A DNA stretch of 64,000 bases, from NCBI GenBank assembly GCA_019828565.1, contig JAHDYR010000016.1, positions 124,001 to 188,000 on the forward strand, written 5' to 3'. Of the stretch, positions 1 through 64,000 are shown piece by piece. Each line of letters begins with the position of its first letter. Within the stretch, counting starts at the first letter, position 1. Below the pieces are notes generated by a model. That model saw only the letters and a list, made by a program, of their open reading frames with translations, was not told where the DNA came from and did no database searches. A program made the translations under genes and the position numbers. This stretch comes from Carpediemonas membranifera BICM (lineage: Eukaryota > Protista > Fornicata).

Positions 1-1098
1 ACTGCTCAGGCTGGATCAGATGGGTCACCTTCACAACGCACTGGAGGAGAAGCTCGTCAGTGTGACGCAGGGCGGGGGTCGCGATCACTAGGGAAACGGC
101 CTCGAGCATGGCTGCGGCCCTGCTGTTGCTGTAGTTGACGTCCTTCTTAGTCGTGCTCCCCATCCGATACCGGGTCTCGAACTTGTCCCGCAGCATCTGT
201 ATAGCCGTTTCCTGTAGGATCCTCAGTTGCTCGGAGGTGGGGGTGGGTGGCGCTACCACAGTAATGACTCGGAACGCTGTCGCCATGAGCCAAGGTGGGA
301 CGACTGAGTGGTAGAGCCGGTCCTGCGGGATCCGGCGGTTGATGAAGCACTGAGTGAGGGCGATGAGTGAGGTAAACATGGGTCGGGTCAGCTCGATGTC
401 GACCTCGGCGGCCTTCTCAATAAACCGAAGGGCTGGGAGCAAGAAGGGCCACTGGTACGACGAGACGACCCCTGAGGTATGGATCATGCCGTGGACGTAC
501 GTAATCCAGTTCTTGTCGATCAACTCGAGCGGGCATCGGGCCAGGGTTCCCAAGGCCAGCGCCGTGATGGAGGAGGGCATGTCCTTGTCAAAGGCGATGG
601 ACGACAGGGGATCGATGGCTTGCTGAGAGATGAGGGAGGCCTCGTCGCTCTGCTGCATGGCGACCATGTTCGACACGGTTCGCAGGGCAAGCCGCATGGT
701 GGTGAGGTCCCTCTTGGTCGCCAGGTGCTGCATGATCGAGTTCATCAGGATGATGGGGGTCACCTCTACAAGGTCCCGACGCTTCTGGATATGCGACAAT
801 AGTATGTACCCGGCGACATGGTCCGACACGCTCTTGCTACTGAGGAGCGAGGCGATCATCACATGGCTCGGGTCGATGTCGCAGCCCCAGAGGTGAAGGA
901 GGATGATCTTGTACGCTGCAGAGCTGTGTTAAGATTGATATATGGAGCGTACCGATGCTTGGATGTTGGGACCGTTGCTGACGGCGCGAGGACGTGTTTT
1001 CGTATTTGATAGATTGCCTCTTGTGTTACCTTCTGTTGGAGGTGAGGATAGTCACTGACAGCGTTATAGCTCTTCAATAGCTTTGAAACGCCCCTCAT
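1..1098 (-). CDS. Divergent large adaptin (AP-2 alpha-like) N-terminus; runs off window start; intron 924-952
   Basis: Removing the 29-nt intron GTACGC...TAACACAG gives MRGVSKLL...KHRSAAYKIILLHLWGCDIDPSHVMIASLLSSKSVSDHVAGYILLS, resembling alpha-adaptin MRGL...[35 protein letters not shown]. Confidence 0.65.
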
Positions 1099-1287
1099 GC
1101 TTCGGGAATAGCTCTGTTCATGTCATCGATCATGACATGCCGGCGGGTTTTGCCGGGAAGACATGAGGAATGTTTGCATGTATATCCACTAGTGGTAGTT
1201 CATGTACCCTCTTGCGATGCTTTATACGTATTACGGCCCAGCCAGCATGTAAAAATCACCCAGGTCCCCCAGCCAGCCAGATCTCAC

Positions 1288-1947
1288 TCACTCACCACCA
1301 GCCAATGGCTTGCCCCCTCCCAGGAAGCGGGGTAGGGTCCCGAACAACATCTCCTTCAGCCCCTCTGCCGTGGGCCGCATGAGTCTGGTGTACAGGATGT
1401 ATATGGCCGAGAACGCGAAGAGGAAGAAGCAGACAAACACCAGCAGACGCTCTCGCACGTCGGCCCACCGCACTGCAGCCATAGCTTTCCGCCCCAGCCC
1501 CACTTCCTCGTGGACCATACTGTGCTGAGTGATCGTCGCCCTCATGACATCAGTGGACGCCACCAGAGAGCTCGCGGCACCGTCCTGCTCGGAGACGACC
1601 TCGTTGAGGATGTCGTTAGTGCTGTGCAGGATGGCTTCCAGTGGGTCATTGATCTGTGCACGGTGCCCACCCAAAAGACTCTCGCGGCCCTTGGTGAAGA
1701 GCTTCTTTTGCGCATTCTTGTATGCATGAACGTATTCCTCAGATAAAATATCAATCTTCTTTCTTTGCTCGTCCACAGGAAAGCCTATAGCCGCTTGCTT
1801 GTCCACATTATGCCGAATCTTTCGGATGGACCGCTGACACTGGCTAGCGGCAGATTGAAGCTCATTAACAGTTGCTGTTATTCTTATAAGCCCGATGCTT
1901 TTTTCTAGATTCTCAAGACTCGCCTTAATACTGTTTGCTGTGATCAT
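1288..1947 (-). CDS. SEC20: Sec20/BNIP1-like ER SNARE
   Basis: Coiled-coil SNARE-like region, then GRKAMAAVRWADVRERLLVFVCFFLFAFSAIYILYTRL (Sec20-type C-terminal TM); first ATG at 1947. Confidence 0.7.
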   Translation of the reverse strand: MITANSIKASLENLEKSIGLIRITATVNELQSAASQCQRSIRKIRHNVDKQAAIGFPVDEQRKKIDILSEEYVHAYKNAQKKLFTKGRESLLGGHRAQINDPLEAILHSTNDILNEVVSEQDGAASSLVASTDVMRATITQHSMVHEEVGLGRKAMAAVRWADVRERLLVFVCFFLFAFSAIYILYTRLMRPTAEGLKEMLFGTLPRFLGGGKPLAGGE

Positions 1948-1960
1948 CGTTGTGCCGCAG

Positions 1961-2096
1961 GATAAGAATACTTGAGTCCAAAACACACAGTGATCCGAGC
2001 AGCATCAGGATCGCAGTGTGGTTCATCATACTCTATCAATCGTGCGCAGCATATCACGCGCCGCTGCAGCGCGTGCTTGCTCAACTTAGCTAGTTA
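1961..2096 (-). ncRNA. Putative Fanzor omegaRNA scaffold (locus A)
   Basis: Directly 3' of the Fanzor ORF: small hairpin 2082-2096; CACGCGC/GCGCGTG hairpin with AGCA/TGCT base 2048-2081; long interrupted hairpin 1961-2037 (GATA-GAGTAT/GTATTC-TATC, CACAC/GTGTG, GATCC/GGATC). Confidence 0.6.
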
Positions 2097-3037
2097 ATGA
2101 TAGTGAGGAAGAGCACCTCTCTGGGAGTCGTAGTGGAAAGGAGATTGCTCTATCTGATCTGAAGTTGCATCGTAGGTGCACCAAAGGATGTTCTCGCTGG
2201 CGCTCATATCTCGGTGAGAGAGATTGAGAAGTATGTCTCTCTCTGCTCGGGATGCCGACGTAGCCGTTCAACGCGCCATGGAGCTCCCTCGCACGCGTGA
2301 TTCTGGCAGAGCATGGTGCGGTGTGTGTGCACCACACGTCTGAAGTGTGCTTTGCAGTAAGAAATTCGGAGACCATGTGCGCACTCACGACGACGTTGTG
2401 CCGGAGCATGATGCCAGGGAGAGCTCGAGCAAAGTGGCGGTACGGAGCACAGGACGGAGTGCCGGCGGAACCGAACAGTGCAGCCCCATACGCGACTTCG
2501 AGGTGAATGGGCTCCGGGGGGCACCCGCCGAGATCATCCAGGAGTTGACGTCCAGCCCGGGCGAAGTGTTTCAGGCGCAGACAGTGATTGGCAAAAGTCG
2601 CACGGCGGAAACACTTTCTCGTCCCCTCGTTGATGATCTGAACGATGTTCTCATGGACAAACCTAATCGACTGTTTGAGAGCCTCTAGACTTGTCGTTTT
2701 GAACGATGCTGCGCTCATATTCACGCGGAAAGTGGGGGTGGCAGTGTAGCCACACTTAGCGAGTACGCCAGATAGATACACTCTGCCCGTCTGGGCGGAG
2801 GATCGTGTAGCCGCCCAGCGACCGAGCACCAGGGTCGAAGCCCATGAGAGCTTGAATGTCCGGGGCAGGAGTAGCTTCGGCGTCATCCTGACCGAGCCGA
2901 GCCCGCTTGTTGCTGCTACCCTTTTTGTACGTGGGCCGGTCAGCCACCCGACCGCCACGGTATTTCTCGCGACCCACCCAAACCGTCACAGCAACAGAGA
3001 CCCCGTCAGTCTTCACAGAGAGCACTGCATCGATCAT
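2094..3037 (-). pseudogene. Fanzor1 (TnpB-like RuvC RNA-guided nuclease) pseudogene, 5'-truncated, three frameshifts (locus A)
   Basis: Motifs in order across frames: KTDGVSVAV; GFDPGARSL (RuvC-I D 2834-2836); SFKTTSL; RRATF; VAYGAALFG...APYRHFARAL; VSEFLT (RuvC-II E 2365-2367); CQNHAC zinc finger; LNLSHRDMSASENIL (RuvC-III D 2208-2210); TAA 2094-2096. Confidence 0.85.
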
Positions 3038-3155
3038 TTCTTTTCAGGGTTCATCAGCTAGCAGCATCCCTCAAAACACAAGAAACCAGCAGCATACAAC
3101 ACAAAGCGTCTTTACTACTAGCTACAACCGCTTTCGACCACTAGTGTCTCTCACA

Positions 3156-3347
3156 ACAGACTAAGATGACGAAGACGACGACGACATGAGCTTCAGACGC
3201 CGGCAATGGACGACAGATGAGCGCGTAACAGACGAGCACAGATGCGAAAGAAGACAGCAGCGTTCGACACAGACGATGGACGACAGACGACGCATCTTTT
3301 CGTGCAGACCGACGACTGAAAGCACGAAAGCCCGATTGTACAGACGA
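3156..3347. repeat. Cluster of ACAGA(C/T)G motifs upstream of Fanzor A
   Basis: ACAGAYG at 3213, 3228, 3238, 3269, 3283, 3340; ATGGACGACAGA at 3206 and 3276. Confidence 0.55.
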
Positions 3348-3542
3348 GGGCTGAAGTGGGTGAGTGGAGGTAGTGTGCCGCGCAGGATTAGAATTGTTGA
3401 GTCTAAACCCCCAGTAAACATCTCTAAACGCTACAGCCGTCCTGACATAAACTGCGAAACCGCCCAGATCGTGTCAGATGAGCGTATATGTACCGTATAT
3501 CGTCATGAATCGTTGTTTTTACTCAGGGAATAGTCGTCGCCG

Positions 3543-4232
3543 TCACCCGGCCCCCAGCAGACCATCCAGCTCCGGGCAGAGCAAGGTCTTGATGCTTTCC
3601 AGCGTGCCCCTGTCATCCTCGTCCATCGTCCCCAGCAGATGCCGCAGCAGCGCCCCAACCCTGCCGGTGTCCACGACCACCTTGTACCGCTGGGGGCCCG
3701 TCTTGACCCGGCCGGACCGCTGCACCTTGAGGACGGGGGATGTGGGGTGAGACTTGCCTCTCGTGCCCTTCTGTGCCGTATCCTTTGTCGCTTCCTCGAC
3801 TATGGCCTTCCACTCGTCCGAGCTGAGCAGCCAGAACGTCGACTGGATCGACGGGGGTTCCCCGGCAAGCTTCAGCATGCTAGAGAGCTCGAGGTCCTTG
3901 CTGAGGTTCTTCCGCTCGGCCTTGGTCAGCATACCGGTCCCTAACTCTTCAGCAACGGCCTTGGCGACGGTTCTCTCAACTTTGTCCAGCTCCAACAACC
4001 GGGGCTTCCTGACTGAAGCATCTTTGGACCTAGAAGACTTCGGAGTATCTCTAGATGGCATTCCAGCCTTGTCTAATAGGCTTGATTTCTTGCTGATATC
4101 CTTCTTTCTCGAGCTTTCCTTTAGTGAGGCTTGCTTGGCCTCGTCCCTCTCTTGTTTCAGCACAGTATCCGCCATATTAGCAACAAGAAGATATCTCACT
4201 AAGTTTCTGGCTGATACACGCTCGTCAGTCAT
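3543..4232 (-). CDS. Hypothetical protein, Lys/Ser-rich
   Basis: ~229-codon ORF from ATG 4232; no recognised motif. Confidence 0.55.
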   Translation of the reverse strand: MTDERVSARNLVRYLLVANMADTVLKQERDEAKQASLKESSRKKDISKKSSLLDKAGMPSRDTPKSSRSKDASVRKPRLLELDKVERTVAKAVAEELGTGMLTKAERKNLSKDLELSSMLKLAGEPPSIQSTFWLLSSDEWKAIVEEATKDTAQKGTRGKSHPTSPVLKVQRSGRVKTGPQRYKVVVDTGRVGALLRHLLGTMDEDDRGTLESIKTLLCPELDGLLGAG

Positions 4233-4549
4233 CCTTAATCTCGTCAGCCCTGCCCTCAATCACTTCCGGTGCAGTTTATGCGGTCGCCCAGTCGACGACG
4301 GCTGACACCACGTATGCCAAGGTACAGTCTGCTATAGTCTGAACTGGCAGCATTTAGACGTTCCGACAGGGTTAAAGTGCTGAGACACAGCAATGGTGCG
4401 TCCACCCCGTGACTGGAACTGCATGGTGTGTCATTCCACTCAATTGAGATACTACTGAGCAAAAGACCAGGCCGGCCGCCCGGCGTTGAGTCGATCTGAG
4501 TTGATCGTCGTATCAAAAAGGTGCGTCGTGAGTTGAAAGAAACAAGGAT

Positions 4550-6248
4550 ATGGTTCAGAGACTTGAAAAGTGTGGCATCAATGCTGAGGGACGCCCTGTC
4601 GTTTTCTGTGTGATGGACGGCGTCGGTGTCTTCAAGGAAGGTCCCGGCAACGCCTTCTGGCTCGCCAAGCCCGAGAACATCCTCAAGTTCATCGAGGAGG
4701 CCAAGCAGAACAAGCTCTACCGTGAGATCTACGCCCACGGCGAGTATGTCGGCCTTACCGACGGGGACATGGGCAACAGCGAGGTCGGCCACAACGCCCT
4801 CGGCTCAGGCAACATCTACACGCAGGGCGCCCGCCTCGTCATCGAGTCCATGCGCGAGGGCACCTTCTGGAACACCCAGCAGTGGAAGGACATGGTCGTG
4901 GACACCATTAAGGCCGGCAAGACGGTCCACCTCTTCGGGCTTCTGTCCAGCGGTAACGTCCACTCCCACATCGACCAGCAGATCATGATCATCCAGAAGG
5001 TCGTCGAGTGCGGCGGCAAGCGCATCCGCTTCCACCCCCTGCTGGACGGCCGCGACGTCGCCCCCGACTCCGGCCTCGAGTTCATCGCCCAGCTCGAGGA
5101 GGCCCTCGCCAAGGCCCGTGATGCCGGCTGCGATGCCTGCATTGCCTCTGGCGGCGGCCGCATGCACCTTGTAATGGACCGGTACAACGCCGAATGGTCC
5201 ATGGTCGAGCGCGGCTTCAACCAGATTGTCCACGGTGTGGTCGACCCCGCGGACATCAAGGACGGCTACAAGGGCTACTACACCACCGCCAAGGAGGCTA
5301 TCGAGGAGGGCCGCCGCCTGTTCCCGACCCTGTTGGACCAGTACGCACCTGGCTTCGTCATCGTCGACGCCGAGGGCAAGCCCGTCGGCAAGCTCGAGGA
5401 GGGCGACGTCGTCATCAACACCAACTTCAGAGGCGACCGTGCCCTCGAGATCTCTAACACGTTCGACCAGGGCGCGGAGTTCGACAAGTTCGACCGTGCG
5501 GCCCACGGCCCCTTCCCCGCAGTCAAGTACGCCGGCATGCTCCAGTACGACTCTGACCTGGGCATCCCCAAGACGTACCTCGTGCCCCCGCCGTCCATCT
5601 CTGACGTTATGTCCGAGTACACCTGCGAGCTCGGCATCAAGTCATTCGCCATCGCCGAGACTCACAAGTACGGCCGTAAGTACCCTTTATTTACATTGTT
5701 ACATAGACGTTACGTTCTTCTGGAACGGCAACAGGCTTGGCTATATCAACAAGGCCCTCGAGAAGTACGTCGAGATCCCCTCTGAGCCCAGCGACATGAT
5801 CGAGGCCAACCCCGCCATGAAGGCCAAGGAGGTCACCGACGAGCTCGTCGCCGCCATCGAAGCGGGAGAGTTCGACTACTACCGCGTGAACTACGCCAAC
5901 GGCGACATGGTCGGCCACACTGGGTCCGTCCCCGCCGCCGTGGAGGCCGTCAAGACCGTCGACGAGAGCCTCGGCAGGCTGTGGGAGGCAGTGAAGGCCA
6001 AGGGCGGCATCCTCGTCGTCACGGCCGACCACGGCAACTGCGAGGAGGTGCTCGACGGCAAGGGCAAGCCCAAGACGTCTCACACGACGAACCCCGTGCC
6101 CTTCTGGATCATGGACGCCAAGTACGATGGCAAGTACACCGTCAACCAGGACATCGACGGTGGTCTGGCCAACTGTGCGGCGACGACCATGAACCTCCTC
6201 GGGTATGAGAAGCCGGAGGGCTACATGCAGAGCCTCATCGACTATTAA
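4550..6248 (+). CDS. gpmI: 2,3-bisphosphoglycerate-independent phosphoglycerate mutase; intron 5676-5706
   Basis: VMDGVG, DMGNSEVGHNALG, MDRY, NFRGDRA; AETHKYGHVTFFWNG restored by a 31-nt intron; ANGDMVGHTG, TADHGNCE, SHTTNPVP. Confidence 0.95.
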
Positions 6249-6287
6249 ACTGCCAATAGAATTTTTACTCGCCCCTCTCTCTTTTAT

Positions 6288-7454
6288 TTATTCCTCCTTG
6301 ACCTTCTCGGTGCCTCTATTCTTAAACCAAGCAAGCACCCTGGCTGTCTTGCTCTTGCCCCACTCGGCCTTGCTCTTCTCCAGGGATTCCGCCTCTGCCC
6401 ATGTCAGCACCGCCCCGAGCTGCCCCTGCACCAGGGCGGCCACGACAGTGGTGCCCAGGAGGGCTGGAACGATGTAGAGCAGCGCTGGCTGGGCGTGTGA
6501 GGAGAGGTGCAGCGCTGCTACTGTCGTGATGAGGGCAATGACGTATGCGACCATGTTGGCGACGAAAAGCTTGGGACCCCCTTGGGCCTCGATCTTGTGG
6601 ACGATGACGATGAAGCAGCACGGGATGACGATGTCTCCGAGGCCCAGCATGGCCATCTGGTCGGGCTGTATGTCGAGGATGTTCTTAGGGAAGACCAGCT
6701 TCACGGGAAGATCGATGCCGCGACCAACGCCGACCATGACGGGTGTAGCGAAGACCCAGAAGCAGTCGTAGACAAAGAGACCGATCAGCATGAGGGCGCC
6801 GGCACTGAAGGAGGAAAGAACCATCATAGAGGCGCCGACGATACAGAAGACAACGCCGAAGAGGTTGCAGATGATCCAATGGCGGGTGGCGTAGTAGGCG
6901 ACAACGAAGGGCGCCATCAGGGCAATGCCGACTATCGCAGCTAGAGAGATGTCGTAGGTCGGCTTCTTGGCCTTGTCCTCCTCGTCGTCGTCCTCGTCGG
7001 GCTTGTCGAAGAGGAATGGGAGGAACCGCTCGACAAGGTCGGCAAGCTTCATCAAAGGGCCGACTGGGATGCAGAACTCCATGGAAAGAGCTGGCAGGGT
7101 CTTCGTCAGAAGCGGCTCGGCGAGTTGGCCGCCTGAAATGATGATGACGAAGGCGAAGTAGACGTTCACGAGGGCATTGAAAAACGCCTTGGGGAAGAAC
7201 TTAAGCGCAATAAATAGAGAAAGAAGCGTCCCTGAGAAAAACAGGGGCATAAGGCGCGCCTGCTCCACACCGACAGTATTGGCCTCCTTCTGGGGATTGG
7301 CGGCGGTGAACTTGGTTCCTATGAACACTAGAGCTGCAGCCATGGAGATTAGGGCTCCATAAGCAAACAGAATCTCGTTTCCTTGCAGTATTGAAGTGAG
7401 AACTTCGCTCATGTCGTCGTGTTGAGAGAGATATGGATCTCCATTTACACGCAT
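6288..7454 (-). CDS. SPP: Signal peptide peptidase (presenilin-like aspartyl protease); start may be 7412
   Basis: Multi-pass TM protein with FVYDCFWVF, MLGLGDIVIP and QPALLYIVP motifs. Confidence 0.92.
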   Translation of the reverse strand: MRVNGDPYLSQHDDMSEVLTSILQGNEILFAYGALISMAAALVFIGTKFTAANPQKEANTVGVEQARLMPLFFSGTLLSLFIALKFFPKAFFNALVNVYFAFVIIISGGQLAEPLLTKTLPALSMEFCIPVGPLMKLADLVERFLPFLFDKPDEDDDEEDKAKKPTYDISLAAIVGIALMAPFVVAYYATRHWIICNLFGVVFCIVGASMMVLSSFSAGALMLIGLFVYDCFWVFATPVMVGVGRGIDLPVKLVFPKNILDIQPDQMAMLGLGDIVIPCCFIVIVHKIEAQGGPKLFVANMVAYVIALITTVAALHLSSHAQPALLYIVPALLGTTVVAALVQGQLGAVLTWAEAESLEKSKAEWGKSKTARVLAWFKNRGTEKVKEE

Positions 7455-7634
7455 ATAAATAGCCGTCTTATGCTACCATACAGTCGCTGGGAGTCAACGA
7501 GCCCTAGAGCCGCCACCTCCTCGCCCCGTCAGCGTCGCGTGACTCATGCCATGGATTCCACACACCCCAACCCCGCCACCTCACAACCACACTAAATCTA
7601 ATTGGCTTTACGAGATATAATACAGTGTACTGGG

Positions 7635-9485
7635 TCATACCCCGCCCTTCCTTGTGAGGTCCAGGTCGAGAGCCCTACTGTAGTCCTCAATCGCCCGGTC
7701 CAAGCTGCCGAGAGAGTCGTACGCGGAACCGCGGTTGAAGTAGGCGTTCGCGTTCATCGGTTCACATGAAATGACTCTCTCGAAGTCAGCAACGGCGTCT
7801 CTGAACCGACCGACCTTATCGTAACTGATGCCCCTATTATGTAAAGCATGTACGTTATCAGGGTCAATGTCGAGCACAGCAGAGTAGTCCTCAATGGCAC
7901 TGGAGTAGTTCTTGAGCTTGGCGAAGCAGTACGCCCGGTTGTTCAGGGTCTTCGGGTTGACCGGCCCGATGCGGAGGGCCCTGTCGTAGTCGGCCACGGC
8001 ACGCTCGTACTGCCCCAACTTACGGTATGCAAAGCCTCTGTTGTTGAACACGGCGACCTGCTCGTCGCCGCACTCAATGCACTTGGTGTAGTCAGCCACA
8101 GCCTCCTCGAACAGGCCCAGGTTCCTGTAGCTGAAGCCGCGGTTGTGCGAATACATGCCGACCTCTGGGGCGAGTCGCATGGCCTCAGTAAAGTCGTCAA
8201 TGGCCCCCTGGTGGTCGCCCATGTGGTCTCGAACGAGGCCCCGGGCATTGAACGAGGCTGGCATGGCTGGGTCGAGGGCAAGGGCTCGGGTGAAGTCCGC
8301 CAGGGCCTTTTCATACTCGCCGAGCTTGTCGTAACTGCTGCCGCGGTTGTGGTAGGCGTTGACCGAGCTGTCGTCGATGTTGATGGCGGCCGTGTAGTCG
8401 GCCGCAGCAAGGTCATAGTGGCCCATACGGTCGTAGCTGAAGGCCCGGTTGTAGTATGCCTTAAAGTGCTCGGGATTGAGTCTGATCGCCTCCGTGTAGT
8501 CGCGGACAGCGCGGCTGAAGTCCCCCAGCTTGCGGTAGCTGAAGCCGCGATTGTGGTGGAAGTCTGCGTTTGTCCCGTCGATTCGTATCGACTCCGTGAA
8601 ATCCTCGACGGCCTCCTGGTACTGGGCGAGCCGGTCGTGTGCGATGCCCCGGTTGTAGTGGGCGAAGGCGTTGTCTGGGCAGATGCGGATGGCCTCCGTG
8701 TACGCCTTGATCGCGCTATGGTGGTCACCCAGCTTGTCGTACGAGAACCCCATGTTGAAGTGCGCCCTGAAGTGTGCGGGGTCGAGCGCCACTGCCCGCG
8801 TGTACTCCTCCACAGCGCCTCGGAAGTCGCCCCTCTGCCGCTTCTCCACGCCCCTTGAGTGGTGCACCTCGGCCTCAGTCATCTCTCCGTGCGATCCCAC
8901 GGATTCCACGTCACTAAGGGCCTCGCCCGTCATGAGGGAGAGAAGGTGGTCCTCCACATGTCTCCGAAGTGTCCCCCGGATGCCGTCCTCGGTAATACGC
9001 TCGGTCTTGGGTGTGGCAGGGCGGGGCGGGTCTCTGAGGGAGTCTGGTGCCCGCGGATACAGACCCGCACCAGAGAGCGACGACATCGACGGCGTGCGAC
9101 GGGCTCCGGCGCGACGGCCAATCGACATCGCACGGGGGGTTCCGGTTCGGCGATCGATGTGCGGGGTCATCGGCCGGGGCGCGTGCTCCTCGGCGACAAG
9201 CGCCTCCTCGTAGTCTTCGATGGCTTCAGCAAAATTTCCGCGCTTGTTCTCCACGGAACCGCGAGAATATCGAGCTCCGACGTGACTAGGATCCTTTTCA
9301 AGCACAAGGGAGAAGTCTGAGATCGCTTCTTCGTGCCTTCCGAGGTGATCGTAGATAGTTCCTCGTAGATAGAGCGCTTCGATGTCTATGTCGCCATCCT
9401 GTGGCGTTTTAAGGAGCTCATTCGTCAACCTAAGCGCAGCGTCGAAGTTGCGCTTCTTAATCTCTTTCTGCGCCTGACGCAGCAT
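7635..9485 (-). CDS. Tetratricopeptide repeat protein (~14 TPRs)
   Basis: Repeated 34-aa units such as AYYNRAFSYDRMGHYDLAAADYTAAINID. Confidence 0.9.
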   Translation of the reverse strand: MLRQAQKEIKKRNFDAALRLTNELLKTPQDGDIDIEALYLRGTIYDHLGRHEEAISDFSLVLEKDPSHVGARYSRGSVENKRGNFAEAIEDYEEALVAEEHAPRPMTPHIDRRTGTPRAMSIGRRAGARRTPSMSSLSGAGLYPRAPDSLRDPPRPATPKTERITEDGIRGTLRRHVEDHLLSLMTGEALSDVESVGSHGEMTEAEVHHSRGVEKRQRGDFRGAVEEYTRAVALDPAHFRAHFNMGFSYDKLGDHHSAIKAYTEAIRICPDNAFAHYNRGIAHDRLAQYQEAVEDFTESIRIDGTNADFHHNRGFSYRKLGDFSRAVRDYTEAIRLNPEHFKAYYNRAFSYDRMGHYDLAAADYTAAINIDDSSVNAYHNRGSSYDKLGEYEKALADFTRALALDPAMPASFNARGLVRDHMGDHQGAIDDFTEAMRLAPEVGMYSHNRGFSYRNLGLFEEAVADYTKCIECGDEQVAVFNNRGFAYRKLGQYERAVADYDRALRIGPVNPKTLNNRAYCFAKLKNYSSAIEDYSAVLDIDPDNVHALHNRGISYDKVGRFRDAVADFERVISCEPMNANAYFNRGSAYDSLGSLDRAIEDYSRALDLDLTRKGGV

Positions 9486-9688
9486 CGCTCGTTCGCTGGC
9501 TTCGCGCAGATTATGTCCGATTCATTTCCCCATCTCGGCCGCTCAGTCTGCCTAGCAGGCTTGTACTAACCACTCATTGCACCATCCAGAGTGAAAACCT
9601 GATCATCTTCAGGTGTGTCTCAACCGGCAAGGGGACAAGAGTGACAGCTCAACTTTAAATAAATCCATAGTATTGTACAGCAACGGCC

Positions 9689-10150
9689 TCACTGCTCCCG
9701 CAGCCGCTGCTCGCGGTGGTGGATTGACCACTGCAGCGCGGCCTCGTGCTCCTTCTCACGGCGCGTCCACTTCTTCTGGAACACGCGCGTGTGGTGCTCA
9801 AAGCGCTTCCTCAGCACCTGGACACGCTCGTCGATGAGGGAGGCGGCCTGCTTGATCTGCGGAGGGTCGCATTCAAGCATCTCGTGGATCGGAAAAATTG
9901 CGGGGAAACGACGCTGGAATTCTGTGGGTTCCGCCGTAACTTCGGCGCTGGTCTCGGATATATTGCTCTCTGCACGCGAATGCGCTGGCCTGTGGAGCTT
10001 GCTGACAGGCTTTTCCTGTCCTACAGACGAAATGGTGGATTTCCCGAGATCGCTCATGAGCTGCGCCATCTCGGACTGGATTCTTGATGAGATACTCTCA
10101 AGTGATAGTGCTTCAGCGTCTCTGGCCATCGGGGACTGCAACTGTGGCAT
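9689..10150 (-). CDS. Hypothetical coiled-coil protein
   Basis: ORF from ATG 10150 (MPQLQSP...) with charged helical C-terminus. Confidence 0.55.
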   Translation of the reverse strand: MPQLQSPMARDAEALSLESISSRIQSEMAQLMSDLGKSTISSVGQEKPVSKLHRPAHSRAESNISETSAEVTAEPTEFQRRFPAIFPIHEMLECDPPQIKQAASLIDERVQVLRKRFEHHTRVFQKKWTRREKEHEAALQWSIHHREQRLREQ

Positions 10151-10296
10151 TTTCGAGCAGATGTTCCTAATGGTCCGGAAGTCAGCAAAGATGTATGAAG
10201 ATGTATCAAACACACGCCAGCAGACAGGCCGCCTCCACCCCTGCATTACTCCTATTCCGTTGGTTTATCCGACGCGCATGACGGCATGCCCCCCTC

Positions 10297-11181
10297 TCAA
10301 GCCTCGCTCTCGTCCCCCGACTCACTGCCCTCGCCTGCATCAATCAGGTCATAGACACGCTGTGCCAGCTCCCTCAGATATCTCCTGTTCTTGCCCTGCT
10401 CCGACCCCGCCCCGATCTCTGCCAGCTCGCCCAGGCTCCACTGCTCGGCGTCGTCCTCGCGGTCCTCGAACACGGCCACGTCGACCCTACCCTCCAGGGC
10501 GGGGGTCATGAGGTCCTCATCGAACCGCTTAATGAGGCCCTCGCGGTCAACACGGAAGAGGTACTCGATCCACATGGCGAAGAGGTGTCGGAGGACATCC
10601 ACGGGGACGGGAACGTTGGCGTAGTCGATGGCGTCCAGGAACACGAAGATGACGTGCGAGAGGAGGTCAAAGGGCGTCTTCTTGCCGGCAAGGAGCGTGG
10701 CGATGTATGCATCAACCACGAGGGCGACCAGGTCGTCGTCGTACACGGTGACAGGCTTGGAGAGCTTCTTTGTCTTCTTGCCCTTAGGCTTCTGCTCGGT
10801 CGTCATCAAATCAATGGACAGCTCCGTCAGTTTGCGGGCAAGACCGAGGTACTTAGTCTTACGGTGCTTATCGACGGTGGGCCAGCGTTCAATGAGGCGC
10901 TTCCACCAGTATTCGAGGTAGAGGATGCCGTTCTGTCGGCTGGCAAGCTTGAGAGGGAGGTAGACAAGATCCATAACAACCTTGTCCTGGTAAGAGGGCT
11001 TCGCTGCATGCCAGAGATAGAAATCCAGACCGGCAACGATCTTCTCCATCTGGTTTTCCGGGATATCGTAGTTCACAGCCTCAAACAAGGTAGTAATGTC
11101 CGCAAAAGCGCCCTCGCGTACATCCTTGTTCAAAGACTTGAATCTCGTCTCCAGATCGGACAAACTCACTCCCTTGGCCAT
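10297..11181 (-). CDS. RRP1: Nop52/RRP1 rRNA processing protein
   Basis: GLDFYLWHAAKPSYQD and ERWPTVDKHRKTKYLGLARK resemble GLFYCMWxxDKP..Q and REWxxID..R..K. Confidence 0.8.
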   Translation of the reverse strand: MAKGVSLSDLETRFKSLNKDVREGAFADITTLFEAVNYDIPENQMEKIVAGLDFYLWHAAKPSYQDKVVMDLVYLPLKLASRQNGILYLEYWWKRLIERWPTVDKHRKTKYLGLARKLTELSIDLMTTEQKPKGKKTKKLSKPVTVYDDDLVALVVDAYIATLLAGKKTPFDLLSHVIFVFLDAIDYANVPVPVDVLRHLFAMWIEYLFRVDREGLIKRFDEDLMTPALEGRVDVAVFEDREDDAEQWSLGELAEIGAGSEQGKNRRYLRELAQRVYDLIDAGEGSESGDESEA

Positions 11182-11328
11182 GATCACACGTCTTCACCCT
11201 TGATCTCGTCATTTCCCCGCCACCCCAAGACCGCAAGACCGCCCCCAAGCAGGTAGTAGCCAATCCAGCAAAGCGTATTTACCTCATTCTTCTTCTCGAT
11301 TCCTTCTGTCGGGTCATTACCCGACGAA

Positions 11329-11991
11329 CTAAAGGGCGGAATCAATCTTCTTCACAGCGTACTCCAATAGAGGGGCGCCGATGAGCATGAACACAGCCAA
11401 TGTGAACATGAGTATGGTGACAGCAAGGAACAGTTTGAACCAGCGCTTGGCAGAGGCCCGCCTGGTCTTGTATGTAGCCACCTCCACGGCGAATTCGACG
11501 AGGTTGACTACAACACCGATGATGCCTGCTACCCACATGATGTTGAGCTGCTTGCTAAATGCGAGCCTGCTAATGAAATAGACACCAATCGTTATTGGAT
11601 AGAGGATGAAGGCAAGTATGGCGCCTGTCGCTAATATTGCAACGCGGTTGGACGCATTCAGTGCAGGGAACAACTTGTGGCGCATCTGGTTGAGCTGGTT
11701 GACTGTGGACGGGTCAGTGGGCTGGTGATGAGTGATCCTCGTGATGGCATGCACAATTGTCTTTGTTTTCGCTGCTGGTGTGAATTGTTGGGGCATTAGC
11801 TCATTAAGCTCCTCTATATGATCTGAATGGGTGCCAGAGTCGTCGTTTGTGGAAGACTGAGCCTCAACATCCTCGAAGTTCACAATGGTGGACTTCGAGC
11901 GTTCACGGCCTCTTTGTTCGTTTAATAGGCTCATGAAGCCCGGATGTCGAAGTATTTGATCAGTCAATGACGGATGGTCATGTTTCGGCAT
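11329..11991 (-). CDS. Hypothetical membrane protein (3 C-terminal TM helices)
   Basis: 220-aa ORF with three hydrophobic segments. Confidence 0.65.
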   Translation of the reverse strand: MPKHDHPSLTDQILRHPGFMSLLNEQRGRERSKSTIVNFEDVEAQSSTNDDSGTHSDHIEELNELMPQQFTPAAKTKTIVHAITRITHHQPTDPSTVNQLNQMRHKLFPALNASNRVAILATGAILAFILYPITIGVYFISRLAFSKQLNIMWVAGIIGVVVNLVEFAVEVATYKTRRASAKRWFKLFLAVTILMFTLAVFMLIGAPLLEYAVKKIDSAL

Positions 11992-12351
11992 GCTTCTTCT
12001 GGTCGTCTATCGTGGACCGGACAGGAAAGATCTGATGCTGTCCCAACCAGACCTAGATATTCGGTAAATCTGAAAAGGATCGACTCCGATGCATGCCTGT
12101 GCACCGTCTCGGAAACAATCTTTCGCCCCAATGCTGACTTACGCTGATTCGACCTCGTGGCCGAGCCGCAACTGAGGACAACCAGCCTCTGATGACACGC
12201 TCAGACAATACCCGACGCCTTCCTGTAAGTTCCTGCCTCACCCGGCTCGTGAGAACGCCGGACACCGAGCTCCTGTCTCAATTCCAGACTGTGACGGAGT
12301 CATTCATTTTCCTGGCAGGATCGATCTAATCGTTTTCGATTTATGTCGAAT

Positions 12352-12836
12352 TTAGTGGTCACAGTGCTGGAGGTACTCCTGGTAGTCGGCCTGGGTCATG
12401 AGGCCGTTGAGCTCCTCGAGATCGGAGATCTGGACCTCAGCAATCCAGCCGTTGAAGGGGTTCTCGTTGATCATGGCTGGGCGGGACTCTAGCTCGCTGT
12501 TTACGCCGGTGACAACACCTCCGACGGGCATGACGACATCGGAGGCGGCCTTGACGGACTCGACGGCGCAGAGGACCTCGTCCTTCATGACCTCGGCGTC
12601 AATCTCGGGGAGCTCGGCGTAGACGATCTCGCCAAGGTGAGTGGCGGCGTACCTGTGTTATTAAAACGAGTAGAACATACTGGGTGATGCCAACCTTGCC
12701 GACCTTGTCGTCAACATCGATGAACTCGTGCGTCTAGGTCAACGGCTGAACGGAAACAAACCTTAGTGAAGTACTTGGTAGAAGCAAAGCGAGCAAAGAC
12801 GTTGGCGTTGAAAGAAGTGCGAACAGCGGACAGCAT
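12352..12836 (-). CDS. GCSH: Glycine cleavage system H protein with mitochondrial-type presequence; introns 12653-12680 and 12734-12761
   Basis: Spliced product MLSAVRTSFNANVFARFASTKYFTKTHEFIDVDDKVGKVGITQYAATHLGEIVYAELP...AVESVKAASDV (lipoyl-Lys motif). Confidence 0.93.
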
Positions 12837-13083
12837 TACGACTTGTCAATTTTCGTTTCTTAGGGCGGAACGAAGAAAGAAGGAGACCGCAAGATATGCC
12901 ACGACTGAATCAAACATGGCTAACAGAGGCGTGCCGGGTGTCTGGTATAGCTGGTAGAAGTCGATCTGGTCGGCTGTTTTTTTCCGCCCGCCATGCCAGG
13001 CCTTGTCCTCTTTGCACAGTCATGACAACATCTGCAGATTGACCGCAGTATCACAGATACCGGAGATTTGGAAACATTTACTC

Positions 13084-14068
13084 TTACTTCTTAACAGCCT
13101 TCTTGGCGGCCTTCTTGGCATCGGTGGCCTTGTCAGCAACGACCTTGGTGACGTCAGCCTTCATCTGCTTGGCCTTCTGGCTCTTGTTGTAGAGCTCGAG
13201 GGCGCGCTTAGTCTGCTCGAAGGTGGCGAAGCTGAGGGCGGCGAAGGGGAGAACCTTGATGAGGTTGGCGGTGGTGCCCTTGTAGAAGCCAGTGGGGCCG
13301 GACTCCTTCATGATGACAGCGAAGGACTGGAGGACGCCGTGGTACTTCTGGGGGTAGATGGCCTGCATCTTGCGGACAGTGTCGAAGGGGTAGGAGATGG
13401 TCTGGGCAAAGGCACCGGCGGCGCAGCCAGCGAGGAGCTGCTCGTAGACCTTCATGGGGCGGCCGATCGAGTCCTTCCAGTAGTCCTGGATCATGTTGTA
13501 AGCCATGAACTGGCCGCCCTCGTAGGGGATGGTGCCGATGAGGGTGTTGGTCAGGCCAGCGAAGAAGCCCTTGAGGCCCTCGTCCTTGCCGATCTTGTAG
13601 AAGGCGTGGAGAACACCGTGGTAGACGGGGTTCTCGGCAGACTGGACGGTGAGGCGCATCTTGACGACATCGAGGGGGTAGGTGGCGGCAACGGCGGACA
13701 TGCCAGCGAGGGCACCGCAGACAAGCTTGCGGCCAGGAGTAAGGCGGCCGTTGGCGTCCTGGAAGTAGGGGGAGTAACGCTCGAAGGCGGTGAACTTCAC
13801 AGCAGAGTAGGGGGCAATGCGGAGAAGAGCAATGCCGTTACCCTTCCAGAGGCCGGCAACGCCCTCCTTGGCCATGATAGAGCGGATAGCATCAGCCATG
13901 CTGTCGTACTGGGAGCCAGTCTGGAACAGGATCTGTGTGAGAGCTCAGAGAAGCAGCACGCACCTTCACGACATCAAGAGGAGATGTGATAGTTCTGGAA
14001 ACAGCGCCAGCAATGCCGCCAGCAAGAAGATACTGGAAAGTAGTGAGAGAACCCTTGCTCTTTGCCAT
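13084..14068 (-). CDS. Mitochondrial carrier family protein (SLC25); intron 13933-13963
   Basis: Three PxDxx[KR] repeats (PLDVVK, PLDVVKMR, PFDTVRK); LLAGGIAGAVSRT; LWKGNG. Confidence 0.92.
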
Positions 14069-14890
14069 TTTGTGTTCTTCGAGTGTTCTTCGATAGTCTG
14101 CCGCGTTTTTTCCAGCAAAATATGCGGTCGAGATATGGCGTCTCTCGTGTCGCCTGCACATCAACCAGTCGACCAGACCATGGCTCAGCCTGTTGCGACG
14201 CTCTAGCTCCGGTTTTGTTTCAAAATTCGGCGAAATTTGCTTTCCCATCAACTTAAAGTGCCCTTGTATCGACTGACGCATGAGGTACAAATGATTGCGT
14301 GCGTGAGATAAGTTTTCTCGCTGAGTTGACTCAGTAGATAACGTCTTTTCCTGTTGACCATTGTTGACTTCAGTGTGCTGTGTTCGGCCGACCCAGATCT
14401 GAATGGTGCGGCACCCCCACGATCCCAACCCTGACCGATGTCTTGCGTGCGTGCGGCGATGTCGTTGCTTGAAGCGATTGCCGGCCACCTTGAGAAGATC
14501 CACGGCCTGTCTCCTGCGTGCGTGTGAACTTCACGAAGCCAGTCGCACCTCGCCAGCACCTCTTGTGGTGGTATCGACCTGCCATGGTTCCCGTAAATCC
14601 CAGACCCGATCGACATTGCCCATGAAGCAAAGGACCTTGAAAAGACCAGCAGACCTGACTCGCGTGACCCGGTCAAACTGCTCGATCACCACGGCTCGAC
14701 ATCATTCGTGCCGAGGGGAGCGAGGCGGGCACAGTCCATTTAGCCGATGACGAGATGATGGGTTCGCAGACCGGTTGGTGACTGCAGATCCTGATGATGC
14801 CATGTCTCGCTCATTTCCCGATTGAGCTGAGCTAACGCTCTACCCATACGGAACACAGCCCCCTCGCGCATTTATGTATTTATGCGTTTA

Positions 14891-15418
14891 CTAGAGGCCG
14901 GGCATGGGCCTGCAGGGGTCGACCTGACCGGTCACAGTGCACCCACCGCTGGAGAACTCACCCCAAGGCAGGAAGCCGCACGTGTACTCACCGTATATGT
15001 ACTCTGCCGCGATGGTCTTGCACCAGTTCATGCACTCGGCGTCAGACCCTGTGTAGGGGTTGCAGTCGAATTCCATGTCGTGGCCGCCGAGGCACACTGT
15101 CTGCTTCAGCGCAAAGGCAGGGGCCTGACCGGTCTTGCCGACGTACCCAGAGCCGATTACAGGGGAAGAAGTAGGAGCCTTGATGGCGATGGGGGCCTGG
15201 AAATCGTCGTTGATCTCACCACGCTCGTCAACACAGAATGTGCAGCCAGCGGGATCACCGCCGAGATAATTGCAGCGGCCAGTGGCGCCCTTTGGGAGGG
15301 AATGCTGGCAAGAGCAGAAGCAGGAGAACTCGTTGCCGATGTAGGGATAGCTGCTGTGGCAGTTCTCAGCGAACACCACAGCAAAGAGAATAAGCAGAGA
15401 AATAGCTGCCAGATGCAT
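14891..15418 (-). CDS. Secreted cysteine-rich protein
   Basis: Signal peptide MHLAAISLLILFAVVFA and many Cys residues. Confidence 0.75.
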   Translation of the reverse strand: MHLAAISLLILFAVVFAENCHSSYPYIGNEFSCFCSCQHSLPKGATGRCNYLGGDPAGCTFCVDERGEINDDFQAPIAIKAPTSSPVIGSGYVGKTGQAPAFALKQTVCLGGHDMEFDCNPYTGSDAECMNWCKTIAAEYIYGEYTCGFLPWGEFSSGGCTVTGQVDPCRPMPGL

Positions 15419-15635
15419 GGCTAAATGTCAGGAAAATGGTTGGCCGTCTGTGTATCTCTTAAGCTGCGAGAAATTGATTCCCCCAGGGTCGACTTGGCAA
15501 GGTTGTCCAGCTGGCCACTGAGCCGAGAAGCTTACAGTGGTTTATTCGGGCGACCACAATTTATGGACTCGTCACTTGTCACGCCGTCGTTCTCTGAGGT
15601 TGCATGCTGAGACAAGTGAGATATCGTCTTTATCG

Positions 15636-16964
15636 TTAATCCACAACGTACAGCGTATCGAATATGGCGACACCGCTCATAACACCGCCCTCGTCAACAT
15701 TCTCCGGCTTTGACCTGACAAGCATGCCAATCATTTGATTGACCTTGACTTCTCCATCAACTGCCAACACGCCAATGAACGGCCCGATCTCAGCCACCAG
15801 GCCGGCCTCAGCGACCTCACCGTCAGTCCCGACGAACCGACGCGACTCCACACGGGGTCGGATCCGTTTCATGACAATCCACGCGTCACGGTCGCCCTTA
15901 CCTGCGTACAGGTCTCTGATAGCGGCGCCGACCTCCGCACCAAACACGTTGTGGCCCCCGCCCTCCCGCTGGGGCTTCAGTACGAAATCTGCGGGGTGAG
16001 CGAGAACATCCTGGATGAAGGCGTCGGGCTCGGGGGGTAGGGCCCCCATGGGCGCAAACACCCGCCTCACACTGTCAGCCTCGTCCTCATCGAGTACCTT
16101 GGCGAGCAGGGTCTCGTCGCACAGGGCCTGCTGGACCTTCTTGGCCCCCACGAGCTGCATGGGCACGGTGGGCAGCTTGGCCGCCGAGGACTGCTCGATG
16201 GCCGCCCTGGCCGCCCACTCCCTGTCCGTGGGGTAGTCCTCAGGGCCGTACCCCGCCCTGAAGTAGACCATGTCGATGACGGCATCGTCTACCACCAAAT
16301 CACCGTCGAATATGGTAGCGTCGGCCAGCTGGGTCAGCGTGCGTCTCATGGTGCGCGCCCCGAGCTCGTTGAGCCCGATCTCATGGGCCCTCTGGTCGCA
16401 CCGGTTGGTCTCCCGGCCCTGGACCACGAACAGCACCGTCGGCCGGGCGACACCCGCCCTGGCCACCGCAGCGTCGAACATGAGCTGCACGGCGTCCCTC
16501 TCGCTGGGCAGGCGGACTGTATGCAGCTCGGGGTGGATGTACTGGTGCATGGCGTTGGCCCGCTCGGACAGGCAGGCCAGGCCCGAGGAGATGCAGTTGA
16601 GCTCGACCTGCTGGACGTCCCCAGTGTCCTTGTCGATGAAGTAGTCGGAGCGAAGGACGTTGACCTCGACACGCTCGTCGCGGGAGACGGTGTTCATAAT
16701 TTTGATGAGGCCGGCGGTGAACGGGTCCGCGGCAGCAGTGTCGGCGAGGATATCTGTCAGAAGAGGCCTGTTACGAGATAGATTCAGCAATATGTTGCCG
16801 AATGAAGGCGCTGTGTCCCGTATGATGTCCAACTCGCTCTGTAGAATGGGACATGGATCAATAGTGATCGCATACGGGAAGAACGACGTTCCCCTGATGC
16901 CGCCAATGGACTTGTTGATCAGATAGTCGCGAATATAGTCCAAATCGAACGTGCTTCTCGTCAT
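15636..16964 (-). CDS. GSS: Glutathione synthetase (eukaryotic type)
   Basis: LRSDY, QQVELNCISSG, YFRAGYGPEDY, QLVGAKKVQQ, FVLKPQREGGGHN, EGGVMSG. Confidence 0.93.
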   Translation of the reverse strand: MTRSTFDLDYIRDYLINKSIGGIRGTSFFPYAITIDPCPILQSELDIIRDTAPSFGNILLNLSRNRPLLTDILADTAAADPFTAGLIKIMNTVSRDERVEVNVLRSDYFIDKDTGDVQQVELNCISSGLACLSERANAMHQYIHPELHTVRLPSERDAVQLMFDAAVARAGVARPTVLFVVQGRETNRCDQRAHEIGLNELGARTMRRTLTQLADATIFDGDLVVDDAVIDMVYFRAGYGPEDYPTDREWAARAAIEQSSAAKLPTVPMQLVGAKKVQQALCDETLLAKVLDEDEADSVRRVFAPMGALPPEPDAFIQDVLAHPADFVLKPQREGGGHNVFGAEVGAAIRDLYAGKGDRDAWIVMKRIRPRVESRRFVGTDGEVAEAGLVAEIGPFIGVLAVDGEVKVNQMIGMLVRSKPENVDEGGVMSGVAIFDTLYVVD

Positions 16965-16981
16965 TGGTCTTCTCGCCAAAC

Positions 16982-17032
16982 TGAATCACAATTCGGCAAG
17001 CGATCTTTCGGCAGTGAATCACAATTCGGCAA
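16982..17032. repeat. 18-bp direct repeat TGAATCACAATTCGGCAA x2
   Basis: Exact copies at 16982-16999 and 17015-17032. Confidence 0.8.
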
Positions 17033-17064
17033 TTGTGGGCTGGGAGCCCGGCCGTGGCATTTTG

Positions 17065-17200
17065 TCTTTATACCCATCACCCTGACCATTGGTCTCGTCT
17101 CAATGAATCAGCCTCGCCAAAGTCGAGCCAATCAGCAGCGCAACGGGGGCCGGTACTCACGTATCACACCAGCACACACTCTCACACTGCATATCGCCAC
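17065..17200 (+). repeat. 136-bp dispersed repeat, copy 1
   Basis: Reverse complement of 22892-23027, with 2 mismatches by eye. Confidence 0.9.
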
Positions 17201-17269
17201 CGATCACCGCGCCCGGCAATCTGTTCAAGTCGATGAGGGTTAGAAAGAGGGGTCAGTCGCCCCCATTGG

Positions 17270-17862
17270 AGGCGTTGTAGACCCGGCAGTTACCCTCAGC
17301 GAGTGCAACGGCGATGTCGAATTTGAGCCGGTGGATGTCCCAGCGACTCGGCGACTGTGGCAGATGCGCGACGAAGAGCCCGCCATTGCAGCGATCTCCT
17401 TGAGGAAGTTCAGTGACTGCCCAGCGATGAGGCCATCGGCGCCAAGATGGCATTTTGTAACGCGTTGGTGTCACCAAATGAGCAATGGACCAACGATTCA
17501 AAACAAGCTCTTTAAGAGACCTATATGACGCTGAAGCGATGGCGAACCTGGTTCAAGACTTCACCGAATACATCAACACGGGATACAACTTCAACAAGCA
17601 AGACTTGTGGAACTCAGTCCAGTACATCACTAGGCACGTACGATTCACAGAGATATGCGGCACGGATGCCATCCATACGATGATCGACGCCAGCATCAGC
17701 CGGGCAGGCTTCACTGCCAAGCAGCAGACCATCCTTGGCAAGTGGTCAGGACCAATCTACAGTCCAGAAGGCCCCGAGTACTTCCGCTACGACGGACCAG
17801 ACGACGTTGACCGCTATGGGGCACGGCGAGTGGGTATGGGTAGACTGGGTGGTAAATTTTGA
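17270..17862 (+). pseudogene. Probable frameshifted remnant of an unknown protein gene
   Basis: Protein-like segments in shifted frames (VEFEPVDVPATRRLWQMRDEE; DLYDAEAMANLVQDFTEYINTGY...) downstream of the repeat, opposite in strand to neighbours. Confidence 0.3.
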
Positions 17863-17907
17863 TATGGCATCAGTGCTTGTATACGTAAATGGCGCTAATG
17901 TGGTAAT

Positions 17908-20584
17908 TTACTCGGCGATGCCCATCATAGCCTGATAGTCCCCAAGGGTCGGCTTGCTGCGGCCCTCGGACACAGGTACAGGCTGGACGTGCCAGATATC
18001 GCGGGCATAGTCGCGGATGGACCGGTCGGAGCTGAAGAACCCGTTCCTGGCGATGCTGTGGAGGCACATGCGGTGCCACGACAACTGGTCAGCATATGCC
18101 TCGTCGATCTCACGACGGGCGCGGAGATAGTCCTCGAAGTCGTTGTTGAGCAGGTAGTAGTCGCTGCCGCGGAGGTCGTTGATGATGGGGAGCAGGTCAC
18201 GGGACTGCATGCCGAAAGCACCGGCCTCGAGGTCGAGTAGGATCTCGTTAATCTTCGAGTTGACCTTGGCGCCGTCGTGGTTTGCCGCACGGGCGTCGGC
18301 GACCTTGTCCTCGGTGAGGCCGAAGATGAACATGTGCTCGTGGCCGATGCACTCGCGGATCTCGATGTTGGCGCCGTCCATAGTGCCGATGATGAGAGCG
18401 CCGTTGACGGCGAACTTCATGTTGCCAGTGCCGCTGGGTAAGATTGGGATAAAAGGGTACTAACGAGGCTTCCATACCGGCTGTAGAGATCTGCTCGGAG
18501 ACATCGCAGCCCGGGATAATGGTCTCAGCGCTGGACACGTTGTACGAGGGGATGAATACGACCTTGAGCTTGTCCTCGATGGACTCGTCGGCATTGATCA
18601 CCTCGGCGACGGAGTTGATCAGCTTGATGATGAGCTTGGCCTTCTCATAGCCGGGGGCCGCCTTGCCGCCAAAGATGGAGACGCGGGGCATGACATGCTC
18701 GATCGACTCGCCACGGTGGACCATCGTCTTCAGCTCCTTGTACTTGTGGATCACTGCCAGGACGTTGAGCAGCTGGCGCTTGTACTCATGGATGCGCTTG
18801 ACCTGGATGTCGAAGATGGCCTCGGTGCTCACCTCGATGCCCGTCTTCTTCAGGATGAGAGCGGCGAGGCGCTCCTTGTTGGCACGCTTAATGTCAGCGA
18901 TTTGGGAGATGAAGTCGTCTTCGTCGGCGTGGTCGAGCAGGCGGGGCATGTATTTCTCGGGCTCCATGACCCACTGGGCCTCGCTGGTGACGACACCGTC
19001 GTTGACGAGGGTCTCCGTGATGAGGCTGGTCAGCTCAGGGTTTGCCTGACGCAGCCAGCGGCGGAACGTAACGCCGTTAGTCTTGTTCTGGAACTTCTCG
19101 GGCCACAGCTTGGCGAACGAGGCGAAGGTCTGCTTGCGGATGATCTCAGAGTGGATTGCGGCGACACCGTTGACGGCGAAGGAGCCGACAATGGCGAGGT
19201 TGGCCATGTGGATGTTGCCGTCCTTGACGATACGCATGGCGTGAACGTCGTCGTTGTTGTGCAGCTTCTCGTAGGCCATCTCGCAGAACCTGCGGTCGAT
19301 CTCGCAGATGATGTCGTGGTGGCGGGGCAGCATGTGCTGGATCATATGGACGGGCCACTTCTCGAGAGCCTCCGGCAGCACAGTGTGGTTGGTGTAGGCG
19401 AACGTCTTGATAACCACGCTCCAGGCGTCTTCCCACTCGAAGCCGTGCTCGTCGATGAGCAGGCGCATGAGCTCGGCGACGGCGAGAGTCGGATGAGTGT
19501 CGTTGAGCTGGATCGTGTAGTACTCATGGAAGCGGGACAGCGGCGCCTTGGTCGACCGGAAGCGGTTGATCATGTCCTGGAGGGAGGCCGACGTGAAGAA
19601 GTACTGCTGCTTCAGGCGGAGGCGGCGGCCGACATCAGTGCCGTCGTTGGGGTAAAGCACGGACGTGATGTTCTCGGTCTCCAGCTTGTCACGGACGGCG
19701 TTGAGGTAGTCACCGTGGTTGTGCGAGAAGAAGTCGAACTCGGTGCAGGGCCGGGCGGCCCACAGGCGGATGTTGAGGACGTTCTTCGTGCTGTAGCCGG
19801 GGCATAGCGTGTCGTAGGCGACGGCGCGGACGGGCATGTAATTCTCCCACTTGTAGACAGTGCGGGCAAGCTTCGAGTCGTAGTACGCTGTGGAGTTGCC
19901 GAACAGCTTGACCTCCCACTGGACATCATTGCGTTCGAGCTCGTGGGGGTTGCCGCGGGTCAGCCAGTATTCGGGCGTCTCAACCTGGTAGCCGTCCTTG
20001 ATGTCCTGCTTGAACATGCCGTATTGGTAGCGGAGACCGTACCCCCAGACAGGCAGTGACAGCGACGCGCAGGAGTCGACATAGCAGGCAGCGAGGCGGC
20101 CAAGACCACCATTGCCAAGGGCAGCATCCATCTCCTCCTCCTCGAGATCCTCGAGTTCGCCACCGAGACCCTGAACGGCGTTAGCGTAGGCTCCACGCTG
20201 ATCGTCCGATAGCATGCCGTTGGTCAGGGCACGACCCATGAGCCACTCCAGAGAGAGGTAGGACACCTGCTTGGTGCCGCGAGCGATGAACTCCTCCTGC
20301 GTGCGGTTCCAGCGATTAAGCAGGGAGGAACGGAGGGTCAGGGCAGTTGCCTGATAGAGACCGAAGTTGTCCACGGTGGTCTTGGTACGGCCAAGGGAGT
20401 ATTTGACGTGGTTCACAATCTCCGCCTGGAGCTCAGCGGGGCTCTTGTCCTTCTTGTCGTTGAATAGCGTGTGAACGTGGGGATCAAAGGACGCGTAGTC
20501 CTTCACAGACGCCTCCAGGTCGCGGGAAATGAGGGTAGGCGACATATCCTGGACATCTTCGTTATCGATGAGATAATTCGGCAT
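17908..20584 (-). CDS. PYG: Glycogen phosphorylase; intron 18434-18464
   Basis: ALGNGGLGRLAAC, QLNDTHP, YTNHTVLPEALEKW, KTNGVTFRRW, QVKRIHEYKRQLLN; EASGTGNMKF (PLP Lys) restored by a 31-nt intron. Confidence 0.96.
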
Positions 20585-20924
20585 TTCGTGCTTCTAGCGC
20601 TGAGATTCTGTCAGAATCGCGATTAAACTGCACAGAGTCGATCGACTCGATCGCTTGGGCATCGTAGGTCAATCAGACCTCGGCCGAGGGTCGTCCGCCT
20701 CATTACTTATTTATCGGACGATGAACAAAATTTTTGGGATCTGCCTGCATCATTGAGAATCGGATCTGAAGATATCAAATCGTACATAGCCAACTATCCG
20801 TTCCTCGCCGAAACACCCCACGCCTATAAACCTGCCGATCATCCCTCGGCGCCTTGTGCCTGACCAGTCGGCAGCCTCAACAATAACATATTTAGAGTGA
20901 ATCAAAAGGGTCATCCAATGACCC

Positions 20925-22835
20925 TCATACCTCTGCCCGAAGCGAACGGTCCAGCTTCCGCCTGTCAGACGGCTCCGAGGCCGAGTTCCGCCGCTGCCCG
21001 TGAAACGCCCGCCCCGGCACGAGTCCTGAACGCTGCTGGCACATGCGCTTGTTCTCCTCGAGATAGGGGAGGAAGGCGGCGGGCTGGCCCTCCGTATGGA
21101 TCTCCTGACCCTCCTTGATCGCCTGTAATCTAGTAACAAATTCACGAATCCCCGACCGCTGAACCAGACGTTGTCTTGACTGGTCAAGGGCGAACTTATT
21201 GCGGTCTGCCCCGATCGCCATGCCCGACCTGAAGATCGACCCAGCTTCGAATTTCAGTCTGGGTGGGCCAGCAGGCTTAGGCTTCTTCTTGGCGAGCTGG
21301 GAGCACCGCGCTGCGATGGCCGCCTCCCTCTCCTCACGCTCCTTAGCCTCCTTCGCCAGCTCCTCCGCTGTCTTCTGCGGGGGCTCTTCGACCGGCTCCC
21401 GACGCTGTGGCGCCCGTCTCCGCGCCACGCCGACACTGACTCCGAATCCGATGAACCCCTTCTCGACCATCATCCGTTCGTAGAACTCGGACCGATCATT
21501 CGGGAAGATCATCTCATAGTTGGTTTGTGGCAGAGTCGCATCTTCCCAGGCCTCAATGCGGGACCGCTCGCCTTCGGTGTTCATTCGCCGCATCGCGTCC
21601 CGATGGGAGTAACCGGGCATCATTCGCTGCTGGAAACGGCGGCGCTCCTCAATCATGTAGCGGGCTTTGTCCTCGGGGGTCACACCCAGAAGCTCAAGGG
21701 TGTCTCTTATCAACGAGTGTTTCAAATCTGAATCCAAGGGGGAGTCGATATTAAACGACGGTGAGTGATTCACCTCAATGAGCCAGGGCGTGTGGGTGGA
21801 GTCCAGCAGGATGTCCATGCCGAGCAGCTCAAAGCACGCGTGACCCGACCGGTCGTTGGGGAGACTCGACCTATACATGTGGGCGAGGGTTGGCTGTATC
21901 GCGACGACGGTCTTGATGAATATATCCTTGATCTGTGCCCAAATCTGATCCACATCCGCTCCTTGGTCTCTAAGGATCTTCCAGACCGCATCTATAGATC
22001 TTTTTGACCCCTCGTCGTCGTGTTCGATGTCCTCATTCGATACGAAGCCCTCCTTGTTCCGTTTGTTCAGGGAGTAGTTTGTGAGATGCATGAATGTGTT
22101 CTTGATGTTATCATCCTTAGGTTCGACGTAGGGCGCCGTGGCGAATCGAGCCATGCCCTTCTTATAAATAAACATGCGGAGAGGCTCGACCGACGTGACC
22201 AAGAGGTAGATGCGGAGGTCGTACTTGTACCCGTCGATGAGATGCGGGTCTGCGATGTACCGCTGCACCACCTGGGGCTGGCTAGGGTCAATGTCGTTCT
22301 CAGACTTAAACAGGAAGATGCCGTTGCCCTGGCATCCGGCCGTGGGCTTCGAGATGTACACGGGCTTGGCCCCTCTCTTGTGTACGAGGGTCTTGTGCGT
22401 GTTCATGAAGTCGTTGAGGTCGATAGGTAGTGTCCATGATTGAGGGTAAAATGCGTACTCCTCGGGCCATTTCTTCGCAATACGGTTGAGTGACTTCGAA
22501 AGCCCGTCCTTCCTGGAGATCTCTGTCATCCCTACGAAGTGGTTGGCCCGCTGGTACGGCTTGAACTGCAGCAGACGCTCGGGGATGATGGATAGGTCTG
22601 ACCACCAAATGCAGAAGTCCGAGTCCTCACTCACAACACGCCAGCGGCGCTCTTTGCATATGTTGCGAAGGACTTGGTATCGGCATGCGTCCAAGCAGAT
22701 AGTAACAGGCCGTCTCTTCTTCTTCTTAGCTTCTGGCTTCTTCGGCTGCTTTTCGCTTTCAACTTCAACGGTAAACGCCATAACATTGCCTCTATTCTCG
22801 TCTAGCATGGCCTGTTCGACCTCTTCAGCGTTCAT
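20925..22835 (-). CDS. Tubulin polyglutamylase (TTLL6/7/13-like)
   Basis: NHFVGM, KPTAGCQGNGI, KYDLRIYLLV, MHLTNYSLNK, CFELLGMDILLD, WLIEVNHSPSF. Confidence 0.92.
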   Translation of the reverse strand: MNAEEVEQAMLDENRGNVMAFTVEVESEKQPKKPEAKKKKRRPVTICLDACRYQVLRNICKERRWRVVSEDSDFCIWWSDLSIIPERLLQFKPYQRANHFVGMTEISRKDGLSKSLNRIAKKWPEEYAFYPQSWTLPIDLNDFMNTHKTLVHKRGAKPVYISKPTAGCQGNGIFLFKSENDIDPSQPQVVQRYIADPHLIDGYKYDLRIYLLVTSVEPLRMFIYKKGMARFATAPYVEPKDDNIKNTFMHLTNYSLNKRNKEGFVSNEDIEHDDEGSKRSIDAVWKILRDQGADVDQIWAQIKDIFIKTVVAIQPTLAHMYRSSLPNDRSGHACFELLGMDILLDSTHTPWLIEVNHSPSFNIDSPLDSDLKHSLIRDTLELLGVTPEDKARYMIEERRRFQQRMMPGYSHRDAMRRMNTEGERSRIEAWEDATLPQTNYEMIFPNDRSEFYERMMVEKGFIGFGVSVGVARRRAPQRREPVEEPPQKTAEELAKEAKEREEREAAIAARCSQLAKKKPKPAGPPRLKFEAGSIFRSGMAIGADRNKFALDQSRQRLVQRSGIREFVTRLQAIKEGQEIHTEGQPAAFLPYLEENKRMCQQRSGLVPGRAFHGQRRNSASEPSDRRKLDRSLRAEV

Positions 22836-22891
22836 TATATGATTTTCGGCCGAATTCTACGTTACCGAAATAAAACTGCACTGCAACGACC

Positions 22892-23027
22892 GTGGCGATA
22901 TGCAGTGTGAGAGTGTGTGCTGGTGTGATACGTGAGTACCGGCCCCCGTTGCGCTGCTGATTGGCTCGACTTTGGCGAGGCTGATTCATTGAGACGAGAC
23001 CAAGGGTCAGGGTGATGGTTATAAAGA
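22892..23027 (-). repeat. 136-bp dispersed repeat, copy 2 (inverted relative to copy 1)
   Basis: Matches 17065-17200; flanked by direct repeat CTGCAACGACC at 22881-22891 and 23034-23044. Confidence 0.9.
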
Positions 23028-23118
23028 AGGTCGCTGCAACGACCACGCAGTGCTGCCGCGGAGTACTACCTGAGGGCAGAAGGCATGCAGGACAAATGCT
23101 TCATTGTAAAGCAAACAT

Positions 23119-24234
23119 TTACACACTCTCCCCGAACGACCGGATGATGCTCCTCTGCTCATCGCTGACGCTCTCAGGGAACTCCACCGTCACGTGCACA
23201 TGGAGGTCCCCCAGCCACGACGGGAACCGTCTGTTGGGCATTCCCTCGCCCTTCACAATGAGCTCCGCCCCGGGGACTGTAACGCCGTCTGCCCCAACCT
23301 TCACCGTCCGCCCGGCCAGGTGGGGCAGCTCCCTCTCGAACCCGACCAGAGCCTCAGTAAGACTGATGGTGAGGTCCGTGTGGAGCTGGTCGCCCCGCCT
23401 TGTCATAAACTCGTGCTCTGGCACTCTGACGACAAGGACGAGGTCCCCGGGTGGCTGTCTCGGGTCGTTAGTGCTCCCCATGCCGGGGAAACGGAGCTTC
23501 TCGCCGTCGTGGGCACCGGGCTTGACTGAGACGAGGACTTCCTCCGTCGACCTGACGACACCGTGGCCCCCACACTCGGAGCAGGCCTTCTTCACCACCT
23601 GCCCCCTACCCCCGCACTCACCGCACACCGTCTGGACCTGCTGCATGATCCCGGGGCCGAGCTGACGCACCTCGACACGTCTACCGGTGCCGTTGCAGTG
23701 GGAGCACTTGTGGATGTGCTTGGAGGACTTGGCACCGGTGCCATGACAGGCGGGGCACTGACCCTGGTGGTCGATGTTGACAGTCGAGCTCAGACCAGTG
23801 AACGCGGCATCTAAGTTTGGGAGAGTGATCTCCTTGACGGTCTCCTGCTGCGTGTTCTGCTTACGGCCACCGAATAGCTGGGAGAAAATGTCTGTACCCT
23901 CACCGCGGAGGCCCTTGGGACCTTGGGTGTCGTAAATGTGCTTCTTCTCGGGGTCGCTCAGGGTTTCGTATGCGGCAGAGATCTCCATGAAGTTCCTCTG
24001 GGCCTCGGTGTCACCAGGGTTCCTATCAGGGTGGAACATAAAGCTCATACGCCTGTAGATCTTCTTCAGCTCCGGGCTATTGTAGGGGATGTCGTGGGGG
24101 ACGCCGAGGACGGCATAGTAGTCGTATCCAGGCTCATCGTTCCTCGGTGGCTGGTCCTCGTCGCAATATACTATCCCTAAGAGTATAAGAACACATATGA
24201 GAAGGAACAAGGCCTTGGGAGGCGACATTGACAT
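23119..24234 (-). CDS. Type I DnaJ/Hsp40 with signal peptide (ER-luminal, Scj1/ERdj3-like)
   Basis: Signal peptide, J domain with HPD, four CxxCxGxG repeats, C-terminal substrate-binding domain. Confidence 0.9.
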   Translation of the reverse strand: MSMSPPKALFLLICVLILLGIVYCDEDQPPRNDEPGYDYYAVLGVPHDIPYNSPELKKIYRRMSFMFHPDRNPGDTEAQRNFMEISAAYETLSDPEKKHIYDTQGPKGLRGEGTDIFSQLFGGRKQNTQQETVKEITLPNLDAAFTGLSSTVNIDHQGQCPACHGTGAKSSKHIHKCSHCNGTGRRVEVRQLGPGIMQQVQTVCGECGGRGQVVKKACSECGGHGVVRSTEEVLVSVKPGAHDGEKLRFPGMGSTNDPRQPPGDLVLVVRVPEHEFMTRRGDQLHTDLTISLTEALVGFERELPHLAGRTVKVGADGVTVPGAELIVKGEGMPNRRFPSWLGDLHVHVTVEFPESVSDEQRSIIRSFGESV

Positions 24235-24452
24235 CGGTCGGTGATGATGGCGTGGCGATCGATCCGATGATACATACCATCACATAAATGTTAAACGGGC
24301 ACAGCAAAGGCTGTAGACAAGGGCGGGGTTGATCATAGTCATGGAGCGACACTTACTCCCGATATGACCAGAATAGCTCGCCTGGATAGCATTTCTGTTG
24401 GGCTGACACCCAACCCAAGGAATATTTAAGGACTATTTAAAGCTACTGTACA

Positions 24453-26384
24453 TCACTCGTTATTCCCGCTCTCCTCGTACACGACGCCCTCCACGGCCTC
24501 CAATCGGGACATCACCATCTTAAGCATACGCCGCAGCTCGGTGTTCTCCATCTTCGCCTCCTGCGCCATGGTCAGCGCCTCCTCCAGCGTCCTCCCCCGC
24601 TGCCACTCGCGGTACCGGCGCCATGCCCGCTGCACCACTGCCGCGGCCCGACTCCTCGTCCTCTCCTCCAACGCCGCCAGCCGCCGCTTCTGCCTCATCG
24701 TCCCGAGGATCTGGCTGGTCAGCCGGCGGACTCTGATCCGGCGCCAGTGCCTCTGGATGGTGAGTGCGGCCCTGTCCTGCATGAGTGAGTACATGGGCAC
24801 GACGACGGTGTTCAGATCGTTCATCATTTGTATCATCTCCGCAAACTGCCCGGCGTCGATGCCGTGGTGCGGGCCCTCGAGCTCTGCGGGGAGTGGGGCA
24901 AGCGTGTCCTCCTCCTCCTGGCCAAGCTCTGGGCGATCTGGCCGGGTGGGGGTGACTGGGACCCCCCTCATCGCCCAATCGCCCTGCCGACGACCCCGTG
25001 ACATGAGCTTGGGCGGGGACAGCCCGGCGTCTGTGTAGAACCCGTCGCGGAGCCTGATGGCCTGCATGCGCCGCCAGTAGCACTGGATCACGGTGGCAGC
25101 ATGACGACGCCGCTCCCGCTGCTGCATGGCCCAGTACCGACCCAGCCGCATTATCGAGTTGACGTCGGTTCTCATGTGGTGAATGGCCTCGATTATAACA
25201 CTAAACTGCGTTTTGATTGCATCAAAATCATGGTCCGGCATGGCTTGGATCTGCTGCGAGGGGGCTACGGCAGGGGTGCCCTGGGCGATCTGTCTCTGCC
25301 GCGAGGGCGGGGCGTACTGGGTCCTCTCCTGCTGTGTCACACTGTACGGCATGAACTGACCCTCTCTCTCCCGCTCGACGTGCCGTTCCGGTGCATGTCG
25401 CTCCACCGGCGAGTGTTGGACAGCTCTCCGACCTGGCCTGGTGTCCGTGAACTCCTGTGTCAAGCCCCTGCTCGGGGAAGTGTCCAGGGCCCGCTTGGAC
25501 ATAGGCGGGGACGATGCGGGCTCCAGGAACTGCTGCGGTATGGCAGCCCGGCGGACGGGCTCCCTGGTTTGGGTGGGGTGAGGCGACCGGGCCAGCTGCT
25601 TCCTGGGGCTGAACGCCTTAGAGGCCTCGATCGCCATGGTTCCCCGCAGTGGGCACGTTACCTGCAGATAGTCGACGAGCTCTGCAGCCCGATCGCCGAG
25701 CATGCTCTCCATGGGGGCCGCCTGGGAGAATAGCGTTGTAGCCTGCTCCACCTCCTCGGTGGTCAGCTCGTCGTCATCAAGCACGGTTAGTGTGGGTAGC
25801 AGGAATATCATCAGCGGCCGATAGTCAATGCCCAAGTCGTGGCAGCTCTGGTCCAGTGCCGGGCAGCGCACAGAGAGCGTCCGGATGGGCGGTGCCTTGT
25901 CTGTTAGATGAGCCGAGAAGTATGCAAGCTGACTGATGTGCGTGATACGGTTGTCGTTGAGTCTGAGTACTTCGAGGCGCTTCTCGGGGAGGTTGCCGAG
26001 GAGCGAGAAGTCGCTGATGCGGTTGTGTGAGAGGTTCAGGGTCACTAGGTTATGGATCGTAGTCAGATCTGGGATGATCTCCAGCTGGTTGTGCGAAAGA
26101 TCGAGCGTTGACAGGTGGGTGAGCGAAGGGAATTGGATACCCTTCAGAACATTGTACGAGACAGTGAGCGTCTTCAAGTTGCGGAATGGCAGGTCATCCT
26201 CTCGGATTTCGGCTAGTGCGTTGCCTGAGAGGATCACAGAGAGCACCTTGTCCGCCTTCTGGTAATCCATGCGGGGAACCTCAGTAAGCTTGCTGTCACT
26301 GAGATCAATGATGTCGGAGCTATCCTTGCCGTCATCAATTGGATCCTCGGTGCCTTCCTGCTTCTTCTTTTTTCCGAAGGCCAT
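24453..26384 (-). CDS. CEP97: CEP97-like LRR + IQ centriolar protein
   Basis: N-terminal LRRs, IDYRPLMIFLLPTLTVLDD cap, LVDYLQVTCPL, IQ motifs (AATVIQCYWRR), C-terminal coiled coil. Confidence 0.75.
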   Translation of the reverse strand: MAFGKKKKQEGTEDPIDDGKDSSDIIDLSDSKLTEVPRMDYQKADKVLSVILSGNALAEIREDDLPFRNLKTLTVSYNVLKGIQFPSLTHLSTLDLSHNQLEIIPDLTTIHNLVTLNLSHNRISDFSLLGNLPEKRLEVLRLNDNRITHISQLAYFSAHLTDKAPPIRTLSVRCPALDQSCHDLGIDYRPLMIFLLPTLTVLDDDELTTEEVEQATTLFSQAAPMESMLGDRAAELVDYLQVTCPLRGTMAIEASKAFSPRKQLARSPHPTQTREPVRRAAIPQQFLEPASSPPMSKRALDTSPSRGLTQEFTDTRPGRRAVQHSPVERHAPERHVEREREGQFMPYSVTQQERTQYAPPSRQRQIAQGTPAVAPSQQIQAMPDHDFDAIKTQFSVIIEAIHHMRTDVNSIMRLGRYWAMQQRERRRHAATVIQCYWRRMQAIRLRDGFYTDAGLSPPKLMSRGRRQGDWAMRGVPVTPTRPDRPELGQEEEDTLAPLPAELEGPHHGIDAGQFAEMIQMMNDLNTVVVPMYSLMQDRAALTIQRHWRRIRVRRLTSQILGTMRQKRRLAALEERTRSRAAAVVQRAWRRYREWQRGRTLEEALTMAQEAKMENTELRRMLKMVMSRLEAVEGVVYEESGNNE

Positions 26385-26510
26385 TATGGCTTGGCGTATT
26401 TCGTATAGCGAATCACCGAAATTCGGGAACGAGCGTTTGCTTGGCCGTACAAGCCAGGCAACCCGACGATGGACAATACTCACTACCAGCCATCCAACGA
26501 AGAGTACTAT

Positions 26511-28189
26511 TTACAATGCGGTGTCGCGCCTCGCCCCATTCTTCAGGACCCGACTCAGCAGCACCACGCCCAGGACGCCGCTCCACACCGCAGCGTTGCC
26601 CCACGTGACCCGCACCCCAGACGCCCACAGCCTTAGCCTCTGCCATGCCCACAGCAGCAGTGTGTCGGGATCATGAGCATACATTTTGTCTACGAGCTTG
26701 GTAGCGGCCTCGGGGTCTCTGTGGCCCGGACTCTGGCGGAGTGCGGCTAGGTGGTAGCTGGCCTCGCTGCCTACCACGCCCTCCGAGTCTGCCGCATCAG
26801 TGAGTATGTCCACGGCGGAGCTGAACAGCCGGTCCTGGTCGAGCCCGAGGACCCTGCTGGCGACGTCGGGGTGGGTCAGATAGATGGACGAGACATGCAC
26901 GGCGGCCCTGGAGTGGGCGGGGAAGGCCGAGTACTGCATGAGCCGGAGTCTGAGTGAGAGTTCGATGGGGTCTGCCTCGACCAGACCGGGGCGGGTGGCG
27001 AGGAGCGACTCCACGTTGTCGATGGCCACCTCACCCCCGGTAAAGGCAGCCTGGAGATAGTCCAGCAGTGCATGCGCCGGCCGGTCCTTGAGGTAGTGGA
27101 CGAAGGCGCCGTTCTCAACTTCACGGAGGACGCTAAACTGCGCGGCCTTGAAGAGGATGAGGGATGCGGCCCTGCACTCGCCGGTCCACTCCAGGATGGC
27201 GTCGGCGTACTCCCTTGTCGCCCATGCATGGTGGAAGGAGAAGGCGACGTCGAAGTGCCGCCTGGATTGCTCAGTCAGGCCCACCTCCTTGAAGAGCAGG
27301 GCCAGCTGGAACCATGCGTCGAGCTGCTGGCTGTCACGGGCCGCCTCGAGGAGGTCCTGCGCCATCGTCAGGTTCTTGGCGACGTGCACGCCGGTGCGAT
27401 AACACATGCCGAGTCCATTAAGGCCCACGGGGTCGAACACATCGGCAGACTCCTTGTAGAGGGCATAAGCGGTGGCGTTGCTCTTCTTGATGCCCGGAGC
27501 TCCCCGCAGATGCATATTACCCAACAGACCGGCCGCAGCGGAGTCCCCATGCCTGTATGCCCTGGTGATGTACTCCACGCCTGCCTCCTCGTCTGCCTCC
27601 ACCACATAGCCGCCCCGCAGGATGAACAGGCCATAGTCGAGCATTGCGTTCTCATCGCCCGCGTCAGCTTGCAGTTTAAGGCGATGTGCGTACTTGACTT
27701 CCGAGGACGCCGAGTCGCTCCTGCTAATGTGGGGCGAGCTAGCGGTCTCGATGAAGCGGATGCCGCCAGATAATGTGGTGAGGAAGTCGTCTACGGCCTC
27801 CCGAACGTAGCCGAGGGTCTCCATGCAGCTCCCGTCGTCGTCAGCACGGTTCATCGCCTGGTATGCGATGGCAAGGGAGGCGTTGTTGTTGCCGCCCCTG
27901 TGGGCAAAACCGAGGTTGAGCTGTGTGAGCTGGAAGTGGGAATATTACGAACATATGATGCAATATCGCTCTGTTCTACGCCTAATCCGAGCTTATAGAA
28001 CATCCCCTGGTAGAACTGGCATACAGGATCGCCCTGCTTGGCGCTATTTGAAACAAAATCATAAAACCGGGGCGAGAAATTGCCATCCTCCGATAATAAT
28101 CTCGCAACACCCTCATAGCATCCTGTAACATTGCATAATACCACGTTAAACGCCAATGCGATCACCAAGAGTAACTTCAAGCACGTCAT
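26511..28189 (-). CDS. Sel1-repeat protein, SEL1L/HRD3-like; intron 27921-27952
   Basis: Signal peptide, Sel1 repeats (AAAGLLGNMHLRG, GLNGLGMCYRTG), C-terminal TM; a 32-nt intron joins the two ORFs in frame. Confidence 0.8.
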
Positions 28190-28293
28190 CGATGGCTGAC
28201 AATTGATCGGCGTCTGATTACTGAAGTTCCAAGCCCAGCAACACGGATGTTTGTCACCATCCTCAGTAAATCTGCCGCATTTACCTATTTACA

Positions 28294-29268
28294 TCACCCG
28301 CTGTGCGCGGCCATGCACATGGCGCCCACCATACCGCTGAGCTGCAAGATGGTATCGCTCCCCTGACTCACGCGGAGATGGGTCTCCGCCACTACACGCA
28401 TGAAGTTCATCCGCATGCCCTCGGGCAGCTCCCCGTAGCACACAGCCCGGTAGACGGTGGAGAGCAGGTCCGTGACGGCGAAGCCCTCGCCGTGGAGCTT
28501 CATTAGAATTCCAGAGGCGCCGTCGAAGTCGCCCTTGCTGGCCATGGCGACCATCTGCTTGACCTGTTCGGGCGAGGGGGTGTCACACACCTGGTAAACG
28601 TTGTCCGCGGTGACGTCGCCCTTCCCAGCGAACGTCGCCTCCATGCCGCACATGGCCTGCCTCATATCGCCGTCAGCTATGAAGGTGAGAGCGTCAATGC
28701 CGTCCTGGGTGAGGGGCACGGACTCCTTGGCCGCCACCGTCACGAGTCGGGCCTTGACCTGGGAGTCGGTCAGCTTTGTGAATCGGACAATGGCGCAGCG
28801 GGACTGGATAGGCTCAATGATCTTATCGGGCTGGTTGCAGGCGAGCATGAACCGTGTTGTCCCTGAGAAGTTCTCCATCGTGCGGCGGAGAGCTTGCTGA
28901 GCCGCAGCTGTCATTGAATCGGCCTCGTCGAGGATAATGATCTTCTGGCGGTTCGGTGGGAGGGTGACCTTCTTTTGTGCGAACGTCTTGATGCTGGTGC
29001 GGACGACTTCGATGCCACGGTCGTCGGATGCATTGAGTTCAAGAACTGCCTTCTTGCTAAGCTCCTTTCCAAGCAGCTCGTTGGCAAGACAGTGCACCGA
29101 CGTTGTCTTTCCGACGCCTGGTGGCCCGCTAAGGATCATGTGGGGCAGAACGCCACTCTTAGCAATGACTGAGAGCCTTGAAACCGCCTCCTCGTTACCA
29201 ACAACATCCTTCAGCAACCTCGGCCGGTATTTTTCTACCCAAGGTAGTTTCTTCGTCGTAGTCGCCAT
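28294..29268 (-). CDS. RFC2: Replication factor C small subunit (human RFC2 / yeast Rfc4 type)
   Basis: PWVEKYRP, GPPGVGKT, LELNASDDRGI, IIILDEADSM, IEPIQSRC. Confidence 0.93.
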   Translation of the reverse strand: MATTTKKLPWVEKYRPRLLKDVVGNEEAVSRLSVIAKSGVLPHMILSGPPGVGKTTSVHCLANELLGKELSKKAVLELNASDDRGIEVVRTSIKTFAQKKVTLPPNRQKIIILDEADSMTAAAQQALRRTMENFSGTTRFMLACNQPDKIIEPIQSRCAIVRFTKLTDSQVKARLVTVAAKESVPLTQDGIDALTFIADGDMRQAMCGMEATFAGKGDVTADNVYQVCDTPSPEQVKQMVAMASKGDFDGASGILMKLHGEGFAVTDLLSTVYRAVCYGELPEGMRMNFMRVVAETHLRVSQGSDTILQLSGMVGAMCMAAHSG

Positions 29269-29447
29269 CGTGCGCGTTGATGCAAACGAACGCAAAACTG
29301 CACCGCGGAATGTGCCACACCCAGCACGATAGGATGCAGTATGAGCCACAAGAAGCCGCATGACTACCGCTATCGACCCTCGTAGCCCAGCCAGATCACA
29401 CCGCCAACAGGCTTTATTGTGCGACGCAATGAACCCCAAATCTTCCG

Positions 29448-30614
29448 TCAGAACACGAGCGTCCTCACATCAGACATGCGGCTCTCGACGGGGCAAGTCG
29501 GACACTTGAACAACCTTGACCTGCTCGAAGCCGCCAGACTTTCAGCGACCGACTTCGACACAACATGCCCGCATTTCAAACGGACCGGCGGGTTATCCAC
29601 TGTCGTCGGCTCCTTACTGACTGGGCATATAATGATGGAGTGGAAGCTGTACTTGTCAGGGACCTCCACTGCCGTGTCAAACGTCGGCCGGGAAGCCCAG
29701 TCTGGGGCCAGGAATGCAATCGCCTGCTCCATCTGGTCAGACACGTCGACCCCGGCCTGGACAATCTTCTCCAGGGGCGACTCGGCCGCGATCCCGGTCA
29801 CCTCACAAATGGCGCTCTTGAACGAGGCCTCGAGAGCAACCAGGGGGTTCGTCACAAACAGAGTTCTATACCGGGGCATGTCTACCCCCTTGCTTGCCTC
29901 TGAGAAGAACACAAGCGATCCGAGCAGGAGCTTGACCTCGTCGATGAGCGACGCCGTGATGGTTTCCCCAAAGCCAGCCAGGGCCCCGGGGAAGTGGGCT
30001 GCGGCGTATGTACGGGCGTCACCGGGTGACCCGCCGTCCATGGTGAGTGTCCGGACGAACACAGCCCGGTGGAACTCGAACTCCAGGGTGATTTGTCTGG
30101 CCTTGAGCCGTTCACTGTTTGCCTCAATCCACGCTCGTAGTGAACCCATCTTGCCCTGCCGGATGTCTGCGACAACCTCATGCATCGTCTTGAATGACTC
30201 GCGGGCTTCCGGTTTCGGAGGTAGGCCGACGACTGCCTCGAACGCCTCAAGGACGCTGTCGGGCTCGCCTTGAATGAAGTGGTCCGCAATGGCCATGTTG
30301 ACGAGGTCCGTGGGTATCTCCACGTCCAGGCGCTCGTTAGGTGCTGGAGCCCGCTTCTCTATGACCCGGATAGCCCGGGACACTTGGTTGTGGAAGCGCT
30401 TGTTCTCCTTCTCCACCTCGGCTTGGACATGCCCGGCAAAGTCGCGGAGCTGCTCGAAGACCTCATTGTCGGCGGTATCACTGTCAGCAAGATCCATCGA
30501 GTCTGAAATAGCGCTCCGAAGCGATGCTAGCTTCTCCTGGATGCTGCTCTGGTGTTTCCGGTGTGTCTTGGATATAGCTGAATAAGGAGGCGGTTTAGGA
30601 GGGTAAACGGACAT
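29448..30614 (-). CDS. RMND5: RMND5/Gid2-like CTLH complex RING E3 subunit
   Basis: LisH (VNMAIADHF), CTLH, and FHSIIICPVSKE..NPPVRLKCGHV..FKCPTCP. Confidence 0.85.
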   Translation of the reverse strand: MSVYPPKPPPYSAISKTHRKHQSSIQEKLASLRSAISDSMDLADSDTADNEVFEQLRDFAGHVQAEVEKENKRFHNQVSRAIRVIEKRAPAPNERLDVEIPTDLVNMAIADHFIQGEPDSVLEAFEAVVGLPPKPEARESFKTMHEVVADIRQGKMGSLRAWIEANSERLKARQITLEFEFHRAVFVRTLTMDGGSPGDARTYAAAHFPGALAGFGETITASLIDEVKLLLGSLVFFSEASKGVDMPRYRTLFVTNPLVALEASFKSAICEVTGIAAESPLEKIVQAGVDVSDQMEQAIAFLAPDWASRPTFDTAVEVPDKYSFHSIIICPVSKEPTTVDNPPVRLKCGHVVSKSVAESLAASSRSRLFKCPTCPVESRMSDVRTLVF

Positions 30615-30918
30615 TTGCAGAGGTCTAATACACTCTTTTTGCTCGATGCCCCGTCGGTCATCTCAGTGTGTCGTTGAACTGACAAGCAATACATGGCAAC
30701 ATACGACTATATAAATCACCTCCACCGCCTGAAACTGGTCCAGACTCACTATACTTGCCTGTACAGGTTTATTAGAAGTCCCGCTCGCACGGCTGGGCGA
30801 AAGATGCCTCACCGCCAAAGACCGGCGTCATGTGTTTCGACAGCGGAGACCCATACTAATAGTGCTGCACAATAGCAGTGCATAAGGTAGATAGAATACA
30901 GTGGCGACACGGCCGCGG

Positions 30919-31197
30919 TTACTGGTTTGAGAGCGTGGCCGCGAGTCCCTCGGCAAGGTAAAGCTGGTGGCGGAGCTTGTCCAGCTTCAGCTCGAGGTCG
31001 CCGATGGTTTGATTGATCTTACCAGCTGTATAATCGAATCAAAGTGGGAACGCACCGAATGTATCCTCTGTTTTTGTCAGCTTGACGAGATCCACGTCCA
31101 CGGAGCTAATGAACTCCTGATCAGCCCACTTTTGCTGATAAGTAGTGAGTTGAACATCGTCCTTAGCCAATAAAGGGTTGATTGAGGTCACGTTCAT
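30919..31197 (-). CDS. BRK1: BRICK1/HSPC300 (SCAR/WAVE complex); intron 31026-31055
   Basis: Spliced ...VQLTTYQQKWADQEFISSVDVDLVKLTKTEDTFAGKINQTIGDLELKLDKLRHQLYLAE resembles QxDWxNREFI...F...KLAxLNEKL..LER; the intron contains an in-frame stop. Confidence 0.7.
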
Positions 31198-31551
31198 GAG
31201 TTTTCGAGGATCGAATTGCTTTGGCACGCCCTATACATGTTACATAGGGGATAATTTTACATAAATCTCCAACATGTTACATTTGGAGGGCCACTGACCT
31301 GTTATGAAGAAAGGCTGACAAATGCATTATGACCCACCTGAACCTCGCGGCTGTCCAGAGATAGGAGAATGAGAGAATGCAGGAAGCAGTAGGTCGAGCA
31401 TGGGCAGTATGCCGATGCACCCAAGGTTATGCGTAACTTACTCGGTGTATCATGCCCTACACATCCTTCGCGACGATTACTCGGCACACTCGTCGCTTGG
31501 GTCGGACGATATCCACCGAAAACCATGCTCCATGAAACAATCAAAGTTTAC

Positions 31552-33732
31552 CTAGTAAAAGTCGTCATCCCCCTTGTTGTTGGCCACCACACTCTGCCTC
31601 TGGTAGGCATCAACCATGTCGGCGTCGTTGCTGATCGACTCTAGCGTCTTGTCGTCCCGACGCCGCACACAACGCGGGAACCGCAGCGATAGCCCAAGCC
31701 CAGGCTTCTTGGGGTCGGCCCCAACACCGCCCTTCGACTTGGGCGACACGGTGATGTCAGCGAACTTGATCTCCCAGATCAGACCCGGCCTGAACCAGAC
31801 AACGTCGTCGAGCTTCTTGCCCGCAGTGTTTTGGGTTGACACGACATATTCAGCAGGCTTGCGGTCGACCCGATACTCATCCTTCGAATATTCGATCAGA
31901 TCCTCGTCTTTGAGACCAGATCCGCAGTCAGTGATGTACTTGTAGACATCATCGTCGTCATCGTCCTCAAAGCCCACGCCCCCACCCCGGCACCCGAGCA
32001 GGAACGTCCCAAGCTTGCCCGCCCGATCGCCAGTACCGTATCTTCCGCCCATGACCACAAGGTCGAGCGTATCTCCTCCAGCACCGAGGTAATCCTTCTT
32101 GAGCTTGAGCCAATGGGTCGACCTGACCGACGGCTGGTAGTGCGCCCCGGGCCCCGTCAAGGCCTTGGCCATCAGCCCCTCGCACGAGGCCTTCACTGAG
32201 GCGTCGAGCAGGCCTGTGGCAGATCCATCATCGCCCAGATCGCCAATGCGGCCAATGACGTCGGTCGGCTCCGCCCCGTCTTCGCTGGTGATGACGAAAT
32301 CCTCACCAATGGCGAACCGGAACTTGCCGCCCTCGGTAGTGACAGATCGCAGGATCGTGCGGCGATCCTTCAGCTGGTGGTCGAGCAGACGGACGCCGTT
32401 GATGAGGATCATGTCGAAGGCGAAGAGCGCGACGTCGACGGTGATCTCGTCCGTGACCTTCTTCTGCCGAGACATCAACGTCTGGAAGGGGAGGATGCTG
32501 CTCGTCGCCACGTTGTACGCCACAGCCTCGCAGTCGACCACGAATGAAGTCACCTCCGCGCCGACCTCGAGGTTGGGGTCGTTCGCCGCTTCGTCCATTG
32601 ACCCATTCCGGATCAGATCCGCGATCTCCGGGGATATGACCGCTCTGCACCCAGCGACCACGTCCACGAGATCAGGGTACTTCCGGGACATGTCCTCCAT
32701 GTTTCTCGAGAATATTTGGATGGCCGTAGTCCCGTCAGGAGCCTGCGTAAAGTGCACCTGGGCCCGCTCGCCGTCGTACTTGTACTCGCACGTGATCTCG
32801 TCCGTGACGGCGGCCAGCTTGGTGATGACCGACTCTACCGACTTCATGGGCTTGGCGAGCATAGGGTTGACGGGAATGCCCGAGCGGAGGACGCAGAGCT
32901 TGGGCAACTCGGCCAGGCCGTGCGTCTTGACTGCGTCAAGCAGGATATCGTAGTTGGGGCAGGAAGCGAAGGCTGCCTTCACCACACGCTCGGCGTCCTT
33001 CTCGTCGCCAACGCTGGGTCGACCCAGCTTGCTGTCGAACGCTGCTGCGGCCTGGGACAAGGCAGTCAAGATCGTAGGGTCCTTCAGCCCGATCCGCAGG
33101 CCCTTGGGCAGCACGGTGCGTACCAGGAACTTGATCTCTGGGGCGGTCGTGCAGTTGTTGACGAGGCGCTGTATCCGGCCCCGCTTCTCCTTGCGAACAC
33201 CCTCGCCGTCAAGCTTGCAGATGGCGTGGAGCTCAGCCATGAGCTGCGGCAGGTACAGCGGCTTAGGCTTGGAGAATGCGTGGCGGTTCTGCTTCACCAG
33301 TATGGACGCGGCGATGCTCCCGAGGTCAGGCTCGGTCTTGAGCTTCGCGTTGATGATAGAGGGTGACGTGATCGCAGTCAGAAGGTCCTTGACGAGCGAG
33401 TCGCCCACTCCGGTCTCGAGCCCCTCGTACTGGGGCCCTAGGCGGTTGGACATGAGCCATACGGCGGGTTGGAGGTTGCGGAGACCGGCCTCGTCGTTAC
33501 GGAGGCCGCGGAGGAGATATTTCCGGACATATGCGGTGATCTCAAGGCGTTTGGTGGTTGATTCAACGTCCTCGAAGAGCTGGGCGAGGTCCTTCCACAT
33601 CAGATCGCTTGCATTCCCAGCTGGTTCAGCCTTTCGCTTCACCGGTTGCATAGTCGGTTCAGAAGCTTTGCGTTTTACTGGAGCTTTGGCCTTCTTGGTC
33701 TTTTTGACTTGTCGAGGGGCGAAGAAGTCCAT
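31552..33732 (-). CDS. LIG1: ATP-dependent DNA ligase I
   Basis: PMLAKP, CEYKYDGERAQVH, FSRN, VDCEAV, EGLMAK, WLKLKKDYL, SLRFPR. Confidence 0.93.
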   Translation of the reverse strand: MDFFAPRQVKKTKKAKAPVKRKASEPTMQPVKRKAEPAGNASDLMWKDLAQLFEDVESTTKRLEITAYVRKYLLRGLRNDEAGLRNLQPAVWLMSNRLGPQYEGLETGVGDSLVKDLLTAITSPSIINAKLKTEPDLGSIAASILVKQNRHAFSKPKPLYLPQLMAELHAICKLDGEGVRKEKRGRIQRLVNNCTTAPEIKFLVRTVLPKGLRIGLKDPTILTALSQAAAAFDSKLGRPSVGDEKDAERVVKAAFASCPNYDILLDAVKTHGLAELPKLCVLRSGIPVNPMLAKPMKSVESVITKLAAVTDEITCEYKYDGERAQVHFTQAPDGTTAIQIFSRNMEDMSRKYPDLVDVVAGCRAVISPEIADLIRNGSMDEAANDPNLEVGAEVTSFVVDCEAVAYNVATSSILPFQTLMSRQKKVTDEITVDVALFAFDMILINGVRLLDHQLKDRRTILRSVTTEGGKFRFAIGEDFVITSEDGAEPTDVIGRIGDLGDDGSATGLLDASVKASCEGLMAKALTGPGAHYQPSVRSTHWLKLKKDYLGAGGDTLDLVVMGGRYGTGDRAGKLGTFLLGCRGGGVGFEDDDDDDVYKYITDCGSGLKDEDLIEYSKDEYRVDRKPAEYVVSTQNTAGKKLDDVVWFRPGLIWEIKFADITVSPKSKGGVGADPKKPGLGLSLRFPRCVRRRDDKTLESISNDADMVDAYQRQSVVANNKGDDDFY

Positions 33733-34078
33733 CGGCGGTGACCGCGCCAAAAGTGCACCCAAGCGGCATGAAGCGTCGTTTCCCACACCCTTCCCTCCGT
33801 ATTCTCAAGGTCACTCCCAGTGAGATTCTAAGGCATTCGCCCGATCATTTAGTAGATGCGGCCACACAGTGAACTCGACCGAGGGACGCTCCATGTTGTG
33901 TCCAGACACAATGCTAATTGGCCGAGTAGTGTGGAGAATCAAGGCCATGCGGGGCCGCCTTCCCGAAGAGCTACACCTAGCCGCGCCAAACAAATACATG
34001 AACACGACTGTATAATATCGGGCCAGTCGACTCTGACTTAAGTATGAGCCTTTATGTCATATATGTACGTTAACGTAG

Positions 34079-37000
34079 CTATGTAATCCAGGGAGCGACT
34101 CTGATTTCAGAGAACTCCAGATGAGGGTGGCTGAGCAACATGGGAACGACCTTCTGGAAGAAGTACTCGCGCCGGAATAAGAAGCTGCCAGCCGCGCCGA
34201 CTCGGGCAAAGTCTTCCGGAGTGCCGGAGATATCGAGGGCAGACTCCTCGAGCCGGTGCTGGGCGGCTTGTATGTCCAAAAAGTTGACTCTGCTACAGTC
34301 GAGCATGACGCCGATGTAGTGGTACGCCGCGCTGTTCTCCGGCAGGACGAGTCGACTGAGGAGCCAGTTGGTCGAGCGGTTTGCGGCGGTGTAGCCCACG
34401 ACATGGATGCTCCAGTCCTTGTTGAGCAGCTCGCGGTCCATAGCCTGGGCGATCACGGCGTAGTCATAGTCGCTGAAGCCGAGCATCTTGGTGATCTTCT
34501 CCATGGTGTCTGCCTTGGCGCATGACCCGCCCATGACCATCATCGCGGGGATGTCGGTGATCTGAGGAGTGCGGGGGCCGAGGAAGTAGTCGATGTCGCC
34601 GTCCTTCATGATGCGGCGGATGTTGCCGGCTTCGCGGTGGTGGAAGGGCACCTGCCGGGGCAGGGCGCTGAAGGGGACGACGGCTGCTTGGTTGGGCCGG
34701 CCGGTGAGCTTGCCGCGGGAGGGGTCGTTGACGAAGTCGGGGTGGAAGTAGGTCATCTCGGGGACGCCAGCGAGGGCGGCGTCTGCGGCCTCGACGCCCT
34801 GCATGAAGAGGTGGTCGATGTTGGCGACCTCGTTCTTCCAGCCGCCGAGCCTGCCGCGCGATAGGATATCATGCTCGCGAAGCCACGATTGAACGTCGCC
34901 AAGCACCTCAGCCACGCCGATCTCATTAGCAGGTACACACGTCTCGTGGTACTGGACCGAGACGACCTCGGACGACTGGGCGATGAAACCGGTCTGTCGG
35001 AGATAATCAGTGACCCGGTCGACCACCTCAGCCTGTGTCACGTTGCTGTCTGGGCTATCGAGATCTACCCGCAGACTATAATGGCCGCTAGGTGCCATTC
35101 CCTGGGCGTAGTTGCTGAGGACGGCTACCCTGCGCACCAGAGCGTCGTCGTGGACGCCGAACCAGTGCGCCTGCCACAGTTCGGAGGGAGCACGCCCTTG
35201 ACACCGATGCCGACGGTGTGGGCAGTGGCGCAGGTCAGTTGCTGGGCGTAGGCGTTGAAGCGGCGGACGATGGGCTCGGGCGTGTGCGGGCAGGCGGCGA
35301 CGAGCTTGAGCAGGTCGGGCAGGGGCATCGTGCTGACGAGCTTGCTGTAGGGGCGCGTGACGGTCTCCCGCGCGTGGCGGATGGTGACCTTGCGGTTGAT
35401 CGGGTCGACCGCGACGATCTCGTTGGAATACGAGATGCCGGACTGCTGGTCGGCCGCGAGCCGGGCGAAGAGCTCGCCGCTGCCGCCGATGTGCGGGTAG
35501 ACGAAGGTCCGGCTGACGTTGGTCTGCTGCGTGACCCACTCGAGCGACGACGGGACGGCTGCGGTCTCGAAGTCGACTGCGGTGTCGATGCTGCCGTTGA
35601 TGAGCCAGGCGACGCGCGTGTGGCGGTTCTGGTCGTGCTCGAGCACAGACGTGAGCAGCCCGTCGAAGTACGCGTAGTGCGACGTCAGCTCGAGGGGCCC
35701 GAAGTCCCACTCGAAGCCGTGCACGTCCTTGTGCGTCGCAGCGATGCCGCCCACGCGGTAGGTTGCCTCGTACACCTGGTAGTTGTCGAACCCGAGCTCC
35801 TGCAGCCGGTGCGCTGCCCCGAGACCCGTCGGGCCAGCCCCAAGGACGACGACCGGTGCGTACATGTAGGGGCCGACCTTGCCTGTCTCCCACACCCGCC
35901 GTGTCTTTTCAACGTTGCCAGAGACTTCGCCGACTTCAGAGAACGTGCCGACAGTGCCGACGATGTCGCCGAAGATGGGCTCAATCGTGGCCAGACTGTC
36001 GACCGTGGGGGGAATAGCAGGCACGGCGGAGGTCAGGTAGGCGAGCTGTTCGATGTTCACACGGCGGAAGAACTCCTTCTTCTTGGCCTTGGTGGCCTCA
36101 TCGACGACCTTGACGCTCTGGGACCCGCCGTTGAGGTGGGCGACTGGGGTCGAGTCGATAACGCCATACCGTCCCATGCCGTCCCGGTAGCCGTCCCTGG
36201 CGAACATGAAGTCGTAGTAGTAGCCGGTTGACAGGTCGAACTGGAAGTGCTTGTGGGTGACCCGGCTGTAAAAGGTGCGGGTGAACGCAGGGATCATGTC
36301 CTCGACGAACGTCACGAAGCGGCCCTCGTCGTTGTGGTCGGTCTGTCGCCCCGTGGCCTTGCTACCCCACCAGCCGGGGGAGTGCGTCATGCCCGGCTGG
36401 AACATCTGGAGGTTGTGCTTCTCAGCGATCCGGAGATACTCCATGGGGTCGAACAGCTCGGTGTCGGGGGTACCCGGCTCGGGGTTGAGGTCGATGTCGT
36501 CGTCCCACAGGAAGACGTAGTCGTACGCCTCGGCCACGGTGGGGGTGAGGAAGCGGGGGAAGTACCACCACTCGCCCTGCCGCTTGATGTCGACCCACGT
36601 GACCTCGCTGGCCCACGGGAGCTCGGACCAGTCGGAGTTGTCGTAGCGCATGAAGATGAAGTCGAACTGCTCGAGGCCGAAACGCGTGACGATCTTGTTG
36701 ATGAGGCGCTTACTATGGCCACCGACCGGAATGGACATGACACAGCGCTTGGGCCCGGGGTGGCTGCTGGCGTCGAGGGGGATGCCGGGCCACTCCCCGG
36801 CAGAGTCAGCGACGGGTCGGATGCGGGTTGGGGGCGGGTTGCGGATGTTGGGCCGGCCGGTGAGCTTGCCGCGGGAGGGGTCGTTGACGAAGTCGGGGTG
36901 GAAGTAGGTCATCTCGGGGACGCCAGCGAGGGCGGCGTCTGCGGCCTCGACGCCCTGCATGAAGAGGTGGTCGATGTTGGCGACCTCGTTCTTCCAGCCG

Positions 37001-38250
37001 CCGAGCCTGCCGCGCGATAGGATATCATGCTCGCGAAGCCACGATTGAACGTCGCCAAGCACCTCAGCCACGCCGATCTCATTAGCAGGTACACACGTCT
37101 CGTGGTACTGGACCGAGACGACCTCGGACGACTGGGCGATGAAACCGGTCTGTCGGAGATAATCAGTGACCCGGTCGACCACCTCAGCCTGTGTCACGTT
37201 GCTGTCTGGGCTATCGAGATCTACCCGCAGACTATAATGGCCGCTAGGTGCCATTCCCTGGGCGTAGTTGCTGAGGACGGCTACCCTGCGCACCAGAGCG
37301 TCGTCGTGGACGCCGAACCAGTGCGCCTGCCACAGTTCGGAGGGGAGCACGCCCTTGACACCGATGCCGACGGTGTGGGCAGTGGCGCAGGTCAGTTGCT
37401 GGGCGTAGGCGTTGAAGCGGCGGACGATGGGCTCGGGCGTGTGCGGGCAGGCGGCGACGAGCTTGAGCAGGTCGGGCAGGGGCATCGTGCTGACGAGCTT
37501 GCTGTAGGGGCGCGTGACGGTCTCCCGCGCGTGGCGGATGGTGACCTTGCGGTTGATCGGGTCGACCGCGACGATCTCGTTGGAATACGAGATGCCGGAC
37601 TGCTGGTCGGCCGCGAGCCGGGCGAAGAGCTCGCCGCTGCCGCCGATGTGCGGGTAGACGAAGGTCCGGCTGACGTTGGTCTGCTGCGTGACCCACTCGA
37701 GCGACGACGGGACGGCTGCGGTCTCGAAGTCGACTGCGGTGTCGATGCTGCCGTTGATGAGCCAGGCGACGCGCGTGTGGCGGTTCTGGTCGTGCTCGAG
37801 CACAGACGTGAGCAGCCCGTCGAAGTACGCGTAGTGCGACGTCAGCTCGAGGGGCCCGAAGTCCCACTCGAAGCCGTGCACGTCCTTGTGCGTCGCAGCG
37901 ATGCCGCCCACGCGGTAGGTTGCCTCGTACACCTGGTAGTTGTCGAACCCGAGCTCCTGCAGCCGGTGCGCTGCCCCGAGACCCGTCGGGCCAGCCCCAA
38001 GAATAATAACAGGCGAAGGCGCGCAGTTTCGTTGATGATCCGGCGATATCCCGTCTCCATGCGCTGAAATAGATCCATGTGCAGCATTTGTGCTCTCGGA
38101 GACAAATGACCTAACAACTAGACAGCAAACAGTGAACAGCGCAACAGTGACGAGGGCAAGCATCACGCGAACGAGATCCCTCTTAGATCTAGTCGCAAGA
38201 ATGATCATGCAACGTCGCTTCAGCCAATATAACGCCGCTGGCTTGTGCAT
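34079..38250 (-). CDS. Type II membrane protein: TM-[degenerate UDP-galactopyranose mutase + DUF707]x2; 1-nt frameshift at 35186-35188
   Basis: GAGPTGLGAAHRL..SHYAYFD and SRGRLGGWKNEVANIDHLFMQGVEA..HPDFVN (eukaryotic UGM); RFLTPTVAEAYDYVFLWDDDI (DUF707); adding one base joins ORFs 35125-38250 and 34079-35893. Confidence 0.8.
34691..35844. repeat. Internal duplication copy A (1154 bp)
   Basis: Appears identical to 36847-38001 except GGG vs GGGG. Confidence 0.92.
36847..38001. repeat. Internal duplication copy B (1155 bp)
   Basis: Direct repeat of 34691-35844, offset 2156/2157. Confidence 0.92.
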
Positions 38251-38976
38251 CGGATCGGCTCAGTCTGTCTCGATCTCACTCACCCAAAATAGATGAACTG
38301 CCAGTTGCACCTGACGGGATCCCGAGTCGCCAGTTCCTCTTAGTGCTGGCTGTGCGGTGGTGGATAGCCTCGGGTCTGCTGGGTCGCCTCGTGAGAGCTT
38401 GGGTCCTGCTTCACGAGATGCAGCTCGAGTAAGTTTGGGATTCGATCAATCTTTGGTGTGTACAAATGCCGATGTCCAGGGCATACAATGAGGAGATGAC
38501 GTTTCTGGGGTCATACTTTATTATTAAGCACCTTATACTTCCAACACTTGATTGAATCGCAACCTGAAACACCTTTGACCAGCGTTGAATTCTAGTTGAA
38601 GATTTTCGGTGGAAGATCCACTGCAAGAAGCACTTCAATCATCCGTGAAGAGCGTCTATACCGCCCTGCTACATCACAGTGTCCGCGGAGAAGACGGCGA
38701 CGCTCTTGGGTTGGACTGGCTCAATGAGCGTTTCAGGGAGTACTGATAGTGAGGGTATGAGGGGTGCTCGGCGTGTTATTCCATTTAAAACTGAAGACGG
38801 AGGTGTCTCGCGTCGACAGGCAATGATCGGCCGGAGATGGTCGGAGAGCTGTGATGAGGTCCCGCAGCTCAGCTTTGAGTCATGAGAACTCATGTCTTGC
38901 ACATGGGCTTCTGGAACAATATACATGGTCATTCACGTAATTCGGCTTGACACAACCACCACAAATCCAACCTTGA

Positions 38977-40032
38977 ATGAACACGCCTCAAATCGATCAG
39001 GTGAAGAGTTTTGTTGCTCCTGCCAAAGGAATGACGCCTCCTGCTGCCGTTAAGATCCATCAGACGACTGGTGTTCGCATCTGGGAAGACACTGGAAAGA
39101 TTGGAGCCATCATGGTCGTTCTCGACATGACGAAGGGTGGAAACTTCCTTCGCGTGTACGATATCAACAATGGAACCATCCATGTGGACATTCCTATCGT
39201 GGGGAACGACTTCCGCTACGACAGCCTTGGCTCTCGCTTCCACTGCGCCATGGACGAGGAGACCGACACCCTCTATGGCTTCAACTTCGCTGATGTCCAA
39301 GAGGCGTCGACATTCCTCTCCGCCATGTCGGCATTCGGCCCCCAGAAGCCCCAGAAGCAGAAGAAGGAGAAGAAGAAGGGCGGCGGGCTTTTTGGCCTCT
39401 TCCGCGGCGGGCAGGCGGAGGAGATGCCCGAGCTTGAGATCGGCGCACCCACCAACTTCGAGCACAAGTCCCACATCTCGTTTGATCCCGAGACCGGGTC
39501 GTTCGATGTTTCGAAGCTCTCCAACGAGATGAAGGACATCTTCAAGCAGGCCGGCGTCCACAAGAAGGACCTTCAGTCTCCCGAGACGGCGACCATGCTG
39601 TTCCAGGTGCTCCAGAGCGAGTTTTCCAAGGTCGAGAACAAGCCCGCGCCCCCACCGCCGCCGGCTGCCAAGCGGGCCCCGCCTCCGCCCCCTGCCGCCA
39701 AGGGCAAGGCTCCCCCACCTCCACCCGGCCCCAAGGCACCCGCCCCGCCGCCAGCCCCGGTGGCCCCCGCCGAATCGGCCAAGCTCGGCGTGGACACCGA
39801 GCGTGGCTCAGCCATCGGTGCGGGGACCCGCATGTCCTTCCTGGACCAGATCAGGGCCGGGAAGGAGCTCAAGGCCGTGAAGAAGGAGGAGAAGGACGAC
39901 CTCGAGATGGACGCATCCAAGCTGGACTCGAACCAGAAGAGCGGCATGGCCAACGCCATCGCAGCAGCCATGGCCCAGCGCAGAGCCGCTATGGTGGAGG
40001 ACGAGGACGACGAGGATTCAGACTGGGATTAA
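38977..40032 (+). CDS. WASP: WASP (WH1-CRIB-polyPro-VCA) Arp2/3 activator
   Basis: WH1-like N-terminus, EIGAPTNFEHKSHISFD CRIB, proline runs, FLDQIRAGKELKAV WH2, central helix, acidic tail DEDSDWD. Confidence 0.92.
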   Translation: MNTPQIDQVKSFVAPAKGMTPPAAVKIHQTTGVRIWEDTGKIGAIMVVLDMTKGGNFLRVYDINNGTIHVDIPIVGNDFRYDSLGSRFHCAMDEETDTLYGFNFADVQEASTFLSAMSAFGPQKPQKQKKEKKKGGGLFGLFRGGQAEEMPELEIGAPTNFEHKSHISFDPETGSFDVSKLSNEMKDIFKQAGVHKKDLQSPETATMLFQVLQSEFSKVENKPAPPPPPAAKRAPPPPPAAKGKAPPPPPGPKAPAPPPAPVAPAESAKLGVDTERGSAIGAGTRMSFLDQIRAGKELKAVKKEEKDDLEMDASKLDSNQKSGMANAIAAAMAQRRAAMVEDEDDEDSDWD

Positions 40033-40122
40033 ACGCTGATCTTTTAATGCTAATGGGATGCCTTGATGTTCAAGACAACAAAGGCTCAACGACGAAAGCA
40101 ACACTACAACCTATTTTACAGC

Positions 40123-40608
40123 TCACAGGCTCTTACCCATGAACTTGTACTTAGCAAACATCAGCCACCACTTGGACAGCTTGCCGTCGGCGTCGAAGAC
40201 AAGGGGGGCGAGCTTCGTGGCAATCTCGGCGCGCATCATCTTAAAGCCGTTGACCCATCGGTCTCTCTCGGCAGAATCCTGAGGAGCCGCCAGGATGCCG
40301 CGGAGGACGAACTCGGCGTCACCAGGGGCGGAGAAGTTCTGCTGGGCGAGGACGTTGAGGACGTTGTACGCCGCCTTGGCGTCCGCGGGCTTCTTCATGT
40401 TCAGCTCAGTGAGGCACTTGCAGATGAAGAGGGTAAGATACACCATGGTTGTATCGCCAGGGCCCTTCATCTCAAACTGCTTGACCAGGACGTTGGCCTT
40501 GAAGTTCTCGATGGCCTCCTGCGTAATATCGTGCTCGGGCCCGAAAATGCCACATCCACAGGCAATATCAGCAGGTGCGACGCTGTTGAAGGCTGAATGA
40601 TACACCAT
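40123..40608 (-). CDS. ARPC3: Arp2/3 complex subunit 3 (p21)
   Basis: MVYHSAF, EAIENFKANV..FEMKGPGD...YLTLFI, SKWWLMFAKYKFMGKSL. Confidence 0.93.
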   Translation of the reverse strand: MVYHSAFNSVAPADIACGCGIFGPEHDITQEAIENFKANVLVKQFEMKGPGDTTMVYLTLFICKCLTELNMKKPADAKAAYNVLNVLAQQNFSAPGDAEFVLRGILAAPQDSAERDRWVNGFKMMRAEIATKLAPLVFDADGKLSKWWLMFAKYKFMGKSL

Positions 40609-40732
40609 TATGTCGTTTGTGAGAATATGTTTCGTTGCTGGACACGTACATGTTCGATTTACAGTATACATAACCACCATTAACACAGCCGTATGCCAAG
40701 GCCACCATTCCCTGACCCAAGTTCTCCACAGT

Positions 40733-41521
40733 CTAGTCATCTAAATTTACCGGCATCATGAGCCGAAGAAGAGAAGTGGCAGCAGCTGGCACGTCTGACG
40801 CCTCGTGCTCGTTCAGTATGCCGTCGTTCGGGATGAACACGGTGACGGCCAGGACGAGCATGAGTACAAAGGCGCACGTGTTGAGACAGAGCATCTTCCA
40901 CCCGATACGGACCTTCTTCCTCGTCTTCTCCACCCGCCGGGCCGCCGCTTTGAGTCTATTTGTGGTCGCAGTCATGTTTGAGTCGAGCGTGTCTATGATT
41001 TCGTCACCCTCGTCGAGCTCATCCCCGATTGTCACTCCGATCTCCTTCAGATCAGTCATGTGCTGGCTGATCTGATCGAGCTTGGCCCCGTGCTTGACCT
41101 CCATGATCTCCCGCTGGATCTCCATGAGCTCCATGTTGTTCGCCCCCTGGGTCGTCGAAGTCTCCTTGTACTCGAAGAGGGGGTTCGTATTCTGGGAATG
41201 CGCCGGCTTCTGGCGTGTGGGGTTGATTCCTACGGCGATGAGTTCTTGCTGCTTCTTGAGGATGTCCATGAGCTTCATCCGCTCCTGGATATCCGCGCGG
41301 GTCAGACGGTATACTACAGGGTTCCTACGCATCTTCTGGAGGTCCGCATTGAGCAGTTTGATCTGTGGATCGAGCGATTTTGACTGTGTTCTGAGCTTGA
41401 GGCGGAATTGGGAGGCTACTTGCTCGTTCTCCGCCGCTGTCTTCTGTCGAACTAAATCAACGAGCTTCTCTGAGAGTTCACGTGTTGTCTTGTAACTTGC
41501 CATCCATTTCTCTGCGTCCAT
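40733..41521 (-). CDS. Qc-SNARE (syntaxin 6/8-like)
   Basis: N-terminal helical domain, SNARE motif LDQIS...IGVTIGDELDE...LDSNM, C-terminal TM. Confidence 0.8.
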   Translation of the reverse strand: MDAEKWMASYKTTRELSEKLVDLVRQKTAAENEQVASQFRLKLRTQSKSLDPQIKLLNADLQKMRRNPVVYRLTRADIQERMKLMDILKKQQELIAVGINPTRQKPAHSQNTNPLFEYKETSTTQGANNMELMEIQREIMEVKHGAKLDQISQHMTDLKEIGVTIGDELDEGDEIIDTLDSNMTATTNRLKAAARRVEKTRKKVRIGWKMLCLNTCAFVLMLVLAVTVFIPNDGILNEHEASDVPAAATSLLRLMMPVNLDD

Positions 41522-41820
41522 AATCGTTGGAAGGCGATAGAGACACCAGAACGCAGAGTACGATCAAAGTTCAATCTGATTGGTGGAAGCGGATGGGGTC
41601 GACCTGACATGGGTTGCCTCTCCTCGCACGTTCACTAGTGGACCACTGGACCTGTAGTGGGCCAGACAGCCTAAATCTGTATGCATATTAAGATTGTGTT
41701 GTGACTTGATGACTCTCTCGCTCTGTCAGCAAAGCTCCCAGCGCTAGTACCAGCATCCCTCTGGCACTAGATCTGCCCACAATACGGCATCCCGCACCTG
41801 ATTAACCCAGTAACAATAAT

Positions 41821-42351
41821 TTACGCGCGTGTCTGGCGCCTCCGCAGCACATCGGCATTGTACACACGAGCCAGGCTCACCTCGAGCGTCGTGATCTGCT
41901 CCTTGAGGTAATCGAGGTCAGAATCAAGGCCGGCGACCTGTGCGCGGGCCCCGGCGAGATTCCTCTTGAGGAGGGCCTCGGCGTCGTCAATGGGGTACTC
42001 CACCATCGTGCTGCAGCCCAGCCAGATAGACACGTTCTCAACAGCAGGGACCGTCGCCTTGGCGTACACACCGTCGGCAATCTCGTGGTTCACTGTCGTC
42101 TCCTCGCGCTGCTGCTGGTAGAACTGGATTGTCTTCAGGCTAGCCTCAAGATCGGGAATACGGCCAGCAATAGAAGTCTTTTGCCTAATGAGCTGCGCAT
42201 CCATGAACTTGTACTTGCTGTATTGCTCGTTCAGGCTCGTGAGCGCCTCCTCGACGTTCTTGTGCTGCCCAATGAAAGCCACGGGATCCTCGATAAAATC
42301 TGCCTTGGGAATGCCTCTGTGGGCGGGAGGAGCTGCTTTCACTTCAGACAT
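41821..42351 (-). CDS. PFDN3: Prefoldin subunit 3
   Basis: RGIPKADFIED, EQYSKYKFM, VSIWLGCSTMVEY, QITTLEVSLARVYN. Confidence 0.92.
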   Translation of the reverse strand: MSEVKAAPPAHRGIPKADFIEDPVAFIGQHKNVEEALTSLNEQYSKYKFMDAQLIRQKTSIAGRIPDLEASLKTIQFYQQQREETTVNHEIADGVYAKATVPAVENVSIWLGCSTMVEYPIDDAEALLKRNLAGARAQVAGLDSDLDYLKEQITTLEVSLARVYNADVLRRRQTRA

Positions 42352-42547
42352 GGTCCTTTGAATGCTCGTTGCAAAAATTTGTGGGAAATTTAGTGAAGTC
42401 GACTCCTCCACGAGCCAGACTGGACATGAGGCGAGCTTCTGTGCCTATCAGCGCGGAGTCCTTACACCATGGCTTTGATCTTTGAATCTGCAATACCCTA
42501 GCACACCTAACTCGTTGCTGGCCTAATCCTGGACAAATAGAGTAGGT

Positions 42548-42872
42548 TTACTGCTCGATCTTGTGGGCGTCCTCCTTGAACTCGAGCTTGCAGGCGGGGG
42601 GCAGGCCCTCGTAGACGACGCAGTGGTGGACGGAGGGAGTCATGGACTCGTCCTCGTCGATGATATCGAGCGAAAGGTGGTGGTTAGTACCAGCAACAAC
42701 CTGAGTTCCGTACTTCATCACACCGCGGGCGCCGAGCTTGAGGTTCTTGATAGAGTTGGACTTCCTGTGTTATAAGAAGGGCCGGAACGAACATGTTAAT
42801 GCGCTCAAGAGCGAATTTAAGGATGTGCTCCTCGGGAGCAAAAGTTTGAGCAGTGATTCCGCCAGCCATCAT
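42548..42872 (-). CDS. Cystatin (cysteine protease inhibitor); intron 42765-42792
   Basis: Spliced MMAGG...FALERINMKSNS...TQVVAGTNH: N-terminal GG and QxVxG signature. Confidence 0.82.
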
Positions 42873-42883
42873 GGTGTTTCCAG

Positions 42884-43177
42884 CTAGTTGTGTGTTATGA
42901 CTCCAGTTCGAGTCACTCTGGAAATGCGGACGACTGAACAGTCGGCTTGACTCGGTGGGGCATATACAGACGCATGCTCGACCTTGCTAAGGGCAGAGAT
43001 AGGCCCTACCGGGCTCTCAATGCTGAAGTCGTCATATGTCGTGAGCGCGACTCCACTGTCGCTGGAGGGCACGCGTCTGGTTTCTTTGGATGACTGCAAG
43101 ATTACCGCCCGCGCCTCTTCCATTGGTCGCCATTCCACCACGCCTCTTCCACTACATTCCAAGGCCGCCTCAGACAT
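42884..43177 (-). CDS. Small hypothetical protein
   Basis: 97-aa ATG-initiated ORF filling the gap between co-oriented genes. Confidence 0.4.
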   Translation of the reverse strand: MSEAALECSGRGVVEWRPMEEARAVILQSSKETRRVPSSDSGVALTTYDDFSIESPVGPISALSKVEHASVYAPPSQADCSVVRISRVTRTGVITHN

Positions 43178-43224
43178 GTCTCAGGTCCACTGGAAAGATA
43201 ACCCCGAATTGCCGACAATTTATC

Positions 43225-44004
43225 TCACTGTTTAGAGTCCACCAGGGTCACACACAGCTCCAGGGCATCTGTGGCCCGCTGCATGTACCGCTGCAGCACC
43301 TCGATCCTGGCCACGCGGTCCTCAAGCACAGGCACCTGGGCCTCTAGCGCCTTCACCCGGGACACCCGGGACAGCAGCCCCGCCCCCATCCGCCCCCTGA
43401 CATGGGTGCGGGTGATCGCGGTGACCTTCTGCCGTACGGCTTCGTACGCCCGGGCGGCGTCCAGGGCCTCACTGGCGGCGCTGTAGTTTCCCTTGGCCGT
43501 CTCAAGCGCGGTATCGAGCAGGATACGCACCCTGCTGGCCACTGCTATACCGCTAACGAGCTGTGCCCTGGTGCGGCCGCCCATGATCCTGTGCAGGACG
43601 CCACTCGGCACTGGCTTCAGACCTTGGGCCTCCAGCTCAGCAATGAGCTTCTCTACACTATCTATAAGGGCATCTGTGTCGGGCTCCTCGTCCTCTTCGT
43701 CGTGGACCTGCTGCTTGCGGCTGAAGGGCCAGCGGGAGGAGGGTTGTGGAATCTCCTCCTTATGCTCCCTCTTATCATGCTTGTGGAAGTTTGCGTTCAC
43801 GCCAAGGTTGTAATAAAGGTCGTCTGAGTGCTTGCCAAGGTAGTTGTGCTTCTTGGTCTCCCAAACGCTTGACGCAGAAAGGCCAAAGGCGCAGGAAAGC
43901 TCATTGATACCTGCAAGCTCTAGAGAGAGATCTACTGATGTCCTAATGATGGATGCAATGTCTGCAGCGCCCCTTTTGCGCCAGGGTATCAATCCAATGC
44001 CCAT
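43225..44004 (-). CDS. Hypothetical protein
   Basis: 259-aa ORF with helical C-terminus. Confidence 0.6.
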   Translation of the reverse strand: MGIGLIPWRKRGAADIASIIRTSVDLSLELAGINELSCAFGLSASSVWETKKHNYLGKHSDDLYYNLGVNANFHKHDKREHKEEIPQPSSRWPFSRKQQVHDEEDEEPDTDALIDSVEKLIAELEAQGLKPVPSGVLHRIMGGRTRAQLVSGIAVASRVRILLDTALETAKGNYSAASEALDAARAYEAVRQKVTAITRTHVRGRMGAGLLSRVSRVKALEAQVPVLEDRVARIEVLQRYMQRATDALELCVTLVDSKQ

Positions 44005-44122
44005 TTGTTGCGGAATTGCCCGAATTCAACGAAGACCGTCATTGACACACGGGGCCAGGTCCTGACTGGAGAATGCCTGCTCCGCCAAGGATGTTATCTA
44101 ACGATGTGCCGCCCCCTCAGGA

Positions 44123-44543
44123 CTACTGGTGTCGGCCCCGGGACACGACCAGGGCCTCGTGGTAGAGCTCCTCGGTGTCCCGCTCGAACTGCTTCGTATC
44201 CTCGTCATCGGGACAGGCCCCCTGGCACACGGGCGTCGGAGTCCTCGTCATGGAGGATCGCGCGAATTCGGGTCAAAGTCTCTTCACCGCCCCAAGGATC
44301 GGGTGTAAAGGCTGGATGGTCATATTGGACGTTCATTGGTTCACCGGGAACATAGTCTGGCTCCGTTTTTGGCTTTTCGAATTCTACAACCGGCTTTTGA
44401 GCAGCTTGGTGGTTCGTTTGGAACGGTGTCTTCAGAGATTGGTTAAACCATGGCGTTTGCATGTCTGTGAGACCGTATGGGATTCTCTGCGATACATTCC
44501 CGAACTCTGGGCGCGGCGTACGAAGAGGGAATGATCCGGGCAT
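44123..44543 (-). CDS. Hypothetical protein; possible 1-nt indel in the G run at 44218-44222
   Basis: ORF 44205-44543; a shifted frame continues with protein-like ACPDDEDTKQFERDTEELYHEALVV to TAG at 44123. Confidence 0.45.
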
Positions 44544-44579
44544 CTTCTGACTCCATCACAGTCGTTAAACGGAAGTCCT

Positions 44580-46484
44580 TTATTCGCGGTCAGAGACCGT
44601 CTCGTCGCCGTACAGGGTGGGGCCGGCCTCCCACGCCAGCTCGACGCCCTGCTCCTCAGGCTGCACATCGTCGGGCACATCGCCACCGCGCACAGCTGAA
44701 TCACTCGCAATGTCGGCATCGCTGTCACCCCCAGACAACTCTTCAATCATTTCCCGACTCTGTGAGGCCTCTACGTCGCCACGACCGGCCATCTTGGCGA
44801 ACTTACGGTGCTTGAGGTAGACGAGGGTCATGACGTGGGTGATGCTCAACAGGACGAAGACAAAGGGCACCGCGGTGAAGCCTGTGTACACGCCGAGCTC
44901 CGTGTCGAGGATCAGGCCGACAACTAGTGCTGCCATGGTCTGGCAGGTGGCCTGGGCGATGAGGAAAACCATGCCCTGCTGGGGATGGCCGAATGAAATG
45001 ATGAGCGTGCTGATAACGATAGTGGTATACATGGCAGCGACGCCCGGCATAGTTGTACGAAGGTAGAGGGCACCGTTGTCGACGACCTCGGCGTTGTTCT
45101 TGATGAGGCTGAGAATAAAGCCGCAGGGGATGAAAAGAACGACCCAACAGAGCAAGACGATGCCGAATGAGAAGACGATCGAGTAAATCATGCCGACAAG
45201 GATGCGGTCGACCCGTTTGGCAGCAAGGTTCTGGCCGACGAACGCGACAACAGCGGTCATGGCAGCCGATGGGATTGAGATAATCACAGACTCAATCCTG
45301 GTCGCCAGTCCGTACCCCGCCACTGATATGTCGCCGTATCGAGCGAGCATGGCTGTGATGGCCATGCTCACTGCCGGATAGCAGACGTTGTTGATGGCCG
45401 ATGGGACACCGATGCGGAACATGCCCAGGGCAGACTGCCCGAAGGTGCGCAGCGTCATGGCCTTGAAGTCGATAAGATGGAACCTCCATTGAAGCAAGAC
45501 GAGAGCGAAGAGAGCGGTGACGATGCGGGAAATAACGGTACTGAGCGCCGCACCGATGATGCCAAGCTTTGGGACGGGGCCGATGCCGAAGATCAGGAAA
45601 GGATCGCAGATTATGTTGACTACCACGCCGATGAGCATGATGAGCGAGGGTGTCCTCATGTCGCCCGTGGCTCTGATGGCGGAGTTGATCGTCATGGGGA
45701 CAATCACAAAGCTGATTCCGCCCCACCAGATGAGCATGTACTGCACCGCCTTGGTCAGAATGACGCCGGTCGCCCCAAGGGCGAAAAGGAGGGGGACCGT
45801 GATGATGAGGCCGAGCAGGGTAAGACATAGCGACATGATCACAGCCGTCGTGACGCACTCGGTTACTGTCCTCGCTGCAGACTTCAGATCGCCGCTGCCA
45901 AGGTGCTTGGCTGTCTGCACAGTGACGGCAACACCGAGACCGGCAGAGAAACTGTTCACAACTTGTACAATGGGGAAGGTGAAGGAGATGGCGGTGATGT
46001 CATCTGTGCCGTCGAGCCTGGCGATGAAGATAGTATCGACCAGATTGAACAGGATCATGGCCAGACGACCAATCATCATGTCGAACGTCTTGCGCAAGAG
46101 AAGATACGGGATCAGCCACGTGGGGCCGCGAAGCATCTGGGCGTGCTTCGAGGGCCGTGGGGGAGGAGATGACGGTTCCTTTCCTTCATCGGCACCAGCA
46201 TCGTCGCTATGGCCAATAGGTTGTTGCGTGGCGGTTTCATCATCGGGAACTGCGTCGGGACCATCGGAATCAGGACTTGAATCATCAAAACTACTGCTGC
46301 CAGTTGATGATTGACTCGTTTGGTCCTCCTGGTGTGAGTAAGGAGCGATTTCATCACGATCATGGCCAATATCAAAAGATGGCTGTAACGGATCATCATT
46401 CGTCATATTAGACTGATTATACACGTCTCCTATTGAAATAGACGCATGAATATCGGCTTCAAGCCTAGTTCTTTTGTCGTCCAT
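44580..46484 (-). CDS. MATE family efflux transporter with acidic N-terminal extension
   Basis: FNLVDTIFIARL, AIRATGDMRTP, NIICDPFLIFG, LGIIGAALST; about 12 TM segments. Confidence 0.9.
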   Translation of the reverse strand: MDDKRTRLEADIHASISIGDVYNQSNMTNDDPLQPSFDIGHDRDEIAPYSHQEDQTSQSSTGSSSFDDSSPDSDGPDAVPDDETATQQPIGHSDDAGADEGKEPSSPPPRPSKHAQMLRGPTWLIPYLLLRKTFDMMIGRLAMILFNLVDTIFIARLDGTDDITAISFTFPIVQVVNSFSAGLGVAVTVQTAKHLGSGDLKSAARTVTECVTTAVIMSLCLTLLGLIITVPLLFALGATGVILTKAVQYMLIWWGGISFVIVPMTINSAIRATGDMRTPSLIMLIGVVVNIICDPFLIFGIGPVPKLGIIGAALSTVISRIVTALFALVLLQWRFHLIDFKAMTLRTFGQSALGMFRIGVPSAINNVCYPAVSMAITAMLARYGDISVAGYGLATRIESVIISIPSAAMTAVVAFVGQNLAAKRVDRILVGMIYSIVFSFGIVLLCWVVLFIPCGFILSLIKNNAEVVDNGALYLRTTMPGVAAMYTTIVISTLIISFGHPQQGMVFLIAQATCQTMAALVVGLILDTELGVYTGFTAVPFVFVLLSITHVMTLVYLKHRKFAKMAGRGDVEASQSREMIEELSGGDSDADIASDSAVRGGDVPDDVQPEEQGVELAWEAGPTLYGDETVSDRE

Positions 46485-47046
46485 GTTCTGCCAGGTCTGC
46501 ACACGCGCTGCCTTACAGTCATCGTGAGTCACTTTCCCGATATCAGAGCCTCGCACCAAAAAAATGGCTGTAAATACGACGGGATGCGACAGACAAGGTC
46601 ACGTCACCCACAACTCTTCGTCAGTCTACTCCTCCGCCCGTGGTCTGGTCGGCCGATAATGCCGGGATCGGGATGATCTCGCCTGGTATGAGCTGTCTGT
46701 CTCAGCTTTCCAGCGGCAGCACTCTCCCGGCAGCCCTGGACCGGCCCACCGACGCCACACGGGGCGGACTAACGGTGGACTAATGTACTCGCCCCAGTAT
46801 CACCTTTGTACGAGATGATCAAGGTCATGCCGCATGGTTGGTGGGCGAAACGAACTTGGTCAAATCGTGGAATGAGATGAACGCACTGGCGAGATTTGAG
46901 ACGATAGCTGAGGCTCAAAAAACGGAAAGGGGCTAGGCCCAACCAGATCATGACTCAGCTTGGTGCAGTAGCGCTGCAAGTCACTCTAAGCGTCAGATTC
47001 CGTGGAGGCAAAACGATGGAAGAGAATAACTCATTTAAACAGTTAT

Positions 47047-47275
47047 CTAGCGTCTGAGCTTCGCGAATATGTGAAGAAGGATGACCACAGCCATGAAAAT
47101 AAGGCAAGCGATGGTGATTGTGGACGGGGAGCTGAGTAATCAAGATGAGACGGCATACGAACATGAGGAAGCCAGGGGCGTTCTCGTTGGTGGTTCTAGT
47201 CTTGAAGAGAGAGTTATCGGTACCGCCGATAGCCGTCTGACCGGGTTTACGCTGACGAAGCTCTGTGTTTGCCAT
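47047..47275 (-). CDS. SEC61B: Sec61 beta subunit; intron 47132-47162
   Basis: LRQRK..ENAPGFLISPSTITIACLIFMAVVILLHIFAK after splicing. Confidence 0.85.
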
Positions 47276-47395
47276 TGTGTGTCGTCGTATGGAATTTAAG
47301 AAACCCAGAATTTAGTGCATGCATCAACCCTCGACGATTGACCCGAAGCCAACAGAGACCACCTTTCAGCTCATCGAAACAATACTTTATTCTCA

Positions 47396-48634
47396 CTAGT
47401 TGAGACCGAGGACTGGGTTGTGCCTGCAGATACTGGGGCCGTACTCGAGGTAGTCCTCCCTTGTGTGGACCATACCGGTCCCGAACTCGGGGGTGGTCGA
47501 CAGCAGGGAGCCGCCATACCATACAGCATACCTCTGCTTCTTGTGGGAGACGACGTTGACGTCGAGCTCGGCAAGGGGAATGCGGCCGCCGCTGACCTCG
47601 TGGGAGTACTTGATACGGTCGTTGGCGAGCTTCTTGATGTCACGCTGCAGACGCTTGGAGAAGTTCTGGAACATGGTGCTGCCGCCTGACAGCACGATGT
47701 TGTTGTACAGAGGCTTGCGGCAATCAATGGGGCATGCCTGGATTGTCTGGTCGACCAGGTCGGGCAGGGGCGTGACGAAGTCGCCGGAATAGATGGCGGG
47801 GTTGAAGAAGATCTCAGGGGCCATGAAGCGCTCGTAGCCCATCTCCACCTCGAACGTCTTCATGTTAATGCGGTCCATGCCGGTGTAGAGCTTGATGTAG
47901 TCCGCGGGAGACGCGTCAAATGCCAGGATCTCGCGCTTGAGGTCCTTGCAGACATAGGCGTGGCGCTCCTTCATGCGCATGGCGATCTGGAGGGCGTCGG
48001 CGGTAGGCATCTTCTCGCGGCCACGCATCATGTTCATTGTGAAGTTCGTAAAGTCACGCCCGGCGATGGGGATGTGCTTGATGGCCGAGGCGATGACTGC
48101 GCCGTCCGACACGGGGATGACATGGGTCACACCGTCGCCAGAGTCGATAACAGTACCCGTCAGCTGGCGGGAGGCGGACTTCTTGGACGTCCAGGAGGCG
48201 CAAAGGGCAAGGACAGCCTGCACAGCGATATAGATGCCACCAGCATTGAACGTCTCGAACCAGATCTCGGCAGTCTGCTCACGGTTCTCGGGGGTGTTGA
48301 GCGGGGGCTCAGTGAGGAGGAAGTTGTGCTCCTCGGGGTCACAGTGGAGGTACTGGAAGAGGGCCTGCGACCAGAACTTCTCCATCTGGTCCCAGTTCTC
48401 GATCAAGCCGTGGCGCACGGGGTAAGAGAGACCGTAGGACTTCTGCTTAGCAATGGCTTCTTGGCCAATGAAAAAGTCAAGGTCCTCAAGGCCGTGCTTC
48501 TTGCCAGGCTTGGCCTCTGGGGGGTTTCCAGCAAATGTCGTTGGAATAAGGTAGGAGGGCTCATCAGTGCCAGCATAACCCATTTTGGTGAAGCCAGTAC
48601 CGACATCTATTACAATAGCTGGTTTGCTAGACAT
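47396..48634 (-). CDS. ARP3: Actin-related protein 3
   Basis: DVGTGFTKMGYAG, DLDFFIG, LTEPPLNTPENRE, AVQAVLALCASW, CPIDCRKPLYNNIVLSGG, EYGPSICRHNPV. Confidence 0.96.
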   Translation of the reverse strand: MSSKPAIVIDVGTGFTKMGYAGTDEPSYLIPTTFAGNPPEAKPGKKHGLEDLDFFIGQEAIAKQKSYGLSYPVRHGLIENWDQMEKFWSQALFQYLHCDPEEHNFLLTEPPLNTPENREQTAEIWFETFNAGGIYIAVQAVLALCASWTSKKSASRQLTGTVIDSGDGVTHVIPVSDGAVIASAIKHIPIAGRDFTNFTMNMMRGREKMPTADALQIAMRMKERHAYVCKDLKREILAFDASPADYIKLYTGMDRINMKTFEVEMGYERFMAPEIFFNPAIYSGDFVTPLPDLVDQTIQACPIDCRKPLYNNIVLSGGSTMFQNFSKRLQRDIKKLANDRIKYSHEVSGGRIPLAELDVNVVSHKKQRYAVWYGGSLLSTTPEFGTGMVHTREDYLEYGPSICRHNPVLGLN

Positions 48635-48797
48635 TCTGCTTTGTTATAAGGTCTTTGTCGGGGATTCGATCGTCGTGTCCAGTTTTTTCATGAAAAAATG
48701 TGTGAGCCTTAGAGCATGCAGACTGGCACGGAAAGAGCGCAGGCGATCTTTTCACACTAGTATAGTCGCCCATGCGAACATTTAGAATTCTTAATGG

Positions 48798-48891
48798 TGA
48801 AGTATCATAGAGTGCACAGTGCAAGCACTGCGTCTCTCCACTTCAATTAGCTTGCCCGGAGGCGAAGACTAGCGGCTGGTTAGCCGTAATT
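48798..48891 (-). ncRNA. Putative Fanzor omegaRNA scaffold (locus B)
   Basis: Hairpins CGGCT/AGCCG 48873-48886; TAG-CTT-GCC/GGC-AAG-CTA 48848-48871; long TGAAGTG..AGAG..CAGTGC/GCACTG..CTCT..TACTTCA 48798-48845. Confidence 0.6.
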
Positions 48892-48928
48892 GGTTATAGT
48901 TGATGGTTATAGTTGATGGTTATAGTTG
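48891..48928. repeat. 13-bp tandem repeat TGGTTATAGTTGA x~2.9
   Basis: Units start at 48891, 48904 and 48917. Confidence 0.9.
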
Positions 48929-49308
48929 GGAAGACGGGCTGGAGGTCTTGGATTTCTGAAAGCACTGGCTTGATACTGTGCATCCGTCATGAGGCCGCAA
49001 TCCAAGATGTTCTGTGCAGCAGTCTTGTCTCTGTGGGAGAGATTGAGCCAAGTGGTGGTAGGATCGGAATTGAGGCGTTGCTGTCTGTACCATGGAGCAC
49101 CTTGACAATTCGGGTTGTGGCATCGCATCGTGCGCCTCGTGTAGCGAGTTCTACGGAACCTCGCGCGGCAGAAGGGGCAGACGAGTGAGATACTGCAGTC
49201 TTCCGATACTGATTTATAAACTGCACAATGACTCAGGGGTGCAGGGCAAATATGACCCAATTGGTCCCCACAGCTACCTCCTCTCCCGGTGGTTGATGCA
49301 GTTTGCAT
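48907..49308 (-). pseudogene. Fanzor1/TnpB-like C-terminal remnant (locus B)
   Basis: VSED (RuvC-II E 49201-49203), CPFC..CHNPNC zinc finger, LNLSHRDKTAAQNIL (RuvC-III D 49027-49029); no RuvC-I found upstream. Confidence 0.82.
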
Positions 49309-50019
49309 GCAGTTTAAGGAAAATTGTGATCGATGCTTGGATCAGGCAAGTGGTTTGTCATGCCAACGCAGCATGCTCAGCCACTAATCATGATCAAAGC
49401 AGGTTCTACCATACAGAGTGCCACATGCGCGAGTTCAGTCTTTGAGTAATGCATCATGCTTGTCTTGCCTCCGGTTGCATACACACATTCCAGACGAAGA
49501 AATCTCCGCTACCCCGAGTACAGAGTCGGAAATGTGCTACTAGACTCCCCCCCCCCACCTCAAGCAAATTGTTGACTCGAGTCACGTCGTTGGATTCTTG
49601 GTGTTTTTGTATGGCCAATGTCAAATGAACGATAGAAATTGGCTTAGGAATACTAGATTATGTCGGCTACGGCATGCACTCCCAGTGAGGCGCACCTTAT
49701 GAGTCACTCGGGGTGCCAAGAACGATGCCAGGCCGGGTCGAGTGAACTAAGTCAGGTCGACACAAGTCATGTTCGATGGGGAACTGGATGTGCTAAGAAA
49801 TAGCGCAGACTGTCTCAGGCCGATATTCCATGAGGCTGTGTCATGAAAAATGCAATGGCACCTTAACCCGGCTAACCAATATTTTACTGAGCAGCTCGCC
49901 AACCACTTCTAGGTGCAAACACAAAGGCCACAAATACAACATGGATGCAAAGCGATCATTCACCAGTCAACAATACCACATCAACGGCGCTTGCATTTAT
50001 CATCTCCCACTCTCACTAC

Positions 50020-52233
50020 TCACTCCTGAATCTCCTCCCATGCCTCATTGCCCTCGGTGAAGACCCGGGTGCCGAGCTGACGGACATTGCCCAGACTGCC
50101 GAGTTCCGGCACTCCGGAATCCTCGTCTCCGGCAACAGCGTCACTCCACGCATACTGCCCGAGCGGTCTGAACACACCCTGCTCGCCTTCCACGCCGGCC
50201 CACAGAGACTGCTTGCCGATGACAAAGACGGTCGACCCGAGGGCCTGGAGGGAGGGCACGAAGGACGGCGGCAGGGGGCATGTCGTAGCCTGAACAGTGC
50301 GGCAAAGTGACACAATCAAGATCTTGGAAGATATTAGACGATCTAGAGATTCAATCTGGCATGGCATCATAAAGAGGTCGTCGAAGTCGTCGCACCGCAT
50401 GTGGCATATCCTGCGGACCTCCTCAACTTGGCCCTGGTACGGCGAGCCAATGGCAATGCCCTCGGCAGCCACGCCATGGAGGCGGAGCAGCATGAAGAGG
50501 GCAACCGCGTACTCAGCCTCTTCGGCGTTGGCCCAGTCGGCTCCGGCCCTGGCCTCGCCTGACCAGTGGCGGCCGTCGTCGTAGGCCTGCTGCTGCTCGG
50601 TCGGTGTCATTGAAACCGGTATGAAGTGAACGTTTGTCACAGGCCGAGTCGACTCCGCGGTCAGAGTTCCCTTACGTGGGAGAATATGGGGCCGGATATG
50701 GGGTGGGGCGAGTGGGTCGCCCGCATCCCACAAAATGAATGATTCAAAGCTTACTAAGGGCAGGAAAGCCTCAACGGCGGCCAGACTGGCCACTGGGACG
50801 CAGCTGGGGGCGACAACCGCGCTAAACCGGAGCGGCTTGAGCTCTGTCGCCCGAAGCACCTCTTCCGCTGTCCCTATGATAACCTCGGCGTACACCTGCT
50901 CGATAAACAGTGGCAGCGCCTTCAGCTTGGGCGCCGCCTCCATGAATTCGAGCTCAATCACGGACTGGAAGGGGTATATGGGGTCGTCGCAGGCGGAGAG
51001 ACGGTCCAGTGCGGGTTTCACCGTCACCAGAAGGTGGTAGCGGGCAGTTTTGGCATCTGATACATCGGCGGGCTGGCCGAGCATGGCGAGAATCTCGTTG
51101 CATCGTTGGATATGGTTTTGGCGGAGTGCGATCATCGAATCGCACTGGTTGGCGGCCGAGAGAGGACCGGGCGAGAGTGTCAGAACCCTACTGCGACTCT
51201 TTCCGGCATCAATCAATTGATTAGCGAGATGCGCGGTCTCGAATGTCGTACGGCTGATGACCAGCACTCGCTGCCCAGACGTCGCCGTCTCCATCGCCAC
51301 ATCCTGATAGCTCCTGACTGGTGCTTTCCCCAGCATCCGAGCGGACGCCATGTGAATCCTCGCGGGTCCGTGTATGGCGGCCCCCCCGATGGCAGTGGGG
51401 ACCCTGTACTCGACCCCGGTCCCGCGGTCAAGCTTGAACGACCCCTTGCCGTGCTGCTGCTTGGGCGTCTTGGGCTTGAGTAGCTCGAGTGTGGTGTTGG
51501 CGAGGGCCTTAGCGTCCTTGGTAGACTTGGGGTCGAACGCAGGGAGCATGGGGGCAGGTGCAAGGGCGGGGCAGGAAGCTGTGATGATGTCGACCAGGGC
51601 GATCGGGTCAGACTCAGACAGCAGCGGCCCGACTTCGTCCAGGGCCACTGAGCGCTCGAACAGCTCGGACAGGAGGGCTGCGAGCTGCAGCCGGACCAGG
51701 GAAGGGGTCGGGGTGCGGCAGGGGACCAGCTTATAGTGCAGGGCGACTGTTGCTGCATGCATGCAGACGTCTGTCGGGACAAGCACGGTGACGTCCGCCA
51801 ACGTGTTCTTCAACGCGGTGTCGCTTGGGTATAGCCGGCCGAGGATGCACAGGAGGACGAGCAGAGGCGGAGAGGTGGGATCAAAGGCCGATACATCGTA
51901 CACCAGACTGTCTGGGCTGAAGTAGGCAAGGAAGGAGGCGTATATGCAGACTGGGGCGAGGTCCTGCTTCTTTGGCCGGGTTTCGAGCAGAGATCGGAGT
52001 ATTCCGGACAAAATGCGGATTACTGCAGTAGAAAGAGCTTCAGTATCAGCTTCTGGTGTCTCAAGGTGAGCGTGTTGGCGAATTAGAAGAAGGAGGCAAG
52101 GACCCTGCAAATCCGGCGCATTGCTGCCTTCATCGGCATTAGAGAGCCACTCTGTAACCAAGTTCATCGCATTTGCGATTGTCGGAGCGGCATCAAGCCA
52201 CAAGGACTTCGAAACGATGTCCTCGGTCGCCAT
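50020..52233 (-). CDS. AQR: Divergent Aquarius (AQR/Cwf11) spliceosomal SF1 helicase-like protein
   Basis: NAEEAEYAVALFMLLRLHG..IAIGSPYQGQ..IVSLCRT and QRVLVISRT resemble AQR; Walker A is degenerate. Confidence 0.7.
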   Translation of the reverse strand: MATEDIVSKSLWLDAAPTIANAMNLVTEWLSNADEGSNAPDLQGPCLLLLIRQHAHLETPEADTEALSTAVIRILSGILRSLLETRPKKQDLAPVCIYASFLAYFSPDSLVYDVSAFDPTSPPLLVLLCILGRLYPSDTALKNTLADVTVLVPTDVCMHAATVALHYKLVPCRTPTPSLVRLQLAALLSELFERSVALDEVGPLLSESDPIALVDIITASCPALAPAPMLPAFDPKSTKDAKALANTTLELLKPKTPKQQHGKGSFKLDRGTGVEYRVPTAIGGAAIHGPARIHMASARMLGKAPVRSYQDVAMETATSGQRVLVISRTTFETAHLANQLIDAGKSRSRVLTLSPGPLSAANQCDSMIALRQNHIQRCNEILAMLGQPADVSDAKTARYHLLVTVKPALDRLSACDDPIYPFQSVIELEFMEAAPKLKALPLFIEQVYAEVIIGTAEEVLRATELKPLRFSAVVAPSCVPVASLAAVEAFLPLVSFESFILWDAGDPLAPPHIRPHILPRKGTLTAESTRPVTNVHFIPVSMTPTEQQQAYDDGRHWSGEARAGADWANAEEAEYAVALFMLLRLHGVAAEGIAIGSPYQGQVEEVRRICHMRCDDFDDLFMMPCQIESLDRLISSKILIVSLCRTVQATTCPLPPSFVPSLQALGSTVFVIGKQSLWAGVEGEQGVFRPLGQYAWSDAVAGDEDSGVPELGSLGNVRQLGTRVFTEGNEAWEEIQE

Positions 52234-52325
52234 CGCGAACTCATTATGTGCCCATGTATTCGCGTAAATGACCACAAGCACTTGAACACACAGGCCACAG
52301 AGCACAGATTTATGATCCCCCGCCC

Positions 52326-55300
52326 TCAGCTGGCGAGCTGGTGGATAGGCTTGCCATCGTTCAGCGGACTGAACGGGCAGTATCTTGTCCACTGCACGAA
52401 CTCCTCTTCAGAGATACACGGCACCTCACCGTTCCTGAGGCGGTCAGACAGGACGACGGGGTGACCCGACACACGTGACCGGGAGAGTAGCGACGACGAC
52501 ACGCGGCGGCCACCGATGGCGCCAGGGAGCCTCATTCCGGGGATGCAGACAACGCGGTGGGTGCGGCCGGCCATCATGTCGATGATGAGCTTCGTCAGGG
52601 GCTCGAGAGTGGTGTCGCCCCCGTTGAGCTGGGCCATGTCCACCGTCTTGCCCTCAAGCGCGGCGAGCAGAGAGTTGAAACCGACGATGTCCTCTACACC
52701 ATGTATGCCCTTGATCGACCGGAGCGAGGTCGGGTCGATTCCTGGAGGGAGGTCGACGATGGTCTCACGCTTGCGGAGGCTCTTGAACGTGCCGTTGAGG
52801 GCTTCGTGGCACACCCGGACCCATGAGAAGACGGGCTGGGGCAGGACAGATTCGCCGACCTTGACAGCGTTCATGAGCAGCAGGTTCGCAGCATATGGGT
52901 CATGTTTCGACACAGCCTCGAGCCCGCAGACAAAGGACGACAGGGCGAGGATCTTGACCATGTCGTCCGTCAGGGGCTCAGCGCCGAGTCTGATACCGAC
53001 AAACGACCGGATGATCTCTCCGGCTGGCCCGGCCTCGAAGTCGGGCGACTCGATGGTGGCCGAGAGATACCGCAGAAGGGCTTCCCGGGCAGAGTCGACG
53101 TCCTGGGCGAGCAGGGCGGTGGTGATGAGGGCGCGGTTGATGTCAGTAGGATTCTCAGGGACGCCCTCGAACTTCTGGGCGGCGAGGCCGGGCATGCCGG
53201 CAGATGTGAGGTAGTTGTCGATCTCCACCTGCGAGAGGGTGGGGTGTGAGACGAGACGCGATGCTGTCTGGCCGACGCTCTCGGGGTAGGCAAGGGAGGC
53301 GAAGTCCAGTGCCACGCGCCACTTCTGGAGCTGTTCGCAGTGAAGTGCGGCAGCGGCGTACGTTGGCCGCGAGCCCTCGACGGAGAGGAGCTTGTGGTCC
53401 ACCAGAATCGTGGCCACCGACGCCGCGAGGATGGGCTCACCCGCTTCGCACAGGATCGACAGGGCGTCCCTAAAGTGCCCACCGTCAAGGTACGCCGATG
53501 CGGCGAGGAACGGCTCGCACGCAGAGATGTACTCCTGTGCGGTCCGACGCAGTGTGGCGGGGCGGAGGGTGTACTCGACCGGCTCGGACACAGACCGGAA
53601 TGCGTGGTACCGGCCGCTGTCCGCCGCAGAGCTGATGAGCAGGGCGGTCTGGACATCCTTCCGCTCGCTCAGCAGGTCGATCGCGTCGCCCGGCTTTCCG
53701 GCAGCAATGGCATACGGTGCGGCGTCGATGTCACCGAGATGCCTCAGGTGGGAGGCGTACCGGGCGGCCAGTCCCTGCCAGTACTCGATGCCGGCCGCGG
53801 GGGCGAGGGAGAGGGCCCGCTCCCACCTGCCCTGCTTGATGAGCGCCTCGCATGCCGCCTCAGTTTCGCCGAGGAGGAGCTGGAGGTTGGCTGCGACCGA
53901 GGCGCGTTCGTCTCTCTTCAGGACGCGTGTGGGGACGACCTGGTCGAGGGACCGGGGGATGTGGAGCTGCTTTGCCGCTATCTGGTCGGCAGAGAGGTCC
54001 TTGGCGAGGCAGGAGGCAAAGGCGAAGTGCTCGTCGCCCGGGACGACGGCGTTGGCGGAGTTGGTGGACGCACCGACGATGCGGTGTCGCAGGATGTCCC
54101 ATATGTTGTTCACGGTCGAGTAGCCGCTGAACAGGGTCGATAGCCTGTCGAGCACGTGGATCTGAGCCGCAGCCGTGTGGTCAGCCTTGGTGATGGTCTG
54201 CACAATCGACTTCGACAGGGCGCCGCAGAGCCGCATCTTGCCCGACATCGACGTGCGGGGCTTGTGGTTGCAGTGTGATGCAAACAGCGTCGGTTCGTGG
54301 AGGCAGCTCGCCTTGACAAGGTCTACGATGTGTGTGAGCGACCACGACCGGATGGACATGTCGCGGGACGACGAGACCATCATAAAGGGCCGCTGGGGAT
54401 GGACGGACAGGCCGTAGATGTCCGCATGGTGCTCCCTGGCGACGTCGAGGCACTTGCCAGTGGCGGCGTCCCAAGTTCTCAGCGTGGCGTCCCAGGCGCC
54501 AGTGTAGAGGATGTTGGGGAGTTCGGGGGACCAGACGACGGGCCTAACCTTGTCCGTATGCCCTGTTAACGCGGACACCTGGGCAAACTGGACTAGTGGG
54601 CCCTCCGGGGTGGCCTTCACTGTGCCCTGCCACACAGTGGCCGTCCCATCGTCTGAACCGACGGCGAGGAGGTGCGGGACGAGTGGGGACCATGAGACAC
54701 CGAATGTCTTGTCCTTGTGGCCGCGGAGGATCTGGATGTGGGTCGTGGAGGGGGATGAAACATCGAAGATGCGGACAGCGCCGTCCCCGCATGCCACTGC
54801 GATCTGAGGGAAGAATGGCGACCAGTCCACGCCGAAGGAGCCGTGGGGGACCGTGTAGCGCCGCTTGATGGTGCCCTGGATGTCCATAACAATAATCTCA
54901 CCGGCCCTGGAGCATGCGGCGATGCCGTGTTTGGTCCACACGACGCGGAGGACGCCGTCGTTGAACTCGTTCGTGAGTGTCCGCACCACCACACCCTTGT
55001 CAACGTCAATGAGGACAACAGTCTTGTTGGACGTGGACACCACGACCCGCCTCTCCCCGGACGGGTCCCAGGACACTGAGTAGAGGATGACGCGCTCCAG
55101 ACTTGGGGGCGCGATGACCTTGACGCACTGCATGGACGTCAGATCCCATACTCGAAGGGTGGAGTCGTAGCCGACGGATGCGAGGATGTCCCGTTGGGCA
55201 GGGTGCATCTGGATGTCGAAGATGGTCTCAGTGTGGTTCGGCTGGCCCGTGAAGACGGCCTTCTTGAGGGCAGACTCGTAGACGACCACGGATCCGTCGT

Positions 55301-56228
55301 TGAAGCCGCCGATGAACGCCTGTGAGCGGCCGACTGCGCCGAGGGAGTGGCCGCCTGCTGCGGCGACGCGGTGGTTGTGTAGGGATGTGCGCTGGGAGAC
55401 GTTCCACTCCCTGAGAATACCGCTGCGGCGATCGAGTGTGAAGAAACCGCCAGAGACGTCCGGGGTCCAGCATAGCCCGCTGATCCCGCCGGCGACCTTG
55501 TTGAACGTCTGGATGCTCTTCTTCTCCACGGCATCAAACATGGAGATCTGGCCGCTCTGGTGTGCCACGAGGAGGTATGCCTCGGATACCAGATCCCAGC
55601 GGACTGCGATGACGGGGGACTGGACGTCCGTGGCGATGCGGTGGCCCTTGAAGATCTTGGCGGGCTTGCTGAACTCGCCGTCAAAGAGGTTGTCAGTGAC
55701 AACGACGGCGCCCGAAGCACTGCCGGCAGCGATACGGCAAGGTACCTTCTTGTTCCACTGGAGAGAGGTCACGGAATCGCCATTGGGGAACGTGTACATG
55801 ATCTTGTGCTTCTTGGTGCTGATGTTAAAGCCAAAGACAATGCCGATGTTCGTGGCAATGCCGATGAGGTCGCGGTTGAAGGGGTTCCACTCGATGGCAG
55901 TGGCGAAGATGCGGTCGTTGCTCTTGCTGGGGAGTGATAGGATGATTTTGCGGGAGACGGACTCCACATCCCAAACAATGACCTTTCCGTCGTAGGATGA
56001 GGTTACTATCTGGCCGTTGTCGTGCGGATTCCATGCGAGGGATGTGATTGTACGCTCGTGGGCCGCAATGATGCGGTGGAGGCGAGGATAAGGCCATGAC
56101 TTGAAAATGTACACGGCCAGCGTCGCAGCGTACGCGAAATGAGTGTCCGTGGACGCTACCACCTGAGGGTTCCACTGCTGAACACCTGCAGGAATGATAG
56201 AGCTGCACACCGTCAGCTTACGGTCCAT
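52326..56228 (-). CDS. WDR17: WD40 repeat protein WDR17-like
   Basis: Many WD repeats, WERALSLAPAAGIEYW, C-terminal W...PFSPL. Confidence 0.82.
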   Translation of the reverse strand: MDRKLTVCSSIIPAGVQQWNPQVVASTDTHFAYAATLAVYIFKSWPYPRLHRIIAAHERTITSLAWNPHDNGQIVTSSYDGKVIVWDVESVSRKIILSLPSKSNDRIFATAIEWNPFNRDLIGIATNIGIVFGFNISTKKHKIMYTFPNGDSVTSLQWNKKVPCRIAAGSASGAVVVTDNLFDGEFSKPAKIFKGHRIATDVQSPVIAVRWDLVSEAYLLVAHQSGQISMFDAVEKKSIQTFNKVAGGISGLCWTPDVSGGFFTLDRRSGILREWNVSQRTSLHNHRVAAAGGHSLGAVGRSQAFIGGFNDGSVVVYESALKKAVFTGQPNHTETIFDIQMHPAQRDILASVGYDSTLRVWDLTSMQCVKVIAPPSLERVILYSVSWDPSGERRVVVSTSNKTVVLIDVDKGVVVRTLTNEFNDGVLRVVWTKHGIAACSRAGEIIVMDIQGTIKRRYTVPHGSFGVDWSPFFPQIAVACGDGAVRIFDVSSPSTTHIQILRGHKDKTFGVSWSPLVPHLLAVGSDDGTATVWQGTVKATPEGPLVQFAQVSALTGHTDKVRPVVWSPELPNILYTGAWDATLRTWDAATGKCLDVAREHHADIYGLSVHPQRPFMMVSSSRDMSIRSWSLTHIVDLVKASCLHEPTLFASHCNHKPRTSMSGKMRLCGALSKSIVQTITKADHTAAAQIHVLDRLSTLFSGYSTVNNIWDILRHRIVGASTNSANAVVPGDEHFAFASCLAKDLSADQIAAKQLHIPRSLDQVVPTRVLKRDERASVAANLQLLLGETEAACEALIKQGRWERALSLAPAAGIEYWQGLAARYASHLRHLGDIDAAPYAIAAGKPGDAIDLLSERKDVQTALLISSAADSGRYHAFRSVSEPVEYTLRPATLRRTAQEYISACEPFLAASAYLDGGHFRDALSILCEAGEPILAASVATILVDHKLLSVEGSRPTYAAAALHCEQLQKWRVALDFASLAYPESVGQTASRLVSHPTLSQVEIDNYLTSAGMPGLAAQKFEGVPENPTDINRALITTALLAQDVDSAREALLRYLSATIESPDFEAGPAGEIIRSFVGIRLGAEPLTDDMVKILALSSFVCGLEAVSKHDPYAANLLLMNAVKVGESVLPQPVFSWVRVCHEALNGTFKSLRKRETIVDLPPGIDPTSLRSIKGIHGVEDIVGFNSLLAALEGKTVDMAQLNGGDTTLEPLTKLIIDMMAGRTHRVVCIPGMRLPGAIGGRRVSSSLLSRSRVSGHPVVLSDRLRNGEVPCISEEEFVQWTRYCPFSPLNDGKPIHQLAS

Positions 56229-56596
56229 TCTTGTTCTGGGTCTACTTTTTGCAAGAAAAAAGTCTGATGCGGCAGCATCCAGCAGGCGCTGCAGCCGGTC
56301 GTCGGGGCACTTCAGACGTGCCTCTGCCTTAGTACTAATTAATGACTCGGCGTGCTTTTATTGCTAATAATTTTTGCGTGTCACAGACTTTAGGTTTGAG
56401 AGCCACTCTGCTGTAGGCCTTGAGAATTAGGAGGTGAGCGCAGCGAGATTAAAGCATGGAAACATGGCCAGTCTGCGTAATCCGTTCGACTGTCAACTGC
56501 GCGGATCAATCTGTTGACCAACCACGACAATTGCCACTCACCCCACATCCACCCATCATCAATCAACAATCCAACCCGCGTCACTCTACCCGCTAT

Positions 56597-58246
56597 TTAC
56601 TCATGGACCCTTAGTATGTAGTTCATGTTGCTGATGCACTGGTCGACGAAGCCCAGGTCCTTGAGCTTCTGGGTCCGAACCGTAGGGCCCGTGTAGCGGA
56701 AGACCTCCACCAGACTCTTCTTAAACTGCGCGACACTGGCGGAAAAGACGTGGACGTCTCCGTCGACAGCGATGGTTGTGGACTTGGCGAGGGCGGCGGC
56801 GATCTTCATGGTGTTCTCGTCCCCGGTACGGCGCCAGTAGAGCGACGCGTCTTCCTTAACCCGCCACTGGAAGCTGGGGAACGCCGGCTCCGTCTCAAAG
56901 AAGCCCCGCTCGTCGGCTGTGGGGGAGTGCGGCGATGTGGGGGTGAGCACCTTCTCAAGATACCCGCCCGCCTCCAGAGTATCACCCAACGCCTGCTTCA
57001 CACCCTTCAACAGCAGTTCCCAGTCGTGGCCCTGAGTCATCTCGAGCTCCACTGCGACCTGGTGGGTCATGTGAGAGTGGGTTGTAGGGGCATCAAGACA
57101 GGTGCCCTCGCTGGGGTCGACCTTCGTGGGGAGCTGCCGGATCAGGTCGTCGTAGTTGAGCGCGATGCTCGGCTGGGCCGCACGGAGCTCCTTAGCCTTA
57201 ATGACGCTTTCATTTCGCAGGATAAGGAGCAGCAGGTTATAGTGCCACTGACTGGTCCCTGGCGATGAGCAGCCCGCAGGAGCAGCCCTCGGCACGAGGT
57301 GGCCCCTGATCCCGAGGAAGAGATCCCCCAGGATGTGGTAGAACGCCTTGAGCTGGTCCGGTGATTGGACTGAGCAGGCCGCGAGCAGTGTCTCGACGTT
57401 CGTGATGACTGCCCGCTGACTGTTCGCGACGCGGCTGTCGACCTCGATGTACTTTCGCAGGTTACGGCGGATTCTGGTGCGGATGTCCTCCTCCGTGGTG
57501 TCTGCGGCGTTCTGTGTGGTGGCCCCTGGTTTGGCTCTGGTTGTGGTGGTGAGGTGGGCGATGAGTGCTTCCGTGTCGAGCACGTCGATGTTCTTCTCGG
57601 GATCCTGCCCCACCTCGTCCAACTTGCTGGCCCGCACAGCGATGCCTCTGAACCGTGCCACGTTGTCGACACTGGGGGAGAAGTGCAGCGGCACCGTCCT
57701 GTGCTGGATCTCAGCGTCCACAGTCATCTGGGTCTTGGGCCGGTGGGCGGGGTTGAAAGCTGTCTCTCCCTCGGCCAGCTGGTCCAGGTGGGTGAAGGTC
57801 GGTCGGACCTGCATGATGCCAGTGATAGGCGTGAGCGTCAACTGGTGGCCCTCGGCAGTGTCGGTGGGCATCAAATGGCCTACTGCAAAGGTCGTCTTAG
57901 ACTTCACGTAGGTCCCGGTCAGCTTGTTCTTCGTGATCTGATGCGGGGCCTCCGTATCGAACTCGGGCGTCGTCGTTTCGAGGCCGTATTCAATGTCCAC
58001 GGAGCGATCTGAAACGACGTCGACGCTAATCGCCTCTTTGCGACCGTCCTTGCTCTTAGCTACCCTTTTGGTCGTGTAGAACTCTTCGTTGTACCTCATA
58101 ATCGTCTCTGGGTCGTCAATCGGGTAATGGCGATCGCTTGGCCGAAGAGGGAACTGGAAGAGATAAAGCTCCTTGATTTCATTGCTTAGGTACACTGGAA
58201 AGCGGTGCAGCACGTTTTCTTCCCTGTAGGACTTCTCCTCTCCCAT
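56597..58246 (-). CDS. POLR3E: RNA polymerase III subunit RPC5 (Sin-like)
   Basis: PVYLSNEIKELYLFQFPLRP and LTLTPITGIMQVRPTFTHLD. Confidence 0.8.
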   Translation of the reverse strand: MGEEKSYREENVLHRFPVYLSNEIKELYLFQFPLRPSDRHYPIDDPETIMRYNEEFYTTKRVAKSKDGRKEAISVDVVSDRSVDIEYGLETTTPEFDTEAPHQITKNKLTGTYVKSKTTFAVGHLMPTDTAEGHQLTLTPITGIMQVRPTFTHLDQLAEGETAFNPAHRPKTQMTVDAEIQHRTVPLHFSPSVDNVARFRGIAVRASKLDEVGQDPEKNIDVLDTEALIAHLTTTTRAKPGATTQNAADTTEEDIRTRIRRNLRKYIEVDSRVANSQRAVITNVETLLAACSVQSPDQLKAFYHILGDLFLGIRGHLVPRAAPAGCSSPGTSQWHYNLLLLILRNESVIKAKELRAAQPSIALNYDDLIRQLPTKVDPSEGTCLDAPTTHSHMTHQVAVELEMTQGHDWELLLKGVKQALGDTLEAGGYLEKVLTPTSPHSPTADERGFFETEPAFPSFQWRVKEDASLYWRRTGDENTMKIAAALAKSTTIAVDGDVHVFSASVAQFKKSLVEVFRYTGPTVRTQKLKDLGFVDQCISNMNYILRVHE

Positions 58247-58425
58247 TTCTGCAGCACTCGTTTTTCCCGCGCTTGAATTACTCAAATGATCCACCCGACG
58301 AGGATCGAGGGTCTCGCTGGCACAGCAGGCGTGGACATGCAGACTGTGTACGAGGTGTGTGATAAAGCGGCGACCATATACCGGAAACACTTTAATGCTC
58401 ACTAGCTCACCGCAACAACCACGAA

Positions 58426-59022
58426 TCACCGGGCCTCCAGTATAGCCACCACATCCTGGTGCCCCTCCCTCGTGGCGTTGGACATGGGTGTGTCGCCGTC
58501 ATCATCAGGAATAGTTGGGTCAGCCCCGACCTCGAGGAGCATCTTAACAATGCCAGCCAGCCCGTGCTCCGCGGCCATGTTGACGGCAGTGCTTCCGCCC
58601 TGGATCCTGGTGTTGACTTCGACAGGGGCTGTGAGAATGAGTCCAAGCATGTCGACGTCGCCCATCTCGACAGCAACATGGAGGATGGTGAAGCCTGCTT
58701 CTCCTACAGTGTTGACTAGCGCCTGGTTGTGGGCCAGAAGGGCAGCGACGCAGTCAGCGGCCCCGATCTCGGTCGCGGCATGGATGACGGAGGTCCCGTC
58801 GCCGTCAACAGCGGTGGGATCAGCAGAAGCTTCGAGAAGGAGGCGCACAAGCTCTGCGTTGCCTGTTTGGACGGCCATGTGGAGCGGGGTGTGCCCCATG
58901 ACGTGTGAATTGACGTCGGCGCCCAAAGCTATCATCTGAGAAACCTTCTCGGCGTTTTCAGCATTCACCGCCTCGTAAAGGTCGTATGTTATGTCAATTC
59001 CGTCCTTTCCACTCGTATCCAT
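58426..59022 (-). CDS. Ankyrin repeat protein
   Basis: GHTPLHMAV, GTSVIHAA, GFTILHVAV, GDTPMSNA repeats. Confidence 0.88.
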   Translation of the reverse strand: MDTSGKDGIDITYDLYEAVNAENAEKVSQMIALGADVNSHVMGHTPLHMAVQTGNAELVRLLLEASADPTAVDGDGTSVIHAATEIGAADCVAALLAHNQALVNTVGEAGFTILHVAVEMGDVDMLGLILTAPVEVNTRIQGGSTAVNMAAEHGLAGIVKMLLEVGADPTIPDDDGDTPMSNATREGHQDVVAILEAR

Positions 59023-59401
59023 CCAATCTGTCTTCAGATGCTTCGGACCCTTCACAGGGACCAGACTCGCCGACTCAAGCGAGACGAGCGTGTATGACTC
59101 GCTGCAGTCCAGACATGTATGCCGCATGCTTCTACTACCCACGCTGAGCTGGGCCAGCTTCGACATACCCGAAACTATGTCGTACTCTGGCGGGGGACAC
59201 AACCCGTGGGGAAGACCGGCCTGCGCTGGGGACACTCTGCGTGTCGGTTGACTCTAACTCTGACTCAGCCTGGACTGAGTCACGCAGTAGAGTGTATTGC
59301 CGCAAACACGCCCCAGACAATCCCCTCTCTGATCCCCAGTAGGCATGCAGTTCCCAAGGTAATATCCAGGCGCCACAAACCAGTGCATTCTGTCTATTTA
59401 C

Positions 59402-59986
59402 CTAAAAGGAGGGGCAGATGTGAGGAGGGATGAAGTTGGCTCTGCACTTGGAGTCGCACTCAGGGGCAAACTCGAGGAAGTCAAGCTCGAGGTCATGGTC
59501 GCCAGTGACAGTCACACGGACGGGGTAGCCGGTGGCGACGGCAGTGAAGCCGTGGACGTCGTAGGTGCCGCCGTGGACAGTGGCCTGGCCGTCCCACTCG
59601 TAGCAGGGGATGTTGTTGATTGTCTTCTCTCCAACGTACTTGGCCTCCTTGAGGATGTCGCGCGGGGGAAGAGGGGGCATCTCCTTGTTCTCCTTGCAGG
59701 TGGCGTGGCCGAAGGTAGGCTTGCGCCAGAGGTCGCAGGCCTCGATCTCGAAGTCGCAGTAGGCGCGAACGTCGCCAACAACAAGGATCTTCTTGGTAGC
59801 AATCATGGCAGCCATCTCATGGTCAGTGTAGTCCGCGTAGAAGTGGAACTTGTCAGTCATGTGCATGGCAGTGGCGGAAACAAGAGCGGTGATCTTCTCG
59901 GGCATGAGAGGGGGCTGGGGATCGCAGAGAACGACAGCGATAAGGCAGAAGAGGCAAAGTAGGGCAACGGAACAGGTGATACGCAT
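59402..59986 (-). CDS. Secreted protein, possibly ependymin-related/LolA-like fold
   Basis: Signal peptide, PQPPLMP start, YVGEKTINNIPCYEW, PVRV, terminal FxPPxxC. Confidence 0.6.
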   Translation of the reverse strand: MRITCSVALLCLFCLIAVVLCDPQPPLMPEKITALVSATAMHMTDKFHFYADYTDHEMAAMIATKKILVVGDVRAYCDFEIEACDLWRKPTFGHATCKENKEMPPLPPRDILKEAKYVGEKTINNIPCYEWDGQATVHGGTYDVHGFTAVATGYPVRVTVTGDHDLELDFLEFAPECDSKCRANFIPPHICPSF

Positions 59987-60749
59987 GTTCAGACGGTGTT
60001 TACCGATCGGCAATTCTTACCTTAAAGTGCGAAAAGAGTGAAAAGAATGTGATGGAACCTATTTCAGCGATAAGATTCGCTGGAGAATCTAATGATCTTT
60101 TCGCCATCCTGGCACTACCCATAAAGTTCAGTCATGCACTTCTTCCAGCCTGCTGACGCCTTCTGCCCGAGTCAAGAGCGGTCTTTGTTGGTCAAAGTAG
60201 TCCTGAGATCATGTCATTAGAGAAATTTTGAACTATAAATATTGCCTTATAAGGAGTCTACGGACAACATAGCAACCTTGAAATAACGCCTTCGGGTCGA
60301 AGCTTACCCATTGACTGGCTGTCGAGGTCTAAAACACGTCTGCACGTGGCGCGTGTCATAGCGCACTACAACCAGACTCAAGCAAGCTTGGAAACTTGCA
60401 GTACTACGTTTCAGGAGTGCACAACATAGTTACTTGGAGGAAACAACCGACTCTCCCCCTCAATGGTCAAGAGACCAACCCACCATTGTTTGTCACACTG
60501 CCCGGCAGATAAAGAATGAGTAGCTCAAGCATCGCCCCAACGATAAGCACCCACTGGTCTACTTCTGCGTGCCTCGTCCTGTTTACCCGGTCGAGCAAGC
60601 CGCGTCTCCATTCACTGGGATGGACCATGATTTATAAATTCTGGCTGTTACCATCAGCGCCCCATGCCCAGCCAACTCGCCCTACCCGCATGCGGGTATT
60701 GCCAACCGTGCCCATCCTTGGCCGACCCCACAGGCCATGCCGGAGCCCT

Positions 60750-61583
60750 TCACATCTCCCCATTGAGATAGTTCACAAAGAGACGCGAGATGTTCCCAGC
60801 GCTCATATCTGCCGGCGTCGTCTCCACGCAGGCTCGGCCAAACGCTGTCCGCAGACGGTGAAGCTCTGCTGTCACGGTTGCAAGATTACCGGCCGGCACC
60901 TTGACTTTGACGCCTTCAACCGCCACAGACCCGATAGTCCCAGCTTTCACAGCAGCCAGAACCTTGTTGACGATGGCTTTGCACTGTACGTCGATGTCCT
61001 GGCCCGTCCGGAGGGGGAACGACTTGATCGGGAGGCTCCCGACATGGTGCGACGCCTTCCTGCGTGTCCCCTGGGTCATGGTGCCGATGACCTCTTCCAT
61101 GCCGATGAAGCTACCCGCGTCGCCGACTGTCACCCGGACTAGCGGCTGCTCCCAGGGGTTCGTGCCGAGAGCCTCCTCGTAACGGTGGCACAGCGCCATG
61201 AACGAGGCATCTGTGTAGTGTCCCGAGTCCTGGTTCCACTGACGTGCTGTGTTGATGTCCACGTCGACTCTGGCGACGCAGTACTCAGTGTTCATGGTCC
61301 GGGCGAGGCAGTAGTACTCGTAGCGGACGCCCTTGATGTAGTTCAGATCATCAACAATGATCGTCTTGTCCTTGTTGAAGTAGCGATCAACAGTAGCTTT
61401 GAGCTGTTGCCTGGCATTGTTCTCTTCGCGAGGAACGTCGAACACAGACGTTTCCAGGCCAAGCGTCTCGAAATTGAGTAAAATAACGTCATGTCCAAGC
61501 TTATCAGCCAATTTCTCCTTCAGCTGCTCTGAAAACCGCGTCTTCCCAGAGCAAGGGAGGCCAGTGACGACGATGAGCGGCAT
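60750..61583 (-). CDS. KTI12: KTI12 (Elongator-associated P-loop protein)
   Basis: MPLIVVTGLPCSGKT, IVDDLNYIKGVRYEYYCLAR, RYEE..NPWEQPL. Confidence 0.92.
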   Translation of the reverse strand: MPLIVVTGLPCSGKTRFSEQLKEKLADKLGHDVILLNFETLGLETSVFDVPREENNARQQLKATVDRYFNKDKTIIVDDLNYIKGVRYEYYCLARTMNTEYCVARVDVDINTARQWNQDSGHYTDASFMALCHRYEEALGTNPWEQPLVRVTVGDAGSFIGMEEVIGTMTQGTRRKASHHVGSLPIKSFPLRTGQDIDVQCKAIVNKVLAAVKAGTIGSVAVEGVKVKVPAGNLATVTAELHRLRTAFGRACVETTPADMSAGNISRLFVNYLNGEM

Positions 61584-61879
61584 TGCTATGACGAGATCAT
61601 TTCAGAGACGATCTCCCAGGCGGACTAAATGTCACTCAGGAGATACCAGTATGGCGAACTCCGACTTAGGCCATTTCTTCACTCCACGGCGGGTCTCTAA
61701 TCGCTTTAATGTGAACATTGAAAGCTCACAGCGACTGTCTGTGAGAGAAGGCCATTGAGCACAACAGAATCTCGGAACCGTTAAGCACCAACAGGTACAA
61801 CACATTCGTTTACTAAAACAGTCTATACGTTGTAGGTATCACTGCAAGTTGGGTTGCCTCAGCACCACTGGCTGTAGTA

Positions 61880-62119
61880 TCACTCCATCGCGGTCTGGAG
61901 GGCTTCAAGCTTATCCAGGAACCCTACAAGCTCATCCTTATTCAGCTCAAATGTCAAGCGCTTCACACCATCCTTAGTTTCGGGAGCATCCACAGTAAGG
62001 GCGAGTTCAAGCAGGGGAACGCCCATATTCGATAGTTCAGAGCTGGAAACAGCAAGCTGAGTAAAATAAATACTAATAAAACAAACTTTGACCTTCCAAT
62101 CGAAGTTCCGGAGGTGCAT
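61880..62119 (-). CDS. COMM-domain-only protein (COMMD6/8-like); in-frame intron 62057-62086
   Basis: LRNFDWKVK|LAVSSSELSNMGVPLLELAL..FELNKDELVGFLDKLE. Confidence 0.75.
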   Translation of the reverse strand: MHLRNFDWKVKVCFISIYFTQLAVSSSELSNMGVPLLELALTVDAPETKDGVKRLTFELNKDELVGFLDKLEALQTAME

Positions 62120-62256
62120 TGGGAATACTTTGAAAAATGGACTGAAGACTGTGCAGTTTAAGGTTATGCGCAGAGAAATGCGCAGATGAGGGGCGGGTTG
62201 AGACATTGAGGTCCAGACCCACAACACAACATCGGCTAAACCTGCGAAATTGCGGA

Positions 62257-64000
62257 ATGACAAACGACGACTTCGAATCATCTGTGGGATTGTCATGTGT
62301 GGTTCTCGGCTTCGTTTCTGTTGGGAAAAGCTCTGTTATTGCGAAAATGGTGGATCCTGAAGCTCCTTTGGTTGCTGAGAATGTGCTAGGCATCAACCTC
62401 ACCAGGAGGGTTACAACGGTGGATGAAAACGAAGTTCAGATCTCTTTCTGGGATACTCCCGGTCAGGATCGTTTCACATCGCTGAGTCACTTCTGTTTGG
62501 CACGCAAGCACGACTTCATCCTTGCTTTCTATTCACTCCACGACAAGAAGAGCTTTGATGCTCTAGATAGCTACATGGGCACGGTCCGCAAGCACGCTAT
62601 TGTTACTGACGGACTCCTCCCCCCAGTCTTCTGCATCGGGACCAAGGCAGACTTGCCGCAGGTCGTGACCGATGATGCCATTGAAGAGAAGATGGCGCAG
62701 CTTGGATTCGAGGACCATTACAAGACGTCTGCCTTGCTCAACCAGGGCATTGCCGAGGCGATAGAAGACATTGCTGCGAGAGCCATTCGCATCCCATTGA
62801 TTGCCCGAGAAGTTAGGATTACTGAAATCGGCGAGCATGCATTGCGCGCATTGAAATCGATACCACCGGAGACACTATCTCAATGGGATGCCGTCCTTGC
62901 GATCGACCGGCTTCACTCGCTCATCGACGAGAACGACCGGGTGCGGGTGAGGGAAATGCTGAGGGACAAAACCCTCGGCCATGTGGTACTCAACGGCCGT
63001 GACAGTAGCGGACGCACGCCACTCTATAAGGCGTTTAGCCTCGGCCACCAAACGGTCTTTGAGGCCCTGATCCAGGCTGGTGCATCGTTTGACAATTTTT
63101 CCGGCGGCCATCCTCTTCTATCAATCGTGGCCAACCCGGCAATGCTTGACACGTGTGTCCGTGCGAACTTATTGACACCGGTTCTCGTCAATATGGACCA
63201 TAACGACGGGAATCACGATTTTACTCTCCTGGCCTTTGCAATTCTGCATCGATACTGGGACTCCGCGAAGATTCTCCTCAATATCGGAGCCAACCCACTC
63301 CTCCCTGGGCTCGGCATAAGCGCGGTGCGGGCTGTCCGACCTGTTCTGGGTCCTGAGGCCGACGAGGTCCGTGACCTCATCCACCGGGAGGTGGCGAAGA
63401 AGCTTACTACGGCCGTAGACCGGAGCAAGGTCAACCATGCGGCAGCAATTGTCTGCTCAGCCGACGTCGCCAATGGCTCACCTCTCTTGAACACCCCGCC
63501 ACCTCTACTGAACGCAGTCAAGGCAGGCAATGTACAAATGACGAAGTTGCTGCTGGAACATGGCGCTGACCCGACCACCAGCTTCAGGGGAAAGACAGCG
63601 CTCCAATTGGCCAATAGTGACGAAGTTCGCGAGCTCCTCCGTAGTGCCGAGAACCACGCAGCTTTAGACAAGATCGACCCCGTCAAGTTCAAGCACTCAA
63701 TGGAGGACATCATGGACGACGACGGCATCACATTCGACCCCGCCGCATGCCTCGGGGTGGGAGGCATGGCGGCCGTCTACCGTGGCCGACACAGCGACTC
63801 AACCTGCGCAGTCAAGGTGGTCGATCTCACCAAGATGGAGGATTACGAGTTCCGACAGCTCCAGAGCGAGCTGTACATCCACCAGCTGCTGCGACACAAG
63901 AATGTCATCGCCCTGTACGCCATGACCCAAAGTGTGACCGAGATCCGTTTGGCAATGGAGCTGGCGTCGGGCTCTCTGTGGCACCTCATCGATGGAATAA
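62257..64000 (+). CDS. Rab-like GTPase + ankyrin + protein kinase fusion; runs off window end
   Basis: Single open frame: GFVSVGKS, WDTPGQDRF, GTKADL, TSAL; ankyrins (AVKAGNVQMTKLLLEHGADP); LGVGGMAAVYRG..CAVK..E..LRHKNVI. Confidence 0.85.
   Translation, partial: MTNDDFESSVGLSCVVLGFVSVGKSSVIAKMVDPEAPLVAENVLGINLTRRVTTVDENEVQISFWDTPGQDRFTSLSHFCLARKHDFILAFYSLHDKKSFDALDSYMGTVRKHAIVTDGLLPPVFCIGTKADLPQVVTDDAIEEKMAQLGFEDHYKTSALLNQGIAEAIEDIAARAIRIPLIAREVRITEIGEHALRALKSIPPETLSQWDAVLAIDRLHSLIDENDRVRVREMLRDKTLGHVVLNGRDSSGRTPLYKAFSLGHQTVFEALIQAGASFDNFSGGHPLLSIVANPAMLDTCVRANLLTPVLVNMDHNDGNHDFTLLAFAILHRYWDSAKILLNIGANPLLPGLGISAVRAVRPVLGPEADEVRDLIHREVAKKLTTAVDRSKVNHAAAIVCSADVANGSPLLNTPPPLLNAVKAGNVQMTKLLLEHGADPTTSFRGKTALQLANSDEVRELLRSAENHAALDKIDPVKFKHSMEDIMDDDGITFDPAACLGVGGMAAVYRGRHSDSTCAVKVVDLTKMEDYEFRQLQSELYIHQLLRHKNVIALYAMTQSVTEIRLAMELASGSLWHLIDGI

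Follow-up and report, generated by a model that had tools for sequence, protein, structure and literature searches.

A decayed copy of a probable Fanzor1-type nuclease element between a promoter-like motif and the Sec20 start codon of Carpediemonas membranifera

The window, the whole stretch of 64,000 nucleotides analysed here (C17:124001-188000), comes from the genome of Carpediemonas membranifera (24.2 Mb, 69 contigs). On its minus strand we identified a 1.48-kb insertion (3435-1951; C17:125951-127435), an internally deleted copy with three frameshifts of a 2.44-kb element, which is a transposon of a free-living protist. The insertion places 1.48 kb between the ATG of the host Sec20 gene and a promoter-like motif (Table 1). 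The first-pass annotation had given the locus an extent of 1961-3037, which misses the element ends. The four minus-strand frame segments with ordered motifs that it described were seen in a six-frame translation (minus strand, 1500-4200), and the codons of the three acidic RuvC residues that it reported as kept were located (D 2836-2834, in DPG; E 2367-2365; D 2210-2208).

Table 1. Features of the insertion and its flanks, in window coordinates.
Feature	Position	Strand	Basis or remark
Host target motif GCAGTTTATG, promoter-like	3446-3455	-	20 bp before the insertion point; at -20 to -11 in 21 reconstructed empty sites
Left target-site duplication ACGGC	3436-3440	-	3/5 bases agree with the right duplication in the window copy
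Left terminus, 11-mer starting with TG; allele TGTAGCGTTTA (most copies: TGTGGTATTTA)	3425-3435	-	Sequence
Putative RLE-type non-LTR retrotransposon tail of type S2 (3' end, 17 nt)	3408-3424	+ (opposite Fanzor)	Flanking TTTA duplication; nested tails elsewhere
Left direct repeat, TTTA plus 30-bp core	3374-3407	-	Repeat comparison
Purine-rich tract adjoining the left repeat; resembles a PPT on the non-Fanzor strand	3353-3373	+	Sequence; similar tracts precede Ty3 LTRs in L039 and L045
5' untranslated part of the element; the deletion fuses an upstream ATG at 3037 in frame	3027-3352	-	Translation, family alignment
C-terminal half of the probable Fanzor (late WED strands, RuvC I-III, zinc finger), with +4, -19 and +2 indels	2094-3026	-	Translation, family alignment
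Candidate omegaRNA scaffold, made up of a long stem that closes 2 nt short of the element end and two short hairpins	1951-2098	-	Fold prediction
Right direct repeat, ends CACA, with a 2-nt deletion in the window copy; 3' arm of the scaffold stem	1951-1989	-	Sequence
Right target-site duplication ACGAT; start of the would-be guide	1946-1950	-	Empty-site reconstruction
Host Sec20 gene	1288-1947	-	Pfam PF03908, E 4e-7; ATG 3 bp behind the element end

Compared with the family majority sequence, the window copy has a 973-bp deletion at 3027/3026, a 4-bp insertion at about 2779, a 19-bp deletion at about 2363-2357 and a 2-bp insertion at about 2245 in an AG run. The large deletion removed the start codon and about 318 N-terminal codons, in agreement with the N-terminal part noted earlier as missing, and the 19-bp deletion accounts for the reported loss of the first zinc-finger Cys; the DPG is present. 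The 973-bp deletion is common to three loci (L001-L003), and as L002 and L003 carry it at other sites, the deleted form must have moved. The earlier statement that the breaks reflect real decay and not read error holds for this deletion, since it is found in three loci, and for the +4 and -19 changes, which are unlike homopolymer errors, but is less certain for the +2 change, which lies in a microsatellite and is possibly a long-read error. As read, the window copy cannot make an active nuclease. At L002 (1864-2826, plus strand), the deletion fuses an upstream ATG in frame and leaves an unbroken 319-aa RuvC-only ORF, annotated as J8273_4368.

That the locus is a decayed, transposon-borne copy, as first suggested, was borne out by a multicopy family, defined ends, the shared deletion and the indels. 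The window locus gave 58 DNA matches in its own genome, most at 90-95% identity, and 159 protein matches, including a second family at about 52%. Pattern searches found 87 left and 92 right element ends genome-wide compared to none in controls, and 210 end-repeat sites compared to none in the control; about 30 of these sites, judged from coordinates, are neither left nor right ends and may be solo repeats. We put the family (family A) at roughly 90 copies in C. membranifera. Its majority sequence, built from 30 copies, is 2442 bp long with one 632-codon ORF, and the median pairwise divergence among copies is 2.4%. A genome search for intact copies showed an unbroken start-to-stop ORF in one of 16 near-full copies, L009 (634 aa), which is annotated as a 642-aa hypothetical protein, and near-identical proteins are annotated to C. 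membranifera. KAG9394045.1 contains a family-A Fanzor fragment annotated as cytosine deaminase, probably through a gene-model fusion with the downstream host gene.

Coding variants shared by at least three copies had a pN/pS of about 0.5 (40/98 synonymous, binomial p 4e-4), which suggests that propagating lineages are under some purifying selection. Private variants had a pN/pS of 0.7-0.8, with p 0.1 for the difference between shared and private variants. The copies are strongly mosaic, with r2 dropping to 0.05 beyond 30 bp, which could reflect real recombination or, in part, an artefact of short-read polishing. Microhomology of 2-9 bp, compared to 0.7 at random, was seen at many of the family's deletions, which agrees with the absence of NHEJ and the presence of alternative end joining in this host (PMC8516963). 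The deletion junctions of L014, L023, L025, L044 and L054 contain TAAGG-repeat filler, in three copies fused to its own reverse complement; the filler resembles telomere-type repeats added at a double-strand break within the element.

Published Fanzors carry DPG at RuvC-I and a catalytic E six residues before the first CxxC and 120-160 residues after the DPG (PMC10711439). The unbroken L009 protein has D384-P-G, E539-x6-C546xxC549 at 152 residues after the DPG, and HRD597, and the fingerprints are retained in paralog families at 48-57% identity (HRD in three families), which supports the earlier claim of a Fanzor1-type nuclease. In L009, the RuvC-III Asp follows a four-Cys zinc finger whose second half reads C-x4-C, with 26 residues to the last Asp; due to this atypical spacing the published pro-Fanzor regular expression was not matched in full.

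Searches of Pfam, NCBIfam and PDB sequences with the pieces and the unbroken copy gave no significant match, and no individual frame piece of the window copy matched Pfam or PDB. PF07282 was the top Pfam family, found for 5/12 members with a best E of 0.009, which is below the cut-off; the profile search that had been proposed as a check thus returned the TnpB-type family without a significant HMM match, and the refuting conditions named in the first-pass annotation were answered only in part. In the ESM Atlas the protein reached 0.97 to PF07282/DUF8286 clusters from green algae, giant viruses and Mucoromycota. The two AlphaFold models had a pLDDT of 40 and 31, too poor to judge whether D, E and D form one active site; the comparison with Fanzor structures, also proposed earlier, gave a Foldseek match to SpuFz at E 0.004. 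In this search of 350,542 chains with the pLDDT-40 model, six of the top seven hits were SpuFz, GtFz or PpFz and the seventh was Cas12f (E 0.004-0.05). VIA-align of the low-confidence model matched only a generic helical bundle, and the atlas fold search and domain model gave nothing informative on the nuclease fold. With phmmer (1.84 billion representatives) and word-index searches, the named matches were all from Carpediemonas except for one Copromyxa transcript, and scans of viral and metagenome contigs found no relative of the nuclease. The Copromyxa protea protein (EukProt EP01127), derived from a transcript, shares a 90% cluster with Carpediemonas family C and is probably a cross-contamination; if so, it hints that family C is transcribed.

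Beyond the motifs, the ESM Atlas value and the weak Pfam and Foldseek matches give moderate support, and we consider it very probable that the protein is a Fanzor, that is, probably an RNA-guided nuclease related to CRISPR-Cas12. We favour the Fanzor1 label, on the basis of size and nearest structures rather than a tree. The lineage appears to have no detectable sequence relative outside C. membranifera.

Both ends of the element carry a 41-bp direct repeat consisting of a 30-bp core and 11 outer bases, and the outer 11 always differ between the ends. Comparison of copies and of reconstructed empty sites, along the lines suggested earlier, gave TG...CA termini and 5-bp duplications, perfect in 21/27 copies. 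The motif GCAnTTTA(T/A)G lies at -20 to -11 of 21 reconstructed empty sites, always to the left and in a single orientation, and a pattern based on it found 84 sites in the genome compared to 6 in the control. A same-strand ORF start is found within 150 nt behind 17/27 insertions compared to 32% at random (p 8e-4). The element is a non-autonomous one of 2.44 kb with a divergent Fanzor1-type nuclease as its sole gene, and its insertion sites have a promoter-like motif on one side and the start codon of a host gene on the other. No TAM was seen beside the empty site, as positions -10 to -1 carry at most 0.44 bit and the duplications are variable. No transposase gene lies inside the element and no helper for it was found. 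With respect to terminal inverted repeats, only the outer 4 bases are inverted, with none beyond 4 bp, and the 41-mer is a weak palindrome. L008 has the motif and a perfect duplication but lacks the TG terminus.

Three other readings of the ends were rejected: inverted end repeats, as the repeats proved direct; Replitron-like fuzzy ends, as the variable piece is anchored at the outer end; and tRNA-derived ends, as no tRNA was called. The left terminus resembles the start of the Ty3 LTR behind chromovirus pol in L039 and L045, with 10/11 bases in L039. In the left flanks of these two loci, Fanzor pieces lie just inside the 3' LTR of Ty3 chromoviruses, with integrase and chromodomain upstream. 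Among about 45 non-Fanzor sites with the motif and TGT, none was within 6 kb upstream of an RT match in a hand comparison with the best 150 of 1519 candidates, which gives no confirmation that Ty3 elements follow this target rule. The target motif was also found, with 15 identical matches, in repeated sequence that is probably an LTR. At C4:667016, C4:650155 and C8:827850, an identical target sequence is occupied and the tail lengths differ (47 vs about 196 nt). Full-length S (see below), the possible solo repeats and the Ty3 LTR flanks were assessed from coordinates alone. The carrier fits no described class.

The window holds further repeats of its own. At 48795-49224 (minus strand, locus B), we found the C-terminal 110 codons of a family C paralog (43-48% identity). 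This fragment lies 20 bp behind the same motif, and an ARP3-like ORF follows about 160 bp downstream; the right end of the fragment reads ...ACTTCA and has no 41-bp repeat. A 1155-bp direct duplication (99.9%) lies at 34691-38001, and a 136-bp inverted duplication (98.5%) at 17065-17200/22892-23027.

In the 150 nt behind the stop codon, two hairpins and a long stem are predicted, the latter closing 2 nt before the element end. The z value of this scaffold fold was -4.2 in the well-kept copy L020, -0.9 in the window copy and -3.1 in paralog family C, where the right end has the same three-stem layout in unrelated sequence. Rfam gave no match for the right-end scaffold. A fixed self-targeting guide was considered and rejected, as the right repeat belongs to the scaffold stem and breakpoints lie at the repeat start. 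Pieces of the family-C right end (omegaRNA-like) were observed at or near family-A junctions, some of them inverted (L010:2750-2871, L035:1279-1352, L052:277-341 and L017:140-204), and L052 is an in-frame chimera of the N-terminus of another family and a family-A C-terminus.

In most copies, a piece of foreign sequence (S) of about 10 to at least 466 nt separates the left 11-mer from the left repeat. The pieces always have the same starting base and stop at different positions, so that nearly every copy has its own length, and nearly all of the about 90 S pieces in the genome are cut off on the same side. Read in the opposite direction, S consists of the last part of an ORF and about 40 nt behind it; a D..D..K motif like that of endonucleases was recognised by eye in the ORF of the longest tail. 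The S protein gave no match in Pfam, in PDB or outside C. membranifera, reached 0.94 to unnamed clusters in the atlas, and matched two ORFs, of 1391 aa and 1505 aa, at 38%; the match in the 1505-aa ORF has an S-type terminus 300 bp away. By hand count, 46/68 S-type termini adjoin a family-A element or repeat and about 20 have no family-A element alongside, among them C4:111022, C8:827870, C54:356757 and C54:442621. At C8:147765-158207, the coordinates indicate a tandem array with a period of about 1.67 kb, containing a Fanzor fragment and a diverged S piece.

The S tails have the exact 3' end, nested 5' truncation and target duplication by which RLE insertions are recognised; TTTA is duplicated at the junctions and 0-9 bases are added. 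A second element (T) lies in the right repeat of L059, L023 and L048, with 5'-truncated pieces of about 58, 75 and 115 nt and duplications of 10-13 bp. Both kinds of tail therefore bear what look like marks of site-specific target-primed insertion by RLE elements. The window copy ends in a paralog of S (S2), and the three copies with the same 973-bp deletion bear three different tails, which indicates that tails were gained per insertion. Later arrival of the tails is also suggested by L015, where S1 is stacked on S2, by L059, where a 15-bp duplication includes host flank, and by S2 following at least three different terminal alleles, with the terminal 7-mer and the tail type uncoupled. One and the same tail junction occurs in L007 and L009, which lie at different sites, and the tail-less copies L006 and L029 keep the full 11-mer.

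The window locus is a dead copy of an element that carries a probable Fanzor gene, and on balance we lean towards mobilisation of this element in trans, with the tails arriving later. Host promoters would drive the inserted element. The protein of the few unbroken copies very likely binds a right-end omegaRNA, with the host sequence behind the insertion as guide; as each insertion would take its guide from its host flank, dead copies could still supply guides. Insertion itself would be carried out in trans by an integrase-type DDE enzyme that recognises the TG...CA ends and is tethered by a motif-bound factor, a step that we regard as slightly favoured; a Ty3 integrase acting on non-canonically made cDNA and a cut-and-paste transposase are the candidate enzymes. 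It is fairly likely that the left-end tail is a secondary parasite, with S1 and S2 inserting by target-primed reverse transcription between TTTA and GA of the left terminus, and T in the right repeat. The nuclease would most likely serve as a homing enzyme that converts empty alleles, with a weak or displaced TAM. A homing nuclease normally needs a conserved sequence beside the protospacer, and it is in the homing step, for which no adjacent TAM was found, that the model is weakest.

The tails also allow for S itself as the mover. The RLE retrotransposon would bind the motif, cut with a 5-bp stagger and prime on the 3' end of its own RNA, and the other end would prime on Fanzor RNA, or the enzyme would jump to that RNA, to leave two 5'-truncated cDNAs head to head; the Fanzor element would then spread via RNA as a passenger at host transcription starts, where the host promoter expresses nuclease and guide. 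Both partners are indeed fixed at their outer ends and truncated toward the middle, the orientation is strict, two thirds of the S-type termini (46/68) adjoin family A, the left-truncated L008 retains its duplication, L007 and L009 share a junction, and an S-type terminus adjoins the 1505-aa ORF; RLE enzymes are also known to jump between templates without homology (PMC6895275). However, terminal 7-mer and tail type are uncoupled, the tail-less copies have the full 11-mer, the stacking of tails and the duplication in L059 are consistent with a later insertion, the Fanzor-side junction is exact in most copies, and left and right ends are about equally common, which makes us regard S as mover as rather unlikely. 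The ends would also suit a miniature LTR retrotransposon of the canonical kind (TRIM-like), in which Fanzor would be cargo in antisense and Ty3 RT and integrase would do the copying, as such an element would have TG...CA ends, a 5-bp duplication, a PPT-like tract and direct repeats, and the possible solo repeat sites, the many Ty3 chromoviruses in the genome and the extreme mosaicism among copies point the same way. Canonical LTR copying is nevertheless improbable, because left and right repeats are identical in only 7/21 copies, the concordance of repeat alleles equals independence at two of three sites (0.52 vs 0.55; 0.57 vs 0.56), the outer 11 bases never match, and no TGG-type primer-binding site was seen at either inner edge of the repeats. 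Tails would also not be inherited by this route, and the mosaicism may partly be a polishing artefact.

In Tn7 and CAST systems, insertion occurs at a fixed distance and in one orientation, with a 5-bp duplication and TGT...ACA ends. The distance, orientation, duplication and ends found here recall these systems, and Fanzor itself could do the targeting, recognising the promoter motif and guiding an integrase to a point 10-15 bp further downstream, always in the same orientation. At its core the motif has an AT-rich TTTA, which resembles Fanzor1 TAMs, and the Ty3 elements among those listed do not show the target rule. All three catalytic residues are retained, however, no fixed guide matches the targets and no partner transposase is known, so that we consider Fanzor targeting very unlikely. 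Finally, the frameshifts could be assembly errors in a live window copy, or the protein could lie outside the TnpB family. The assembly was made from R9.4 long reads (PMC8516963), contigs of uncertain type did not confirm copy-specific alleles, and profile matches were not significant. Against this, the 973-bp deletion recurs in three loci, the -19 and +4 breaks are not error-like, and three independent weak searches all indicate Fanzor/Cas12f, which leaves this explanation hardly credible.

We compared the preferred reading, a trans-mobilised Fanzor element, with known systems. With Fanzor1 (SpuFz1 on Spu-1, GtFz1 and PpFz1; PMC10432273, PMC11423790) it shares the single ORF of similar size, the DPG / E-x6-CxxC / RD triad, a structured right end that closes where the element ends, numerous partial copies and no internal transposase, but it differs in having no detectable sequence match, direct ends instead of 30-nt inverted repeats, no fixed TAM by the insertion, and the C-x4-C half finger with its 26 residues to the last Asp. 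A TRIM-like mini-LTR element moved by Ty3/gypsy would have the same termini, duplication, PPT-like tract, short direct repeats and promoter-proximal insertion, whereas here the repeats do not come from one template, the outer bases differ, no primer-binding site was seen and one orientation is kept. The S and T tails resemble site-specific RLE non-LTR elements (CRE/R2/NeSL; PMC4640811, PMC6895275) in that their 3' end is exact and their 5' truncation variable, with a short duplication, additional bases at the junction and tandem stacking. Transposons are a known target class of these retrotransposons (PMC4640811, PMC6895275), but here the target is the Fanzor end repeat, the occupancy is very high and the RT of S was not seen. 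Replitrons (PMC10288648) also have short direct terminal repeats, orientation-specific insertion and variable sequence at one end; their fuzzy ends, however, are the parent's flank anchored at the element, whereas the variable piece found here derives from a single foreign sequence and has its fixed point at the outer end, and our element has no HUH Rep gene and a fixed 5-bp duplication. The Fanzor carriers on record are DNA transposons, and a 2026 review reports no evidence that any retrotransposon encodes a Fanzor (PMC13565253); a Ty3 next to SpuFz1 was interpreted as a nested insertion (PMC10432273), and a Fanzor-LINE association was based on proximity (PMC10530073). In the literature we found no paper linking Carpediemonas with Fanzor or TnpB. 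Taken as a whole, the element appears to work like a Fanzor1 OMEGA element that has the protein fingerprints and lacks the adjacent TAM, the terminal inverted repeats and the identical LTRs.

The window gene alone is one more dead Fanzor copy, and the value of the family lies in a lineage without a recognisable sequence relative beyond its species, in an unbroken copy with a defined right end that can be tested directly, and in the unusual carrier. The tails can be mistaken for part of the Fanzor element. Knowing the mover and the TAM would test whether a Fanzor helps an element that does not excise. The locus presents parasitism at three levels, in which a host promoter, a Fanzor element and a site-specific retrotransposon are stacked.
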